A stretch of DNA of 62,094 bases, the filler included, from Fonticula-like sp. SCN 57-25 (Eukaryota), in assembly GCA_001724245.1 (NCBI GenBank). It is 9 parts of 9 records of this genome, joined end to end, with 100 filler letters (N's around TTAATTAATTAA, not from the genome) between each part and the next. Parts side by side here need not be neighbours in the genome. Positions count along the whole stretch, not along the records: positions 27,147 to 33,524 come from MEDX01000453.1; positions 33,625 to 40,000 come from MEDX01000454.1; 7 more parts are not named here. One strand, given 5' to 3'. The translations under genes and the position numbers were made by a program. This document shows, in pieces, positions 1-62,094 of this stretch. The stretch's first letter is position 1. The number at the start of each line of letters is the position of its first letter. The notes beneath the pieces are model-generated. The model was not told where the DNA came from. It saw nothing but the letters and a program-made list of their open reading frames with translations, and made no database searches.

Positions 1-152
1 GTACGTCTCCATTGCATCCATTTGGAAATTCAAGTTCCACACATACTCACGTGAAACACAATCATTCATGCACACATTTTTACATTTCCACACACTTCCA
101 CACATTTCCACATAATCATGGACTCCTTCTTGCACCTCTCGTACATACATAG

Positions 153-858
153 TGTCCTTTTCTTGGTGAGAAGTTTAGTATCACAATCACTAGCATGCAC
201 AAGGGGGATAACGGACAGACTGAAAATGTAATTCACTTTACACACGCGCGCTAAAAAAACAACAAACCAAATTTTGTAACATCGCGCATAGATTTTCAAT
301 ATGAATGCTGTAGCACTCAAAAAACGCAAAGTTTGTTTAATCGACATTGCCAACGACAAGTGGCACGACAAGTACAACAAGGCAGAGGACCCCAGGATCC
401 ACAGGATTGAAAAGGTGTCGCGAGGACCGCTCAATACCCCGGATTGGATGGTGCGTACAGTTGAATAGTGAGTTGATTTGTTTATGCGCTGGACACTCTA
501 GAAAACAGAAAAGACAATGATGTGCTGTTACAAGACAGTGGAAGCCAAGTGCAAGATCATTGGATTCCAGACTAAATTGGAGTCTAAAATCATGGAGATC
601 GAGGAAAACGTTTTTCGCCAGTTGCATCGCAAAATGTACTGCAATATGGACCAATGGATAACGCTCACAATTGCTGATGTGAGACGAATTGAAGACCAGC
701 TTCAAATGGAACTGAACAATGTTTGTTGCGATGACACGAAAACAATTACCACGCACTCACTATTCCTGTTGCAACGTTTCACCACTCACTATTCCTCTTG
801 CACTGGACTAGAAATTCCAAAAATCGGAAAATTCATCCAAGACACCAGTACCTGCTGA
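153..858 (+). CDS. Phosphatidylinositol transfer protein (PITP, START-like), 3' part, spliced
   Basis: Three spliced exons read CPFLGEKFSITITSMHKGDNGQTEN / ...IDIAND...KAEDPRIHRIEKVSRGPLNTPDW / MMCCYKTVEAKCKIIGFQTKLES...QLHRKMYCNMDQWITLTIADVRRIED. This matches PITP motifs (EDP..F.S.KTGRGPL; MCAYK...FHRQLFCWLDKW..LT..DIR). The 5' end is off-window. Confidence 0.88.
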
Positions 859-1067
859 AAATGTTCACAAATTTGTGAGCCCTGACGAAGACGATGCTGT
901 TGTACCGAATCCCGATCCAGCAGAGAAGGAACAGCAAGACGAAGAAGAGCAGCAACAATAAACTGAGCCTCAATTCTTCCTAACGAGAAAAAAAAAGGAA
1001 CAAAAGCAAACAATGCCAGTTCAGTACTAAAAAATCAGCGACTTCTCTTGTTTGCTGGTGATGCGAT

Positions 1068-2323
1068 CTACAAATTGCGCATATTCTCCTTCTTGAGCTT
1101 TCGCACGTAATACAAGCTACGCTTCTCCATGTACATCTTCTTGAATGCAGCAATCGAGTCATCATTAACAACTTCTTCCATCAAAAAGTTATCCTCCATT
1201 TGCTCTGTTTCTTCGTCAATCTCCTGCAATTTCTGGTTCAAAATGGGCAACAGCATTGCTCTGTTGGTCAAACGCTGTTGGATCTGTTGCTGTAGTTCAA
1301 ACTTTTGCTTACAGATATCCTGCGCTTCACGCAACTGTAGATCTTTAACTGCGAGTTCGTCAGCCTTCTCCTTCAGCAGCTTGTCCTTCTTGATATTGGC
1401 ATTTGCGTTTGCAATGAGTGCATCTCTGAGCTGCTTAATCATCTCATTTCCCCTCATTGCCTTAATTATCTCCAATTGCTCCACAAAGTCGTCCATGGGA
1501 TCCTCCTTGGCCAGCATCTGTTGCAGCTGCTCGTCACTCATACCGTCAAAGTCTGGAAACGAGGTGGGCACCTGTGTCCTGGAACCAAAGGTGTCCTCTT
1601 TCTTGTTGGCCGCAGCGGCCGAATAGTTGCGCGATGCCGGTGCCGGTGGTGGCGGGAGGGACGGAGAGTGCTGCTGCTGCGGGTTCACCACTGGAACAGT
1701 CAACTGAGGCGAAGAGGAATACATGTTCCGATCTGGAAGCCTTGCGGCGGGGGAGACGAACGGGGGCTGGTTCTGGAACATCTGGAAGACCTCTGCGATC
1801 ACATCGCCGAGATTTGCGTGCACGCCGGGCCATGCATTGGTGAGCCTCGGGTGCTGCACGTAACCGGCAAGCGTGATGTTCGGGTGCTCTGCTCTCGTTT
1901 GGATCTGAACGAGAGGAGCTTTCTGTGGGAATCCTGGCTGCAGTGTTCTACACACACGTTTACATTCATACGTGCACACATGCACATTTACAATTCATAC
2001 ATTTTCATACATTCATACATTTTCATACATGCACATCACACATTTACATTCACTCGCGTTAATCTTGCGTGTGTGTTTGCAGGAGAGACGTACACTCGAA
2101 ACGGAATCGCTTGGTTCTGCAACATGAGACTCACATCGATGGTGGAGTTGTCAATTGCACGCGCGTACGGGAAGCGCTTCAATAGCGCCTCTACCTGTAA
2201 TTGGCGTCTGCAAGTTGTGGCGTTGTTGTGGAGAATGTTGTTGTTGTTGTTGCGATGATAATTTGTGGTGAATAATGTGGTGGTGATGAATGTTGTTGTT
2301 GTTTCGTTGTTTCGCCGTTTCAT
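1068..2323 (-). CDS. VPS37: ESCRT-I subunit VPS37A-like (UEV-like N-terminus, Pro-rich linker, Mod(r) C-terminus)
   Basis: LQPGFPQKAP...HP UEV-like segment, coiled coil, and C-terminal EETEQMEDNFL...FKKMYMEKRSLYYVRKLKKE typical of Mod(r). GT-AG intron at 1948-2093. Start codon uncertain. Confidence 0.75.
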
Positions 2324-2784
2324 ATGAGAATGGCATTGTGTTTAGACAAGTCTTGTAGATTCTTGAATTAACAAACTGTTTGGCGGCTGCGTCCTGTGGC
2401 AGCTGGCTTGCGTAAAAGGACATAAAGTTGATGGTCAACTGAGATTGTTCGCTCCTTGAACACGCTTCCAACGACTGCACGATGAGCGCCAGTTGATCCA
2501 CCTACAGTTGTCGTACTATGTGTTTTTTTAAAAGGTGTGAGTGAATGAGTGATGGAAAGTAATACACCACAAACTTTTATTGTGGAAGCTTCACTCAATG
2601 TAAAAATATTGGTTTCACTACATGTGAATGTAACTTTCAAAGTAACACAATTTCACTGGTGTATGTGTATTGTGAAAAGAGTTACACAGAAAGGTTTCAC
2701 TTTGACTGTAATCCCATCCCTTTATTAAAGTACTGGTAGACTCAAAAACTTGAGCAAATGAGGCCATTCATGAAATGAGAACGG

Positions 2785-3822
2785 TTATTGCAACAAGCGC
2801 AAGTTTGCTGTGAGAGGGAAATGTGAAAACTCTCTCTTGTTGCTGAAGATTGTCTTGGATAAAACATCCAATCCGTTACTGGCAACCACATTGTCAATAT
2901 AGCTGTTCTTTTGGGTAGTTGGTCCGTCTTTGAGATGGAAAATTGGCCGCATACAGTTTGGGACAATTTCTGCAACTTGTTCTGGACGTATATTGCAGTC
3001 ACCATTGACAATCACGTGATCCACTCGCTCTTTAACTTCTTCCAAATACTTTGTGAAGTCTAAATGAGCTTGCTTCTTGTTTTTCTTCGGTAAGTGAACA
3101 TTTACAACAGCAATTAAAGTATTCTCTGTCTTCAGAGTGACTCCCATGTATCTTCCATTACGGGAGAAATCATGTCTCGAATTTTGAACCTCCATTTTCT
3201 GAGGATTCCAGAGACACACAATGTTATCTCCAGAGCAAAAGGAGTCACTAATGCCGCAATAGCCATTAGGTCTCCAATGTTTGAATGATGCTTCAGAAAA
3301 GGAGAAGATATCAGGCCGTTGGATGCCAAGAAATGAGTTAACATTGGCAAAAAGAGAGTTCTTGTCTTTCACAGGGGGGAGACGATTGGATCTGTCTTGG
3401 TTCATAGTTCCTGTGACAAGGGAATTGAGATCCTCAGGGTGGCATTTGGCAGTCTTTGCAAGTGACTCCTTGCGTTCATCAGGGTAACACTTTGTTGGTC
3501 TGGTGGAACATTTTTGTACACTTTTCTTTTCTGGTGATTCTTGTTGCTTTTTTGTTGGTGATGCTTGTTGCTTTGCTGGTGGTTCTTGTTGCTTTGGTTC
3601 TACATTTTTCTGTATGGATTGTTCCATTGTACGAAGGTACTGTTCAATAATGGAGACGGTTCTTTTTTGAGGTTTTGTTGTCGTCTTGTCATCGATGTAG
3701 TTTTTGACTGTCTGTCGTGCAATTGTTGAATTGGTTTTGGCTTCGATGTCTTTGTGCAACGATGTCAGGTTGCAGCGAAAGTAGGTTTGGTAAATGACAC
3801 GAAGAGCTGAAGAGGAGGCCAT
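2785..3822 (-). CDS. Exonuclease-endonuclease-phosphatase (EEP/DNase I-like) protein with a helical, HTH-like N-terminus
   Basis: Intronless 345-aa ORF with EEP motifs in order: TMN, PDIFSFSE, VVNVHL, VNGDCN, YIDNV, SHFPL. Confidence 0.8.
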   Translation of the reverse strand: MASSSALRVIYQTYFRCNLTSLHKDIEAKTNSTIARQTVKNYIDDKTTTKPQKRTVSIIEQYLRTMEQSIQKNVEPKQQEPPAKQQASPTKKQQESPEKKSVQKCSTRPTKCYPDERKESLAKTAKCHPEDLNSLVTGTMNQDRSNRLPPVKDKNSLFANVNSFLGIQRPDIFSFSEASFKHWRPNGYCGISDSFCSGDNIVCLWNPQKMEVQNSRHDFSRNGRYMGVTLKTENTLIAVVNVHLPKKNKKQAHLDFTKYLEEVKERVDHVIVNGDCNIRPEQVAEIVPNCMRPIFHLKDGPTTQKNSYIDNVVASNGLDVLSKTIFSNKREFSHFPLTANLRLLQ

Positions 3823-4040
3823 TTTGTTTTTGTTTTTCAGGTTCTGGCTGCCATTCCTTTTAAACCCCAGTATTCCAATTTTAAAATTTTGAGTTCACCT
3901 AGCGCGTAGTTGATGGAAGGCGAGAACTATTAATAATTTTCTGTTTTTAACGTTTATTGGCTGCTAATTATTTTGATCAACTTGTAGTCAAGCGTTTGTG
4001 TGCGCTACAAAGCTGATTTTATCGTTCCACACCAAGCAAA

Positions 4041-4418
4041 ATGTCTTCAGATCGTTATAACTCATTTCTACTTCCACCAGTGCATATCACAACAACACTT
4101 TCCAAAAAAATGAGACTAAATGAAGAGCACCAAGTATCTGTAACACAACCAACTCCTTCAAAACCCATCAATAATCCAACCAAAACAACAATTGATTTGG
4201 CTGACGTCGAATTAATAGAAGAAATGATGGAAAGACAAATCCAATTTTCCCAGCAACACCACTTGCAAGAGGACCAGGAAGACGAGCCAGAAATTAGTTT
4301 CGGTAACATCACCTCAACCAAGATTGATTTGGCTGACGTCGAATTAATAGAAGAAATGATGGAAAGACAAATCCAGTTTTCCCAGCAGTACAACTTGCAA
4401 AATAATGTAAAATGTTGA
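4041..4418 (+). CDS. Hypothetical 125-aa protein with an internal duplication
   Basis: ATG-initiated ORF divergent from the EEP gene; IDLADVELIEEMMERQIQFSQQ occurs twice. Confidence 0.45.
   Translation: MSSDRYNSFLLPPVHITTTLSKKMRLNEEHQVSVTQPTPSKPINNPTKTTIDLADVELIEEMMERQIQFSQQHHLQEDQEDEPEISFGNITSTKIDLADVELIEEMMERQIQFSQQYNLQNNVKC
4191..4400 (+). repeat. Near-perfect ~78-bp direct repeat (4191-4268 and 4323-4400, period 132)
   Basis: attgatttggctgacgtcgaattaatagaagaaatgatggaaagacaaatcca... is seen twice, in frame. Confidence 0.9.
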
Positions 4419-4889
4419 AGAACAACTCTCCCATTTGAAGAAACAATTTCAACCGCGTTGAATGAATAAACTGCCAAGATGGATAAAATAAAGCGTGTTT
4501 TTATTGTGTTTGTCCCCTTCTGATTTTCCTTCATCACAGAGAAGCGAATTGCTCTTCCTTCTTACAGAAGTCAACGGTAGTCTTCTGCATTTAACGGTAA
4601 GGTAGCGAATTCTGCAGCATTTCCGGAAAACCCGTAAAATTGACAATTTTCAATTGGTTTACATTGTACCACCGTGACATAATTCTCTTCCAAGAGTTCG
4701 AATCATACAAGAGAAAAGGCGAACAGAATATTCCTCCCAACTGTACTCACGACGATTACAATGGTCAACGCAATTCACCACCAGTTGACCATCTCACTAC
4801 TGCAACAAGGCGCACATTAGTGCACATCACCACTTCTCCAACAGGGCGTACATCACCACCACTCCAACAACAAGAGACCACCTCACACG

Positions 4890-5615
4890 ATGAGCACACC
4901 ACAAGCAGCAGCCTTGAAACGAACGTGCTTCCTCGTGTTCTGCGGACCACCTGGCGCCGGGAAGGGCACACAGACGCACCTCCTGCGGAAGAAGTACGGA
5001 TTGCCCAGCGTGTGCGCCGGTGACCTTTTGCGCGAGGAGAGCACGCGTAACGCACAGGTGCGCGCAACGCTGGCCGCCGGGGCGATGGTCCCAGAGCGCT
5101 TCACGGCAGATCTGATGCTCGCACAGGTGCGCACACTGAACTCACCGCGCGTCGTCCTGCTCGACGGCTTCCCGCGCAACACGGTGCAGTACCGGCTGTT
5201 TGCGCGGTGGTTCGACGAGGATGTGGATAACTGCTTTGACCGCCGCGCTACCAGCTTTATTGTGCTCGAGGCGAGCGACCAGTGCGTTCTGGAGCGACTG
5301 GCGCACAGAAGCATTCACTTTGCGAGCGGTCGCTCCTACCATCCGATCCATTGGCCTCCCAAGTGCGATATGAGGGATGATGAGACGGGAGAGCCGCTTG
5401 TGCGCAGAGAGGATGATGCGGATCCAAGTGCAGTCTCACTTCGTATTCAGAACTATAGGCACAATACGGTGGGCATCTATCCGCTCTTGGCCAAGGACAA
5501 TTTTCGCTTGGTTCACATTGCACAAGCAAACATCCAACAAGTCACACAGAATGTGGAACGAGTGCTCAATGGCATGCTACTGGAGGAAAATGAGATGCAA
5601 GATCAGAAGCAGTAA
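4890..5615 (+). CDS. adk: Adenylate kinase (long LID type)
   Basis: P-loop GPPGAGKGTQ, GDLLR, LLDGFPRN, LID RSIHFASGRSYH...DDETGEPLVRREDD; intronless. Confidence 0.93.
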   Translation: MSTPQAAALKRTCFLVFCGPPGAGKGTQTHLLRKKYGLPSVCAGDLLREESTRNAQVRATLAAGAMVPERFTADLMLAQVRTLNSPRVVLLDGFPRNTVQYRLFARWFDEDVDNCFDRRATSFIVLEASDQCVLERLAHRSIHFASGRSYHPIHWPPKCDMRDDETGEPLVRREDDADPSAVSLRIQNYRHNTVGIYPLLAKDNFRLVHIAQANIQQVTQNVERVLNGMLLEENEMQDQKQ

Positions 5616-5780
5616 TAATAATAATAATAAGATTACCACAGAAGAAATAATAATAACAAGATTACCACAGCTGGAACAGTAATAAGAAGATCACAGAAGA
5701 AACAGCAATAGTTTGATTACCAGCTGGAACAGTAATAATTTGATTACCACAGAAGAAACAGTACCGCAGAAACAGTAATA
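5614..5780 (+). repeat. Degenerate tandem repeats (GATTACCACAG / GAAACAGTAATA) downstream of adk
   Basis: Several copies of gattaccacag(aagaaa/ctggaa)cagtaata, with another copy near 6021-6050. Confidence 0.65.
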
Positions 5781-6083
5781 GGAGGTTCACTAATGTGAGC
5801 TGTTTTGAACACAGCAGAAACAATTTATTTCCCCATTCTTTGCAATTCTACAACAAAAATGAGATTTCTCATTACACCAAATGGATTTCACACAAGAAAC
5901 TCTTGAGTTGAGGCAGAAAAGTGATTAACTCTGAGGTATTGTGTTCGTTCGTACTTTAAATGCGAAGAGTAAATTGTTGAGTTCCACTGCAGTCGGGTTC
6001 ATTCTAGTTATCATAGTAAGTTTGATTACCACAGTAGAAACAGTAACAAGATCTTGTCTCTTCCACATGTGCACTGTTGTTGT

Positions 6084-6427
6084 TTATTTCTTTTGCGAAA
6101 CTGCTGCTGCTGTTGAAGGACTCTTTTCTTGTCCATTGGTGTCTGGCAATTTCGGAGATTGCGCTTTACCACTTCGACCAGAGATTGCGCTCGCTTGTTG
6201 CTGCTGCTTCTGTTTGCTCAAAAAATCTGCAATTTCAGGAGGAATATTTGCATTAGGTTTTGCATTCGGGTCCAGCCCGAGCAGGGACGACTTCCATAGC
6301 GATCTGAGTGCGTCTTGGTCCTGCTCTTCCAGCAGTTTCTCCTTGCTTGCTTGGACTGCCTTGGCAGTGAAATGCTCCAACCATTGCATGCTCTCCAAGG
6401 CACGAGGGTCCTGTGCTCCAAACTGCG
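6084..6427 (-). CDS. C-terminal fragment of an unidentified protein
   Basis: Open frame runs from the contig end to a stop at 6084; no motif recognised. Confidence 0.4.
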
Positions 6428-6527
6428 NNNNNNNNNNNNNNNNNNNNNNNNNNNNNNNNNNNNNNNNNNNNTTAATTAATTAANNNNNNNNNNNNNNNNN
6501 NNNNNNNNNNNNNNNNNNNNNNNNNNN
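6428..6527. other. Artificial contig linker (also at 12953-13052, 19920-20019, 27047-27146, 33525-33624, 40001-40100, 48783-48882, 55665-55764)
   Basis: Identical 44N-TTAATTAATTAA-44N spacer giving stops in all six frames; genes are truncated at these points. Confidence 0.98.
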
Positions 6528-6772
6528 TTCGAGTTTGGTCTACTTTCAAGTGGGGGTAAAAGGGACCAGGACCAACGACGCATCCTCCCCTAGCGTAAGT
6601 GTGACCTGGCAGCGCCAGCACAAGAGTGAACGCGGCCTGTGGCTGCTTCATATTGCGTTATTGCGTTGACGACAAGGTTTGGGTTTTTTCAGACTCTCGT
6701 CATTGTCATTTTCCTACAAACCTGTTTGTTCGTCGTTTCCCTCCATATTCCTTGGTGGTTTTGTGCCAAGTC

Positions 6773-8524
6773 ATGCCGCCGCTTTCGTCGCGCGATCGGG
6801 CCGAGACGCTGATCGGCGAGCACTGCGCGAATCTGGTAATTACCCGCGTGCTGGGGTCGGGCGGGTACGGCGCGGTGTACATTGCCGAGAATCGTGTAAG
6901 GACCAAGTATGCGGTCAAGTGCCTATTCAAGAAGGGACTTTTGCGCGAGGAGCTGAATGCGCAAAAGCAGGAAATCTTTATCAATCGTCGGTTAGGACAC
7001 GATATTAAGAATGTTGTTTTTATGGAGGACGTGGTGGAGACGGACGAACACCTCTACCTTGTTTTCGAGTACTGCAGCCGCGGCGACCTGTTTGAGCTGA
7101 TTCGGCGGGATGGCGGCAATGGTCTCGTGGACAAGATGCTGGCACGCAATCTGGCGCTTCAGCTTATTGCCGGCGTTCAGCGCTGCCACCTTTTGGGCAT
7201 TTATCACCGCGACATCAAGCCGGAGAACATTTTGATTTCCGACGATTGGACGCTCAAGCTCGGCGACTTTGGCCTCGCCACGACGACCCTCACGCCACGT
7301 GATCATGAGTGCGGGTCGCCGCCGTACATGGCGCCGGAGCTTTTCTCGCGCCCCACGGCCACCTACAACGCCGCCAAGGCCGATATTTGGTCGATGGGTA
7401 TTGTGATCATAAACCTGCTCCTCGGCATCAACCCTTGGGATCGCGCCGAGTTGAGCGATCCCGACTACTGCGCCTACGCCGAATCGACGGATCCGGCGGA
7501 GCATCTGCGCGGGCGCTTCAACATCACTGCGGAATGTGCGGCTATGCTTGCCCAGGTTCTCAACCCGGACCCTGTGGCGCGCGTGTCCAACCGCCAGCTG
7601 TACCATCTGATGCTTGGCATGACCGTCTACACGCTGGACCCGACGCTGACGCGGCCACGATCTGTGTCGCGCGCGGCCGTCTCGACGTCGATCACGAGCG
7701 GCTTCCACTCGTCGGCCTCGCTCTCGCCTGCCTTCCACATGGCGATTGAGAACCCGCTGTCGCGCAGCATGCCGGACAAGAAGACGCCGCCGCTGTACGC
7801 CTCGTCGTGGGCCGACGACTTTGACGACGACGAGGACGACTACCTCGACGCGCCGTCGTCCTTTGCGCCGTCGTCCATGCCCGCCGCTGCGGTCGGCACG
7901 CCGTCCCGCCTGCGCGACCGCTTCAGCGAGTCGGAGGACATCCCGGAGAGCGACGAGGGCGACGAAGACGAAGACGACGATGACGGCGTCGACGCCATCT
8001 TTGAGATGGAAGAGGACGAGCAGGAAGTAGCGCTTGTGGACGCGCTAGAGGAGGAGGAGGCTCCGCTCGAGTCGCCGCTTTCATCTCGCCGCCTGAGCGC
8101 CTCTGCGTCCAGCCGGGGCTCTTCCGTCCCGCGGTTTTCCTCGCCATCGCCATCGCCCGTCGCCTCCTCGCCGTCGCTGTCGGCCGTGCACTCGATGTCG
8201 TTTGGCAGCGACGACTCGGGGTCGCTCATCTTTGCCAAGGAGCCAATCTCGATCCGCTCGCCCGGCGCGCGCACCGCCGCCGCCCCGACGAGCGACCTCG
8301 CCGCGCTGCTGCAGGCGCGCAGCGTGCATGTCAGCGTGGTCGAGGCGACCGCCGAGCAGGGCAGCGTGGCGCCGCAGCGGCCGCGCGGGGCGTCCCTGAG
8401 GAAGCTCGGGAATGAGGTCGACTGCATGCCCGAGCGCTTTGACCCGACGCAGTTGCCGTCCGTGGCGAACGAGGCGACGCTCAAGGAGCTCGCCGCGCAG
8501 CTGGACTCGCACCTGGCCGTATAA
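6773..8524 (+). CDS. Ser/Thr protein kinase, Ran1/Pat1 (Sks1/Vhs1)-like, with acidic Ser-rich tail
   Basis: LGSGGYGAVY, YAVKCLFK, IYHRDIKPEN, LGDFGLAT, CGSPPYMAPE, DIWSMG, NPW; SWADD motif in the tail; intronless. Confidence 0.85.
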   Translation: MPPLSSRDRAETLIGEHCANLVITRVLGSGGYGAVYIAENRVRTKYAVKCLFKKGLLREELNAQKQEIFINRRLGHDIKNVVFMEDVVETDEHLYLVFEYCSRGDLFELIRRDGGNGLVDKMLARNLALQLIAGVQRCHLLGIYHRDIKPENILISDDWTLKLGDFGLATTTLTPRDHECGSPPYMAPELFSRPTATYNAAKADIWSMGIVIINLLLGINPWDRAELSDPDYCAYAESTDPAEHLRGRFNITAECAAMLAQVLNPDPVARVSNRQLYHLMLGMTVYTLDPTLTRPRSVSRAAVSTSITSGFHSSASLSPAFHMAIENPLSRSMPDKKTPPLYASSWADDFDDDEDDYLDAPSSFAPSSMPAAAVGTPSRLRDRFSESEDIPESDEGDEDEDDDDGVDAIFEMEEDEQEVALVDALEEEEAPLESPLSSRRLSASASSRGSSVPRFSSPSPSPVASSPSLSAVHSMSFGSDDSGSLIFAKEPISIRSPGARTAAAPTSDLAALLQARSVHVSVVEATAEQGSVAPQRPRGASLRKLGNEVDCMPERFDPTQLPSVANEATLKELAAQLDSHLAV

Positions 8525-8851
8525 GCGAAAGAAGACGCGCTTTGTTGTTGTTTATGCACTCGTTACTTAGCTTTGTGTTTCATTACCCGGCGTCCTATCT
8601 GCCGCGTGCTCATGTTTGACTTTTGCATGGCTCCTTTGTTCACCCGCTTCCAGAGAGCCTTCTGCGAGCAGCCTCACAGTCCCCCTACGGTGACTGGCGA
8701 GACCTGTGTGTGTTTTTTATTGGGCGCTCGTTGCCGATCTATTGTACCATTTTCGATCCCCCTTGCGTTACCTAGAGTGATCATTTGCGCGCGTACCCTA
8801 CGCAGTATTCAAATATATACCATCATCATACCATGAATCATACCATACGCA

Positions 8852-8928
8852 AAGCCTATTATTAAATTATAACAATCGTAACAGTAAGGCAAGCCTATTA
8901 TTAAATTATAACAATCGTAACAGTAAGG
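8852..8928 (+). repeat. 39-bp tandem duplication in a convergent intergenic region
   Basis: aagcctattattaaattataacaatcgtaacagtaagg occurs twice with period 39. Confidence 0.92.
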
Positions 8929-9070
8929 AATCGCGTCGTATCCCTGCCTCATGCAATACTACCAAATGATACTTCGTCGAGAATCAGGAGCTATCTGCGA
9001 ACATGATAAGATCGAATCATAAAATCATAACGAAATTGTAAACGAAATAATAAACCAAGTCGGTGGTCGA

Positions 9071-11431
9071 CTACACCACCGAGCCGAGGTCGGGTGTCGA
9101 GCCCGACATGTCGGGCGTCGAGATCGCCATGAGCGGCCGGCTGTCGGGCGACTCGTCGGTGGGAGCCTTCGGCTTCTTCTTCTTCTTCTTCTTGATCTCG
9201 CCGTCGGGGCCGGCCGCCGCCTCCCCCTCGGCACCCAGGACGCTCTTCTTGCGGCGCACCTTGACGGGGGCGCCGTCCTCACCGAGCGACACAGAGCTTG
9301 AGCCCTCCAGCGCACCGCTGTTTGATTCGCTCAACGACGCGCTCGAGTCGGCCTTGAGCTTGCTGCTGCTCCGGCGAGACCTGGTCCGCGGGCGGCCCTC
9401 GGCGTCGGGCGACAGGGGCGACTTGGGCGACTTGGGTGACTTTGGCGACGACGGGGCGCCGTCCTCTGCGGTCGTGAGCGTAGTGGCCGACTTGCGGCGG
9501 CGCGGCTTTTCGTGCTTTGCCTCGCCGTCCGGTGACGTGGCCGCGACGCCATCGCGCGACTTGCGCCTCCGCAGCGGCGCGTCGGTCGAAGCACCCTCAC
9601 CCACCTCCACGTTGATGTCGCGCGACTTGTGGCGGCGGCGCGAGGCGGCCGGCGAGTCGGTCAGCAGAGTCTCGCTGCTCAGCGACGCGGCGTCGAGGGA
9701 CGTCGTGCTGTGCGCCTTGAGAGGGCTCGAGTGGCGCTTCTTCGCCGCGACTTCCTCCGCCGAGCTGCTGCCCGCGCTCGATGCGGCGGCGGGCTCGGGT
9801 GCCTCCTCTCCGCCGCGCGCACCACCGCGCAGGTACTCAAACGTGGTGCTCTTGCGGCGGATGAGGGCCGACGACGAAATGTCCTCGCCGGCAACGGCGG
9901 CGCGACGGGCGGTCGCGATCAGCTGCAGCAGGTTGTGCAGCAGGATGCTAATCATCTCGGCGTCCTTGGACACGAGCATGTAGATAGCGCTGCCAAACAC
10001 GCCAAAGTCAAGCAGGACGGCGGGGCCCGCCGACGACGACGTCACCTTGAACGAGCGCATCTGGTGGAATCCGTGCTGGAAGAGGATCGACTGGACCGAG
10101 AGTCAGCGAATGTAATTGGCAATACGAAGGCGGCGTACCTGGTCCAGGTCCTTCTTAAGCGTCACGCCAGCCTTGCGGTTCACAATCAGCGTGCACTCGG
10201 CACCGTCAAGGGAGACATTGATCAAGACGTCCTGGAAAAGAAAGCAGCGTGAGCAAAGTGTGACCGTACGATGCCCCGTACCTCCAGCTTGTTGAGCAGG
10301 TTGATGGACGTCGCGCGAATGGCATTGTGCCAGTTCTGCATCTCAACCGCAGAATCTAAAATGATCACTGTGGTTAGCGCCGCGGTGAGTGATAATCGAT
10401 TTCCGCACCGACACTGATGAAGAAGGACCGCGTCGGCGCGACGAAAAGAATAGAGTGCGCGCGCTCGGAAAGGCCGTACTCGCCACCCAAGTCGGACTCT
10501 TTCGTCTCGCGCACGCGGCAGCACGACAGCCAGTGCGAAGAGGCCGGTGTCAGGTCCGACGAGCGAGTCTGGTGCGGTGTGAGTGCTACAAGCCAGGCGA
10601 GTACCGGAACGCACCGGAGGCTTGGTGAGGCAGTGGAGCGTGCAGTCGGTGAGCACCAGGAACCGCCAGTTCCACGTTCCCGAAGAGCCGCGCTCGTGTA
10701 CCCAGCCCATTTTCAGCACCTGGCCCGTCGCGGCGCAGTCGTACGGCACCGGCGTGAATTGAAGCTAGAGGCAAAGGGATCAGCAAGGGATGCCAAGCAA
10801 CGGGGATGCGCACTTGGGCAGAGAGCGCCGCGTCGACGATGCGGACGTTGTTGCGCACGGCAATGACCCACTGCTTCGCCACTTCATTGGACTCGCAGCG
10901 GAGCGCCACGTTGGATCCCGCGCCGGTCCGCACGGCCATCTCGATAGGGCTGCCGGATGGGTCAACGTGAGTGCCAAGAATGAGATGGATCGAGCAGCGT
11001 ACAATTCGCCGCCCTTGCTGCTCGTCAGAACAGTCTCGGGGACAGCAATGTAGAGTTGCACAAGCGGTAAAACGAGCTTGGCCTGCGCATCGCCCTCATT
11101 CTGCGACGGGATTAGCAACGCCAATGACATTTGAAGGGGCGCACCTTGTAAAACGAAAGCTCCTTGTCAGACAGGACAGCGTGCGCCGTCTGATACGCGG
11201 GAGAAAAGTTCTTGACAAAGGGCGCCGCCATAGCCAGCTTGAGCATAAAACCCTCTGCGTACTGCAGCTTGCCGGTCTTATTCATGGACGCCTAGATCAC
11301 GGTTGCGTCAGCCCGATGCCAAGGAAATAACGAAACCATACCGGGGGCACGATGCGCTGCGTTCCCGAACGCGCCAGCGCCATCTTTGGGCTGTCGGCGC
11401 CGACGTTCGTAAGCTCCACCGACGACGACAT
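9071..11431 (-). CDS. Syntrophin-like protein (PH-PH-SU-like) with a low-complexity basic tail, multi-exon
   Basis: Spliced PH1 (EGFMLKL...AVLSDKELSFYK...ALRCESNEVAKQWVIAVR), PH2 (LKMGWVHE...WNWRFLVLTD...EMQNWHNAI), then ECTLIVNRKAGV and LLDFG...ISILLHNLL resembling the syntrophin-unique domain. Confidence 0.6.
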
Positions 11432-11639
11432 GGCTGCCTTGAGGCTACTTGAAGGTGGGATGCGTCAGCCCTCTCCTCCGGCAACTCTCAGTGCAAAAAG
11501 CCCGCGGAGCAGAACTTGCCGCAAAAAATGCGGCCAAGAATCCGGAATTGGCCACGTGGACGTATTCCTCCGATACGGCTGCTGATTGGTCAAATCACGT
11601 GCATTTGGCGGGAGATCTGCCAGGTCGCGCCTCGGGCGG

Positions 11640-12952
11640 ATGTCGGACCCCATCCTGCCGACGCTGTCGGTGGACCCCATGGACCTTGTTCATACGGAGA
11701 GCAAGGCATGGGGGTGGCTTATATCTCTAAGGAAAGACCTTCCAAGCATAGGTGCGCACGGATGGCGCGCTGGGGTAGCAACGCTAAGACATGACCTGCC
11801 TGCGCAGAACTCACTACAGCGGAGCATGTGATTGGGCGCGGCCCCAGGTGCGACTGTCGCCTTGAGCCGCTTTTTATCAGTACAACGCACTGCAAAATTA
11901 TGCGCGTTCAGGACGGAAAGAGCGGTGACGTGACGGTGATGCTGGAAGACCTCAGCTCGACCGGGTCGTATGTCAACGGGCTCCTGGTCGGGCGAGGCAA
12001 GCGGAACGTGCTCACGCATATGGCCGAGGTATCGTTTGGTATTGACCCAAGGCAAGCAAAGGAAAAGTGTACGTTTGTTTATCGTTTCATGGGCGCTCTC
12101 CTTACGCCCGTGTCCGCCAGTTTATATGTACCAAGAGGCCAAACAGCCGTCCTTTGTACGTTATTGCAGATGACCCGCAGAGCGCCGCTAACCTTCAGGT
12201 GCTGTAGCGGCAGGGCGGTATATATGACAAGTACGAGCTTGAAAACGTTCTTGGGTCTGGCGCGTTTGCGACGGTCAAGCTGGGCATCGAACGGTCGACG
12301 GGCCGCCGCTGCGCCGTCAAGATCGTCGACAAGCGCAAGATCCACATGCAGCCGGCGCTGGCCGAGGCATTCCGCCGCGAAATTGAGATTCTGAAATCAA
12401 TGAAACACGTACGATATTTGCTTGAGGTTGCTTTTGCATGCTAATGTCAGGGGCAGCCGCACGTCGTCGGCTTTATCGACTATTTTGAGGACCCTCAGCA
12501 GCACTTTATCGTGCTCGAGCTGCTCACGGGAGGCGAAATGAGCGTGCAGATTGCGCCCATGCGCGGAATGCCTGCGCACACTGTCAGCCTATACTTTTTG
12601 CAGCTTGCCCTGGCTGTCAACGTACGCAGATGCGTATTCAGTACTGCTTGTTCTCACTTCCGCGACAATAGTACCTGCATAGCCGCAACATATCGCATCG
12701 GGACCTAAAGCCGGAAAACATTTTGATTGCGAGCCCGTCAAGTGGTCGCGTTGTAATTACCGACTTTGGGCTCTCTCGCGCCTTTAATGGCGAGTCGCGC
12801 GGCCTGATGCAAACCGTGTGCGGCACGCCGATCTACATCGCCCCGGAAATCCTCAGCGAGACGATGCCCGCCACCGGCGGCTACGACAAAAAGGTGGATA
12901 TGTGGAGCCTTGGCGTCATCCTGTATTATATGTGCGCAGCGGCGAGTATAAT
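11640..12952 (+). CDS. FHA-domain Ser/Thr kinase (Chk2/Rad53/Dun1 family), 3' truncated
   Basis: [11 protein letters not shown]...ISTTHC...[13 protein letters not shown]. Kinase: [52 protein letters not shown]. Confidence 0.88.
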
Positions 12953-13052
12953 NNNNNNNNNNNNNNNNNNNNNNNNNNNNNNNNNNNNNNNNNNNNTTAA
13001 TTAATTAANNNNNNNNNNNNNNNNNNNNNNNNNNNNNNNNNNNNNNNNNNNN

Positions 13053-14126
13053 GCCGCGCATTTCCATGGCGCGAAGGGCGCCGCTGCTGAGAATGATGTT
13101 GCGGGAGCGGGAAAGGCGGAGAAGTGTGCGGCTGTTTGATAAGAGATTGCGGCGGGCGGCGGCATCTATTGGGTGTTAGTCAGAAAGAACATAGAGTATT
13201 CACAAGAATATATACACTGGTATCTACAGAGTACATGAACAAGGGTACATGAACATGAGTAGATGAACATGAGTATCATGTATGTATATGAACAAGAATA
13301 CATACAAGAGTACATGAACATGAGTATATGAACATGAGTATATGAACATGAGTATATACTTAATCATACTCATGTACACATGACTACATGAGTATACACA
13401 TGGATACACGAGTATCCACTTGTATCCATGTGCCAATGACTGCATCCCACACAATACAGAAGTGTTTTCGTAACGTACCTCGGATGGCGGGACTGTAGCA
13501 AATTTCAAAGTGGATTCCGCGAGCGATGGCTTGGTTGATTGGGCCGTGGCGCAGCGAAAAGGGAAGGCGGCTCGACAAGTCAAGCGAGATGATGTCGATC
13601 AGATGATGTCGATCTCGAGATTGGCGCAGCATGCTACATGCCTGCATCAGCGCACTGTCCATACAATAGTCTATTTTCAAATATAAACGTACATTGAAAG
13701 ACCTTTTCGGTCATTGGTACGACCGCGAGGATGTCGTACGAGGCGACCACAGGGTTGGACGCCATGAGCTGATGGTTGGCGCTGTGATCGTCCAGGACGA
13801 CCGTCAGGCGAGTGAGCTGTTTGATGTTGCGACGGCGGCGCAGAGAGAGGCGCGCGCTCGCGGCAGAGGCAGCACCGCTCATCAGATCTTGCTGTTGATA
13901 GCTGCACGTATCGGTCGGCTTGAGCTTGCCGACGGCGGTGTGCGACACGGCCGCAGCATCATAATCAACTGGAGGCAAATCAGCACAAAAGACTTATAAA
14001 CATTGATATAAACGCACGCTGAACAAGCAACTCGAGCCGTGAACGGACGGACTCGACGCTCAAAGACTGATTCCCCGAAGCAACGGCCTCGGGATCCTCC
14101 AGCGGGACATTGAGGTCGATGAACAT
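13053..14126 (-). CDS. RPP30: RNase P/MRP subunit p30 (PHP-like barrel), 3' truncated
   Basis: MFIDLNVP, QLTRLTVVLDD, YDILAVVPMTEKVFQ, DIISLDLSSRLPF...AIARGIHFEICYSPAI, and IILSSGA near the contig end. Confidence 0.9.
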
Positions 14127-14149
14127 GCCGCACAGACGCACGCAACCAC

Positions 14150-14222
14150 TGCCCCTCAAGATAGTGCCCCTCAAGTAAAATGGATGCCCCGCAAGTGGTA
14201 ATCACATTTCGTGCCCCTCAAG
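14150..14222. promoter_or_regulatory. Four copies of TGCCCC(T/G)CAAG in the 100-bp divergent RPP30/RCC1 intergenic region
   Basis: Copies at ~14150, 14165, 14185 and 14212; a reverse-complement copy at 17631-17641 lies in another divergent promoter. Confidence 0.55.
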
Positions 14223-14226
14223 TACG

Positions 14227-16022
14227 ATGTCGGCGAGCAAGCCCGAGCCTGCGTGGGCGCGGCCCGCGCGCCGCGTCGCCCTTCTTGGCATCGCGAGCCT
14301 CGGTTTCTACGGCATTGCACAGGCCGCTGCAGAGAAGCGCCGTTTGGAGGGTGGTGGTCGCCCGCGCGCTAATCCCCCGCCGGTTGCGTGGGGCGGGCCG
14401 ACGCCTCCCTCGTCTGGTGAACCGCCGTCGCCTCCGGCATCGAGCACGTCCGCCATCTCCCGTGCTGCCTCGCGCCTCCTTGATATTGCTGTTCCGCGTG
14501 CGTATGCCGAGGCCGCTGCTTCTTCACGCGGCCGCCCGCCGCCCGCCGGCCTGTACGCCTGGGGCGACAATGCGCGTCATCTCGCCGCCGCCACTACGTC
14601 ATCCGTGACATCGCCCTCGCTTGTGCTCCCGTCGCTCACCTTTCGCAGCGTCGCTACGAGCGAGCGTCTCGGCGCTGCCATCTCGACCGACGGCGCCGTG
14701 TACGTGTGGGGCGCTTCCTCTGCCTCCCCTGTTCTCGTCGCGCGCATCCCATCCGCCGTGTCGGTCGCCTGCACGTCATCAAGCGTGTTCGTCCTCACCA
14801 AGGAAGGCGGCGTGCTCGAGATCGGCAACGCATCCGACGCCGCCGACGTTTCCCTTCCTTCCCCCTCGCTGATTGGCCGGCTCACTGGCGGCGTGGCCAC
14901 GTCGCGCCTTGAAGGCGTCCGCCGCCAAATCGCCACGCCCGCCGGCTCCCCCGTGGTCGCCCTGTCGGCCGGCGAGCACCACCTCGTGGCCCTCACGGCC
15001 GACGGCCACGTGTACGCCTGCGCTTCAGACGCGCGCGGGAACGCCGCCGGGCAGCTCGGCAACGGCCAATCAGAGGACGAGACGGCCACTCTTACCACGT
15101 GGTCTCCCGTGAACCTTCCCGCGCTCGCCTCGCAGGTGGCGTGCGGCGCCCTCTTTTCTTTGGCGCGCCTCGCCGACGGCACCGTGGCCACGTGGGGAGG
15201 CAACGCGCACCTTCAGCAGTGCACCGGCAACAGCCCTGACCACGTGGTCACACCGCGCCTTGTTCGCGGTCTTCCCCAAAAGTGCACGCTCGTGGCCGCC
15301 GGCGGGTCGACCAGCGCGTTTGTGGTCGAGTCTGGGGCAGATTCACAGGTGTATATGGCGGGCGACGGTCAACTTGGGCAGCTTGGTACGGGTCAGTGGA
15401 ATCACGTGATGGGCAAGCCGGTGAAGGTGAAGGAGATTAGCGACAAAAAGTTTTATGACCAGGATGAGAAGCGCGTCAAGCCAATCAGGATCAAGGAAAT
15501 CACTGTCGGAACAAAGCATTGCGCGGGTACGAACGATATATTAAGTATTTATTGAGTGTTTATATGTTTGTTTATTGGATATATTTTTATTGTATGTGTC
15601 TATTGAGTATCATTGTGTTTGTCTCTTATCTGTTGATGTATCTTTGTCTCATATCTATGAATGTATCCATGTGGATATGCATATCTATCTATATATGTGA
15701 CATGTATCCACATGGATATGAACCTGTTTTTATCGTATTCCCATCTTCTTGTCATCCTTCTTAACCACGTGGCCATGTAGCTGTGCTTGACACGATTGGC
15801 GACCCTGCTGACCCGACCGCGGGCGCCGGTGACGTGTACGTTTGGGGCTATAACAAGGACCGCCAGCTCAACATCGAGTCGGCGACCAATCAGAACAAGC
15901 CGTCGCCGATGCGCTCCCTGGATGGGGCCACGTGTATGAGGACCACGTGGGATGGCGGCAAAAAGGCCGTTCGCGTTCATTGCGGGCCGGGCGTCACGTT
16001 CGTCTACACGGTGGCAGCTTGA
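14227..16022 (+). CDS. RCC1/BLIP-II repeat protein, mitochondrial Fmp25-like
   Basis: N-terminal presequence/TM-like segment, GLYAWGDN, ALSAGEHHLVALTADGHVY, GQLG repeats, DVYVWGYNKDRQL; one long intron at ~15.53-15.78 kb. Confidence 0.75.
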
Positions 16023-16299
16023 TTGTAAAGGAGTTTATTATAGAAAATATTATTCAACGAATTATATGACCACGTGGGAAGGAGACAATGGCCACGTGAT
16101 CACATGGATAGCGAGCATGTGGTAGTGATATGACCGTGTGAAGGGGCAAATAATGATATTATTATGGCGTATCATAGGCAAGAAAGCCACAATTAACGCA
16201 TTACCAAATCAAATATAGAATACATTTGAAAATCGGATATTTACATATAGTATGAACACGAAAATGGCATCAAAAGTGCCTAAATGGCCTCAAAAGTGC

Positions 16300-17537
16300 C
16301 TAAACAACGTCATCGTTGATACTAGTGGCACTATTAAGGGGCGTCGAAGCAGTCACAACGACTAGTGACCTGCATAGCGGGCACTTGTTCTTCTTTGACA
16401 GCAGCCACGAATCAATACAGTTCGTATGAAACTCATGCTATAAATAGAATTGTTAGAAGTGGCAGGAAATGTCAGCAATGCGTACCTTGCAGGGAAGAAT
16501 GCGAAGAACGTCGCCGGCGGCAAATTCGTCGAGGCAAATGCTGCAAATATCGGCGTCAGAGTCGCCTTGGCGGTCATCTGGCGAATAAACGCGCGTCGGA
16601 AGTGACTCTATCGCATCTTTCTGCTCATAAAATGTTAGTGAAATGGGCCATATGGAACACAAATGGAGGCAGTTAATCGGAAATCAAATACTAAAAGCAC
16701 ACAAAATGACATAACATGACACAAAAGAGACATAAAAACAAGCAAATAAACTACAATTTTCAATAAAATGCAACATTTTCATGTTTTTCGTTCATTTTCC
16801 CTTGCGCACATTTTCGGTTTCCCTTTTCCTTCTACTTCTCTCCTTGCACTTTGCCGCGAGCACGTAGAGACCGACGACGAGCAGGACGGGCAAGATCACC
16901 CTGATCGCGAGCACCGCCATGAACGACAGCGTCGCTTCGCGGTAGCCAGGCAGCATCTGCGCGTCGGGCCACCGATCCGCCGATGCCTCCGCCACCGCCG
17001 CCCGATAGTCAGCGTTCAGCATGTACCCGGACGGGATGTTAATGTCGAGCGCGACATCGGCAGGGTGCATCACGACATAGCCGCCGTTCGGGTCCATGGA
17101 CCCAACAAGGACTGCAAGAGCGCCGCTGTCTTGTGCGTTGCGCGTCTAGATCACGCCGAAGAGTGAGCGATGGCCGCCATCCCGTGCAATCGGCATCGTA
17201 CCTTGGTGACAAAGGAGCAGCTGGACGACCGGACAAGGGCAAACCACGGTTGGCCAGACGTTATATTCAATTTCGCCCAGTCATATGGAATGCAGCCGCT
17301 GTCCTTTTACGTTAATAAACCTTTTGCTAAAGCAGGGATCGGAGCGCACTCTGCATTGTCGGGATCGGACACCTCGAGGGAAACGAGCACGCCCAGCATC
17401 GGCTCCACGGGTGGCCCATAAGCGGCCTCCTGGTAGTTAAAAGTAATGTTCTTTGCTAGAAGAACAAGCTGCGCGTCGACGCTGGCGCAAAGCGCTAGGC
17501 AGAGCAGCGGCACCAGTAGCCATGTTCCGCGGCCCAT
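16300..17537 (-). CDS. PA-domain transmembrane RING-H2 E3 ligase (RNF13/GRAIL/RMR-like)
   Basis: Signal peptide [21 protein letters not shown] and PA-like segment, TM helix, CSICLDEF...[30 protein letters not shown]. Confidence 0.88.
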
Positions 17538-17665
17538 CGTGCCCGCAATGCCGAACAGCTGACAGTTGACGAATCAAAATCGGAAAATCAGAAGAGAATC
17601 ATAATAATAAGACGCAATCAGATATCGTTACTTGAGGGGCAGAACGCATCGTTGGGCCGCCTGCC

Positions 17666-19919
17666 ATGGACGACGCCGGGGGTGGCACGGTGCGCATCCC
17701 GCTGCCTATATCTTGCCTTGGGCTCACTGCTGTTAATAGGAGCATCTGTCAATGCGCGTGCTTCACTCGCGCAGCACCGATGACGAAGACATTGAGATAG
17801 ATAGCGCGACCGATCCGCTGCTCGGCGCCGACGCCGACGGCGACTCTGATGGCGGGAGCGGCGACGCATCGTCATCGCGCCCCGTCTTTTCCTTTTCCGA
17901 TCTCGACGAGCTTGTGCGCCTGATCATACAGACCGTGGTCTATCTAACAATGTCCGCTTTAGACGTGGCTGCGTGCAGTGGCGTCCACCCGCGATGCCTG
18001 GGAGGGCAAGCGGTACGCCTACAAGTCGGACGCCGCGTCGATCCGGTACGCCGCGCCAACTTCCGGCTAATTTGCGCTCATAAAGCTTGTCTAGTGGATA
18101 TCTTTCGTTTAACCGCGGGATATGGAAGGCACTCTTCCTCGTGGCCGTGGTGGGATCGCTGGCGCTCGTGCTGTTTGAAAAGCCGACATATGACGGTTGG
18201 GAGATGCCGGTCTGGCTGACGACATCCGTCGAGCTTATATTCCTTTCCATTCTTATGACGCGCACTGTCATGCTGAAGCAATTCATAGAGCCAGCAAACT
18301 ACTGGCGCGATCCAAAGATCTTTTCAATGTACCTCATCATCCTGGTACGCAGGGAATGAATTGCGGGTATTTGATGAGGGTATTTACGGCCATTTTTCTT
18401 CTTGTTGTGCCAATTTTTCTCATTTTCTGACATTTTTCGCTCACTTTCCCTTTCATTTTCCGCCTTTTGTCGCATTTTTCTAATTCATCTTCAAGGTGAC
18501 TGTCATTGACATTGGCCTTTATGCCATTGTCACGACCTACACTGACCTTGCCTGGGTCCGCGCGACGCGCATTCTTCGCCCCGCCTTTGTCATCTGCTGC
18601 CACCGCCACGTGCGCCGCGCGACGCGCAACTTGCGACAGTGCCTCTACGATTTGTTTACTTTGCTGTCATTCCTGGCGGCGGTGATCGTCGTGACGGCGC
18701 TCCTCTTTTTCGTCCTCTTTAGAAACAGGCACGAAAGAGGAAATGTTTATAATCACGTGACTTACTTTTATGTACAGTCAGCAGGGCCTAAAGTACTTTT
18801 CGAATATTCCGAATACGGTGTTCGAGCTTTACGTCCTCATGACAGCAGACAACTTTCCCCCTATGATGTACGCAAGATTGAATATGATGTTGATTTCATA
18901 TCTATCATGTGAATGACGTATCAAATGTGTTTTAATATGTTTTGGCCTGTTATATTTCATATTTTGTTCACTTTTTCTAATGCGCCAATAGGATGCCCGC
19001 GTATGACATTAATGCCTTCTACGCCGTTCTCTTCATCTTTTACAACATTGTCTGCACGTACTTTCTTCTCAACATTGCCCTCGCCATGATCTACCGCAAC
19101 TATCGCAAGCACCTCACGGCCGAGCTGAACCTTCTTGTAGAGCAGCGCAAGGCGTCGCTGCAAACTGCTTTTAGTTTGCTTCAAGTTAACGGCATGATCA
19201 GCCGCGATAGGTGGATCGCGCTGTTTTCACGCGTGCATCCAAAGGGGAAATCGCATGCGACTTTGCTGTTCAAGGTGATTGACGAGACGAACCGCGAGGC
19301 TGTCGGTGCGTGGGCGACGCTGATTGGTTAAGTACTAAAAGTCGGTTTTGGTAGGTCTGGACGCCTTCGTAAAAACGATCGAACTGCTCAATCTAAAGAT
19401 CGTTGAGATCAAGGTATGTTTAAAAAAAATACATTTACAATGATTATTCAGTGTCTGATTGGGCCATAATTTGTTCTAGAATGTTCCACTGGACAAGTCA
19501 AAGCTGCTTGACCGCATCTACATATCACGTGCCAGCGTCATCTTTCGCTCTCTCGTCCAGCACAAGTACGCCCCCTATCACTTTACCATATGCTGACACA
19601 CCATTTACAGGCTATTTGTGCTCTGCTTTGACCTTATTGTCCTTCTCAACATTCTCCTTCTTGTATTTGGCATTGAAGTCGAGGTCGCCTTTATAGTCGT
19701 GTACTGGATTGAGATTGCCTCTAAAGTATACACATATGGACCGCACTTGTACTTGCGCAGTCAGTGGAACAGATTTGACTTGCTTACAATGACATTGGCG
19801 GTTGTTTTGTTTATACTGGATCGGTTTTTGAGCCTTAGTGAGAATTGGCATAGCTTTGTTATGTGTCTCAGAGTGCTTAGGTTATTCAAGTTGCTTCTCA
19901 ACATCAAGAGGTACTTGAA
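17666..19919 (+). CDS. TPC: Two-pore channel (TPC), 3' truncated
   Basis: LVLFEKP, S4 RATRILRP, pore FELYVLMTADNFPPMMMPAY, S6 YFLLNIALAMIY, second repeat WNRFD...LRVLRLFKL. Confidence 0.88.
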
Positions 19920-20019
19920 NNNNNNNNNNNNNNNNNNNNNNNNNNNNNNNNNNNNNNNNNNNNTTAATTAATTAANNNNNNNNNNNNNNNNNNNNNNNNN
20001 NNNNNNNNNNNNNNNNNNN

Positions 20020-21466
20020 TGCGCCCCCTCGCGGTGCTCGCACTGGCAGGGGCGACCGCACTGGGCGTCATGATAGCTTCTCCGTCTATTTCGGCATTGC
20101 TGGACAAGTACCGCCGCGCCCTTAAGCGCAGCAGGCGTCGGGCGCAGCAGGGGAGGCCGACGCCAGGTGAGGCCGGAACCCTGGACGCGGTGCCCACGGA
20201 GGCTACTGAGGATGTAAGTTCTACATGGCAGCCGCCAGATGCCACGAACCTTCCTTTACTAGGTGTTTTGTACGATATTGCCGAGGACCTGGCTCGTCGC
20301 GGTGCGTGCGATTGGTTTGTGGTGCGTTTTGCTGACCTTGCTCAGCGAGCTATACGCATCGAGGAGTCCTGTGCAGCAATTGCAACCTGTCTCCAATTAC
20401 AGGGATTCGGTACAAGTGCAGCAACTGCACCGACTATGATTTGTGCGAGCATTGTGAAGCAAGTGACGTGCATGTGAGGAATCACGTTTTTTTAAAGATT
20501 CGGTACCCGCTGCCGCCGTTCCTCAGCCCGCGGACCCCTGTTTTGCCGCTATTATATCCTGGGACAGGAGCAGGCAGCCAGGTCAAATTGAAGAAAGAGT
20601 CATTGCTGCGTCTCCAGCAAAGGACTCATTTTGCAGGGATGGAGATCGAGGCTTTGTTTGAAGAGTTTAAGCTGATCGCCAACATGCGTGGGGGCGACAA
20701 TCCTCATCGTGCCGTCATCGACCGGGAGATTTTCACACAATGCCTCGGCCCGCTTGGGCTCGAGCCGAATCAGATCACTAATTAGTGCGCGGCCTTTTCT
20801 GCACTTGTCCAAGGCGCTAAGTCTCCCTGTTTAGCATTTTCAACTTTTACGATAGGGACCGCGACGGTGTGATCGACTTTACAGACCTCGTTTGCGGCCT
20901 ATCCATTCTCTGCCGCGGAACAGCCGAGGAGCGCATTAAGCGTACGCTATTATAATTTGAATACCTCTTGCTTATGTTTGCATGCTATAGTCGCGTTTCA
21001 CGGTTTCGATACCGATGGTGACGGGTACATTAGTCGCGAGGAGCTCCGGCTCCTGCTCCTCGCCCATATACAAATCACCAATGCCCTCATGAACGACGTT
21101 ATCGGAACAGCGTTTGCGCAGCAGCTGGAGGCGCTTGTACTTGAAGACGACAAGCCGGTTTCATCCAACTTTGCGATGCCCATAGTCTCCGACCTAGCAG
21201 TGGGCATCGTCACGGAAGACACCGAGCAGGGCTCGCGAGATGGAAAGGACGAGCTTGCCTTTGCCATGCTGGAGGCTTCGGAGGACGCAATTGACAAAGT
21301 GACTCGGCGTGGTACGCTCTCCCTTTGTGCTGCTGCCCGTAGACTCACCCTTGCGGCGGTAGTTTTCAAGGACAAGACAAAGCTGAGCTTTGACGAATTT
21401 AGGGCGGTGGCAATGTCGGACAAAACCCTCACGCTTTGGATCGACACTATTGGTTCCATATTTTAG
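20020..21466 (+). CDS. ZZ zinc finger + EF-hand (recoverin-like) protein, 5' truncated
   Basis: HRGVLCSNC..PITGIRYKCSNCTDYDLCEHCE...H...HVFLKI; EF hands DRDRDGVIDF and FDTDGDGYISREE. Confidence 0.85.
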
Positions 21467-21714
21467 CCTATCGAGTATCTTGCATTGTAATTTTTGTGAG
21501 CAATGCTTGTTTCGTGTTTAGAAGCGAGCTGTTGGCCGGCCCCGCATTGGTTATTTTTTTGTCGATTCGATTGTCCATTTTGTACTACAATTTTTTCCTC
21601 ACTTGGAATGAACCGTTGATTCTTGGTCAAACAAAGGTAAATCTTTTAGGCCTGTGATTGGGCGCGCGTGGCAAAAGTAGCAACCGCCGCGCAGTCCTTC
21701 TCCCTCCATCCACG

Positions 21715-24700
21715 ATGATGGCCGCTTCGGCGTACGGTTCGCCCGTGGGAGGGAGTCCCCCAATGTCTCCATCTCCGGGAGGAAACGGCCTTGGCCCAGA
21801 ATCAATTCAGCCTGGCGTCTTGTCGGCCAATTCGTTGCAGGAGATGCAGACGGCGCTGACAACTGCCGCCAACCTTCTCAACAGGACCATGACGAGCGAC
21901 GGCCGCGTCCCTGAGCTAGCGGACTTTTTCAACAGTATGCGCCAGGCGTTCATGCCTTTTCTTTTTTTCCATTTAATGCGTTCATTTACTCACCAGTTTA
22001 ATTCGTTTCCAGGCTCGTGGTCGGCCCAGTACGCGAACAGCGTCGAGCCCACCGCGAACGAGCCGGTGCTCCAGAAGAAGGTGACCGTTGAGCTTCCGAA
22101 AGCCATCTTGGACCAATACGAGTGTATGTACTTTTAAACCTTGTCCGCCAGCGGCTTAGTTGTTTTTTCATTAGATTTGGAGTGCAAGTGCTTCCTGGGA
22201 TTGTTCCCCGAGATCAACCGTGCCTGGCTCACGATCGACAATCGCCTCTTCCTGTGGAACTACGACAACGGGAGCGACTTTCAGTCGTACGATGAGCTTG
22301 ACCAGATTATCGTGAGCGTGGCGCTGGTTCCCCCGCGCGAGGGCATCTTTATTGCCGAGATCAAGCATCTGCTTGTTATTGCGACCCCTGTGGAAACGAT
22401 TCTTCTTGGCGTCTGTGTCGCCGAAGGCCGCCGCGGTGGTCTGGGCGGTGGTGACTTGACTCTCTATCCGACGCAGCTTTACGTGCCGTCGGACAATATT
22501 AATATGCTTTCGATTAAGGGCACGGATAACGGGCGGATTTTTATGTGCGGCCAGGACGGCAACCTGCACGAGCTCGTGTACCAGGCGGAGGACGGCTGGT
22601 TCGTTCGAAAGTGTCGCAAGGTGAACAGGACGCAGGGACGGCTGGCGGCGTTCACCCCGACTTTCCTAAAGTTTGTTGCTGACGGTACGGAAACGGTGGC
22701 AAGCTAAAGTTGCTCACGCGTGTCGACAGATCCCATCATGGCGATAGACATTGACAACTCGCGCAATATTCTCTACACTCTCTCGGAGCACAACGTTATC
22801 CAGGTCTTTTACCTTGGTCGCTCTGGAACCGAGCTGCATCGTGTTGCTGTTCGCAATGATGTTGCTAACGAAGCGAGACGCCAGTCCAACATGCAGTTAG
22901 ACCTGTGCGCGCAGCCTTTTCCCATGGCCAGAGTTTTTCTAACGATCTGTTTCAGCGCCACTTTCCGCATCGTTTCCATTCACGCGGTCACCATGGCAGA
23001 GTCTGCGCAGGTGCACCTCGTCGCTGTGACGTCCAATGGAGCCCGCCTCTACTTTACGACGCGCCGCTCGCCCCGCCTGTTTGGTGGACCGGGTGGGTTC
23101 AATCTTGGTTCGCACGCCAGCCCGTCGTCCCCAGCATCGCAGCAGCGCCCCAATGCAGGCCCCAGCGAGCCCGAGGCTCTCGAGTTGATGCATGTCCGCT
23201 GGGCGCCGTCGCTGTCCTCTGCCCAAAACGCCTCGAACGGGCTCGACCGCCAGATTCCTTCACGAGTGCACACCGCCTTTTACTCGGCCGGAACGCTGAT
23301 CCTCGCGAATGCCGTTTCCGACGAAACAGACCTTCTTATCGGCGTTTCTCAAGATCTGGGAGACTTTGTCAAGGTACGCGCTAATGAATCACCGCGTTCA
23401 TATCACTGACCGCCTCTCAACGAAGCAAACGGGCCGCTCGTCGCTCGTGGAAGTATCGTCCGAGTCGCTCGTGGAGGGCAAGACGTGGGCTATTGCCGAG
23501 CGGACGCCGCAGTCCGTCTCAGCCGCCGTTGCTGGAAGCCGCACCAATCCGCTGGCTGCCCAGCTTTCGCAGCCGCCCCGCCAGTTCCTCTGTCTCACCA
23601 ACACATGTGCGAGCCCTACATCTTTTTTTGTCTTTTCCCACCCCTTCTCACGTCTTGCCGCCAATCAGATATTGCGGTGCTCCAGGAGGTTCGCCCGCTG
23701 GATCACCTGCGCCAGCTGTTGGTAGAGGTGCAGGGCCAGCCTACTCATCAGATTGTAAAGTTCTTCCAGCGCTACACGCCCGACGAGGCATGCTGCATGT
23801 GTCTTGCGCTAGCGTGCAGCACAAGCGCTGGTGCGGGCTCATCCGTCGCGCGCATGCCCGCGTCGTCGTCGATGGGCATGATGCGTGGCGGCGATGAGAA
23901 TGTTGCCCAGTACGCGACGTCCATTTTCTTCCACTATGGCGGCGTCCCGCAGTCGATTCAGCGGACGGACACGTTCGAGAGGGTGTACGGCAGCTCGCTC
24001 GATGCGCGCGAGGTGCAGTACTCGTCCATGCACAACGCCATTGTGCGCTACTTTGCGCGCCTCGTGCGGCCTGTTTGGAAGCTGCCCGTCGTGTCCCTCG
24101 CGGCGTCGCCCGAGGCCGCACAGACCCTCCTGGCGACTGTGTCGGAGCAGCTGACTCGCCTCAAGAATTTCATGATCGCCAACCAGCACATTATGGGCGG
24201 GACGCGCTCGTCGGCGACGGCCGATCACTACCGCACTGACTACAACGCTAGCCTCTTTGGTGCTCAGGCGACGCCGGTCCAGGCCAACGAGGAGGCGCAG
24301 CAGCAGCAGCAGCAGTCGCTCAGGAGCCTCGAGCGCCTCTTGATCCAGACGATCGAGGCACTGTCGTTCCTTTCGACGCTCTACGATCACAACATTTCGG
24401 ACCTGGCCACGCGGGCCTCGAGCGGCACGGTGCCGGCGGGCCCCGCTGGCGCCGTCGTGCCCCTGGTCACTATTAAAAATCTCCAGTTTGAGAACCTCGT
24501 CACGACGACGCAAGGGCGCGATATCGCCAAGGAGCTCGCGGCGGCCCTCCTCAACAAGCAGATCCACCTGGGTGCCAGCGTGCGTCAATCGGTAATTGCG
24601 TTCCGTGTCCTCACCCTCTTTAATACCGATAGGTCGAATCTTTGCTTCAGATCTTCCGGGCGCGCTGCCCCACGATCCTGTCGTCCAACGACCTGACTCT

Positions 24701-26379
24701 TTTCCGTGCGACCGAGGTATTGCAACGCGCCAAGGACGTTGCGGAATCGAACCCGGTCGAGCGCAACAACCTGCTGCAAGAGTCCCTGCGCCTCTTCCAT
24801 ATGGTGGCTGCGCACATTACCCCCGTGAAGCTGCAGACCATCTGCAACGACTACATGTCTATGCGGTTCCACGCCTGTACGGATCACGCTTGTTTATGGT
24901 TGATTCATCGCATTAACGATTTTTTTTAGTTGCCATTGACCTCTGTCTCTTGACCGCGAGCAGCTGCGATCCGACGAACCAAGCGACGCATTTCCACATT
25001 GCCGGTCGCCCAATCAATGACCCCCGCGAGCCCATTTTCCGCCTTCGGTTGGCTCTGTACGAGTGCGCGATCCACGTGCTGGAGGAGGCCGAGGCGCTCT
25101 CGTCTCGGCGGCCCACGTCGGGCACCAACAACACGGACAGCGAAGCCGTTGCTACGTGCGACATGGCGTTCAAGGTGGCCTTTTCCTCGAATGACGCGCT
25201 TTGGCACGAGGTCATGTACCAGTGGATGATTGACGCGGACGAAAAGACTCTGCAGCGACTTTTGGGCGTACGCTGCCTCCCATTGTATCTACATTTGTTT
25301 GCTCATATTTAATTGTCCTCGCAGGCCGAAACGCCCTACGTTGAGGTGTTCCTGTCGACCAAGGCAAATGACGAAAAGGACCCGAACCCCGATCTCCTGG
25401 CCCAGTACTACCTGCGCAACAACCGCTTCCTGGACGCGGCGCAGACGCTGTTCCACGTGGCCAGCATGCCGTGCGCGAGATACAACCTCGCGCGCCGCAT
25501 CGAGTACCTGGCCAAGGCGAAGCTTGCGGCTCGCTCTATCGTGCCGACGTCGGGCACGACCGACACGTCGGACCTGTCGCGCGACATTGACGAGTACATG
25601 GAGGTGGCGGCCATTCAGCAGCAGATCCTGACGCTGCTTGAGCGCCGTCCAGCGACGGACGAGACGCTTTCGGCCACCCGCGCGCTCAACGAGACCATCC
25701 TTAGCGTGACCGACTTGTACGCCAACTACGCGCGCAAGTTCCAGCTGCACGAGACCGCGCTCGCCATCTTCCACTGCAGCCACTTTAACGACATTGCAAA
25801 GATCGAGGATGTCTGGACAAAGATCCTCAACGAGGAGGCGGCCAAGTCGTTCTCGTCGGTGGTGGCCACCGTTCTCCGCATCGGCCGTCAGTACCACCCT
25901 TCCAACTCGGCCTTCCCCGCGGAGAACCTCGTCCACAAGCTGGAGCGGTTCACGTGGCAAAAGTACCGCGACACGGTCGACGGCGGATGGGTGGCGCAGA
26001 CGATGCTCGACGTTGGCGTGCTTCCCGAGACGCTCTACCTGACCTACCAGCGCATGTTCCAGACGCGCGCCTACGATACCTGGGTTCGCGACGAGACGCT
26101 AAGGAAACGCGCGCTCGTCCAGATGCTCCGCTCAATCGCGACCATCCTCGAAAAGTGGTGGGCCACCGTCGCCACCCTTCCCGCCCAGTCGCTGAGGAGG
26201 TGCGCTTCCTAGCATTCCCTTGTTGTTTCATCAACTAACCCGAGAGTAGGCCGGCCGCTGAAATTGAAAAGGCCATCGATAGCAATCTGGTCGCCCTCGG
26301 CCAGTACTCCACCGAGCCTGGCGCGGCTGCTGTCGAGGAACGCCTGCGCGTGCTGCAAACGCGCGTTCGCCAGCGCTGA
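21715..26379 (+). CDS. NUP155: Nucleoporin Nup155/Nup170, multi-exon
   Basis: GLFPEINRAWLTIDNRLFLWNY, GRIFMCGQDGNLHELVYQAEDGWF..KCRKVN, EACCMCLAL, DLLAQYY, LARRIEYLAKA, DLYANYA. Confidence 0.95.
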
Positions 26380-26718
26380 GCCCCATTTGCATAAGATTTA
26401 TTTTTATGATACATACACTGAAATACAAAAGGCTTTTCCCTTGTGTTTCTTGTTTTTTACTTTTTATTGAGTACACAAGGTGGTCAACTACGATTTCATT
26501 GCACCTTTCCCGCCATTTTACGGCACCTGTCAATTGGACCACGGGGGACGACATTCTTTCCTCTTTTAATGCATATCCTTGTTTTCCACCGTTGCACCTT
26601 CATTCCATTTCTATACAGTGCTGTCCCTTTGGTCTCGCTCGGTCCGCGGCTGCATGTTACCATCTTAACACACACGCCTCGAGTTTCCCGCCAAAATCCT
26701 AGATTGTTCACCCTCACG

Positions 26719-27046
26719 ATGGCCCACGGGCGGCCGCTGCTGACGCTCTTGGTGGACAACTATGATTCTTATACGTATAATCTCTACCAGATGCTGGCTG
26801 TTATCAACGGTGTCGAGCCATTAGTGATTCACAATGACAGTCTTACCGAGTACGTAACATTTGTTTTCATGCGCGTGCCACTCACGGCCAGCCATCAGGG
26901 ACGAGGTGCTTGATCTGCTTCGTCATGTCGACAACGTGGTAATATCGCCCGGTCCAGGCCGCCCTGACCGTTCCTCCGACTTTGGCGTATGCACCGCTCT
27001 ACTGCGACAGACGCAAGTGCCTGTGCTCGGTGTGTGTCTGGGGCAT
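26719..27046 (+). CDS. ABZ1: Aminodeoxychorismate (PABA) synthase, glutamine amidotransferase domain, 3' truncated
   Basis: [39 protein letters not shown]. Confidence 0.85.
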
Positions 27047-27146
27047 NNNNNNNNNNNNNNNNNNNNNNNNNNNNNNNNNNNNNNNNNNNNTTAATTAATT
27101 AANNNNNNNNNNNNNNNNNNNNNNNNNNNNNNNNNNNNNNNNNNNN

Positions 27147-27254
27147 CTCAGCAAGGAGACGACCGACACGATGCTCGACGGGCTCCGCAGGATCAGGGAT
27201 CAGCTGCAGGGCGTCACGGCCGCGGCCCAGACGCAGGCGCAGCAGGCCGCGTAA
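27147..27254 (+). CDS. COMMD9: COMM-domain protein C-terminus (COMMD9-like)
   Basis: LSKETTDTMLDGLRRIRDQL resembles the COMMD9 C-terminus (LSKETLDTMLDGLGRIRDQL). Only 35 codons are visible. Confidence 0.7.
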   Translation, partial: LSKETTDTMLDGLRRIRDQLQGVTAAAQTQAQQAA

Positions 27255-27999
27255 AGTGTATCACAATAGAGTCTGAGTTTGAATTTGATATTTAGTCTGG
27301 GAATATGGGGATAGTCGGGGGTGATTGCCCACTGTCAATTTAGCGAGATGCAGTGGAACGGAGATGCGGATGTCGTCTAAATCCATTGCCATTGATCCAA
27401 TCACGATGCGATACCAAATACATCAAAGAGCATGATAATTGTCGCGCGAGCAAGAGTCGCTACGTCTGGCTTCATCTCTTGCTAGCCATAATAATCCATA
27501 CAAAAGTACTGTCTTAAGTTATGGAAAGAGCGCAAACTATGGATAGTACAGTACGATACGGACTTGAAGCTTGGTCGTCAATCACGTGACCACTTTGCAG
27601 GACCATATTGCAGTTTGCACTCGGTGAGGGTTGGAGTTGGCAATTGCATCTCTCCAGCAGCAGCGTTTTACGAGGATTCGAGGAAAGCAGAAAAGTGGTT
27701 GACGCAATGGCGCTTCGGTTAGTCAAAAAGGCGGTTATAGAACTGCCTCTGGATAATCTTTGGTTAGGGGTTCGTCGCCATTCTGCGATGTGCTGCTGTC
27801 CTGATGCTGATGCCTCTCGCGTTTTCAAAAGGGAGTTTGTTGTGCGATTTCCCCCGATGGTACTTTGGTGGCAACTGGCACTTGGCACAACGATTCTCTT
27901 TGCATCATCAATATTGCCAAGCAGGAAACGGTGCACACTGTCAACTGTGGCTCTGTTCGTACTGAATCGTCTTCCACCTTGCCGGTCTGACTTCATGTT

Positions 28000-29856
28000 A
28001 ATTAAAGGTCGGTGCTGTTGCGTGGTCGCCCGACGGAACGCGTCTTACCGCCGTGACTTATAAAGGCGCTGTGATCCAAGTCAAAGACAACTATTCAGAC
28101 TACTCTATTGCATGCAATAATTATAGATACGGAATCGTGCGCATTATGTTTGCCGGCCTTTGTTTGCTCACCCCTTGGTCTAGTTGGTTGCATGTGCGTT
28201 CAGTCCTCGCGGGATCCTCGCCATTGGTGGGAACGAACACAATGTGATGCTCGTGGATCCATACAACCACTATACTCTTATTCAAACATTGACTGGTTTG
28301 GATCGTTCTGTGCGTTAGCAAATGAATATTAATTTGCGTTGCCTCATTATTGAGTATGCAGATTATTTGTCTTACCTTTTCCCACGATGGGAATATTCTT
28401 GCCGCGGGATGTGCTAATGGCCACATATACATTTACAAACTGACTGATGGCAAGTGGGCGCAATTAACTGATATGACGTATGGACACTATGATAAATATG
28501 CTGTAAGATTCTTTCTTTACTTGTCTTCATATTCTCGTTGCTAACCCTTCCTAGATCAATTCGCTCTGCTTCAGTCCTTCGGGCCGCAGACTATTGGCCA
28601 GATCTGCCAATTGGGATGCTGTCATTTACAATATTCCATTAGCAGGTACCACATGGCCATCCACTCCTAACGTGACACTGTATGGATATGAACACACGGT
28701 CGGCGGTGCCTTTCTTTGGGACGAGTCGCACGTCATTGCTGGGTGCGGTCGATCGCTCCGCGTTTGGCGCATTTCTGATGGAGTGGAAACTGCAAACTAC
28801 GACTGTGATGGTTGGGTGCGTCACTCACTTGCTTATTTATAGTACTTACTGTTGATGCTATGCAGGTGCATTCGTTGTCATACCATGCGGCGTCTGGCAC
28901 CGTTGCTGTTGGTCTTGATCGTTGTCAAGTTATAATATGGCAAACGTCTCTTCATATTTCACCATCTGCCGCCCTGCAATGTGCCAAGTCCGCTCACGTG
29001 TGCGCTCGCGAGCGGCTGGCGGAGGCGCAGGCACAAGTCAAGGATATTGAAGCATCGCTTGAAAAGGCAGACAGTGGATTGCGTCAGCAAATGTCGCGTG
29101 AGCAGGAACTGAAGCTCCTCATTGCCGAGCCCGAGGCCAAATGTGCGCACATATTCTGGTGTACATTTGCCTCTCGTATTGAATTGTTAATGTTTAGCGG
29201 CGAGTGAGAAGGAACTAGAGGAACTGCAAACTCCCGATTACATAGCACAATCAAGTGATATTACTAAGCTAATCGCGCGCCAGAATGAACTACTTGGCAT
29301 CATTCATGGTTACACGCAGACACTTGACAGCTTGACAGATTGCCTCTCTGTTACCGGATTGGACGATCTGCGCGGAGAGACCTTTCGCGAATGGCTCTGT
29401 GACATTGGCCTTGGCAAACTGCAAACTGCACTAAAGGACTTTGATGGGCGCACGCTGACGAGGATTCTAACTGTGAGTGACATCGTCGATTATGACGTCT
29501 CATTCAATGATGCTGCCACTCTCCAACTGCGCGGCTACATTGCGCACTACAAGCTGAGCGATGACCGTACATTTAACCCACCGAGCGACAGTGTTTTGTC
29601 ATGGGATCGAGTGCAAACTGAAAACTGGATCATGACGCATTGGGCGCCTTGTAATTATTGTCTTGCCTCTGCTGGCTGGCATGGCGCTGCGCTGTGCTCG
29701 CTTTCGCCATCTCGCGTGGTCGAGACAACTCGGGGCATGCTCAAGACACCTGACGCCGTCAAGTTCATTGGGCTGGTGCGTCAAATGCGGAGCGAAAGGG
29801 ACGGCGACAAGGACGAGTGGGTGGCAAAGTGGAGCGGACTAAACCTCATCGCGTGA
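28000..29856 (+). CDS. WD40 repeats + coiled coil + two SAM-like domains, multi-exon (start uncertain)
   Basis: WD exons (CAFSPRGILAIGG, CLTFSHDGNILAAGCANGHIYIY, SLCFSPSG, SLRVWRI), coiled coil, then EWLCDIGLGKL...DFDGRTL and LSWDRVQTENWI...GWHGAALCSL. Confidence 0.7.
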
Positions 29857-29912
29857 TAAGGGCCGCTAAAGTTTGACATATCCGCTGTTCTCTATCGGTG
29901 GTGTTTTTCTCT

Positions 29913-30250
29913 ATTCAATGATTTTTTTGTCTTTTTGCTCGCGCATTTTCAATGCAGCCGTCCGTCCCTTCCATGCGCGAAAACAGAGATTTGGCGGGAA
30001 ATCAAGCGGGAGGGAAATTGGCGGGAAATCATTGATGATGGGGTCGCTCGACGATCGCTGACTGTAGATGATGCTGCCAATGAATTGACTGGAGCCGTAA
30101 AGGCTGTAAAGGCGCGCCAGCGCGTACGTCCCTCTTACACTTGCTCATCAGAATTGGTGCCCCGCGATCATGCGATGATGCAATAGCAATGTGCCAGAGA
30201 AAGACGTCCGTGATTTGTAAATTTGTGCCGTCCAATCAACTGGCGTCTTC
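29913..30250 (+). repeat. Conserved inter-gene spacer, copy 1 (contains two TTGGCGGGAAA)
   Basis: Near-identical to 31359-31677 with small indels; its first ~60 bp recur at ~33372-33425. Confidence 0.92.
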
Positions 30251-30482
30251 GACATGAAGAGCTGGCGGCGCGGCGCTAAAGAACGGGTCAAAAAGTGGGC
30301 GGCGCGCCAGCGAGGGATTGTGGATGACGTTGACAAGGTGGGAGAGGTGGAGTGGAAGCTGGTGGAAATAAATGGTGAACGAATTGAATTGATGATTCTT
30401 TGAATAATGGACCAAGAATAGTGCTGTCACCATCAGGTCACCAATATTGTGTAACTGTCTGCAGGGTCATCATCCGCGCGCG

Positions 30483-31167
30483 ATGGGCAACTCGTCCAGC
30501 ATTCACCGAGGTCTGACCGGGATCAATATTGAACATGCGCAGGCTTTTGCCAAAAAGCTCGTCGCCGAGTGGGACGACTTTGTAAGCGCTGTTCTTAAGG
30601 CCAAAAAAACCCAAGATTCGGCGCCGCTGGCGGCCTCGCCACGCGTCTCTTCGCCCCCGCCCGCCAGCTCGCCATCCTCGTCGCCACTGGCAACGGCTCG
30701 CGAGGAAGAGTCTGCCGCAGCAGTAGCCTTGGTGAGGTACGCAAAAGCGATAGCTCGCGACGAAACTGCCGACGGCGCGATCAAGGACATCAGCGAACAG
30801 CTATGCGTTGCCCACCTATTCCTTATCAACCAGTTCAGCATGGACTATGTTGACCGCCTCAAGCTACTCAAGATGTATCTGCAAGACAATTTTGTCGTAC
30901 GTTAGCGTACCGTTTTCACTGAATTGAACACTTAATTATTCTCAGGAACACCTTTCTCAAGCGTTCTTCCTCGTGAACACGCTTGTCCACCAGTGCGGTC
31001 TGGCTGACCATGTGCATCTAGCAATGTTTTTTGATATGAACGTGCTTGAACTCGTCAAGCACACCGAGTTGGTATGGCACGACTACCACCGCATCAAGCA
31101 TATCTTGCCTGCCATGAACATCATCAAACAAGGCCTAGACGATTACAAAGAGAGCAAGAGTATCTAG
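30483..31167 (+). CDS. Hypothetical protein with an N-myristoylation-like start (MGNSSS), two exons
   Basis: Intron 30897-30945 (gtacgt...ctcag) joins LQDNFV to EHLSQAFFLVNTL in frame. Confidence 0.65.
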
Positions 31168-31258
31168 CTCCTTTGCATTGCTTTAACTAGTCTCCCTTAT
31201 ATAAAATCTCTTGACCAAACTATCGAATGCGTACATTGAGGACAATATGGAGTAAATG

Positions 31259-31358
31259 GGACGATTGGGTGGCAATATGGAGCGGGGCGCACACAATTGA
31301 GATTCAAGGCATGCAGTGTCAGTTCTCTTGTGCACACTCCTATTGTTCTTGTTTATCG
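31259..31358 (+). pseudogene. Short remnant of the SAM-gene 3' end
   Basis: ggacgattgggtggcaatatggagcgg (DDWVAIWSG) vs 29811 ggacgagtgggtggcaaagtggagcgg (DEWVAKWSG). Confidence 0.75.
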
Positions 31359-31677
31359 ATTCAATGTATTTTTGTCTTTTTGCTCGCGCATTTTCAATGC
31401 AGCCGTCCCTTCCATGCGCGAAAACAGAGATTTGGCGGGAAATCAAGCGGGAGAGAAATTGGCGGGAAATCGTTGATGATGGGGATCGCGGATCGTAGAT
31501 GATGCTGCCAATAAAATGACTGGAGAAGTCAAGGCTGTAAAGGCGCGCCAGTGCGTACGTCCCTTTTACACTTGTTTATTAGAATTGGTGCCCCGCGATC
31601 ATGCGATGCAATAGCTGGGTGCCGGAGAAAGACGTCCGTGATTTGTAAATTTGTGCCGTCCAATCAACTGGCGTCTT
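31359..31677 (+). repeat. Conserved inter-gene spacer, copy 2 (contains two TTGGCGGGAAA)
   Basis: Aligns with 29913-30250. Confidence 0.92.
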
Positions 31678-31705
31678 GACTTTATAGGCATGCTGACAGA
31701 ATCTG

Positions 31706-32992
31706 ATGCACTCGCGGAGGGATAGCGATGAAGGGAACGGTGCCGCCGACCGAGTGAGAGATGCGCTCGATGTAGACAATGAGAAATCGGAGGAGAATAC
31801 GAACGGTAAGTTGGTGACTTCCCTGGTCGCGGCTGGCCTTGGTCTCGCCTTTCTGTCGTGGCGGTACGGTCCTGGTGCTCGTCGAGCACGCATGCAGCAC
31901 GCGTTCGAGTCTGGCGGATCCAACCTCTCCGGTCACGCCACAACTGACTCGCAGAGCACACTTGTTAAGCGCGATACTCTTGTAAAGCAACTTCGTTCCC
32001 TTTTTGCTGATTGGCGTTCGCCCCTCTATAAAGTGGTCATTGGCGAAGCGGGGACTGGAAAGTCGGTGGCTGTGAGACAGGCTCTTTTGCTGGACCGTTT
32101 TGGCAAAGGCGGTGCCAAGGGCACCCTGTATTTTTTAGCACCTACATCTTTGAATGGTTTTCCGCGCGCATTCGCCAGCGTCTCCGGTTATGCTGGCACG
32201 TATGTGAATATCTTGGGCTCGCTTCTTGCATTGTTTAACATGGCAGAGAAACCCAATGGCGCTCAGTTTCCCGCCAAGTACATGGACGCCTGGGAAGCCT
32301 TTGAACCTGCTTTAAATGAAGCTGCCGCAGCGTTTGAACGGAAGCACCACATTCGACCGACGCTTGTGATCGATGCTGCGGACATCATCGCTAAACAAGA
32401 TCCAGCGTTTTTCCGTGTACTGCAGGGCGTAGCTAAGGCCGGCGGAGACAAGACGCGCAAATTCAATCTTGCGTTTGTTTTAAATGAGGGCGCTGCCCTT
32501 TCATTGCTTGAAGACAATGGTATAAAGTCGCGCATGAGTCGCCCATTTGAAGTTGGAGATATCTCTGATGCTGAGGCAGCCGTCTTCCTCGTTGGCCGGT
32601 ATGGTGTCGCGCGTGAAGTGGCAGACACAATCGTTGCATCTTATACGGGCGGTCGCTTTGCGCTTCTTAACTCCGTGGGTGATGATATGAAACGTGGGAT
32701 TTCCTTTGAGGAGATCTGCAAGGTGGCACACAAGGCATTGGACAAGAATCTCACTGACCTCGGCATCGATGTTGATCATGAGCTGTTCAAGCTCCTGGTA
32801 AAAGACAAGCGCTACGACACGAACGAGGCGCGTAAGCTCAAGGGCATGAGCGCTAATATACTTGATCAACTAGTCAAGCACAACATTCTAGCACTACACC
32901 CGAACGAGACCTACACCTTCCAATCTCGCTACGTGGAGACCTTTTTTGCTCGCAGCATTTCTCCCCCTTCTCCCCCTTCTCCCGCTTCGTAA
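31706..32992 (+). CDS. P-loop ATPase (archaeal-ATPase/STAND-like) with an N-terminal hydrophobic helix, intronless
   Basis: Walker A GEAGTGKS, Walker B PTLVIDAAD, FEVGDISDAEA, YTGGRF; TM-like LVTSLVAAGLGLAFLSW. Confidence 0.8.
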   Translation: MHSRRDSDEGNGAADRVRDALDVDNEKSEENTNGKLVTSLVAAGLGLAFLSWRYGPGARRARMQHAFESGGSNLSGHATTDSQSTLVKRDTLVKQLRSLFADWRSPLYKVVIGEAGTGKSVAVRQALLLDRFGKGGAKGTLYFLAPTSLNGFPRAFASVSGYAGTYVNILGSLLALFNMAEKPNGAQFPAKYMDAWEAFEPALNEAAAAFERKHHIRPTLVIDAADIIAKQDPAFFRVLQGVAKAGGDKTRKFNLAFVLNEGAALSLLEDNGIKSRMSRPFEVGDISDAEAAVFLVGRYGVAREVADTIVASYTGGRFALLNSVGDDMKRGISFEEICKVAHKALDKNLTDLGIDVDHELFKLLVKDKRYDTNEARKLKGMSANILDQLVKHNILALHPNETYTFQSRYVETFFARSISPPSPPSPAS

Positions 32993-33042
32993 CTCTAGCA
33001 TTTTCTTTAAATGTGTAGCCGCGCACATGAATGCATTGTTAT

Positions 33043-33425
33043 TGATGGGCAAACGCTGATGATGCGTAATGTGGATGAGATCGTCGACTTTGGCGTGACA
33101 TATCCTGATGCTGCCGACCTCCAGCTGCGCATTGTGCACTACAAGCTGAGCGATGACCGCGCATTTGACCCACCGAGTGACAGTGTGCTCTTATGAAATG
33201 ATACGCGTACTGCAAACTCACATAGTTTCTCAATCTTGTGAGGGCAAAGCGAGGCCAAGAGACGGCGATAAGGACGATTGGGTGGCAAACTGGAGCGGGC
33301 GGCACACAATTGAGATTTTAGGGCATGTAGTGTCGCTTCTCTTGTACACACTCCTATAGTTCTTGTTTATCTATTCAATATTTCTTGTCTTTTTGCTCGC
33401 GCGCCTCAATGCAGCCGTTCTTTCC
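33043..33425 (+). pseudogene. Degenerate, internally deleted copy of the SAM-domain 3' end plus the start of the spacer
   Basis: DGQTLMMRNVDEIVDFGVTYPDAADLQLR.VHYKLSDDRAFDPPSDSVL* and RDGDKDDWVANWSG parallel the 29440-29856 protein; it has a premature stop. Confidence 0.85.
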
Positions 33426-33626
33426 AGGGAAAAGTTAAGTGTCATCGATGACACATAGCGTTAAGTGTCATCGAATCACGTGATCATATGGAATGACTGC
33501 GCATAATCCGGGTTTTTTCCGGATNNNNNNNNNNNNNNNNNNNNNNNNNNNNNNNNNNNNNNNNNNNNTTAATTAATTAANNNNNNNNNNNNNNNNNNNN
33601 NNNNNNNNNNNNNNNNNNNNNNNNCG

Positions 33627-34266
33627 ATGTCGAGTGTGGACGTGATTGTGTTTGTCGGCGAACTTTCATGTGTGTTGGGACGCATACCGGTGGAAAAAAG
33701 TTTCACCTATCATACCCTTCTCTCAGCAATTCAGCGCAAGTTCAATGAGGTGAATCCATATAGCAGCCAGGACCTCAGCTGCTTCCGACAGGTGCGTTTT
33801 CTTCTTTTCGCTTTGACTTTCCGCTGACATGGGCCGGAATCCCGACCAGCTTCGTACTTCTAGAGACGGCAAGCCCTTTACCCAAGAACAGCTGCGTGGT
33901 CTTATCAGTGGTGAGGACTTGTTCTATATCGATGTTGTTCCATGTACGTTTGAACCCAGCCCACTTTTTTCGCGCGTTGACCACTTTGCAATAGTTGACT
34001 TCTTCGCATCATCTCTGGATATGCTTCGTGATTCTCTCACTTTTTGGTTTTCTGGCAGCAGCAGCGAAGGAAGTGGACATTCGGATGATCTTCTACTTTC
34101 ACCTGTGGACAGCTTGCTTCCGGACTTAAATATTCCCACGAGCTACGTCTATCAAGAATATAACCCGCTCAAGAAGCAAGGGCTGTCTAGGTTTTCTTCG
34201 ACTTCGCACAGCACGTTGAGTAGGCGGAGAGTATCCCCTTCCAATGGAGTTGAAGTGGCTTACTAA
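33627..34266 (+). CDS. Hypothetical protein, possibly degenerate
   Basis: ATG ORF with a probable GTGCG intron donor at ~33792; no family recognised with confidence. Confidence 0.35.
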
Positions 34267-34317
34267 AAACTCCATCAAGGCGATTCGAAATTGAGAAACT
34301 TTGATGGAATGCTCTTC

Positions 34318-34672
34318 AAACAAGCAAAGCCTCCATTGAACCTATATATTTCAAGGACATTGAATTGCGACTATCAAGATGGACAAGAATTTAAAAAATA
34401 ATTTAAAAAACATAATTTAGGGAGCAGTATTATGCACCACTTTATGGAGCACGCCGATACTTCTAGGTCAATTTTCGAAATCGCATGGCGTGTTCAAGAA
34501 AGGCAGAGGGTGCTCTTTAACAAGCTTAACCCTCATTGAACCTATATAAGGACATTGAATTGCGACTATCATAATTGACAATAACTTAGGAGGCAACATT
34601 TAGTAACAACTCACCTTAATACTTCTAGGTCAATTTTCGAATTTGATTGGCTTGTTGAAGAAAGGCGGAGGG
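34318..34672 (+). repeat. Diverged tandem duplication (units of ~150-190 bp)
   Basis: cattgaacctatata...aaggacattgaattgcgactatca...atacttctaggtcaattttcgaa...aagaaaggc.gaggg occurs twice (~34318-34510, ~34519-34672). Confidence 0.8.
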
Positions 34673-35168
34673 AATATTGCTTGAAACTCTTACTCGCGTA
34701 TATGGAGAAGACAGTCAACTTAATTAGTATTAGTGAGATTTATTGAATTTTAGTTTTTTTAGCATATTTTATCGATTTGAATAAACGCGGCGTGTCTCAA
34801 AAGAGGGAAAACTCACACGCTAGAAGCGGCGCAGATCCCTTTGAGGTCATTGGGATTGTGATAGCAGTGCAAGTGCACACGCGCGTCACTGTGAAATGTG
34901 CAAATGCGGTATACCATGTCATATTTCAGTACTTATACCGTAAACCACGGATTGAACCAAACGAGCGACGAAAAGCAAGGCTACAAAACATATGTTTGGC
35001 CACTATCTTTCGCCTATCCCTCTTTTGCCTATCCCTATTCCGTGCGCTCGAAACCCCAATACAGAGCGAGTCATCACAAAGCCTCTAGCCAGAAACGTAT
35101 ATTCCCATGAATAATCGAGAAATTGCTATTGCATCATGCGTATTACAATCACATCATATCCCCCTTGT

Positions 35169-37473
35169 CTATTGCAGGAGCGCCTGCACGACAGCCTTGA
35201 CATTCAACGACCTCAAATCCGTGTACTTTTGCCCCACACCGACAAACACAATCGGCTGCCCCGTAATGTACGTCATCGACAGCGCGGCGCCCACCTTGTC
35301 GTCAATCGTGTCAAACTTTGTCAGCACGATCCCGTCCACCTGCCGCGGCACGGCAAGATCCGCCGAGTACTTTTTCAGCGCGTTATTAAACTTTACGAGC
35401 TGGTCGACGCCGTCATTCCCGACGAGCGCCTCGCCGACAAAAAAGACCTTGTCGGGCTGGTTGACGCGCACGACCTTTGCCAGCTCGCGCATCAGCGGCT
35501 CATTGTCCTGCATGCGGCCGGCCGTGTCGACAAGAACTACGTCATAGCCGTTGCCGCGCGCGTGCGCAATCGCGTTCCGCGCAACGTCGGCGGCGTCCTT
35601 GTCGTAGCCCTGCTGGTAAAGGTCGACAAACTTTGGCCGATCTTGGCCATCAACGCCGGGGATCGCTGCAAAGGTGTCAGAAAAAAGCGCGGGAAAGAGG
35701 AAAAATCATGTACCATTGAGGTTGTTGACGTGGCGGCGGAGCTGCTCGACGGCGCCAGAGCGGAAAGTGTCGCCCGCCGCGATCAGCACGCGTAGGTTGT
35801 TCTGAATCAGCCAAAAGCTGACGTAATCGGGTTAGTCAAACAAGTATGATGCTGATTATGCGTACCAGATCTTGGAGAGCGTTGTTGACTTGCCGACGCC
35901 GTTCACGCCGCAAAAAGTGATGACGTACGGCCGCTTGTGGTCAGCTCGTACCGCCAAAATGTCACTAAAAGCGCACAAAATGAGCCATATTACCACAAAA
36001 AGGCCACAAAAATGCCACAAAATCATACCGCAAAATGTCTGTTGACACGCGCGGCGTCAGGATACGCTGCAATGCCGGCTCCATGCTCTCCTTCACCATC
36101 GCGTGCACCGTCTTAAACGACCCCGGCTTCTTTCCAATAAGCGTCTCCTGCAGGCTCGCGCACAGCTTGTCGGCAATGTCAACGGCAACATTCTTGCTCA
36201 CAAGGTGGTCCTTCATCTTGATCATCACGGGCTCCAGGTCGGCGGCATCAATCGTCTAGCGCACATCGGTCAGCAAGCAGGGAAAAAAGGGGGTAAAATG
36301 GCGCGCCTTTTGGCCCGAAATGCCCTGGAAGAACGACCAGATGCGCCCGCCGGTGCTCGCGGCCGGCTTGGCGGCGGCGGCGGTCGGCGCCCGCGTCGTG
36401 CTCTTGCGCACATCTTCCTCCTCCTCGTCGTCCTCCTCCTCCTCGTACTCTTCCTCTTCTTCCTCGTCGTCGTCGCGCGTCTCGAGCCCCTCTACTTCGT
36501 ACACGTCCTCTGCGCCCTTTTCCCGGATCGCCGCGAGCTTTTGCATGTCAACGAGCTCGGTGACGCCCGCGGCGGGCGCCTCGGCGGCCTTGTCGCCCTT
36601 GCTGTCGCTGTAGTCGAGCGCGGCGGCGCGCTGCGAGGTGACCTTGGCGTTCTTGGGCGCCGCCTTGGCCTTGCCGCGCGGCGCGGGCTCGGGCGACGTC
36701 GGCGTCGAGGCCGGCTTGGGGGCGGGGGAGGAAGACTTTTTGCCCTTGATGCCGAGCGCGCGCATCTTTGAGGCGATGTCTTCCTTGGAGCGCATGCTGC
36801 CGGGCGGCGATTGGGGAGGCGAAACAAGATCAGTGTCGGAAGATGGCGAGCGAGCAGACGGCTCGGCGGCAACAGGCGTGGTGTCAATGGAAGGCGGCGG
36901 CGAGGGGAGGGCGGCGGCGATCTTGTCGTCCTTGGCCAATGCGACCTCGCTCTTCTTGGTAAAGGTGCGCTGCGTGCGCGGCTTGGCCGTCTAAATGGCA
37001 GCCATTTAGTCCTGCAGATCACACAAAAAGAAGCAAAATGACGTACCTCGGAGAGATAGTGCTGCAGAATGGGCGCAAAAGTTCCCTTAAAGTCGAAATC
37101 GTGGAGGCGCGTCTGATCCCCGAGCTGGCTAGAGTACTTTTCCGTAAAGGTCTTGCGGAGCGAGTCGAGCAGGCTGTCGACATATGTGAGCACGAGCGTC
37201 TTGTTGTACGCGGCCACAAAGATCAGCTCCAGCGGGTTGTCCAGCTTCCACTTGAGCGACCAGTTGCCCGACGTGTACGTGTCATAACCGGCGCGCTCCT
37301 GCATCGAGCCGTCAGCACGAGATCGAAAGAAAGGATCGAGCAAATGACGCGTCACGTACCTCGATCAAAACCGACCGCACGAGCTCGTTCACCACAGAGT
37401 CCGGGACGGGGTGCAGCTCGTTCGTCCACAGCACGAGGCCGCCGCGCGTGAACACCGCGACAAGGTCCAGCAT
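35169..37473 (-). CDS. SRPRA: Signal recognition particle receptor alpha subunit
   Basis: [16 protein letters not shown] (SRX domain), [70 protein letters not shown]. Confidence 0.96.
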
Positions 37474-37578
37474 CGCGCAAAGCTCGCCGCCGACACTCTG
37501 CCGCTCGGCTTTTGTTTGCGTGACGTAAAAGTCGGTTTCAGGTTTGTTTGAAACCGACTTTTGACTCGGATCTCCACG

Positions 37579-38351
37579 ATGCTGGCGGTGGCTCGTGGTG
37601 CGGTGCAGCCGGTGGCGCGGCTGGCGTCGACGCCGGCCGGAGCGATGGCGGCGCGTTTTGCTTCTCTCGCAGTCACGAGTACGTACTTAGTTTTTTTTTA
37701 TTTTGGCTATATTTTTCCGTCTTTTCTGTGTGATTCTGACTCTTTTTCCACTTTCCAGCGCCTCGCCGTCGCTCGCGCACGCTTGCTGCCGAAAAAGGCG
37801 TCGATCTCGGCAAGGATGATCTCATGCGTCACCTGAACCGCACTGCCATGACCAAGAACGCGCTCATGAAGTCGCGCTCTGCCCTTCTCGACCGCAGCAA
37901 TCCCGATTGCCTTGCCGCCGGCAGCGTCGTGCAGGCCGAGGTGATGGTCAATCTGACCACCAAGCAGCGCGTCTCGTACACTGGCACGCTCGTGGCCGTC
38001 CGCCGCAAGGGCATGGGCTCCAACATTGTCATTATGTTTGAGGTGATGGGCATCCTCACGACGATGACGATCCCGCTCTTCTCGCCCATGGTCACCAACA
38101 TCAATGTGATCCGCCGCACGCAGGCGCGCCGCAGCAAGCTCTACTACCTCGCCGAGCACGCCGACGCGCGCTACCCGACGTCCGAGAACGCCCTGCAGGA
38201 GATCGTGCAGGCGCAGTTCTACGCCAAGAACCCGAACGCCGGCGAGAACGTGCGCGTGCCGCGCATCCAGCAGGGCATGAGCGGCCTCCAGGCGGCCAAC
38301 AAGATCACCGCCGCATCCGTCGAGGCCGCCGCCAAGGCAAGGAGGCCGTGA
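37579..38351 (+). CDS. MRPL19: Mitochondrial ribosomal protein bL19m
   Basis: Presequence-like first exon; AGSVV...YTGTLVAVRRKGMGS...PLFSP...RRSKLYYL. Confidence 0.85.
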
Positions 38352-38495
38352 GCGACGCCGTTTTTTCTCGTCTTTTCGCCTCTTATTTCGTTTCCATTCA
38401 CAAATGTGTATTGTCCATACTGATATACTGCTACTGTAAAGAAAGTAAAATACAAAATGATATTCACTTGATATAGCCTTGACCTAATCCTTGAC

Positions 38496-40000
38496 CTAAT
38501 CATCCTTGACCTTGCTGATGTCGATGAGCGCCTGAGGATCTCGGTAAAGTTCGATAAGTTCTCGGTAAAGCCCTTCTTCCATGTGGAACCCGCGGAACTC
38601 GCGCGCAATGACGACATCCTGTTGACCATTAGCCGTGATTCAGCGAGTGAATCCGATGCGTACCCTGCACATCTCGAGGATGCGATCGACCTGCGGCAGA
38701 TCTTCAAACATGATCTTGCTGGCGGCATTGGTGATCTCGACACGGATGAGGCTGCCGACCGTGTACACAACAACCACATCTACATTGCCATGGTGGGTCA
38801 GCGCATCATCTTCAAAAGACATAATCCGGGGCAGAGTCCGGGGTTACGTACAGAGGCCGATGATGCCGTAGGATCCGAGCGACGGATACGCCGCGACATT
38901 CTCAGACAGCACAAAGAACTCGAGCGTGTCGCCGTCTGTCTCTGGCGACAGCTGCAGGAGCGTGAACCAGTCGGCGTAAAAGGTGCCGTTCTCGGGGTCT
39001 TGGAGGTTGGAGAACTCGTGGTAGATGCCGCAGTCGATGTGGCTGGCATTCGTGCTGTCCATATCCCTATGATGCAGGTGAACAAAAAGGGGAAAATTTG
39101 GGCAAAAAGGGGCACAAAAAAGAGAAACGTGGCACAAAAAGAGCGTAAAAAGAGAAAATTGTGCCAAAAATGACACTAAAAATGACACTAGAAATGACAC
39201 AAAAAATGACACAAAATGTGCACCATAATGTTACCATACTACAATTCACACCACAATTTCACAATAAAACCTTCATAAATTACCATAAAACACACATTAA
39301 ACACAACAAACTATCCATTTTACACTACGTACGTAATTTGTCCGTTTGGCAAAGAGTGCATCAAATAAGGAAACACCTTTTGCAGATCCAGCCTCCCCCC
39401 ATTCAGCACCAAATCCGCCATCAAGATCTCCTCCTCATGACTCAGCACCCTCTTAAACTCCCCCACAGCCTCTGAATAATACGCCGACGTGCGCGTCATC
39501 GCCACACTAAACGTCAGCGTCGACAATGTCGTCCCATTAATCAGATCTGACCTGATCTTTTCCTCCTGCGGCGGGCTGATCGTCCACACATTTTGCGAGG
39601 CCTGTTCGAGGACGATACGCGTGTACGCTGATTGGTCGGTTGTGTAGCCGAGCATGGCGGAGGGGAAAGCGCGGAGAAGGTCGTCGTATTCGAGGTGGGA
39701 AAGGGGGAAGATTTGGTCGGTGGTGACGGATTGCTCATAGATCGCGTCATGATTATCAATGCCTGAAGGGAAAGGAGACGGAAAGGAGAAGAAAAGGAAA
39801 GGAAAAGAGAAGGAAAGAAGAGAAAAAAGTGTTAGTTAATGAATAAAAGTAATATGAAATGATGAAAAAGGGATGAAAAAGTGCACAAAAATGACAAGAA
39901 ATGATGAAAAAGTGCACAAAAATGATAAAAATGATAACAAAAAAGTGATGCAAAAAGTGACCATTTTTACACCAAAATGACATAAAAGTAACAAAATCAG
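38496..40000 (-). CDS. PIEZO: Piezo mechanosensitive channel, C-terminal portion
   Basis: SQNVWTISPP, SLGSYGIIGLY, IMFEDLPQVDRILEMC, EEGLYRELIELYRDP. Confidence 0.9.
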
Positions 40001-40153
40001 NNNNNNNNNNNNNNNNNNNNNNNNNNNNNNNNNNNNNNNNNNNNTTAATTAATTAANNNNNNNNNNNNNNNNNNNNNNNNNNNNNNNNNNNNNNNNNNNN
40101 TATTTCATGCTTTTTTCTGTGTTTTTGAATATGAATTCTGACGCGGATTATAG

Positions 40154-40324
40154 ATGAATGACATTCATACCGAGATTGCGACGCTCAAGAAAAAGCTGAG
40201 CAACATTCCGAGCATCCGCAAGCAGCTCGCGCAGGTGAATGCGCAGCTCAAGCTCAATGTGGATGTCGGCGATGACGGCGAGGCGGGCGAGGAGGCGGAG
40301 GACGGCGAGAGCGGGAGCGAATGA
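40154..40324 (+). CDS. Last exon of an unidentified coiled-coil protein
   Basis: After an AG acceptor: MNDIHTEIATLKKKL...acidic tail, then stop. Confidence 0.35.
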   Translation: MNDIHTEIATLKKKLSNIPSIRKQLAQVNAQLKLNVDVGDDGEAGEEAEDGESGSE

Positions 40325-40607
40325 GCGGGCGCGACCACTTTTTGATGTATCAGTACGATAGGCATTCAACATTTTCCATCGCGCGGTGGGGTTTGTATAG
40401 ACAGCAAATGACGGCCAAAAGTGCAAAGTGCTTAATAAATAGGAAACGGTTTACGAGTTATTTATTATACTGGCTACAAGGTGAGCTAAAATGACTTTAA
40501 AGTGAGTGTAAATGACCTAAAATGGGTCAAAATGGGCTAAATTGACACCCAAAAGGCCAAAATGACTACAACCGCTCTTCGAACTCCAGCCTATCCACAC
40601 AAAATGC

Positions 40608-41243
40608 TTAAAGCTTGTTGGAAGGGTTGTCGATGTCGGCGCTCGAGTCCGACACGGCCGAGAGGAGCCCCGTGTCCGGCGGCGCGAGCTTGGCGAGCCC
40701 CGACAGCTGCTTGAACGTCGGGCTGTCGGCCGTGTTCTGCAGCTCAAAAAGCACCGACTCTGACGTGCTGACGAACGCGCCCGCCTGGCGCATGCGCTCA
40801 ATGGCAAACATGCGGTCCGAGTTGCGGTGCGACGAGACGCCGTCGGCCAGGATGGTCACCTCGTAGCCGGCCGACAGCAGATCAAGGCACGTCTGCTGCA
40901 CGCAGACGTGCGCCTCCATGCCGTAGAGGACGACGCTGCGGCGCTGCAGGCTCTTCAGGCGCGCCTCAACGGGCGGGATGTACATCGAAAAGAGGGCCTT
41001 GGAGTGAACCTCAAAGCCCTTGATGTCGATCTCGGCGCACGTCTTGCCGAGGCGATCGGGATTCTGCTCAGTCACGATCGTGGGAACATTGTACAGGCGC
41101 GAGGCGTTGGCCATGCGCTGCGCGACAAAGATGAGGGAAGGCATGTACGAAATGATGCTGCGGAAGCGCTCCTGCACGTCGCAGAGGAGAAAGACAGTGT
41201 TGTTGGGCGTGAGGCGCCCGAGGCTACGAACAGCAGCCGCCAT
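40608..41243 (-). CDS. Isochorismatase-domain protein (ISOC1/2, YcaC-like)
   Basis: FLLCDVQERFR, TEQNPDRLGKT, KALFSM, GMEAHVCVQQT, ADGVSS, STSESVLFEL. Confidence 0.93.
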   Translation of the reverse strand: MAAAVRSLGRLTPNNTVFLLCDVQERFRSIISYMPSLIFVAQRMANASRLYNVPTIVTEQNPDRLGKTCAEIDIKGFEVHSKALFSMYIPPVEARLKSLQRRSVVLYGMEAHVCVQQTCLDLLSAGYEVTILADGVSSHRNSDRMFAIERMRQAGAFVSTSESVLFELQNTADSPTFKQLSGLAKLAPPDTGLLSAVSDSSADIDNPSNKL

Positions 41244-41789
41244 CGTCGTAGAAGGTGGGTGAGGTCGACAGCAACAATGCTGAGTCAGCAACGAAATCGA
41301 TGCGTAATAATGGAAACAAGGGAACGAATAATGGAACGAATTTGGGAAAGACAAAGGGAAAGACTACATAATAATGAGAGAATTGGAAAGAATTACAATA
41401 TTTTATTATTCAATTGTACTTTTCAATATATCAGCAAAGAATGATTCCAATAATTATTTATCACTGTTGATCGGAATATCCGTACGTATTACTTTCTTCC
41501 TTTTGTGCTCTATCTTCCATTCTATCTACTAGAATGCAATTATCATACAATTGAATACTGTATTATTTGGTTGCTAATCTATAATTATAACATATTAAAT
41601 ACAAAAACTAGTAACATTTAATATAATTACACACTTTCACGCACTCACACATAGCTATTTAATATGTGGCGTGATATACAAAAGTAACCTAATATAAAGC
41701 AACGCGATACATAATTGGAAATACTATAATGAAAACAGTTATTGATGTTCGTTCAGCAGTTCGTCGGCGTGGCGGAGTTTGCAACAGGA

Positions 41790-42899
41790 TTAGATGTTGC
41801 CGTTCAGGGCGTCGCGGCAAATGTCCAGCGCTTTCCTCAAGTCCCAACAACCGAAAGCATAGAGAACGTTGGCGATGAGTTGTTGATTGAGACCAGCATT
41901 CGTGAAATGGTCTCCACACGAGGCTACCCACTGAGCAAACCTCACTTCCCAGTCGTCGGGGATATATCTCGAGGCGAAAGCAATCTGGAGCAGGCGGTAG
42001 ACAATTTTTTGGCATTGAGGGGGTGAATAGCATTCGATGGACGTTTCTCTAGCAAAAGCAACCACATCTTTGACTTCTTGCCATGTCATGTAGGGCTCCC
42101 GCGTATTGATATTGGCAACAGCGTTGAAACCATTAAACAATACCTGCATATCACTACCCTCAAGCAAGCCAACTTGGTTTGGCATAATGCCGACTTCCCA
42201 TAGGTTACGCAAGGCCTCATAGTGGATATCTACTTCCCATTCCACTTTGCAGATACACGCAAAGTTTCCTTTATTCCGACGGATGCAAAGAATCCATTCG
42301 CCATTCGAACGCCGCCCATGTTGCTCCAACCTAACGCGAACCTGCTTGACTTCGAGTTCGTCAGTTTGGACGGCAACTTCCGGATGCGGAACACCGGTTT
42401 TCCATTCGGACGGCCAGTTGCAAGCGATGGACTCTTTGCCGAAAATCGGGTGCCAGGACTCATGACCGAAAATCGAAGGCGAATCATCGCGAGCAAGGAT
42501 AGGCAGGGAGAGCTCGCGCTCATATTTGCGTGCGCACAACTTCTCACCGCAGCCAAACTTCTTTGCTTGTAAAGCAGACGGGTTTACCTCGATCACAATA
42601 GGGCCATACCGACCATTGAAGTAAGAGTTGTTCGTTGAGAGACCGAACCAAACTAGCTTGCCAGCATTATTGCCAAAGTCGGGGTGCTCCGCTCCCTTGA
42701 ACGTGGCAACAATTGTGCCATTTTCCCCTTTCAGAATACGTTGGGCAGTGCCGACAGAGACTCCATGGGTTAAATAGACCGGTTCACCAGCAGCCGAAGA
42801 ACTCTCATCACTGGGCCACTTTACCCATGTAGCGTCGTGATGGGGGGTTTCAACGACCCCATCGATGGTTGGCAGCATTGTTGGTCGGACAGGTGTCAT
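41790..42899 (-). CDS. Intronless hypothetical protein, paralog 1, with ADP-ribosyltransferase-like motifs
   Basis: 369-aa ORF clearly paralogous to 43736-44788; YLTHGVS..TAQRIL / LVWFGLS / RYGPIVIEV / HPEVAV. The function is inferred. Confidence 0.7.
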   Translation of the reverse strand: MTPVRPTMLPTIDGVVETPHHDATWVKWPSDESSSAAGEPVYLTHGVSVGTAQRILKGENGTIVATFKGAEHPDFGNNAGKLVWFGLSTNNSYFNGRYGPIVIEVNPSALQAKKFGCGEKLCARKYERELSLPILARDDSPSIFGHESWHPIFGKESIACNWPSEWKTGVPHPEVAVQTDELEVKQVRVRLEQHGRRSNGEWILCIRRNKGNFACICKVEWEVDIHYEALRNLWEVGIMPNQVGLLEGSDMQVLFNGFNAVANINTREPYMTWQEVKDVVAFARETSIECYSPPQCQKIVYRLLQIAFASRYIPDDWEVRFAQWVASCGDHFTNAGLNQQLIANVLYAFGCWDLRKALDICRDALNGNI

Positions 42900-42900
42900 G

Positions 42901-43128
42901 GGTCGAGGTCAAAGGAGGTCGACTGGAGGTCGCTAGTAAGTCGCTGGTAGGTCGCCGAGAGGTCGCTGAGAGGTCGCCGGGAGGTCGCTGGGAGGTCGAC
43001 AGCAACAATGCTGAGTCAGCAACGAAATCGCATGCGTATCAGATGCGTATTTTTCGGGGACGACAGCAAAAGGTTCAGCAAAAGTTCAGCAAAAGATTTT
43101 TCAGCAAAAGTTCAACAAAAGTTCAACA
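42901..43128 (+). repeat. Two 11-bp minisatellites upstream of paralog 1: (GAGGTCGCTGG)n and (TTCAGCAAAAG)n
   Basis: About 9 degenerate copies at 42901-43000 and about 5 at 43063-43128. Confidence 0.8.
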
Positions 43129-43735
43129 TAAGAATAGAAAGAATAGAAAAGAATATAAAAAAATAAAGGATAAGAGGAGAATTAAAAAAAGGTACAATAA
43201 TTATTTATCATAAAGTATTGTTAATATTTACTATCTCTACTGTCCATTTATCAGCGTCAACTTATTCGGCACTATTTAGCAACTATAATCCATACTATAA
43301 TATATACGATCATCAATACTGTTACTGTATTGTCAACTCGATAAGCCACTTTGTCCATTAATTCTTTCCCTTTTTTCATTCATTCATATGTTTTTCTAGG
43401 ATATTTCCTTAGAGCAGTCTATCCCCATATTCCTACATTACCGCTTTCTTCCTTTTCGTTCTCTATCTAATGTTCTATCTACTGAGTATGATACACATAA
43501 TTCTATGATATTGTACAGTATACAGTACTATATACATGTCATATATATTATATTTAACATAATAGTATTAGTATGAATTCAAGGCCTTATTGTCGAAGCA
43601 TTTCACAATGATGTCGATAATTATACACAAAAATAATAGTGTATCTCGCAATCGAAACATATTGTATGAACATGTATTGAGGATGTATTATTATAAAAAC
43701 AAAAATTCATGTTTCATCGTCGGATTGCGTCAGAA

Positions 43736-44788
43736 TCAATCAATATAAGGCTCGCAAATGTCCAACACTTGTTGCAAGTCACCTTCATTGAAAGCCGTGA
43801 GAACTTCGACGATGATTGTTCGCTTGAGATAAGCTCTCGAGTTCTGTCTCTCACACAAGTCTACCCAATCATCAAACATCGCTTTCCAGCCGGCGGGGAG
43901 TTTTTTGACGAAAACAAACTGGAGCAGGCGGCCGACAGATAATTTGTAGTCATTTAAACAAAATCTTGTATTGCGCGCTTCATCATCAAAAGCATCATCT
44001 GCGGTAACTTCGTTCCATGTCATGAAGTGCCCCTGCATATCGATATTGGCAACAATGTCGAAACATTCGATGAGTCGCTCAATATCACTACCCTCAGGCA
44101 AGCCAACTTGGGTTGGCAAAATTCCGAGTTTCCATAGGCCGATCAAGGCCTCATAGTGGATCTCCAAGGACGACTTGTTTTTGCAGTCACACACACCATA
44201 CAACGAATGGAGACAGAGAGTGTCGGTGTCGCACCCATGGTCGTCCAACCTAACGCGCACGTTGTTGACAACGAGCTCCTCTGTTTCGACTGCAACTTCC
44301 GGATGAAACGTAAGATTCGGCTGAAATATACGTTCTGGATAGTAGGGTTCGGACGGCCAGTTGAAAGCGATGGACTTGTGACCGAAAATCGAGGGCGAGC
44401 CTTTGCGTGCAAGGATAGGCAGTGAGCACTCGACCCTATATTGGCGTGCGCGCAACCTCCCGCCGTAGCCAAACTGCTGTTCTCGCAAAGCAGACGGGTT
44501 TACCTCGATCACAATAGGGCCATACCGACCATTGAAGTAAGAGTTGTTCGTTGAGAGGCCGAACCAAACCAGCTTGCCATTGTCGGGAAAGTCGGGGTGC
44601 GCCTTTCCCTTGAACTTGGCAACAATTGTGCCATCGTCTTGAACGGCTAAAATATCATTGGCAATCTCGAGAGTGGTACCATGGACCAAATATACCGATT
44701 TCTCGACAGCGGTCCAATCTACCCACGTGGCGCCGTGCTGGGGTGTTTCAGCCCCATGGATGATGGGGCCGACAGGGTACGAGCCCAT
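43736..44788 (-). CDS. Intronless hypothetical protein, paralog 2, with ADP-ribosyltransferase-like motifs
   Basis: 350-aa ORF; YLVHGTTLEIANDIL / LVWFGLS / RYGPIVIEV / HPEVAV. Confidence 0.7.
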   Translation of the reverse strand: MGSYPVGPIIHGAETPQHGATWVDWTAVEKSVYLVHGTTLEIANDILAVQDDGTIVAKFKGKAHPDFPDNGKLVWFGLSTNNSYFNGRYGPIVIEVNPSALREQQFGYGGRLRARQYRVECSLPILARKGSPSIFGHKSIAFNWPSEPYYPERIFQPNLTFHPEVAVETEELVVNNVRVRLDDHGCDTDTLCLHSLYGVCDCKNKSSLEIHYEALIGLWKLGILPTQVGLPEGSDIERLIECFDIVANIDMQGHFMTWNEVTADDAFDDEARNTRFCLNDYKLSVGRLLQFVFVKKLPAGWKAMFDDWVDLCERQNSRAYLKRTIIVEVLTAFNEGDLQQVLDICEPYID

Positions 44789-45324
44789 CGTTGAAGTGGC
44801 AAAGTCAAAGTGATCTTAACAACACTATTCACTTGGCTCTTGTGAATCCGATCCGGTCGCAGGGGTCAAGCGTTCATCTATCTACAATAAATATGATACC
44901 TGTATAACATTGTACCACAAGTCGTGCGAATGGCATGGCATATATTCATTCCGTATTATTATATATGCTACATGATATGCCCCGCTATCGCATCCATACG
45001 TTGTCCATGTCAGGGTATGGCTACTACGTGTTTTATCTATATTGTGGCATTTGCCTATCATTATGGTCGCAACCCCAAAACGGAACGTGCGTCGTGCAAC
45101 ACAAATGTTAATACAATGGGTCACCCAACATCGTTATGGAGCTTTATGACAACGCTGAACTCTTTGAAATTACAACATCGAGCAAATGCAGAAGAGAAGG
45201 TACAGGATTTCGACTCAAATTTAATCCATCGCAAGGGTAACGTAAAGCCTTTCGCAGCAGTCTATGTTCTCGCGCGGCACATAAAAACCCATATATCAGA
45301 TATTGGTTCTTCATTGTCAATACA

Positions 45325-46310
45325 CTACAACTTGCCGAGCAACTTCTGCGCCTCCTGGTGCGCCGAATTGTCGTCTGCCGTAACGTTTGCCATTGCGATC
45401 GCCTTCTCGTACCAGTGCTTGGCGGCCGCCTTGTCGCCCATCCTGTCGTACGTCTGCCCGAGGAAGAGCGCGTTGCGCTTGTAAAAGCCCGGCTCGAGCT
45501 GCTCGGCGCGCAAAAAGTACGCGAGCGCGCGGTCGTACGTGCACTTTGGGGGCTCGGCAAAGATGACGCTCGCGAGCTTGGACATGGTCCACGACATGTC
45601 GGCAAAGGTGAAGCACCACGTGCCGAGCAGGTGCACCGACGTGGCTGCGCGGCGTCAGTCATCGCGCGCGGGGGGATCATTCGCGTACCGTCTCCGGGGT
45701 TCAGCTCGGCGGCGCGGTCAAAGTACTCGTACACCTTGAAGGCGTTCTGGATCTGCGCCTTGGTGCCCTGAAAGTCGCCGAGCTTGGCGAGGATGATGCC
45801 GGCCCACTTGTTGGCGGCAAAGCTGTTGGGGTCCGCTTCGAGCGCGCGCAGCACAAACTCGTTCGCCTCAACCATGAGGGCCTCCTTGGCCTTGGCGTCC
45901 TTGCTGTCCGTCAGCGCGACGCCGCTGTCGTGCAGCGCGCGCGCCAGACGCCAAAGGTACTCGGCATCGTTCGGGTTCGACGACACGAGCTCGCGCAGGG
46001 ACGACACAAGGGCGGGCAGATCGTACTGTGCATACAGCGCGTCCGCGCGCGCAAGGCGCAAGAGGCGCTGGCTGTCGTCCTTGGCGGCCGCCTTGGGCGC
46101 GGCGGCGCAGTGCGCGGCCGATACGGTGCTGCCAGCGGCCTGCGATTCGTCAGCACAGATTGGCAGATTGGCGGCCGCGTACCACAAGGGCGGCGGCGAT
46201 CGCAAAGGAAGACACACCCGGCCGCGTGGCAGGCTGAGGCGCCGCAGGCACGCGAGTCGCGAGAGAAGCAGCGCGCGGGATCCCGCGCCCCGCCGACACT
46301 GCCAGCGCAA
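45325..46310 (-). CDS. RMDN1: Regulator of microtubule dynamics protein (RMDN/FAM82, TPR)
   Basis: ADALY, EYLWRLARA, ANKWAGIIL, AAELNPGD, HLLGTWCFTFADMSW...ASVIFAEPP..TY..AL..F..AE..EPGFY. Start uncertain. Confidence 0.88.
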
Positions 46311-46416
46311 AGCCCCGTCTCAGCATCTTTCAGGCTTGTTTGTTGTGTACCTCCAACAGTGCTGCCACAAGCCTGTTGATATACTGTCCACCTGACCTGC
46401 ATCGGAGATCGAGGAA

Positions 46417-47304
46417 ATGGCGACCAACATTACGTGGCACGCGGGCGATGTTTCTGCGGCGGAGCGCGTTGAGCTGCTCAAGCAGAAGGTTTGTCTNNNN
46501 NNNNNNNNNNNNNNNNNNNNNNNNNNNNNNNNNNNNNNNNTTTGAAGCTAATTATGTGTTAATAGGGCATGACCATCTGGTTCACTGGCCTGTCCGCCTC
46601 GGGCAAGTCGACGGTGGCCTCTGCTCTCGAGCAGGTCCTCCTCAAGCGCGGTGCGTCCCACAGCGCCGCCCGCTTTTGCCCGTACTAAACGGGCTTGTTT
46701 AGGTATCCACGCGTACCGCCTCGACGGCGACAACATTCGCTTCGGCCTCAACAAGAACCTCGGCTTCTCTGATGCCGATCGCCAGGAGAACATCCGCCGC
46801 ATCTCTGAGGTGCGCTTCCGCCCGCCGCCCGCGCGGCCCCACTGACACGCCACTTTTTCTAGGTGGCCAAGCTCTTTGCTGATGCCTGCAACATTGCGAT
46901 CACCTCGTTCATCTCGCCCTTCCGCGCTGACCGCGATGCCGCTCGCAAGCTGCACGCCGATGCCGGCATCCCCTTCATTGAGGTCTTTGCCGACGCCTCG
47001 CTCGACATTGTCAAGAACCGCGACCCCAAGGGCCTCTACAAGAAGGCCCTCGCCGGCGAGATCAAGGGTGCGCGCGATGCGCATGGCGCCATGCATGCTG
47101 ACTGTGCTTTTTCAGACTTTACCGGCGTTTCGTCGCCGTATGAGCCGCCGCTCGCCCCTGAGATCCACATCAACAGCGGCGAGACGCCCGTTGACAAGTG
47201 TGTCGAGGTGCGCTGCTTCTTTTTTCTTTCCCTTTCCGTTTCTAATGAATCTATAGGCGATCCTCGAGTACATGTACGCCAACCAGCTGCTCGCCAAGGA
47301 GTAG
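46417..47304 (+). CDS. MET14: Adenylyl-sulfate (APS) kinase
   Basis: [72 protein letters not shown] scaffold N-gap (46497-46540) lies in intron 1. Confidence 0.96.
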
Positions 47305-47410
47305 GCAGCCGCCCCATATCAGTACCCATATCGCAAATAAACATATTCTCAGTTGAATAGCCAATATCAGCGCTTGAAATGCGGAAAAATGAATATTATT
47401 GGATACAAAA

Positions 47411-48782
47411 CTACTTGCGGTAGCGGTAGCGCTTAAAGTGAAAGTGAAGCTGGAGCACGCCGCGGTCGAATGACGACCTGAACCCGTGCTTTTGCGACTG
47501 CTCCCACTCGCGCGCAATGATGCGGAAGGCAATGTCTTCGTATGGCGGGCCGGCGCTGAAGCGGATAAAGCACGTGGACTTGTCGGCGCTTTCGGGATCG
47601 GGGATGATCTTGTACGTCGGCGTGTCCTGCTTGTTGATGAGGTCGGGGTAAAAGATCTGAAAAAGTGTTAGCACGGAGGCTCAAATACTCAAGAGAACAA
47701 GAAAAATGGCCAACAATGGCAAAATAGAGCACAAACACACACACACATCAACAAAAAATATCATCAAAAACACTCATTCATCAGAAACGTACGTTGAATT
47801 TGTATCCCTGAACTGTCTTTGGCGGCGGATTATCATGATCGTAGTGCATCTGGTTGTACTTGTTCCACTCGTACCCCGTGTACACCCTATTAAAGTACCT
47901 CGGCTTCCTCGGCCTAAACTTGTCCTGCCACTTGTACACCTGCGCGCCAAGGTGAATTTCCGTGCTAAACACCTCCGAGTTTTCCTCTGCGCTATAATTC
48001 GCCGCCTCCTTTGCCTGCAGCCGCGCCGCGTCGGCCGAATTGTCGTACGCACTGTCATCCTGCTGGCGCCGCTGCTCGTCCTCTGCCGCGGCGGCAGCGT
48101 GCGCGGCCGCCGCCTGCGACGCCGACACGCGCGTCGTCGGCAGCTCGGGCTCGCCGGCCTCGGCGCGGCGCGCCTGCTCCTCCTTCATGAGCGCGAGCCT
48201 CGTCTTGAGCGTCTTGGCGAGCAGCACGCGCAGGCGCGCCATCGCGAGGTGAACCGTCGCGCGCTTGTACAGCGCCATCCAGTACTCTTCGTCAATGGGC
48301 TCGTCAGAGTCGAGCTTGCCGCGCACAAGCTGCTCAAGCTCGACAAGCTCGTCAACAGACTTGGCCGCGAGCGAGCGTTCGAGCTCGGCGGAAACTTCTT
48401 CGCTGATGCCGGGCTGCGAACGCGACGGGTCCTCGCGAAGTTTCTCGAGGTGGCTGTCGCACACGACAAGCATGAGACGCCAGAATTCGCCATTGTCGGT
48501 GTGGCGCTCAAGGTCGTGGTAGCCTTCCAGGTCCTTGCGGAGCGCCTCCGTTTCGGGCAATGTAAGACCCTATGGCGCGTCAGTGTACACAACAGCAGCA
48601 GGCAGTGGCGTACCAAAAAGATGTGCGACGGGTCCTCGAGGTTCACGTCAACGTCGAGGTTGTCCAGGTTCATGCACAGGGCAAGAATGTCGATGGGCTT
48701 GGGGCGGCCCTCGCGCACGCGGATCTCGGCGCGGAGCTTGGCCTGCTGAAGGTGGAAAAGCTCTTCTTTCCGGTCAAGATCG
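47411..48782 (-). CDS. CACTIN: Cactin (spliceosomal), 5' truncated
   Basis: IRVREGRPKPIDIL, DKFRPRKPRYFNRVYTGYEWNKYNQMHYDHDNPPPKTVQGYKFN, IFYPDLI, FSAGPPYEDIAFRI...FKRYRYRK. Confidence 0.96.
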
Positions 48783-48882
48783 NNNNNNNNNNNNNNNNNN
48801 NNNNNNNNNNNNNNNNNNNNNNNNNNTTAATTAATTAANNNNNNNNNNNNNNNNNNNNNNNNNNNNNNNNNNNNNNNNNNNN

Positions 48883-49491
48883 GGGGCGTCGTCGGACGGG
48901 AGCGTGGACCCGTGGGTCGAGTACGTCGACGAGTTTGGGCGGTCGCGCACGCTCAGGCGGAGCCAGCTGCCGCCCAACACGAGGCGAACGGACTCTGGCA
49001 CGTACGTGCTCACCGGCGGCGATGAGGAAGGCGGCGGTGACGGCCTCTGGTCGTCCGACATGGACCGCGAGCGCCGCCGCGCCGACTGGGAGGAAGAGGC
49101 AATGGCCGACATTGACAATTCAAGGCCAATGCACTACGACGCGAGCAAAGGTGCGCTCGTCACAAACTTCAAACTACACGCATTGCTAACTCGCTGTGTC
49201 AAATAGAAATTCGTCTAAAAGGCGCTGGCTTTTACCAATTTTCCGCGGACGAAGACGAGCGTCAGCGTCAGCTTCGCGAGCTCGAAGAAGTCCGCCAAAA
49301 CACAGTTCGGCAGCGGCGGCAGCACGAACAAATCCAGGCGCGTCGCTCTGCGCGCGTTGCCAACCGCATTGAGCGCGTGCGTGAGCGTTGCCTGCAGCTG
49401 AGCGGGTTTGAGCAGCCGCAGGGCAGCCGACTTTTTGGCGAGACTCCAGCTCGAACTCGGCCAGGCGTCGGCAGCCACACAAGAGTCGTAA
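48883..49491 (+). CDS. CCDC174/DUF4078-like protein, 3' part
   Basis: WVEYVDEFGRSR, PMHYDASK-EIRLKGAGFYQFSADEDERQRQ. Confidence 0.8.
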
Positions 49492-49785
49492 TTTGAAGCG
49501 GTTTTCGTGTATATATTATGTTTATTATTTTGTAATTTTGTTGTGTACTGTACGTTATGCGCATTGAATGGATTCATTGGGAATATTATTGTCAATCTCC
49601 CCTCGCAACAATTCAGACAAAAACACGACATTCGACGCTCCGCTAAATGAGTAAACATTCAGCCCGAGGCCAGGAACAAATACAATGATTGCAGCATGAA
49701 GTGGGACACTACAATGTGGAGGTAATCAAACAAGAGGGTGGATGTAAATGGTCACCCACGTGGAAGAATGTCAGGCCTGCTGGCG

Positions 49786-52355
<2,570 letters not shown>

Positions 52356-53121
52356 TCACCAAACAACAGGGGTACGAAAGATCAGGCACGCAGAGACAGC
52401 ACCGCAGTCCCGCCGACCCGTACGAAAACTAGTTCAAACGCGGTCTTTTTCGACGCGCGAGAGAAGCAAAAAAAGAGGAAAATCCCGCGCACTTTAAAGG
52501 CAAAGCTCTGTACTACAGGCTTCCCGCGCGCGATCTACCCCACGATCGACGGCTTCTCGGTGTCCAAAAAGGCGATTGTGAAAATCTTTCTCGCCCACGC
52601 AACAAGCAGCAAGTTTAACCGTGCCGCCAAGGCTCCCGCCCTTGTTCTGTGATAAACAAGAGAAGAAAACCTAGCTAGGCACGGAAAGCGGTCTTTGGCT
52701 CTCGCTGTTCAAGGGGCAGGCGTCAACCAGCTGAATGACTTGAAACAAGATTTTCCTAGTGACGTCATGATTGGCACATAGTCATCATATCAAAGGCAAA
52801 TATAGAAGCCTCTTTCTCTGCTTGCGATAAAGACTTATTGTACTGCGGCTAGGTTGGTCCGGTACATATGCATGTCGCGCGCTGCTTAGACAGCCGCGGA
52901 ATACAAAGCGGCGGCGGCAGGGACGGTCGTCCCGCTGGGCGGAATGCTCACCTGTGCACAGCAGTGCCACAGCATTGTAATGTGGTCGAACGATCTGAGA
53001 ACTGATCTGGGGTTGACTTGGGTGTTTTTGACAGGAGAGGCGGCAAAAGGGAGTCGTTTGATCTGTGCTCTGTATTCTACAGGCCGTTCTCTGCGCGCGA
53101 GAGCAACTTTATTGCGTCGCG

Positions 53122-55664
53122 ATGGCGGACAACGCCACGCTGGAGGGAGCGCTCCAGTATGAGGAGACAATGCTGGAGCAGGCGAATGTCCTGCTCGACT
53201 ACTTTAAAAAGCGCGCCGAGATTGAGCATGCCTACTCAAAGAGCTTGACCGAGCTCTCTAACGCAACGCAGAGCTCGATGGACGCGCTCGCCGCCAAGAT
53301 TGTCGGCGGGTCGGCGAATACGGGGACGCAGGGGCGAGGCGGCATCTTTGCCAAGCTGACCAAGGATAACCGGAAAGCGTCCATGTCGGACCTCAGCCGC
53401 GAGGTTGGCGCGACGACGATTGGCTCGACCATGTCGGCGGGCCTTGCCGACGTCTTTAGCGACAGCGGGAGAGACGCCGCGCGCCACGAGGAGTGCTCGA
53501 GGCAGCTCAAGACGGCCGTCATCCCAAAGTGCAACGAGTATCTAAAGGCTCTGCATGGGCAGCTCAAGGACATTTCGGCGCACAAGCACCAGTCGGTCGC
53601 GAGCACCAAAGGTACGCCCATCATGTTTGTGCGCGGTCAACTGAATGCCTCTGTTGCAGCGCCGTCGGTGGCCACCAGCGGCTTTGTACAGGAGACGCAA
53701 ATGTCGCAGGTGCTCCAGCGCCTCGCTCAGTATGAGCAGTCGCGGTACGCTTTTTGTTTTGGCGCGCATTCTGATCCTGACCGACCTCATTTCCTCTTCC
53801 CAGCCTCTTAATTATTCGCGAAGTGATTATGAGCTACTGCTCGATACGCGGCGTGTTTAGCCAGGGCACGTCGACCGACTGCGACAGCGCCGTCGGCCGC
53901 CTCCAGCGCATCGACATCAACGAAGACTACGCCGAGTTTTGCCAAGAGTTTGTGCGCCACAATCAGCTCGACGGCCTCACGGCGACGCACCAGGGCGAGC
54001 TGTGGCGCCGCACGCTGCGCAACGACACGTGGGACCGCCGCGAGTTCATGCTCGTGAGCGACAAGCAGCTGCTCGTGTATTACAGCACCAAGCACAGGCA
54101 CAAGGTCAAGAGCGTCGCGCGCCTCTCAAAGTACACGGTTCACAACGTTCACGAGTCGTTTTCCAAGCGGCCGTACGCGTTCCTGCTCGCGTGCTCGAAC
54201 GACGGCGGGCAGCTCGAGGAGACGCTCGTGCTCTCGGCAGAATCGCAGGAGGAAAAGGGTGCGTCATTTTACCTTTTTTGTCGCCGTGTTCTCTTTTTTC
54301 CCGCCATTTTATGCCTATACTTTTGTTTGATACTGGCATTGGCTGTCTTTCACTAAAATTTTACTGGTTTTCTACCTCTTTTCCTGCCTTTTCTTGCCTT
54401 TTCCCGCCTTGCCCTTCCTTTTCCCGCCATTTTACCCATACTTACCTTTTCGATTATAGAAAAGTGGCTTCGTCTGCTTGTACAGTGCTGCTACTGCTGC
54501 GAGCCATGCGCCGCCCTCGGCAGCACGCACCTCAAGCGGTACCCGCGCTTCGGCTCGGACGACCCCGACTCGCCCTATCAGCAGCGCACGCTCAGCGTCC
54601 GCGTCATCGAGGCAGAGGGCTTTGATTCAAGCAAGGACACTTATGCCGTCCTTCGTACGAGAGGCGTTTATTTTAATATGTTAACTGAATTGGCGGGTGA
54701 ATTTGTAGAGTTTGGCGGTTCGCAAGGGCGCGGGATTCCGTTTGCGAGGACGAGCACAAAGTACCGCTCGAATGCGCACGAGTGGAACGAAGAGTTTTCC
54801 ATCGAGTACGCATGTTGGTTTGGTTTAGTTTGGTTTGGTTTATGTTTGGTTTTGACTTTTTTTGGCATGTTTTTGCTTGTTTCCGCCACACCTTTGCATG
54901 TTTCCTCTTGCCCATTTCGGCCACTTTTTCCCCTTTCTCTGCTGACATTCTCGTTTTTCCAGTGAAATCCACCATGACATTTCTAGTGTGCGCATCACCG
55001 TCTACTACCAAGGCACGCTACTTGCCCGCGGCGACAGCGCCGTCGGCTCCGTCGTTGTCCCCCTCGACGGCCACGGCGGCTGGCCCGACGGCCGCTGGTT
55101 CCCCCTCGAGAGCACGCGCGGCGAAGGCTCCTCCTGCTCGGTCACCCTCAAGCTCGCCGTCGGCGTCTGGGACAAGTTTGTCCTCACGCAAGACCAGTAC
55201 GAGCCGCTGTGGGACCTTGTGCGCGACCAGTTTGCCGCCACGTCCATCTGCATGAACAATGTCACTGGCAACTGCGACGAGCTGTTTGAGCCGCTGTACG
55301 CCGCCTGCACGCACTATGGCGGCGAGGCGACCGTGCTGTCCTGCTTTGCCGACCTGGCGCGCGCCGAGGTGCAGTCGACGGCGGACTTTCGGACGCTGTT
55401 CCGGCAGAGCACCTTTGCGCTGCGCATGCTCGAGCGGCTCATGCGCCACGTGGGGCGCGGCTACCTGCAAAACAGCGTTGGGCCAATCATCAAGCTTATC
55501 ATTCAGGAGGACCAGCTGTGCGAGGTGGAGCCGGGGCGGCTCAGGCAGGGCGATGATATTGAGATGCAGCGGGCGAGGCTGCTGAGGCATGTAAAGTCGA
55601 TCTGGGGGGCGACGTCAAAGTCGATCAATTTGTGTCCGAAGTTGCTGAGGCATTTGTTTACGCA
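53122..55664 (+). CDS. FCH/F-BAR-like + PH + C2 + RasGAP protein, 3' truncated
   Basis: YFKKRAEIEHAYSKSL (FCH), PH (QLLVYY...VHESFSKRPYAF...AESQEEK), C2 (VRVIEA, FARTSTK...EWNEEF, RWFPL), RasGAP (TLFRQST...GRGYLQ...CEVEP...CPKLLRHLF). Confidence 0.85.
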
Positions 55665-55764
55665 NNNNNNNNNNNNNNNNNNNNNNNNNNNNNNNNNNNN
55701 NNNNNNNNTTAATTAATTAANNNNNNNNNNNNNNNNNNNNNNNNNNNNNNNNNNNNNNNNNNNN

Positions 55765-56007
55765 CCGTCTCATGAGAAATTTTTTCTGCAAGCAGGGTCG
55801 TTCCGGAAAAACGATGAAGCTGAGAACCTTAAAGCACGATTGGCGTTGTTGGGCTTATTCGCCACGGTTCAACCAATCGATCTGGCGGATAGAGGCATGT
55901 GGTACCGGGTTCGAGTTGGCCCCTTCAATAATCGGAGGGACGCCGATCGAGCCAATGTCTCATTGAAGGAAAATGGAATAGAAGCTCAATTTGTGAGAAT
56001 TCAATAA
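55765..56007 (+). CDS. Bacterial SPOR-domain protein (FtsN/DedD-like), C-terminal fragment; absent from the supplied ORF track
   Basis: PSHEKFFLQAGSFRKNDEAENLKARLALLG...MWYRVRVGPF...LKENGIEAQFVRIQ*. Confidence 0.9.
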   Translation, partial: PSHEKFFLQAGSFRKNDEAENLKARLALLGLFATVQPIDLADRGMWYRVRVGPFNNRRDADRANVSLKENGIEAQFVRIQ

Positions 56008-56089
56008 ATCCGTAACTAATCTTTTTAGCGCACTGTTTCAAAATACGCCTCACCGATAACTACTTTTCTCTTACTTTCAAACTTTATTG

Positions 56090-56166
56090 AAGGAGTAAAA
56101 ATGAAGCGACGTCAGTTTCTCTCAGCTTTCTTGTTGTTAGGTTTCTCTTTTGTTTTTGTTCATTAA
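56090..56166 (+). pseudogene. Truncated start of a bacterial exported protein (dsbA-like position) with a Shine-Dalgarno site
   Basis: aaggag precedes ATG 56101; MKRRQFLSAFLLLG is signal-peptide-like and stops after 21 codons. The SPOR-dsbA order is known in betaproteobacteria. Confidence 0.5.
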
Positions 56167-56177
56167 CTGGATGCCAG

Positions 56178-58272
56178 ACGATATGTTAAACTTTCAGTTG
56201 ACTTGACCAAAATTTCCTAATGTTTCATCCGTCCACTACTTCTGACCTACTGTCAGAAATTGACCGTTTCCACAAACTTCCTCGTGCTTTCAGTGCATTT
56301 TCTACACTCAGTAGAACCGGCGGAGAACGATTCCGACGCTTATCGGTGTTGAAAAAAATATTGGAAATTCTTAGTGGAAATGATGTTGCCGAACTGGTCT
56401 CTGCATTTTTTTCTTCTCGAGTTGGAACTTCAATAATGGCCAAGATGAGGCTATTCCACAACTCCCAGTTACTCTCCGATTTGGGTCAACACCAGCAATC
56501 TGTGTCACTCAAGGAACGGATTTCCTTACTGTCTTTAGTGTGTGACAGAAACACTCAAGATACTTTACGTAAGGCTAATTTCAAGTTCAGTCGCCAATCC
56601 TTGAGAAAAGCCAAGGATATGGCCAAGAGAAGAAGAGAGAATGAAGAAACTGAAGGAGAAGAAGAATCAGTACCAGCACACAAGCAGAAACGTCAGAGAC
56701 GTTACCAAGGTAACATTGAGCAGTTTCTGCACGAAAACAGTGCTCAAGCTGCTAATCGTACTGTTCGGATCAACGATACGGTGGTTGCTGTGCGTAATTT
56801 GAACGACAGCATTCCACAGTTGATTCGTAACTACAATTCAAGTCACGGAAGTGAGCAAGGTTTGTTTTTTATGATTGGTAATTGAAATTGACTGACCGGT
56901 TGTAGTTTCAGAGTCTACTTTCCGTAGGGTTGTGAGGGAAGCAAAACGCTTCAAAAATTCGCATAAGGCAAGTGATCTATGCGAAACCTGTGAGAACGGC
57001 AAGGTTGCGAAGGGCAGATTGGAGAAACTGCAACGTGAGCTCGAAGAGAATGCTTGTACTCCGGAGGAGCGTCTACAGATGCAGGAAGAGCTCACAAAAT
57101 TAAGGCCGACAGTTGCCAAATTTGAGACGCATTACGCATGCAAAACGGAGCAGCGGAGTGCATTTAAGTGGCAGCGGACTAATTTGGCCAATGGGCAAGG
57201 GCTACTGGTCTTGGATTTCAAAGAAAATATTACGATTGGTGGAGGTCCCCGCGAGTTGACTGCCGCATTTTACAACAAGACCCCAAGGACCCTGTTGGGA
57301 TTTGTGTTGTACAGCAAAGAAGCAGATGTACTTCACAAAAGACACATTAACATCATCTCCGATGTGTTATCCCATGATGCTGGATTTGTAATCCATGCAT
57401 TTAAGAAGGTTCTACAACTTGATTTTGTTCAAGCACTATCCAGTCTCTCAATTTGGTCAGATTGTGGTCCTCATTTCAGGTGCAAGGAGTTCTGCTACTT
57501 CTTGTTTAGAGATCTACCAACTAGATGTGCTAATCTGAATCACATCGAATGGAACTTGTTTGCCGAGAGACATGGCAAGAGTTGTTGTGACTCTCATTTC
57601 TCTCTACTTTCCAGATGGAAACGAGAGATTGAGACTCATACTGCAATCAATAACACTACTACATTGATTGCTGAGTGGATGAAGAAGGCTGATGGCACCT
57701 CAATTGATATGCAATTCATTGATGTGCACAAGGAGCAATTCACTCGTGACCAGATCCACACTTTGGAAGTGGATGGAAGATTTAAAGATTACCTGCGATT
57801 CGAAGCTCGAGGTAATTCTCTCTTTGGGTCAAGCTCTTTCAATGGAACAATGAAGCTCATTGGAACTGAGGAGATTGAAGCTGTGGATAGGAGAGTTACC
57901 AAGCAAGCATACTCGAGAGCAACAACCACCAGAACTAACCAGAGAGTTCATTTGTGCCAAGCCATTTGCAGAAGTACTGGAAAGCAATGTGCTTCGAAAG
58001 GCAAAGTGCAACTTAATGGTCTTTATTTTTGTGGAACGCACAAGGAAGGTGGTTCCAAATTTGAAACAGTACCTGCACAAATGGAAATTGAGGTACTAGA
58101 TGTAGAACAACCAGCTCCACCAGTACGACCAGTAAGGCCAGTACGACCTGCACAGCAAACACCGAGGAGTGTGCAGCAACGGAGATTACCACCAGTGGTG
58201 AGCATTTTATCTTTGCCACCAAGAATGACTATGGTTACAACATCATTGTTGCAATTCCGGCAACAAATGTAA
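56178..58272 (+). mobile_element. DDE/DDD transposase gene, Sola2-like, spliced, with a C-terminal Cys/His knuckle
   Basis: DLCETCE, VLDFKENI, SDVLSHD, IWSDCGPHFR, FAERHGKSCCDSHF; CQAICRSTGKQC...FCGTH; GT-AG intron near 56.86-56.91 kb. No TIRs found. Confidence 0.72.
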
Positions 58273-58415
58273 TTGTTGGACAACATTTGGCAATCAGATC
58301 ATGTGGCCAACTAAATCATTTCCAACCTGATATCCCTCCAAAATATGGGACGTGCTTCAGCGAAAAGCACAATAGCCAATCGATAGTATATTTATCCAGC
58401 AATCGATTGGTATAT

Positions 58416-58770
58416 CCTTTGCCTCTTGTGGTTAACAAAGGCACCTCCGTACCTTGAGGGTAACAAGGTCAACCTTTGCTTCTTGAGGTTAACAAGAGCA
58501 AACCTTAAGCTCTAAGGTTGTGTAGAGCCACTTGCACTGTGTGTTACAGGCACCTCTGACCTTTGAGGTTTGCAAAGGCACCTTTGTCTCTTGTGGTTAT
58601 CAAGAACAGCCTTTGTCTCTTGTGGTCAACAAGAACAACCTCCTGGTTCCAAGGTTGTGTGGAACTACACCTCCTTGGGTGTCACAAATGCAATAACTGT
58701 GCATTGTAATAAGCAAGGAAACCTTTGTACTTTGTGGTTTACAAGGACAACCTTTGCTACTTGTGGTTTA
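58416..58770 (+). repeat. Degenerate ~29-bp satellite array 1
   Basis: Units like cctttgtctcttgtggttatcaagaacag / cctttgtctcttgtggtcaacaagaacaa. Confidence 0.75.
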
Positions 58771-60314
58771 GTTTACACCAAACGACATCATGAATGACGG
58801 GTTGAGTTTACTAAACTTATCCGCGTAAGTTGAAGACTTAAAGTGAGACGATGCATATTAATTTCATAGCAATTATATGTCAAACATATTGGTAAAAAAT
58901 TGAATTCTGTACATCAGGGGTTGTTGATGAATAACCAAATTTCTTGTGTGACATGTCAACCAAGCGTGTACAATTGTAAACAACAACATGTCAAAACTTC
59001 GTAATTATTCTATAGATGAAAATTGGGTCATAGCACATATTATTCAGGAAAATGACTGAAAAAATTCATACGAACTAGTTTATAGTTGGATAGGAATGAG
59101 TCCTGCAACACTTCTTTGATTGCAGCGCTGTTTTGCAAAATACGGAGATATTGAAGAGCTTAAAGAACGTGGGAAAGGGAACAATAATCAAAATTTAAAA
59201 TTTTCTGCAAATTTCAGAGAAAAATCTGAATTGCCAATTTGTAAAATTCCGACTTTATAGAGCACGAGAGAGCTCAACAGTTATCAAAAGAAACGAGTTG
59301 AAACGTTACAGAAACGATGATATGGCATTGGGGATTTGAAATTAACATTACTTGCAAACTTTGAAAGCCTCAATGCATTGAATGATATACCCCAGAATAT
59401 ATCCATTAACGAGCTGGTTGTGCTGAACAGTTCCATTTTTCAAACAAACAACTATCATTTTTACAATGTATATCTACTGATGTGATTGGATTTTACCGCA
59501 ATGCTTGGGGAAATATGCGTACTCTGAAATTAAACATGTGAGGTCATTGATAAAAAATCAAAAAAAACATTCTGAGAGGGGCTACACATACTAACAATCA
59601 GGAGTATTTATTCGAACATAAACAGCGAGATTACAAAAGAATAACTTCATCCTATCAATATCTCCCTTAAAACAGTTTCTCTAGTTGGTTTTATGTTCTC
59701 AGATAATACAGTTGATAAGAAGACATTTACTCAATTAGGGGATGATAGAACAACAAATCCAGGAATAGATTGTAACCTAATAGATAGCACATTGACAAGA
59801 AATGTAAATGACAACGAATTACACGATGGTAAACGAACTTTGGTTGACAGTTATTTTGCAACAGGCCACAGTACCATTTTTATCTCAACCCGTCATTTAG
59901 AATTGAATCCCCTTATCCTCCTATTTAGGTATCATAAACACTTCAACAATACTAGGAGAACTTAGATAAATCGCATTGCTGGTTGGATAATCTTCGATTT
60001 GAAACAAGCTATTATTGAAGGGATTGTCACAATTTGCCACGACATCAGAAAGTCTTGATTTTGAGAGAGTTTTCCCTTCTCGTTGTCAACTACCAGAATA
60101 CTAAAATTCTTAACCCCAAACATTATGGACCCTACCAAGTGTTTTGTGACACTCTATTTTTAGCAATTTACAGTTGAATAGAGTTGACTTTATCACAAAC
60201 TGGTTGAGGGGAATTTGGCCAATATGAATTCTCATACATCTGTGTAATGGTTTCGTTTGCATCAATAAGATGGCTCCGAAATCTCTCCCAGTCATTCATG
60301 ATGTCGTTTGGTGT

Positions 60315-60635
60315 ACAAGAGCAACCTTTGACTCTGAGGTTGTGCAGAGTTTCACCTTGAACGAAACAAATGCAATAATTGCATACTGTGACCAACAAGG
60401 AATCCTTTGACTCTGGGGTTGTGCAGAGTTATCACGCCTTGGATGTAGCGAGTACACTGACTTGTGTCACTCGTGGTTAACTTGGCCACCTTTGCTCCTT
60501 GTGGTTAACAAGAGCATCCCTTTGTACTTGGGGCTTGTACAGTACACCCTCGTCTTGTGGGTAACAAGACATTATTGCTATCCCTTTTGCCTTTGGAGGT
60601 TAGAAGGCAACCTGGTGATCCTGGGGTAAAACAGG
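60315..60635 (+). repeat. Degenerate ~29-bp satellite array 2 (same family and orientation)
   Basis: acctttgctccttgtggttaacaagagca; shares aggttgtg...caaatgcaataa higher-order blocks with array 1. Confidence 0.7.
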
Positions 60636-61115
60636 ATCAATAAATGTTAATCGCCCAAACCCCTTGGGCGTTAAAAAGGGGTAACCCAAAGGTACGTAAC
60701 AACAACAAAGGTAAGTTCTGAAAGTGCGTGTTTATTGTGTTGTTGGGGCTTGTTTTACATGTGGTGGGTGGTCAACTGAGTCGAGTTAAAAATAAAATTC
60801 AAAGAAACTGGGGGAAACCCACGCAATTTTTTTTTATTGACGGAGGCAACCAGTACCACCCTAACTGAAAGGCTAACACTTTGTGAAATCTGGTTGATCT
60901 GACTCTGCTACAGGGGCACAAAATACAATGAGCGCGAATTTTTTGTACCATTTTCCCAAGTTGAGTGAGCTTGAGTGAACAATTTATTTTCTTGAAAGTG
61001 CCCAAGTACTTTTGTCCTTGACTGTTAACACTTTGTTTTTTTCAACTACGGTGAGTATAATTGGCCAACCAAGAAATAGGGTGTGAATTATTTTTCTTCT
61101 TCCCAGCATTACAGG

Positions 61116-62094
61116 ATGAGCGAGCAACACTACGATGCAAACCCTTTCCTCAAGTCAAATTTGGAGTTCAACCCGTCTCTTCACCTTTACGCCAGAAACA
61201 GCTCCCGAAGCACCAAGATTTGCATTGCGTGCGTTGCGTGTCTCGTTGTGCTAGCGCTTGCCTTCAATTCCGTCTTCTTTGCCCTATTTTTTGTGATTGG
61301 AAGCAGGGGCTACGAGGGCGTGTTTGGCACAAACGCCAATTGCCTTCGCTTCCGCACCAGCAACACCCCCTCTAGCTACCGGATCTCATCGGGCTGCAGT
61401 TTCGCCCAGAACTCCACGGCTGCACGCTTCGCAGTGCCAGAGGACAGCTGGCGCCTTGTCGCGTTTCCGAGTCGCGATGCGCAGTGGATGGCGAGAGGAG
61501 GGGGCAACATTTCGGCCTTTTTGATCACACAGCCGGCAGTGCGGGTGCAGAGTGCTCCATTTGTCATTGTGACTCATGGTCTCAATGGCTGCAAATACTC
61601 TGCGGTGGAACTGACGGTTGCTGGGGTTCTGTGGCACAGTGGCTTCAATGTACTCTCTGTTGATCTTCGCAATCATGGAAGCTCACAAAGAGATGAACAC
61701 AATTCCTATGCTTCGTTTGGCAGGTTTGTATTTTTCACAAGTATTGTTCATGTAATACGTAACTATTGTTCATGTGAAATATTTTTTTTGTCATACACAT
61801 TTTTTGTTCACGTTGCACACACATGTAATACACAACTATTGCTAATGTGAAACTCTGATATCATGTAATATTTATAACTCTTGTGTAATGTTCCACACAA
61901 ATACTGTTGTCTCTCTCATAGCCATGAACATAAGGATATTCTTGGTGGATTAGATTTTCTCAGTAAGGAATTCCCTCATGTTGCAGCACAAGAGGCCAAA
62001 GTTGGTCTCTATGGATGTTCCATGGGAGGTGCCACAATGTTAATTTCTCTCTCCATGGATCCCAAGTTCAAGGCTGCATTCATTGATTCCATGG
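61116..62094 (+). CDS. Membrane-anchored alpha/beta hydrolase, 3' truncated
   Basis: N-terminal TM, VIVTHGLNG, FNVLSVDLRNHGSS, nucleophile elbow VGLYGCSMGG after an intron. Confidence 0.88.

Follow-up and report, generated by a model that had tools for sequence, protein, structure and literature searches.

Genes and relics at the locus

The window, the whole stretch of 62,094 nucleotides analysed here, consists of contigs strung together with linkers from the 9.5-Mb assembly of an uncultured microbial eukaryote, and the contig under study occupies positions 27147-33524 (6.4 kb). It carries three genes, which lie on the plus strand, as do the other features described below unless stated: an intact WD40-coiled coil-SAM-SAM gene (unit 1, 27707..29856), a two-exon orphan and a P-loop ATPase. 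Inspection of the DNA alone had placed a block coding for D-[ED]-W-V-A-x-W-S-G at 29811, 31259 and 33272, in company with three unrelated gene bodies, on a contig without a visible recombinase. All three positions are confirmed and no homology between the gene bodies is detected: the family last-exon HMM scores -1.7 on the ATPase and has no match on the orphan, and BLASTP matches have E ≥ 0.6. The six-frame ORFs of the contig include no recombinase-sized ORF beyond the three genes. The start of the first unit, previously put at 27900, was wrong, as gene 1 begins at 27707.

Unit 1 encodes 592 aa in eight exons (27707-27769, 27832-27954, 28008-28136, 28184-28309, 28362-28502, 28555-28815, 28866-29142 and 29198-29856), with an open spliced frame, GT-AG introns and intron positions that are matched in most paralogs. 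Pfam WD40-type matches fall on two of the exons. Evidence for the SAM domains comes from Pfam SAM_1 (E ≤ 1 in 18 of 45 family last exons), from a match of the family last exon to the tandem SAM of liprin-beta1 (E 2e-4) and from Foldseek, in which the best matches of the last exon are tandem-SAM proteins (best E 0.015, none below E 0.001); these lines are singly weak but jointly consistent with a SAM domain in the unit 1 family. The W-V-x-K-W-S-G block sits beyond the long last helix of SAM2 (helix 182-200 of the model), and what had been called a SAM-gene 3' end is indeed the 3' end of a family gene, but it is a C-terminal family motif rather than part of the SAM core.

The family comprises about 55-60 paralogs in tandem arrays. 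The genome search gives 66 matches to the family last exon and 55 to the family tail, and 25 of 26 gaps between copies measure 1,095 bp or less. Adjacent intact copies have similar 3' flanks (82% over 365 bp on contig C503, 78% over 359 bp on C645), and common flanks in tandem neighbours are normal in this family. Two arrays, on C297 and at locus L128, contain in a larger gap a foreign gene flanked by intact copies, that of L128 being an intronless ArsJ-type transporter, and C661 and C61 carry partial family copies that consist of the 5' part only. The dN/dS ratio is higher in the propeller (0.52) than in the SAM domains (0.17-0.24), which indicates faster evolution of the propeller. Among distant relatives of the last exon, P0039 (E 1e-7) and P0044 (E 2e-9) have a U-box; a full-text literature search of partial coverage found no account of this family.

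An E-box promoter motif (CACGTG-N5-TTTGCAG, 27583..27600) is located 124 nt upstream of gene 1. CACGTG is present upstream in 23 of 25 family genes examined, and of 13 matches to the extended motif in the stretches retrieved, 12 lie ahead of family genes; genome-wide, exact matches with the gene 1 spacing lie at family genes in four of six cases, and matches to the strict form in 13 of 14, the 14th being at a contig end. The motif is not exclusive to the family, as the looser form found at the unit 1 locus also occurs at non-family sites, and these sequences indicate that it is common ahead of family genes without being restricted to them.

Co-oriented paralogs and relics of family 3' ends in units 2 and 3 uphold the view that a tandem family is present at the locus. 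Relic 2 (31259..31312, ~54 nt) preserves a family gene's final ~18 codons and matches relic 3 at 88% over 51 columns, and relic 3 (33041..33322, ~280 nt) retains ~180 bp of SAM1, as a fragment with an in-frame stop (33041-33218), and ~100 bp of C-terminal tail (33224-33322), with an internal deletion; the left edges of the two relics differ. Both had been described as decayed SAM tails directly after a stop codon. They do lie near stops, but at 91 nt (orphan to tail 2) and 48 nt (ATPase to relic 3), and the description as a tail only fits relic 2 but not relic 3, with its part of SAM1.

Tail 2 aligns with tail 3 at a score of 73 and with tail 1 at 39, and 200 shuffles of the whole contig reached 28 at most; 31259-31414 matches 33272-33426 at 86% over 157 bp, and 33042-33186 matches 29441-29594 at 76%. 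In the phylogenetic tree, relic 2, relic 3 and an intact gene from another sample (L124) form a clade (UFBoot 100) with unit 1 outside, and relic 3 is closer to the L124 gene (83%) than to unit 1 (73%). On these alignments and this tree, both tail 2 and tail 3 derive, as relics, from a single paralog lineage other than that of unit 1. A sister relation of relic 3 and unit 1, seen with own-genome genes only (UFBoot 94), was overturned once the L124 gene was added. The protein search missed a tail as short as relic 2, which was found only by a narrow DNA pattern, so that further short relics could be hidden; the pattern match at C327:839-864 was rejected as a family tail, with no family profile match.

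Spacers, newcomer genes and an alternative haplotype

A conserved spacer had been noted behind units 1 and 2, and in part behind unit 3, and alignment confirms it: spacer 1 (29906..30249) and spacer 2 (31352..31677) share 88% over 344 bp (E 2e-124), and the start of spacer 3, with family 3' flank, is cut short (33323..33426). The proposed check, whether the spacer is a dispersed MITE/SINE, was run on the assembly and revealed no copies in unrelated contexts; all three matches are on the contig itself, each behind a family tail, and a dispersed element is rejected for this assembly, which is incomplete and may drop repeats. The spacer has no tRNA or Rfam matches and no unusual fold (z 0.94), and was rejected as an RNA gene or structured RNA. 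It was also rejected as the family promoter, since neither spacer contains a CACGTG E-box and there is no similarity to the unit 1 upstream region. The spacer is best read as a composite, family 3' flank followed by upstream sequence that belongs to the ATPase, because spacer 2 ends 28 nt before the ATPase ATG (31706). Spacer 1 would thus be family 3' flank to about 29961 and then a copy of the ATPase upstream region, and spacer 2 family 3' flank followed by that region. Retention of promoter/terminator frames as a system, as once proposed, is not supported, given the missing E-box and a pattern that recurs nowhere among the loci examined.

Spacer 2 contains two GGCGGGAAA and one GCGCGAAA. The former, to which we attach an E2F label by assumption, is a weak candidate for a promoter motif; it was rejected as a proven one, with one clear upstream case in the window (at 26684, 35 nt ahead of an ATG), and its matches at 54297-54420 fall in T-rich, intron-like tracts. 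In run X4, contig pieces lead from tail 3-like into spacer 2-like sequence and from spacer 2-like into spacer 1-like sequence, and spacer 3 may therefore be complete in other strains. Its shortness here is due to a multi-copy element that starts at 33427. The end of this element (33427..33524, no strand assigned) truncates spacer 3 and ends the contig; copies at the ends of C134 and C354, in unrelated flanking sequence, are 99% identical, and the depth of the element is 211 versus 14.5 in run X1.

The ATPase (31706..32992, 428 aa, Walker A GEAGTGKS) has an intronless body, an N-terminal hydrophobic stretch identified by eye, and two sub-threshold Pfam matches, to AAA_16 (E 1e-5) and to nSTAND5 (E 9e-4), with no other Pfam domain. 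It has one paralog, on C372 (44%), and 12 more relatives, at 31-43%, whose lengths are all similar (search range 234-748 aa). Possible 5' exons in spacer 2 (31516-31550 and 31615-31633) come from a two-intron model (64- and 66-nt introns) with an open 448-aa frame, which is suggestive only.

The orphan (30483..31167, about 210 aa, intron about 30897-30946) starts with MGxxxS, which we take to be a myristoylation-type motif. The genome search found no convincing paralogs, none of 601 candidate metagenome contigs was confirmed as the orphan locus, and exon 2 was rejected as a hidden SAM domain, with no HMM match. The sole relative found is a 90% identical variant, the variants differing at 10% of exon 1 residues. 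Among the X4 substitutions listed, four of four are synonymous, and a 1-nt deletion in X4 falls within the intron.

Contigs from two studies link the unit 1 promoter straight to the orphan 5' region. The joint runs from 27634 to 30298 in X1 (4.4x) and from 27630 to 30299 in X4 (3.6x), where the letters in between include the 30251-30263 motif; this is evidence at contig level, from a single low-depth joint in each run. The alternative haplotype rejoins the window at the junction to the orphan 5' region (30251..30306), where a 9-bp direct repeat (30264, 30298) flanks 25 nt absent from that haplotype. As contigs of both studies join promoter to orphan, unit 1 with spacer 1 is probably a presence/absence polymorphism; the depth of the listed pieces is 5.7-10x for unit 1 versus 14.5x for the orphan and ATPase. 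The short haplotype has the order unit 1 promoter, orphan, family tail, and the earlier notion of a kept frame with a swapped body survives in this arrangement, but not as a recurrent system.

Origin of the locus

The locus is likely to be an unstable tandem array of WD40-coiled coil-SAM-SAM genes under birth and death, for which no dedicated swapping machinery is needed, probably with one gene-body replacement. Local duplication gave rise to two or more copies of a single paralog lineage, 3' flanks included. The ATPase gene would have come to lie, together with its own upstream region, downstream of a family gene, and the spacer would have formed when the family-flank/ATPase-upstream block was partly duplicated. 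Both paralog copies, of which the relics remain, would have decayed through deletion, and the orphan would have taken over the position of one of the gene bodies, for which a single insertion with deletion during repair of a break would be the simplest route. At contig level, two haplotypes appear to exist, with and without unit 1 and spacer 1 between promoter and orphan; an illegitimate join between two alleles is slightly favoured as the source of the long one, because the short form rejoins the window 2-3 nt from the end of the spacer homology. Lastly, a mobile element evidently cut spacer 3. Birth and death accounts for relic sisters that group with an intact gene of another sample and not with unit 1, and for foreign genes between intact copies on C297 and L128; counting against it are the short haplotype, whose orphan has a family-type promoter motif on one side and a family tail on the other, and the presence on a single 6.4-kb contig of two unrelated genes that both end beside family relics.

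Alternatively, the orphan and ATPase were gained by chance and kept as partners of the WD40-SAM gene, with the haplotypes under balancing selection, in a sensor-helper or self/non-self locus, roles compatible with a birth-and-death origin. The occurrence of both haplotypes in two studies, the 10% difference in orphan exon 1 alongside synonymous listed X4 changes and the faster evolution of the propeller all favour selection, but the C372 ATPase paralog has no family gene inside its 8-kb contig, orphan and ATPase partners are absent from other arrays, and an arsenic-type transporter also sits in an array, so insertion into arrays is not specific to conflict genes; we consider this explanation unlikely. 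Less likely still would be a receptor-like array with a "slot" for genes, in which alternative haplotypes recurrently place a WD40-SAM-SAM gene or an unrelated gene behind one and the same E-box promoter, with a family 3' end after it, under balancing selection; in that case more units with other contents may lie behind spacer 3 in strains without the inserted element, and newcomer genes would be recruited into family regulation.

The sequence-only reading had favoured a cassette array, and self-comparison of the contig shows that the repeats are real but leaves the cassette part mostly unsupported. Recurrent homology- or enzyme-guided swapping, with gene bodies exchanged inside a constant promoter/terminator frame, would explain the promoter-orphan-tail geometry found in two studies and the end of homology of both spacer copies at one shared position, although the latter needs one break only. 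The tail was searched against the assembly and the genes between copies were listed, and the pattern is not repeated: a foreign gene with a tail-only relic occurs in none of 40 other own-genome stretches (parts of longer contigs), and 30 other-sample loci show no repeat. The spacer is not the family promoter, the relic breakpoints differ (~54 nt in relic 2; ~280 nt and an internal deletion in relic 3), and no recurring recombination site was found, which leaves such swapping improbable; a full-text literature search of partial coverage found no eukaryotic frame-retaining cassette array.

Capture by a Pack-MULE- or Helitron-like transposon, bringing in the foreign genes and duplicating the flanks, is likewise improbable. 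The multi-copy element at 33427, the 9-bp direct repeat at 30264/30298 and a transposase-like remnant adjoining the foreign gene on C297 point towards it, but the element lies outside the orphan and ATPase, the repeat encloses 25 nt only, and no inverted repeats or target-site duplication bound either gene. The C297 remnant, which we presume to resemble a MULE, was rejected as one, with no Pfam support. A chimeric contig, assembled from two haplotypes or strains so that its three-unit order exists on no single molecule, is very improbable: two haplotypes do occur, and the 32 pieces listed include none that spans the whole stretch and none that bridges 29856-29906 or 30250 (31-letter rule), but pieces from X1, which may be the source sample, bridge orphan, tail 2 and spacer 2 (30566-31398) and, with zero differences, spacer 2, ATPase, relic 3 and spacer 3 (31648-33426), while X4 pieces from another study cover 32845-33064, 31225-31439, 27602-27843 and 30032-30273, the last extending 24 nt beyond the end of spacer 1.

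Known systems and the biology of the family

Birth and death is also consistent with the tandem co-oriented paralogs and with relics beside intact copies, linked by local duplication. In yeasts, relics occur in 11% of tandem arrays, and one array is interrupted three times by heterologous genes (PMC2822764); direct-orientation paralogs, relics beside intact copies and interrupting unrelated genes are common to both, whereas the family here is far larger, with ~55-60 copies within 9.5 Mb of assembly, the two relics at the locus are 3' ends only and a presence/absence haplotype can be seen. The genes of WDSUB1 and WDSUB1-like proteins encode seven WD40 repeats, a SAM and a U-box (PMC3087547), and unit 1 shares the N-terminal WD40 propeller with SAM but differs in its coiled coil, two SAM domains and large expansion. 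A C-terminal U-box is absent, as unit 1 ends at the W-S-G tail and Pfam finds none on 45 last exons. The tandem-SAM proteins SARM1, liprin and Caskin are the best sequence and fold matches of the family last exon, but the matches are weak (best Foldseek E 0.015) and the family has no TIR or other effector domain.

Bacterial integrons are cassette arrays with an integrase, attC-like sites and promoterless cassettes. The likeness, in co-oriented unrelated genes with a repeated element between them, is superficial: the contig ORFs include no integrase, the locus displays no attC-like site or promoterless cassettes, and its repeats derive from decayed members of a host gene family and have no stable fold (z 0.94). 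Nor does a constant-breakpoint recombination site flank the genes, as the relic left edges differ and the spacer is unstructured and confined to one contig. Podospora het-B, reportedly an idiomorphic allorecognition locus of fungi, also has alternative haplotypes with different gene content at one locus, a likeness in gene content alone; here, the short haplotype is contained in the long one. In the 428-aa ATPase, Pfam does not reveal the STAND/NLR architecture of an NTPase between effector and sensor domains. The conflict or immunity role earlier suggested for the WD40, SAM and ATPase modules is a putative one.

The locus would matter much more only if replacement recurred at fixed breakpoints. 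At present it clearly illustrates how a large, uncharacterised WD40-SAM-SAM family turns over in an uncultured eukaryote, with relics, foreign genes that enter arrays and a probable presence/absence polymorphism through which a newcomer gene may come to inherit a family promoter, a small and testable case of regulatory capture.

The locus and its decayed copies

The locus lies on a single 6,378-bp contig (window 27147-33524) of a 9.5-Mb assembly in 749 contigs, and its GT-AG introns of about 37–69 nt mark the organism as eukaryotic. The contig opens with the 3' portion of a further reading frame, which has a Q/A-rich tail (27147-27253), and then carries unit 1, an intact WD40-coiled coil-SAM-SAM gene of 592 residues in 8 exons (27707-29856; the sequence-only reading had set its start at 27900), a two-exon orphan gene (30483-31167) and a P-loop ATPase gene (31706-32992). 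As that reading had stated, no homology is detected among the three gene bodies.

The repeated blocks it described are borne out. Spacer 1 (29906-30249) and spacer 2 (31352-31677) are 88% identical over 344 bp, 31259-31414 matches 33272-33426 with 86% identity, and 33042-33186 matches the SAM region of unit 1 with 76% identity. Tail 2, the family remnant behind the orphan (31259-31312), scores 73 against tail 3, the end of relic 3 (33041-33322), and 39 against tail 1, the end of unit 1; shuffling the contig 200 times gave no score higher than 28. The relics do not directly follow the stop codons, as had been thought, but start 91 nt (orphan) and 48 nt (ATPase) after them.

Family copies have thus been tandemly duplicated and have decayed to relics at this locus. 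A tree restricted to genes of this genome placed relic 3 beside unit 1 (UFBoot 94), a sisterhood overturned on adding 9 of 30 other-sample loci: relics 2 and 3 are then sisters, and their nearest intact relative is the gene at L124 (UFBoot 100), to which relic 3 is 83% identical compared with 73% to unit 1. Relics 2 and 3 thus arose by duplication within a single paralog lineage; unit 1 belongs to another, though its 3' flank is shared with them. The spacer is absent from L124.

The shortened spacer 3 (33323-33426) is interrupted at 33427 by the insertion of a multi-copy element, the end of which (33427-33524) is 99% identical to sequence at two other contig ends (C134 and C354), contains a short internal direct repeat, an E-box and small palindromes, and has ~15x the local depth in sequencing run X1. 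The next contig has a small tandem repeat region (34300-34680; units of ~160-200 bp, 83-88% alike), and housekeeping genes on neighbouring contigs (among 23410-26212, 26719-27046 and 35169-37530) comprise a nucleoporin (Pfam Nucleoporin_C, E 2e-58) and what we take by eye to be the start of a glutamine amidotransferase and an SRP receptor alpha-like gene.

The spacer and the newcomer genes

The spacers were claimed to retain a promoter frame, but CACGTG, found upstream of 23 of the 25 family genes examined (unit 1 included), is missing from them, and they are rejected as the family promoter; scans of them for tRNAs, Rfam matches and unusual fold stability were negative. All three matches of the spacer fall on this contig, in keeping with the view that it is not a dispersed MITE or SINE. 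Among 50 flanks compared, neighbouring copies share 3' flanks on contigs C503 (82% over 365 bp) and C645 (78% over 359 bp), and such sharing is ordinary in the family. With 28 nt between the end of spacer 2 and the ATPase ATG, this spacer must contain the ATPase upstream region; a two-intron model from 31516, one choice among three donors and eight acceptors, opens into the ATPase reading frame and is suggestive of 5' exons. We infer that the spacer combines a family 3' flank with the ATPase upstream region and has been duplicated in part.

The orphan is apparently a genuine gene, because all four substitutions listed for run X4 are synonymous and a 1-nt deletion in X4 falls in the predicted intron; set against this, the only substitution listed for X1 alters a residue. 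The searches run returned no other orphan relatives. The genome holds one ATPase paralog, whose surroundings on C372 are unrelated, and 12 further relatives show 31-43% identity. In P0002, the closest relative of the ATPase and seemingly either the C372 protein or a near variant of it, the Walker A lysine is missing (G-S-G-T-S, compared with G-T-G-K-S in the window copy). With no sensor or effector domain, the ATPase does not qualify as an NLR-type protein.

Haplotypes, recurrence and the origin of the array

Four of the 10 listed runs were compared, as contigs, and none of the 32 pieces listed (of 1,580) spans the whole contig. In X1, possibly the source sample, pieces run through orphan-tail 2-spacer 2 and through spacer 2-ATPase-relic 3-spacer 3; those of X4, a run of a different study, extend from ATPase to relic 3, from tail 2 to spacer 2 and from promoter to gene 1, and reach 24 nt beyond the end of spacer 1. 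Both runs also contain a joint from ~27630 to ~30298, with the motif at 30251-30263 among the letters between, although this is one low-depth joint per run (4.4x in X1, 3.6x in X4; likeness set at 85) and contig depth is a poor measure. In X1, orphan and ATPase pieces have a depth of 14.5x and the listed unit 1 pieces one of 5.7-10x. An orphan exon 1 variant, 90% identical, also exists and fits differences in the X1 orphan piece. At contig level there are two haplotypes, and the simplest reading is that one lacks unit 1 and spacer 1, so that the orphan has the E-box promoter on one side and relic 2 on the other. The joints could instead stem from a paralogous locus; the looser promoter motif found here also occurs at non-family sites.

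A recurrent cassette system, as originally proposed, is highly improbable. The short haplotype speaks for it and DNA beyond 33524 could hold further units, but no second example was found in 41 fetched stretches (long contigs covered in part), scanned with a DNA profile of 21 full-length family genes, or in 30 other-sample loci. In the 41 stretches, a tail-only relic behind a foreign gene was seen only at this locus. On C38 an intact gene is followed immediately by a 49-nt tail echo, and the partial copies on C661 and C61 consist of 5' sequence only. Tail 2 itself, a very short relic, was missed by protein search and picked up by a narrow DNA pattern, 18 of whose 19 matches are known family genes or locus relics. 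Gaps between copies are at most 1,095 bp in 25 of 26 cases. The 1,761-bp gap on C297 holds, between intact copies and at L079:2558-3900, a foreign reading frame with its own E-box and a broken transposase-like remnant, presumably MULE-like, though without Pfam support. At L128:2137-3696, in another sample, an intronless ArsJ-type organoarsenical efflux MFS gene (NCBIfam 415 bits, cut-off 400), not found in the fetched own-genome stretches, lies between two intact copies. Foreign genes thus enter family arrays, but between copies.

The locus is probably a fast-changing array that evolves by birth and death, resembling in its relics and foreign interruptions the yeast tandem arrays of one report that describes both (PMC2822764). 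The ATPase would have arrived with its own upstream region, and a single insertion-with-deletion would have substituted the orphan for a family gene body. The short form returns to the window sequence within 2-3 nt of the end of spacer homology, a coincidence under deletion but expected under joining, so as to polarity we lean towards the long form having arisen by joining of an intact-gene allele to an orphan allele.

The WD40-coiled coil-SAM-SAM family

The last exon of unit 1 has 66 matches in the genome, and the tail of one paralog 55. Against 27 further near-complete models unit 1 has 51-64% identity, and seven intron positions are common to most family gene models. The SAM assignment rests on Pfam SAM_1 matches in 18 of 45 last exons (E <= 1), a liprin-beta1 profile match (E 2e-4) and a confident last-exon structure model (pLDDT 91.6), whose best fold matches are tandem-SAM proteins, all weaker than E 0.001. 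Only 44 matches were returned when 1.84 billion representatives were searched by profile. In two distant relatives, P0039 and P0044, a U-box comes after the tandem SAM, suggesting descent from a WDSUB1-like ancestor (PMC3087547); L111 (C169) is a further distant relative of this layout.

Pairwise dN/dS, computed by region over 28 models, is 0.52 in the propeller versus 0.17-0.24 in the SAM domains. In unit 1 (27707-29856), six of the seven introns are in phase 0 and separate WD40-sized exons, and this symmetry would permit exon shuffling among paralogs.
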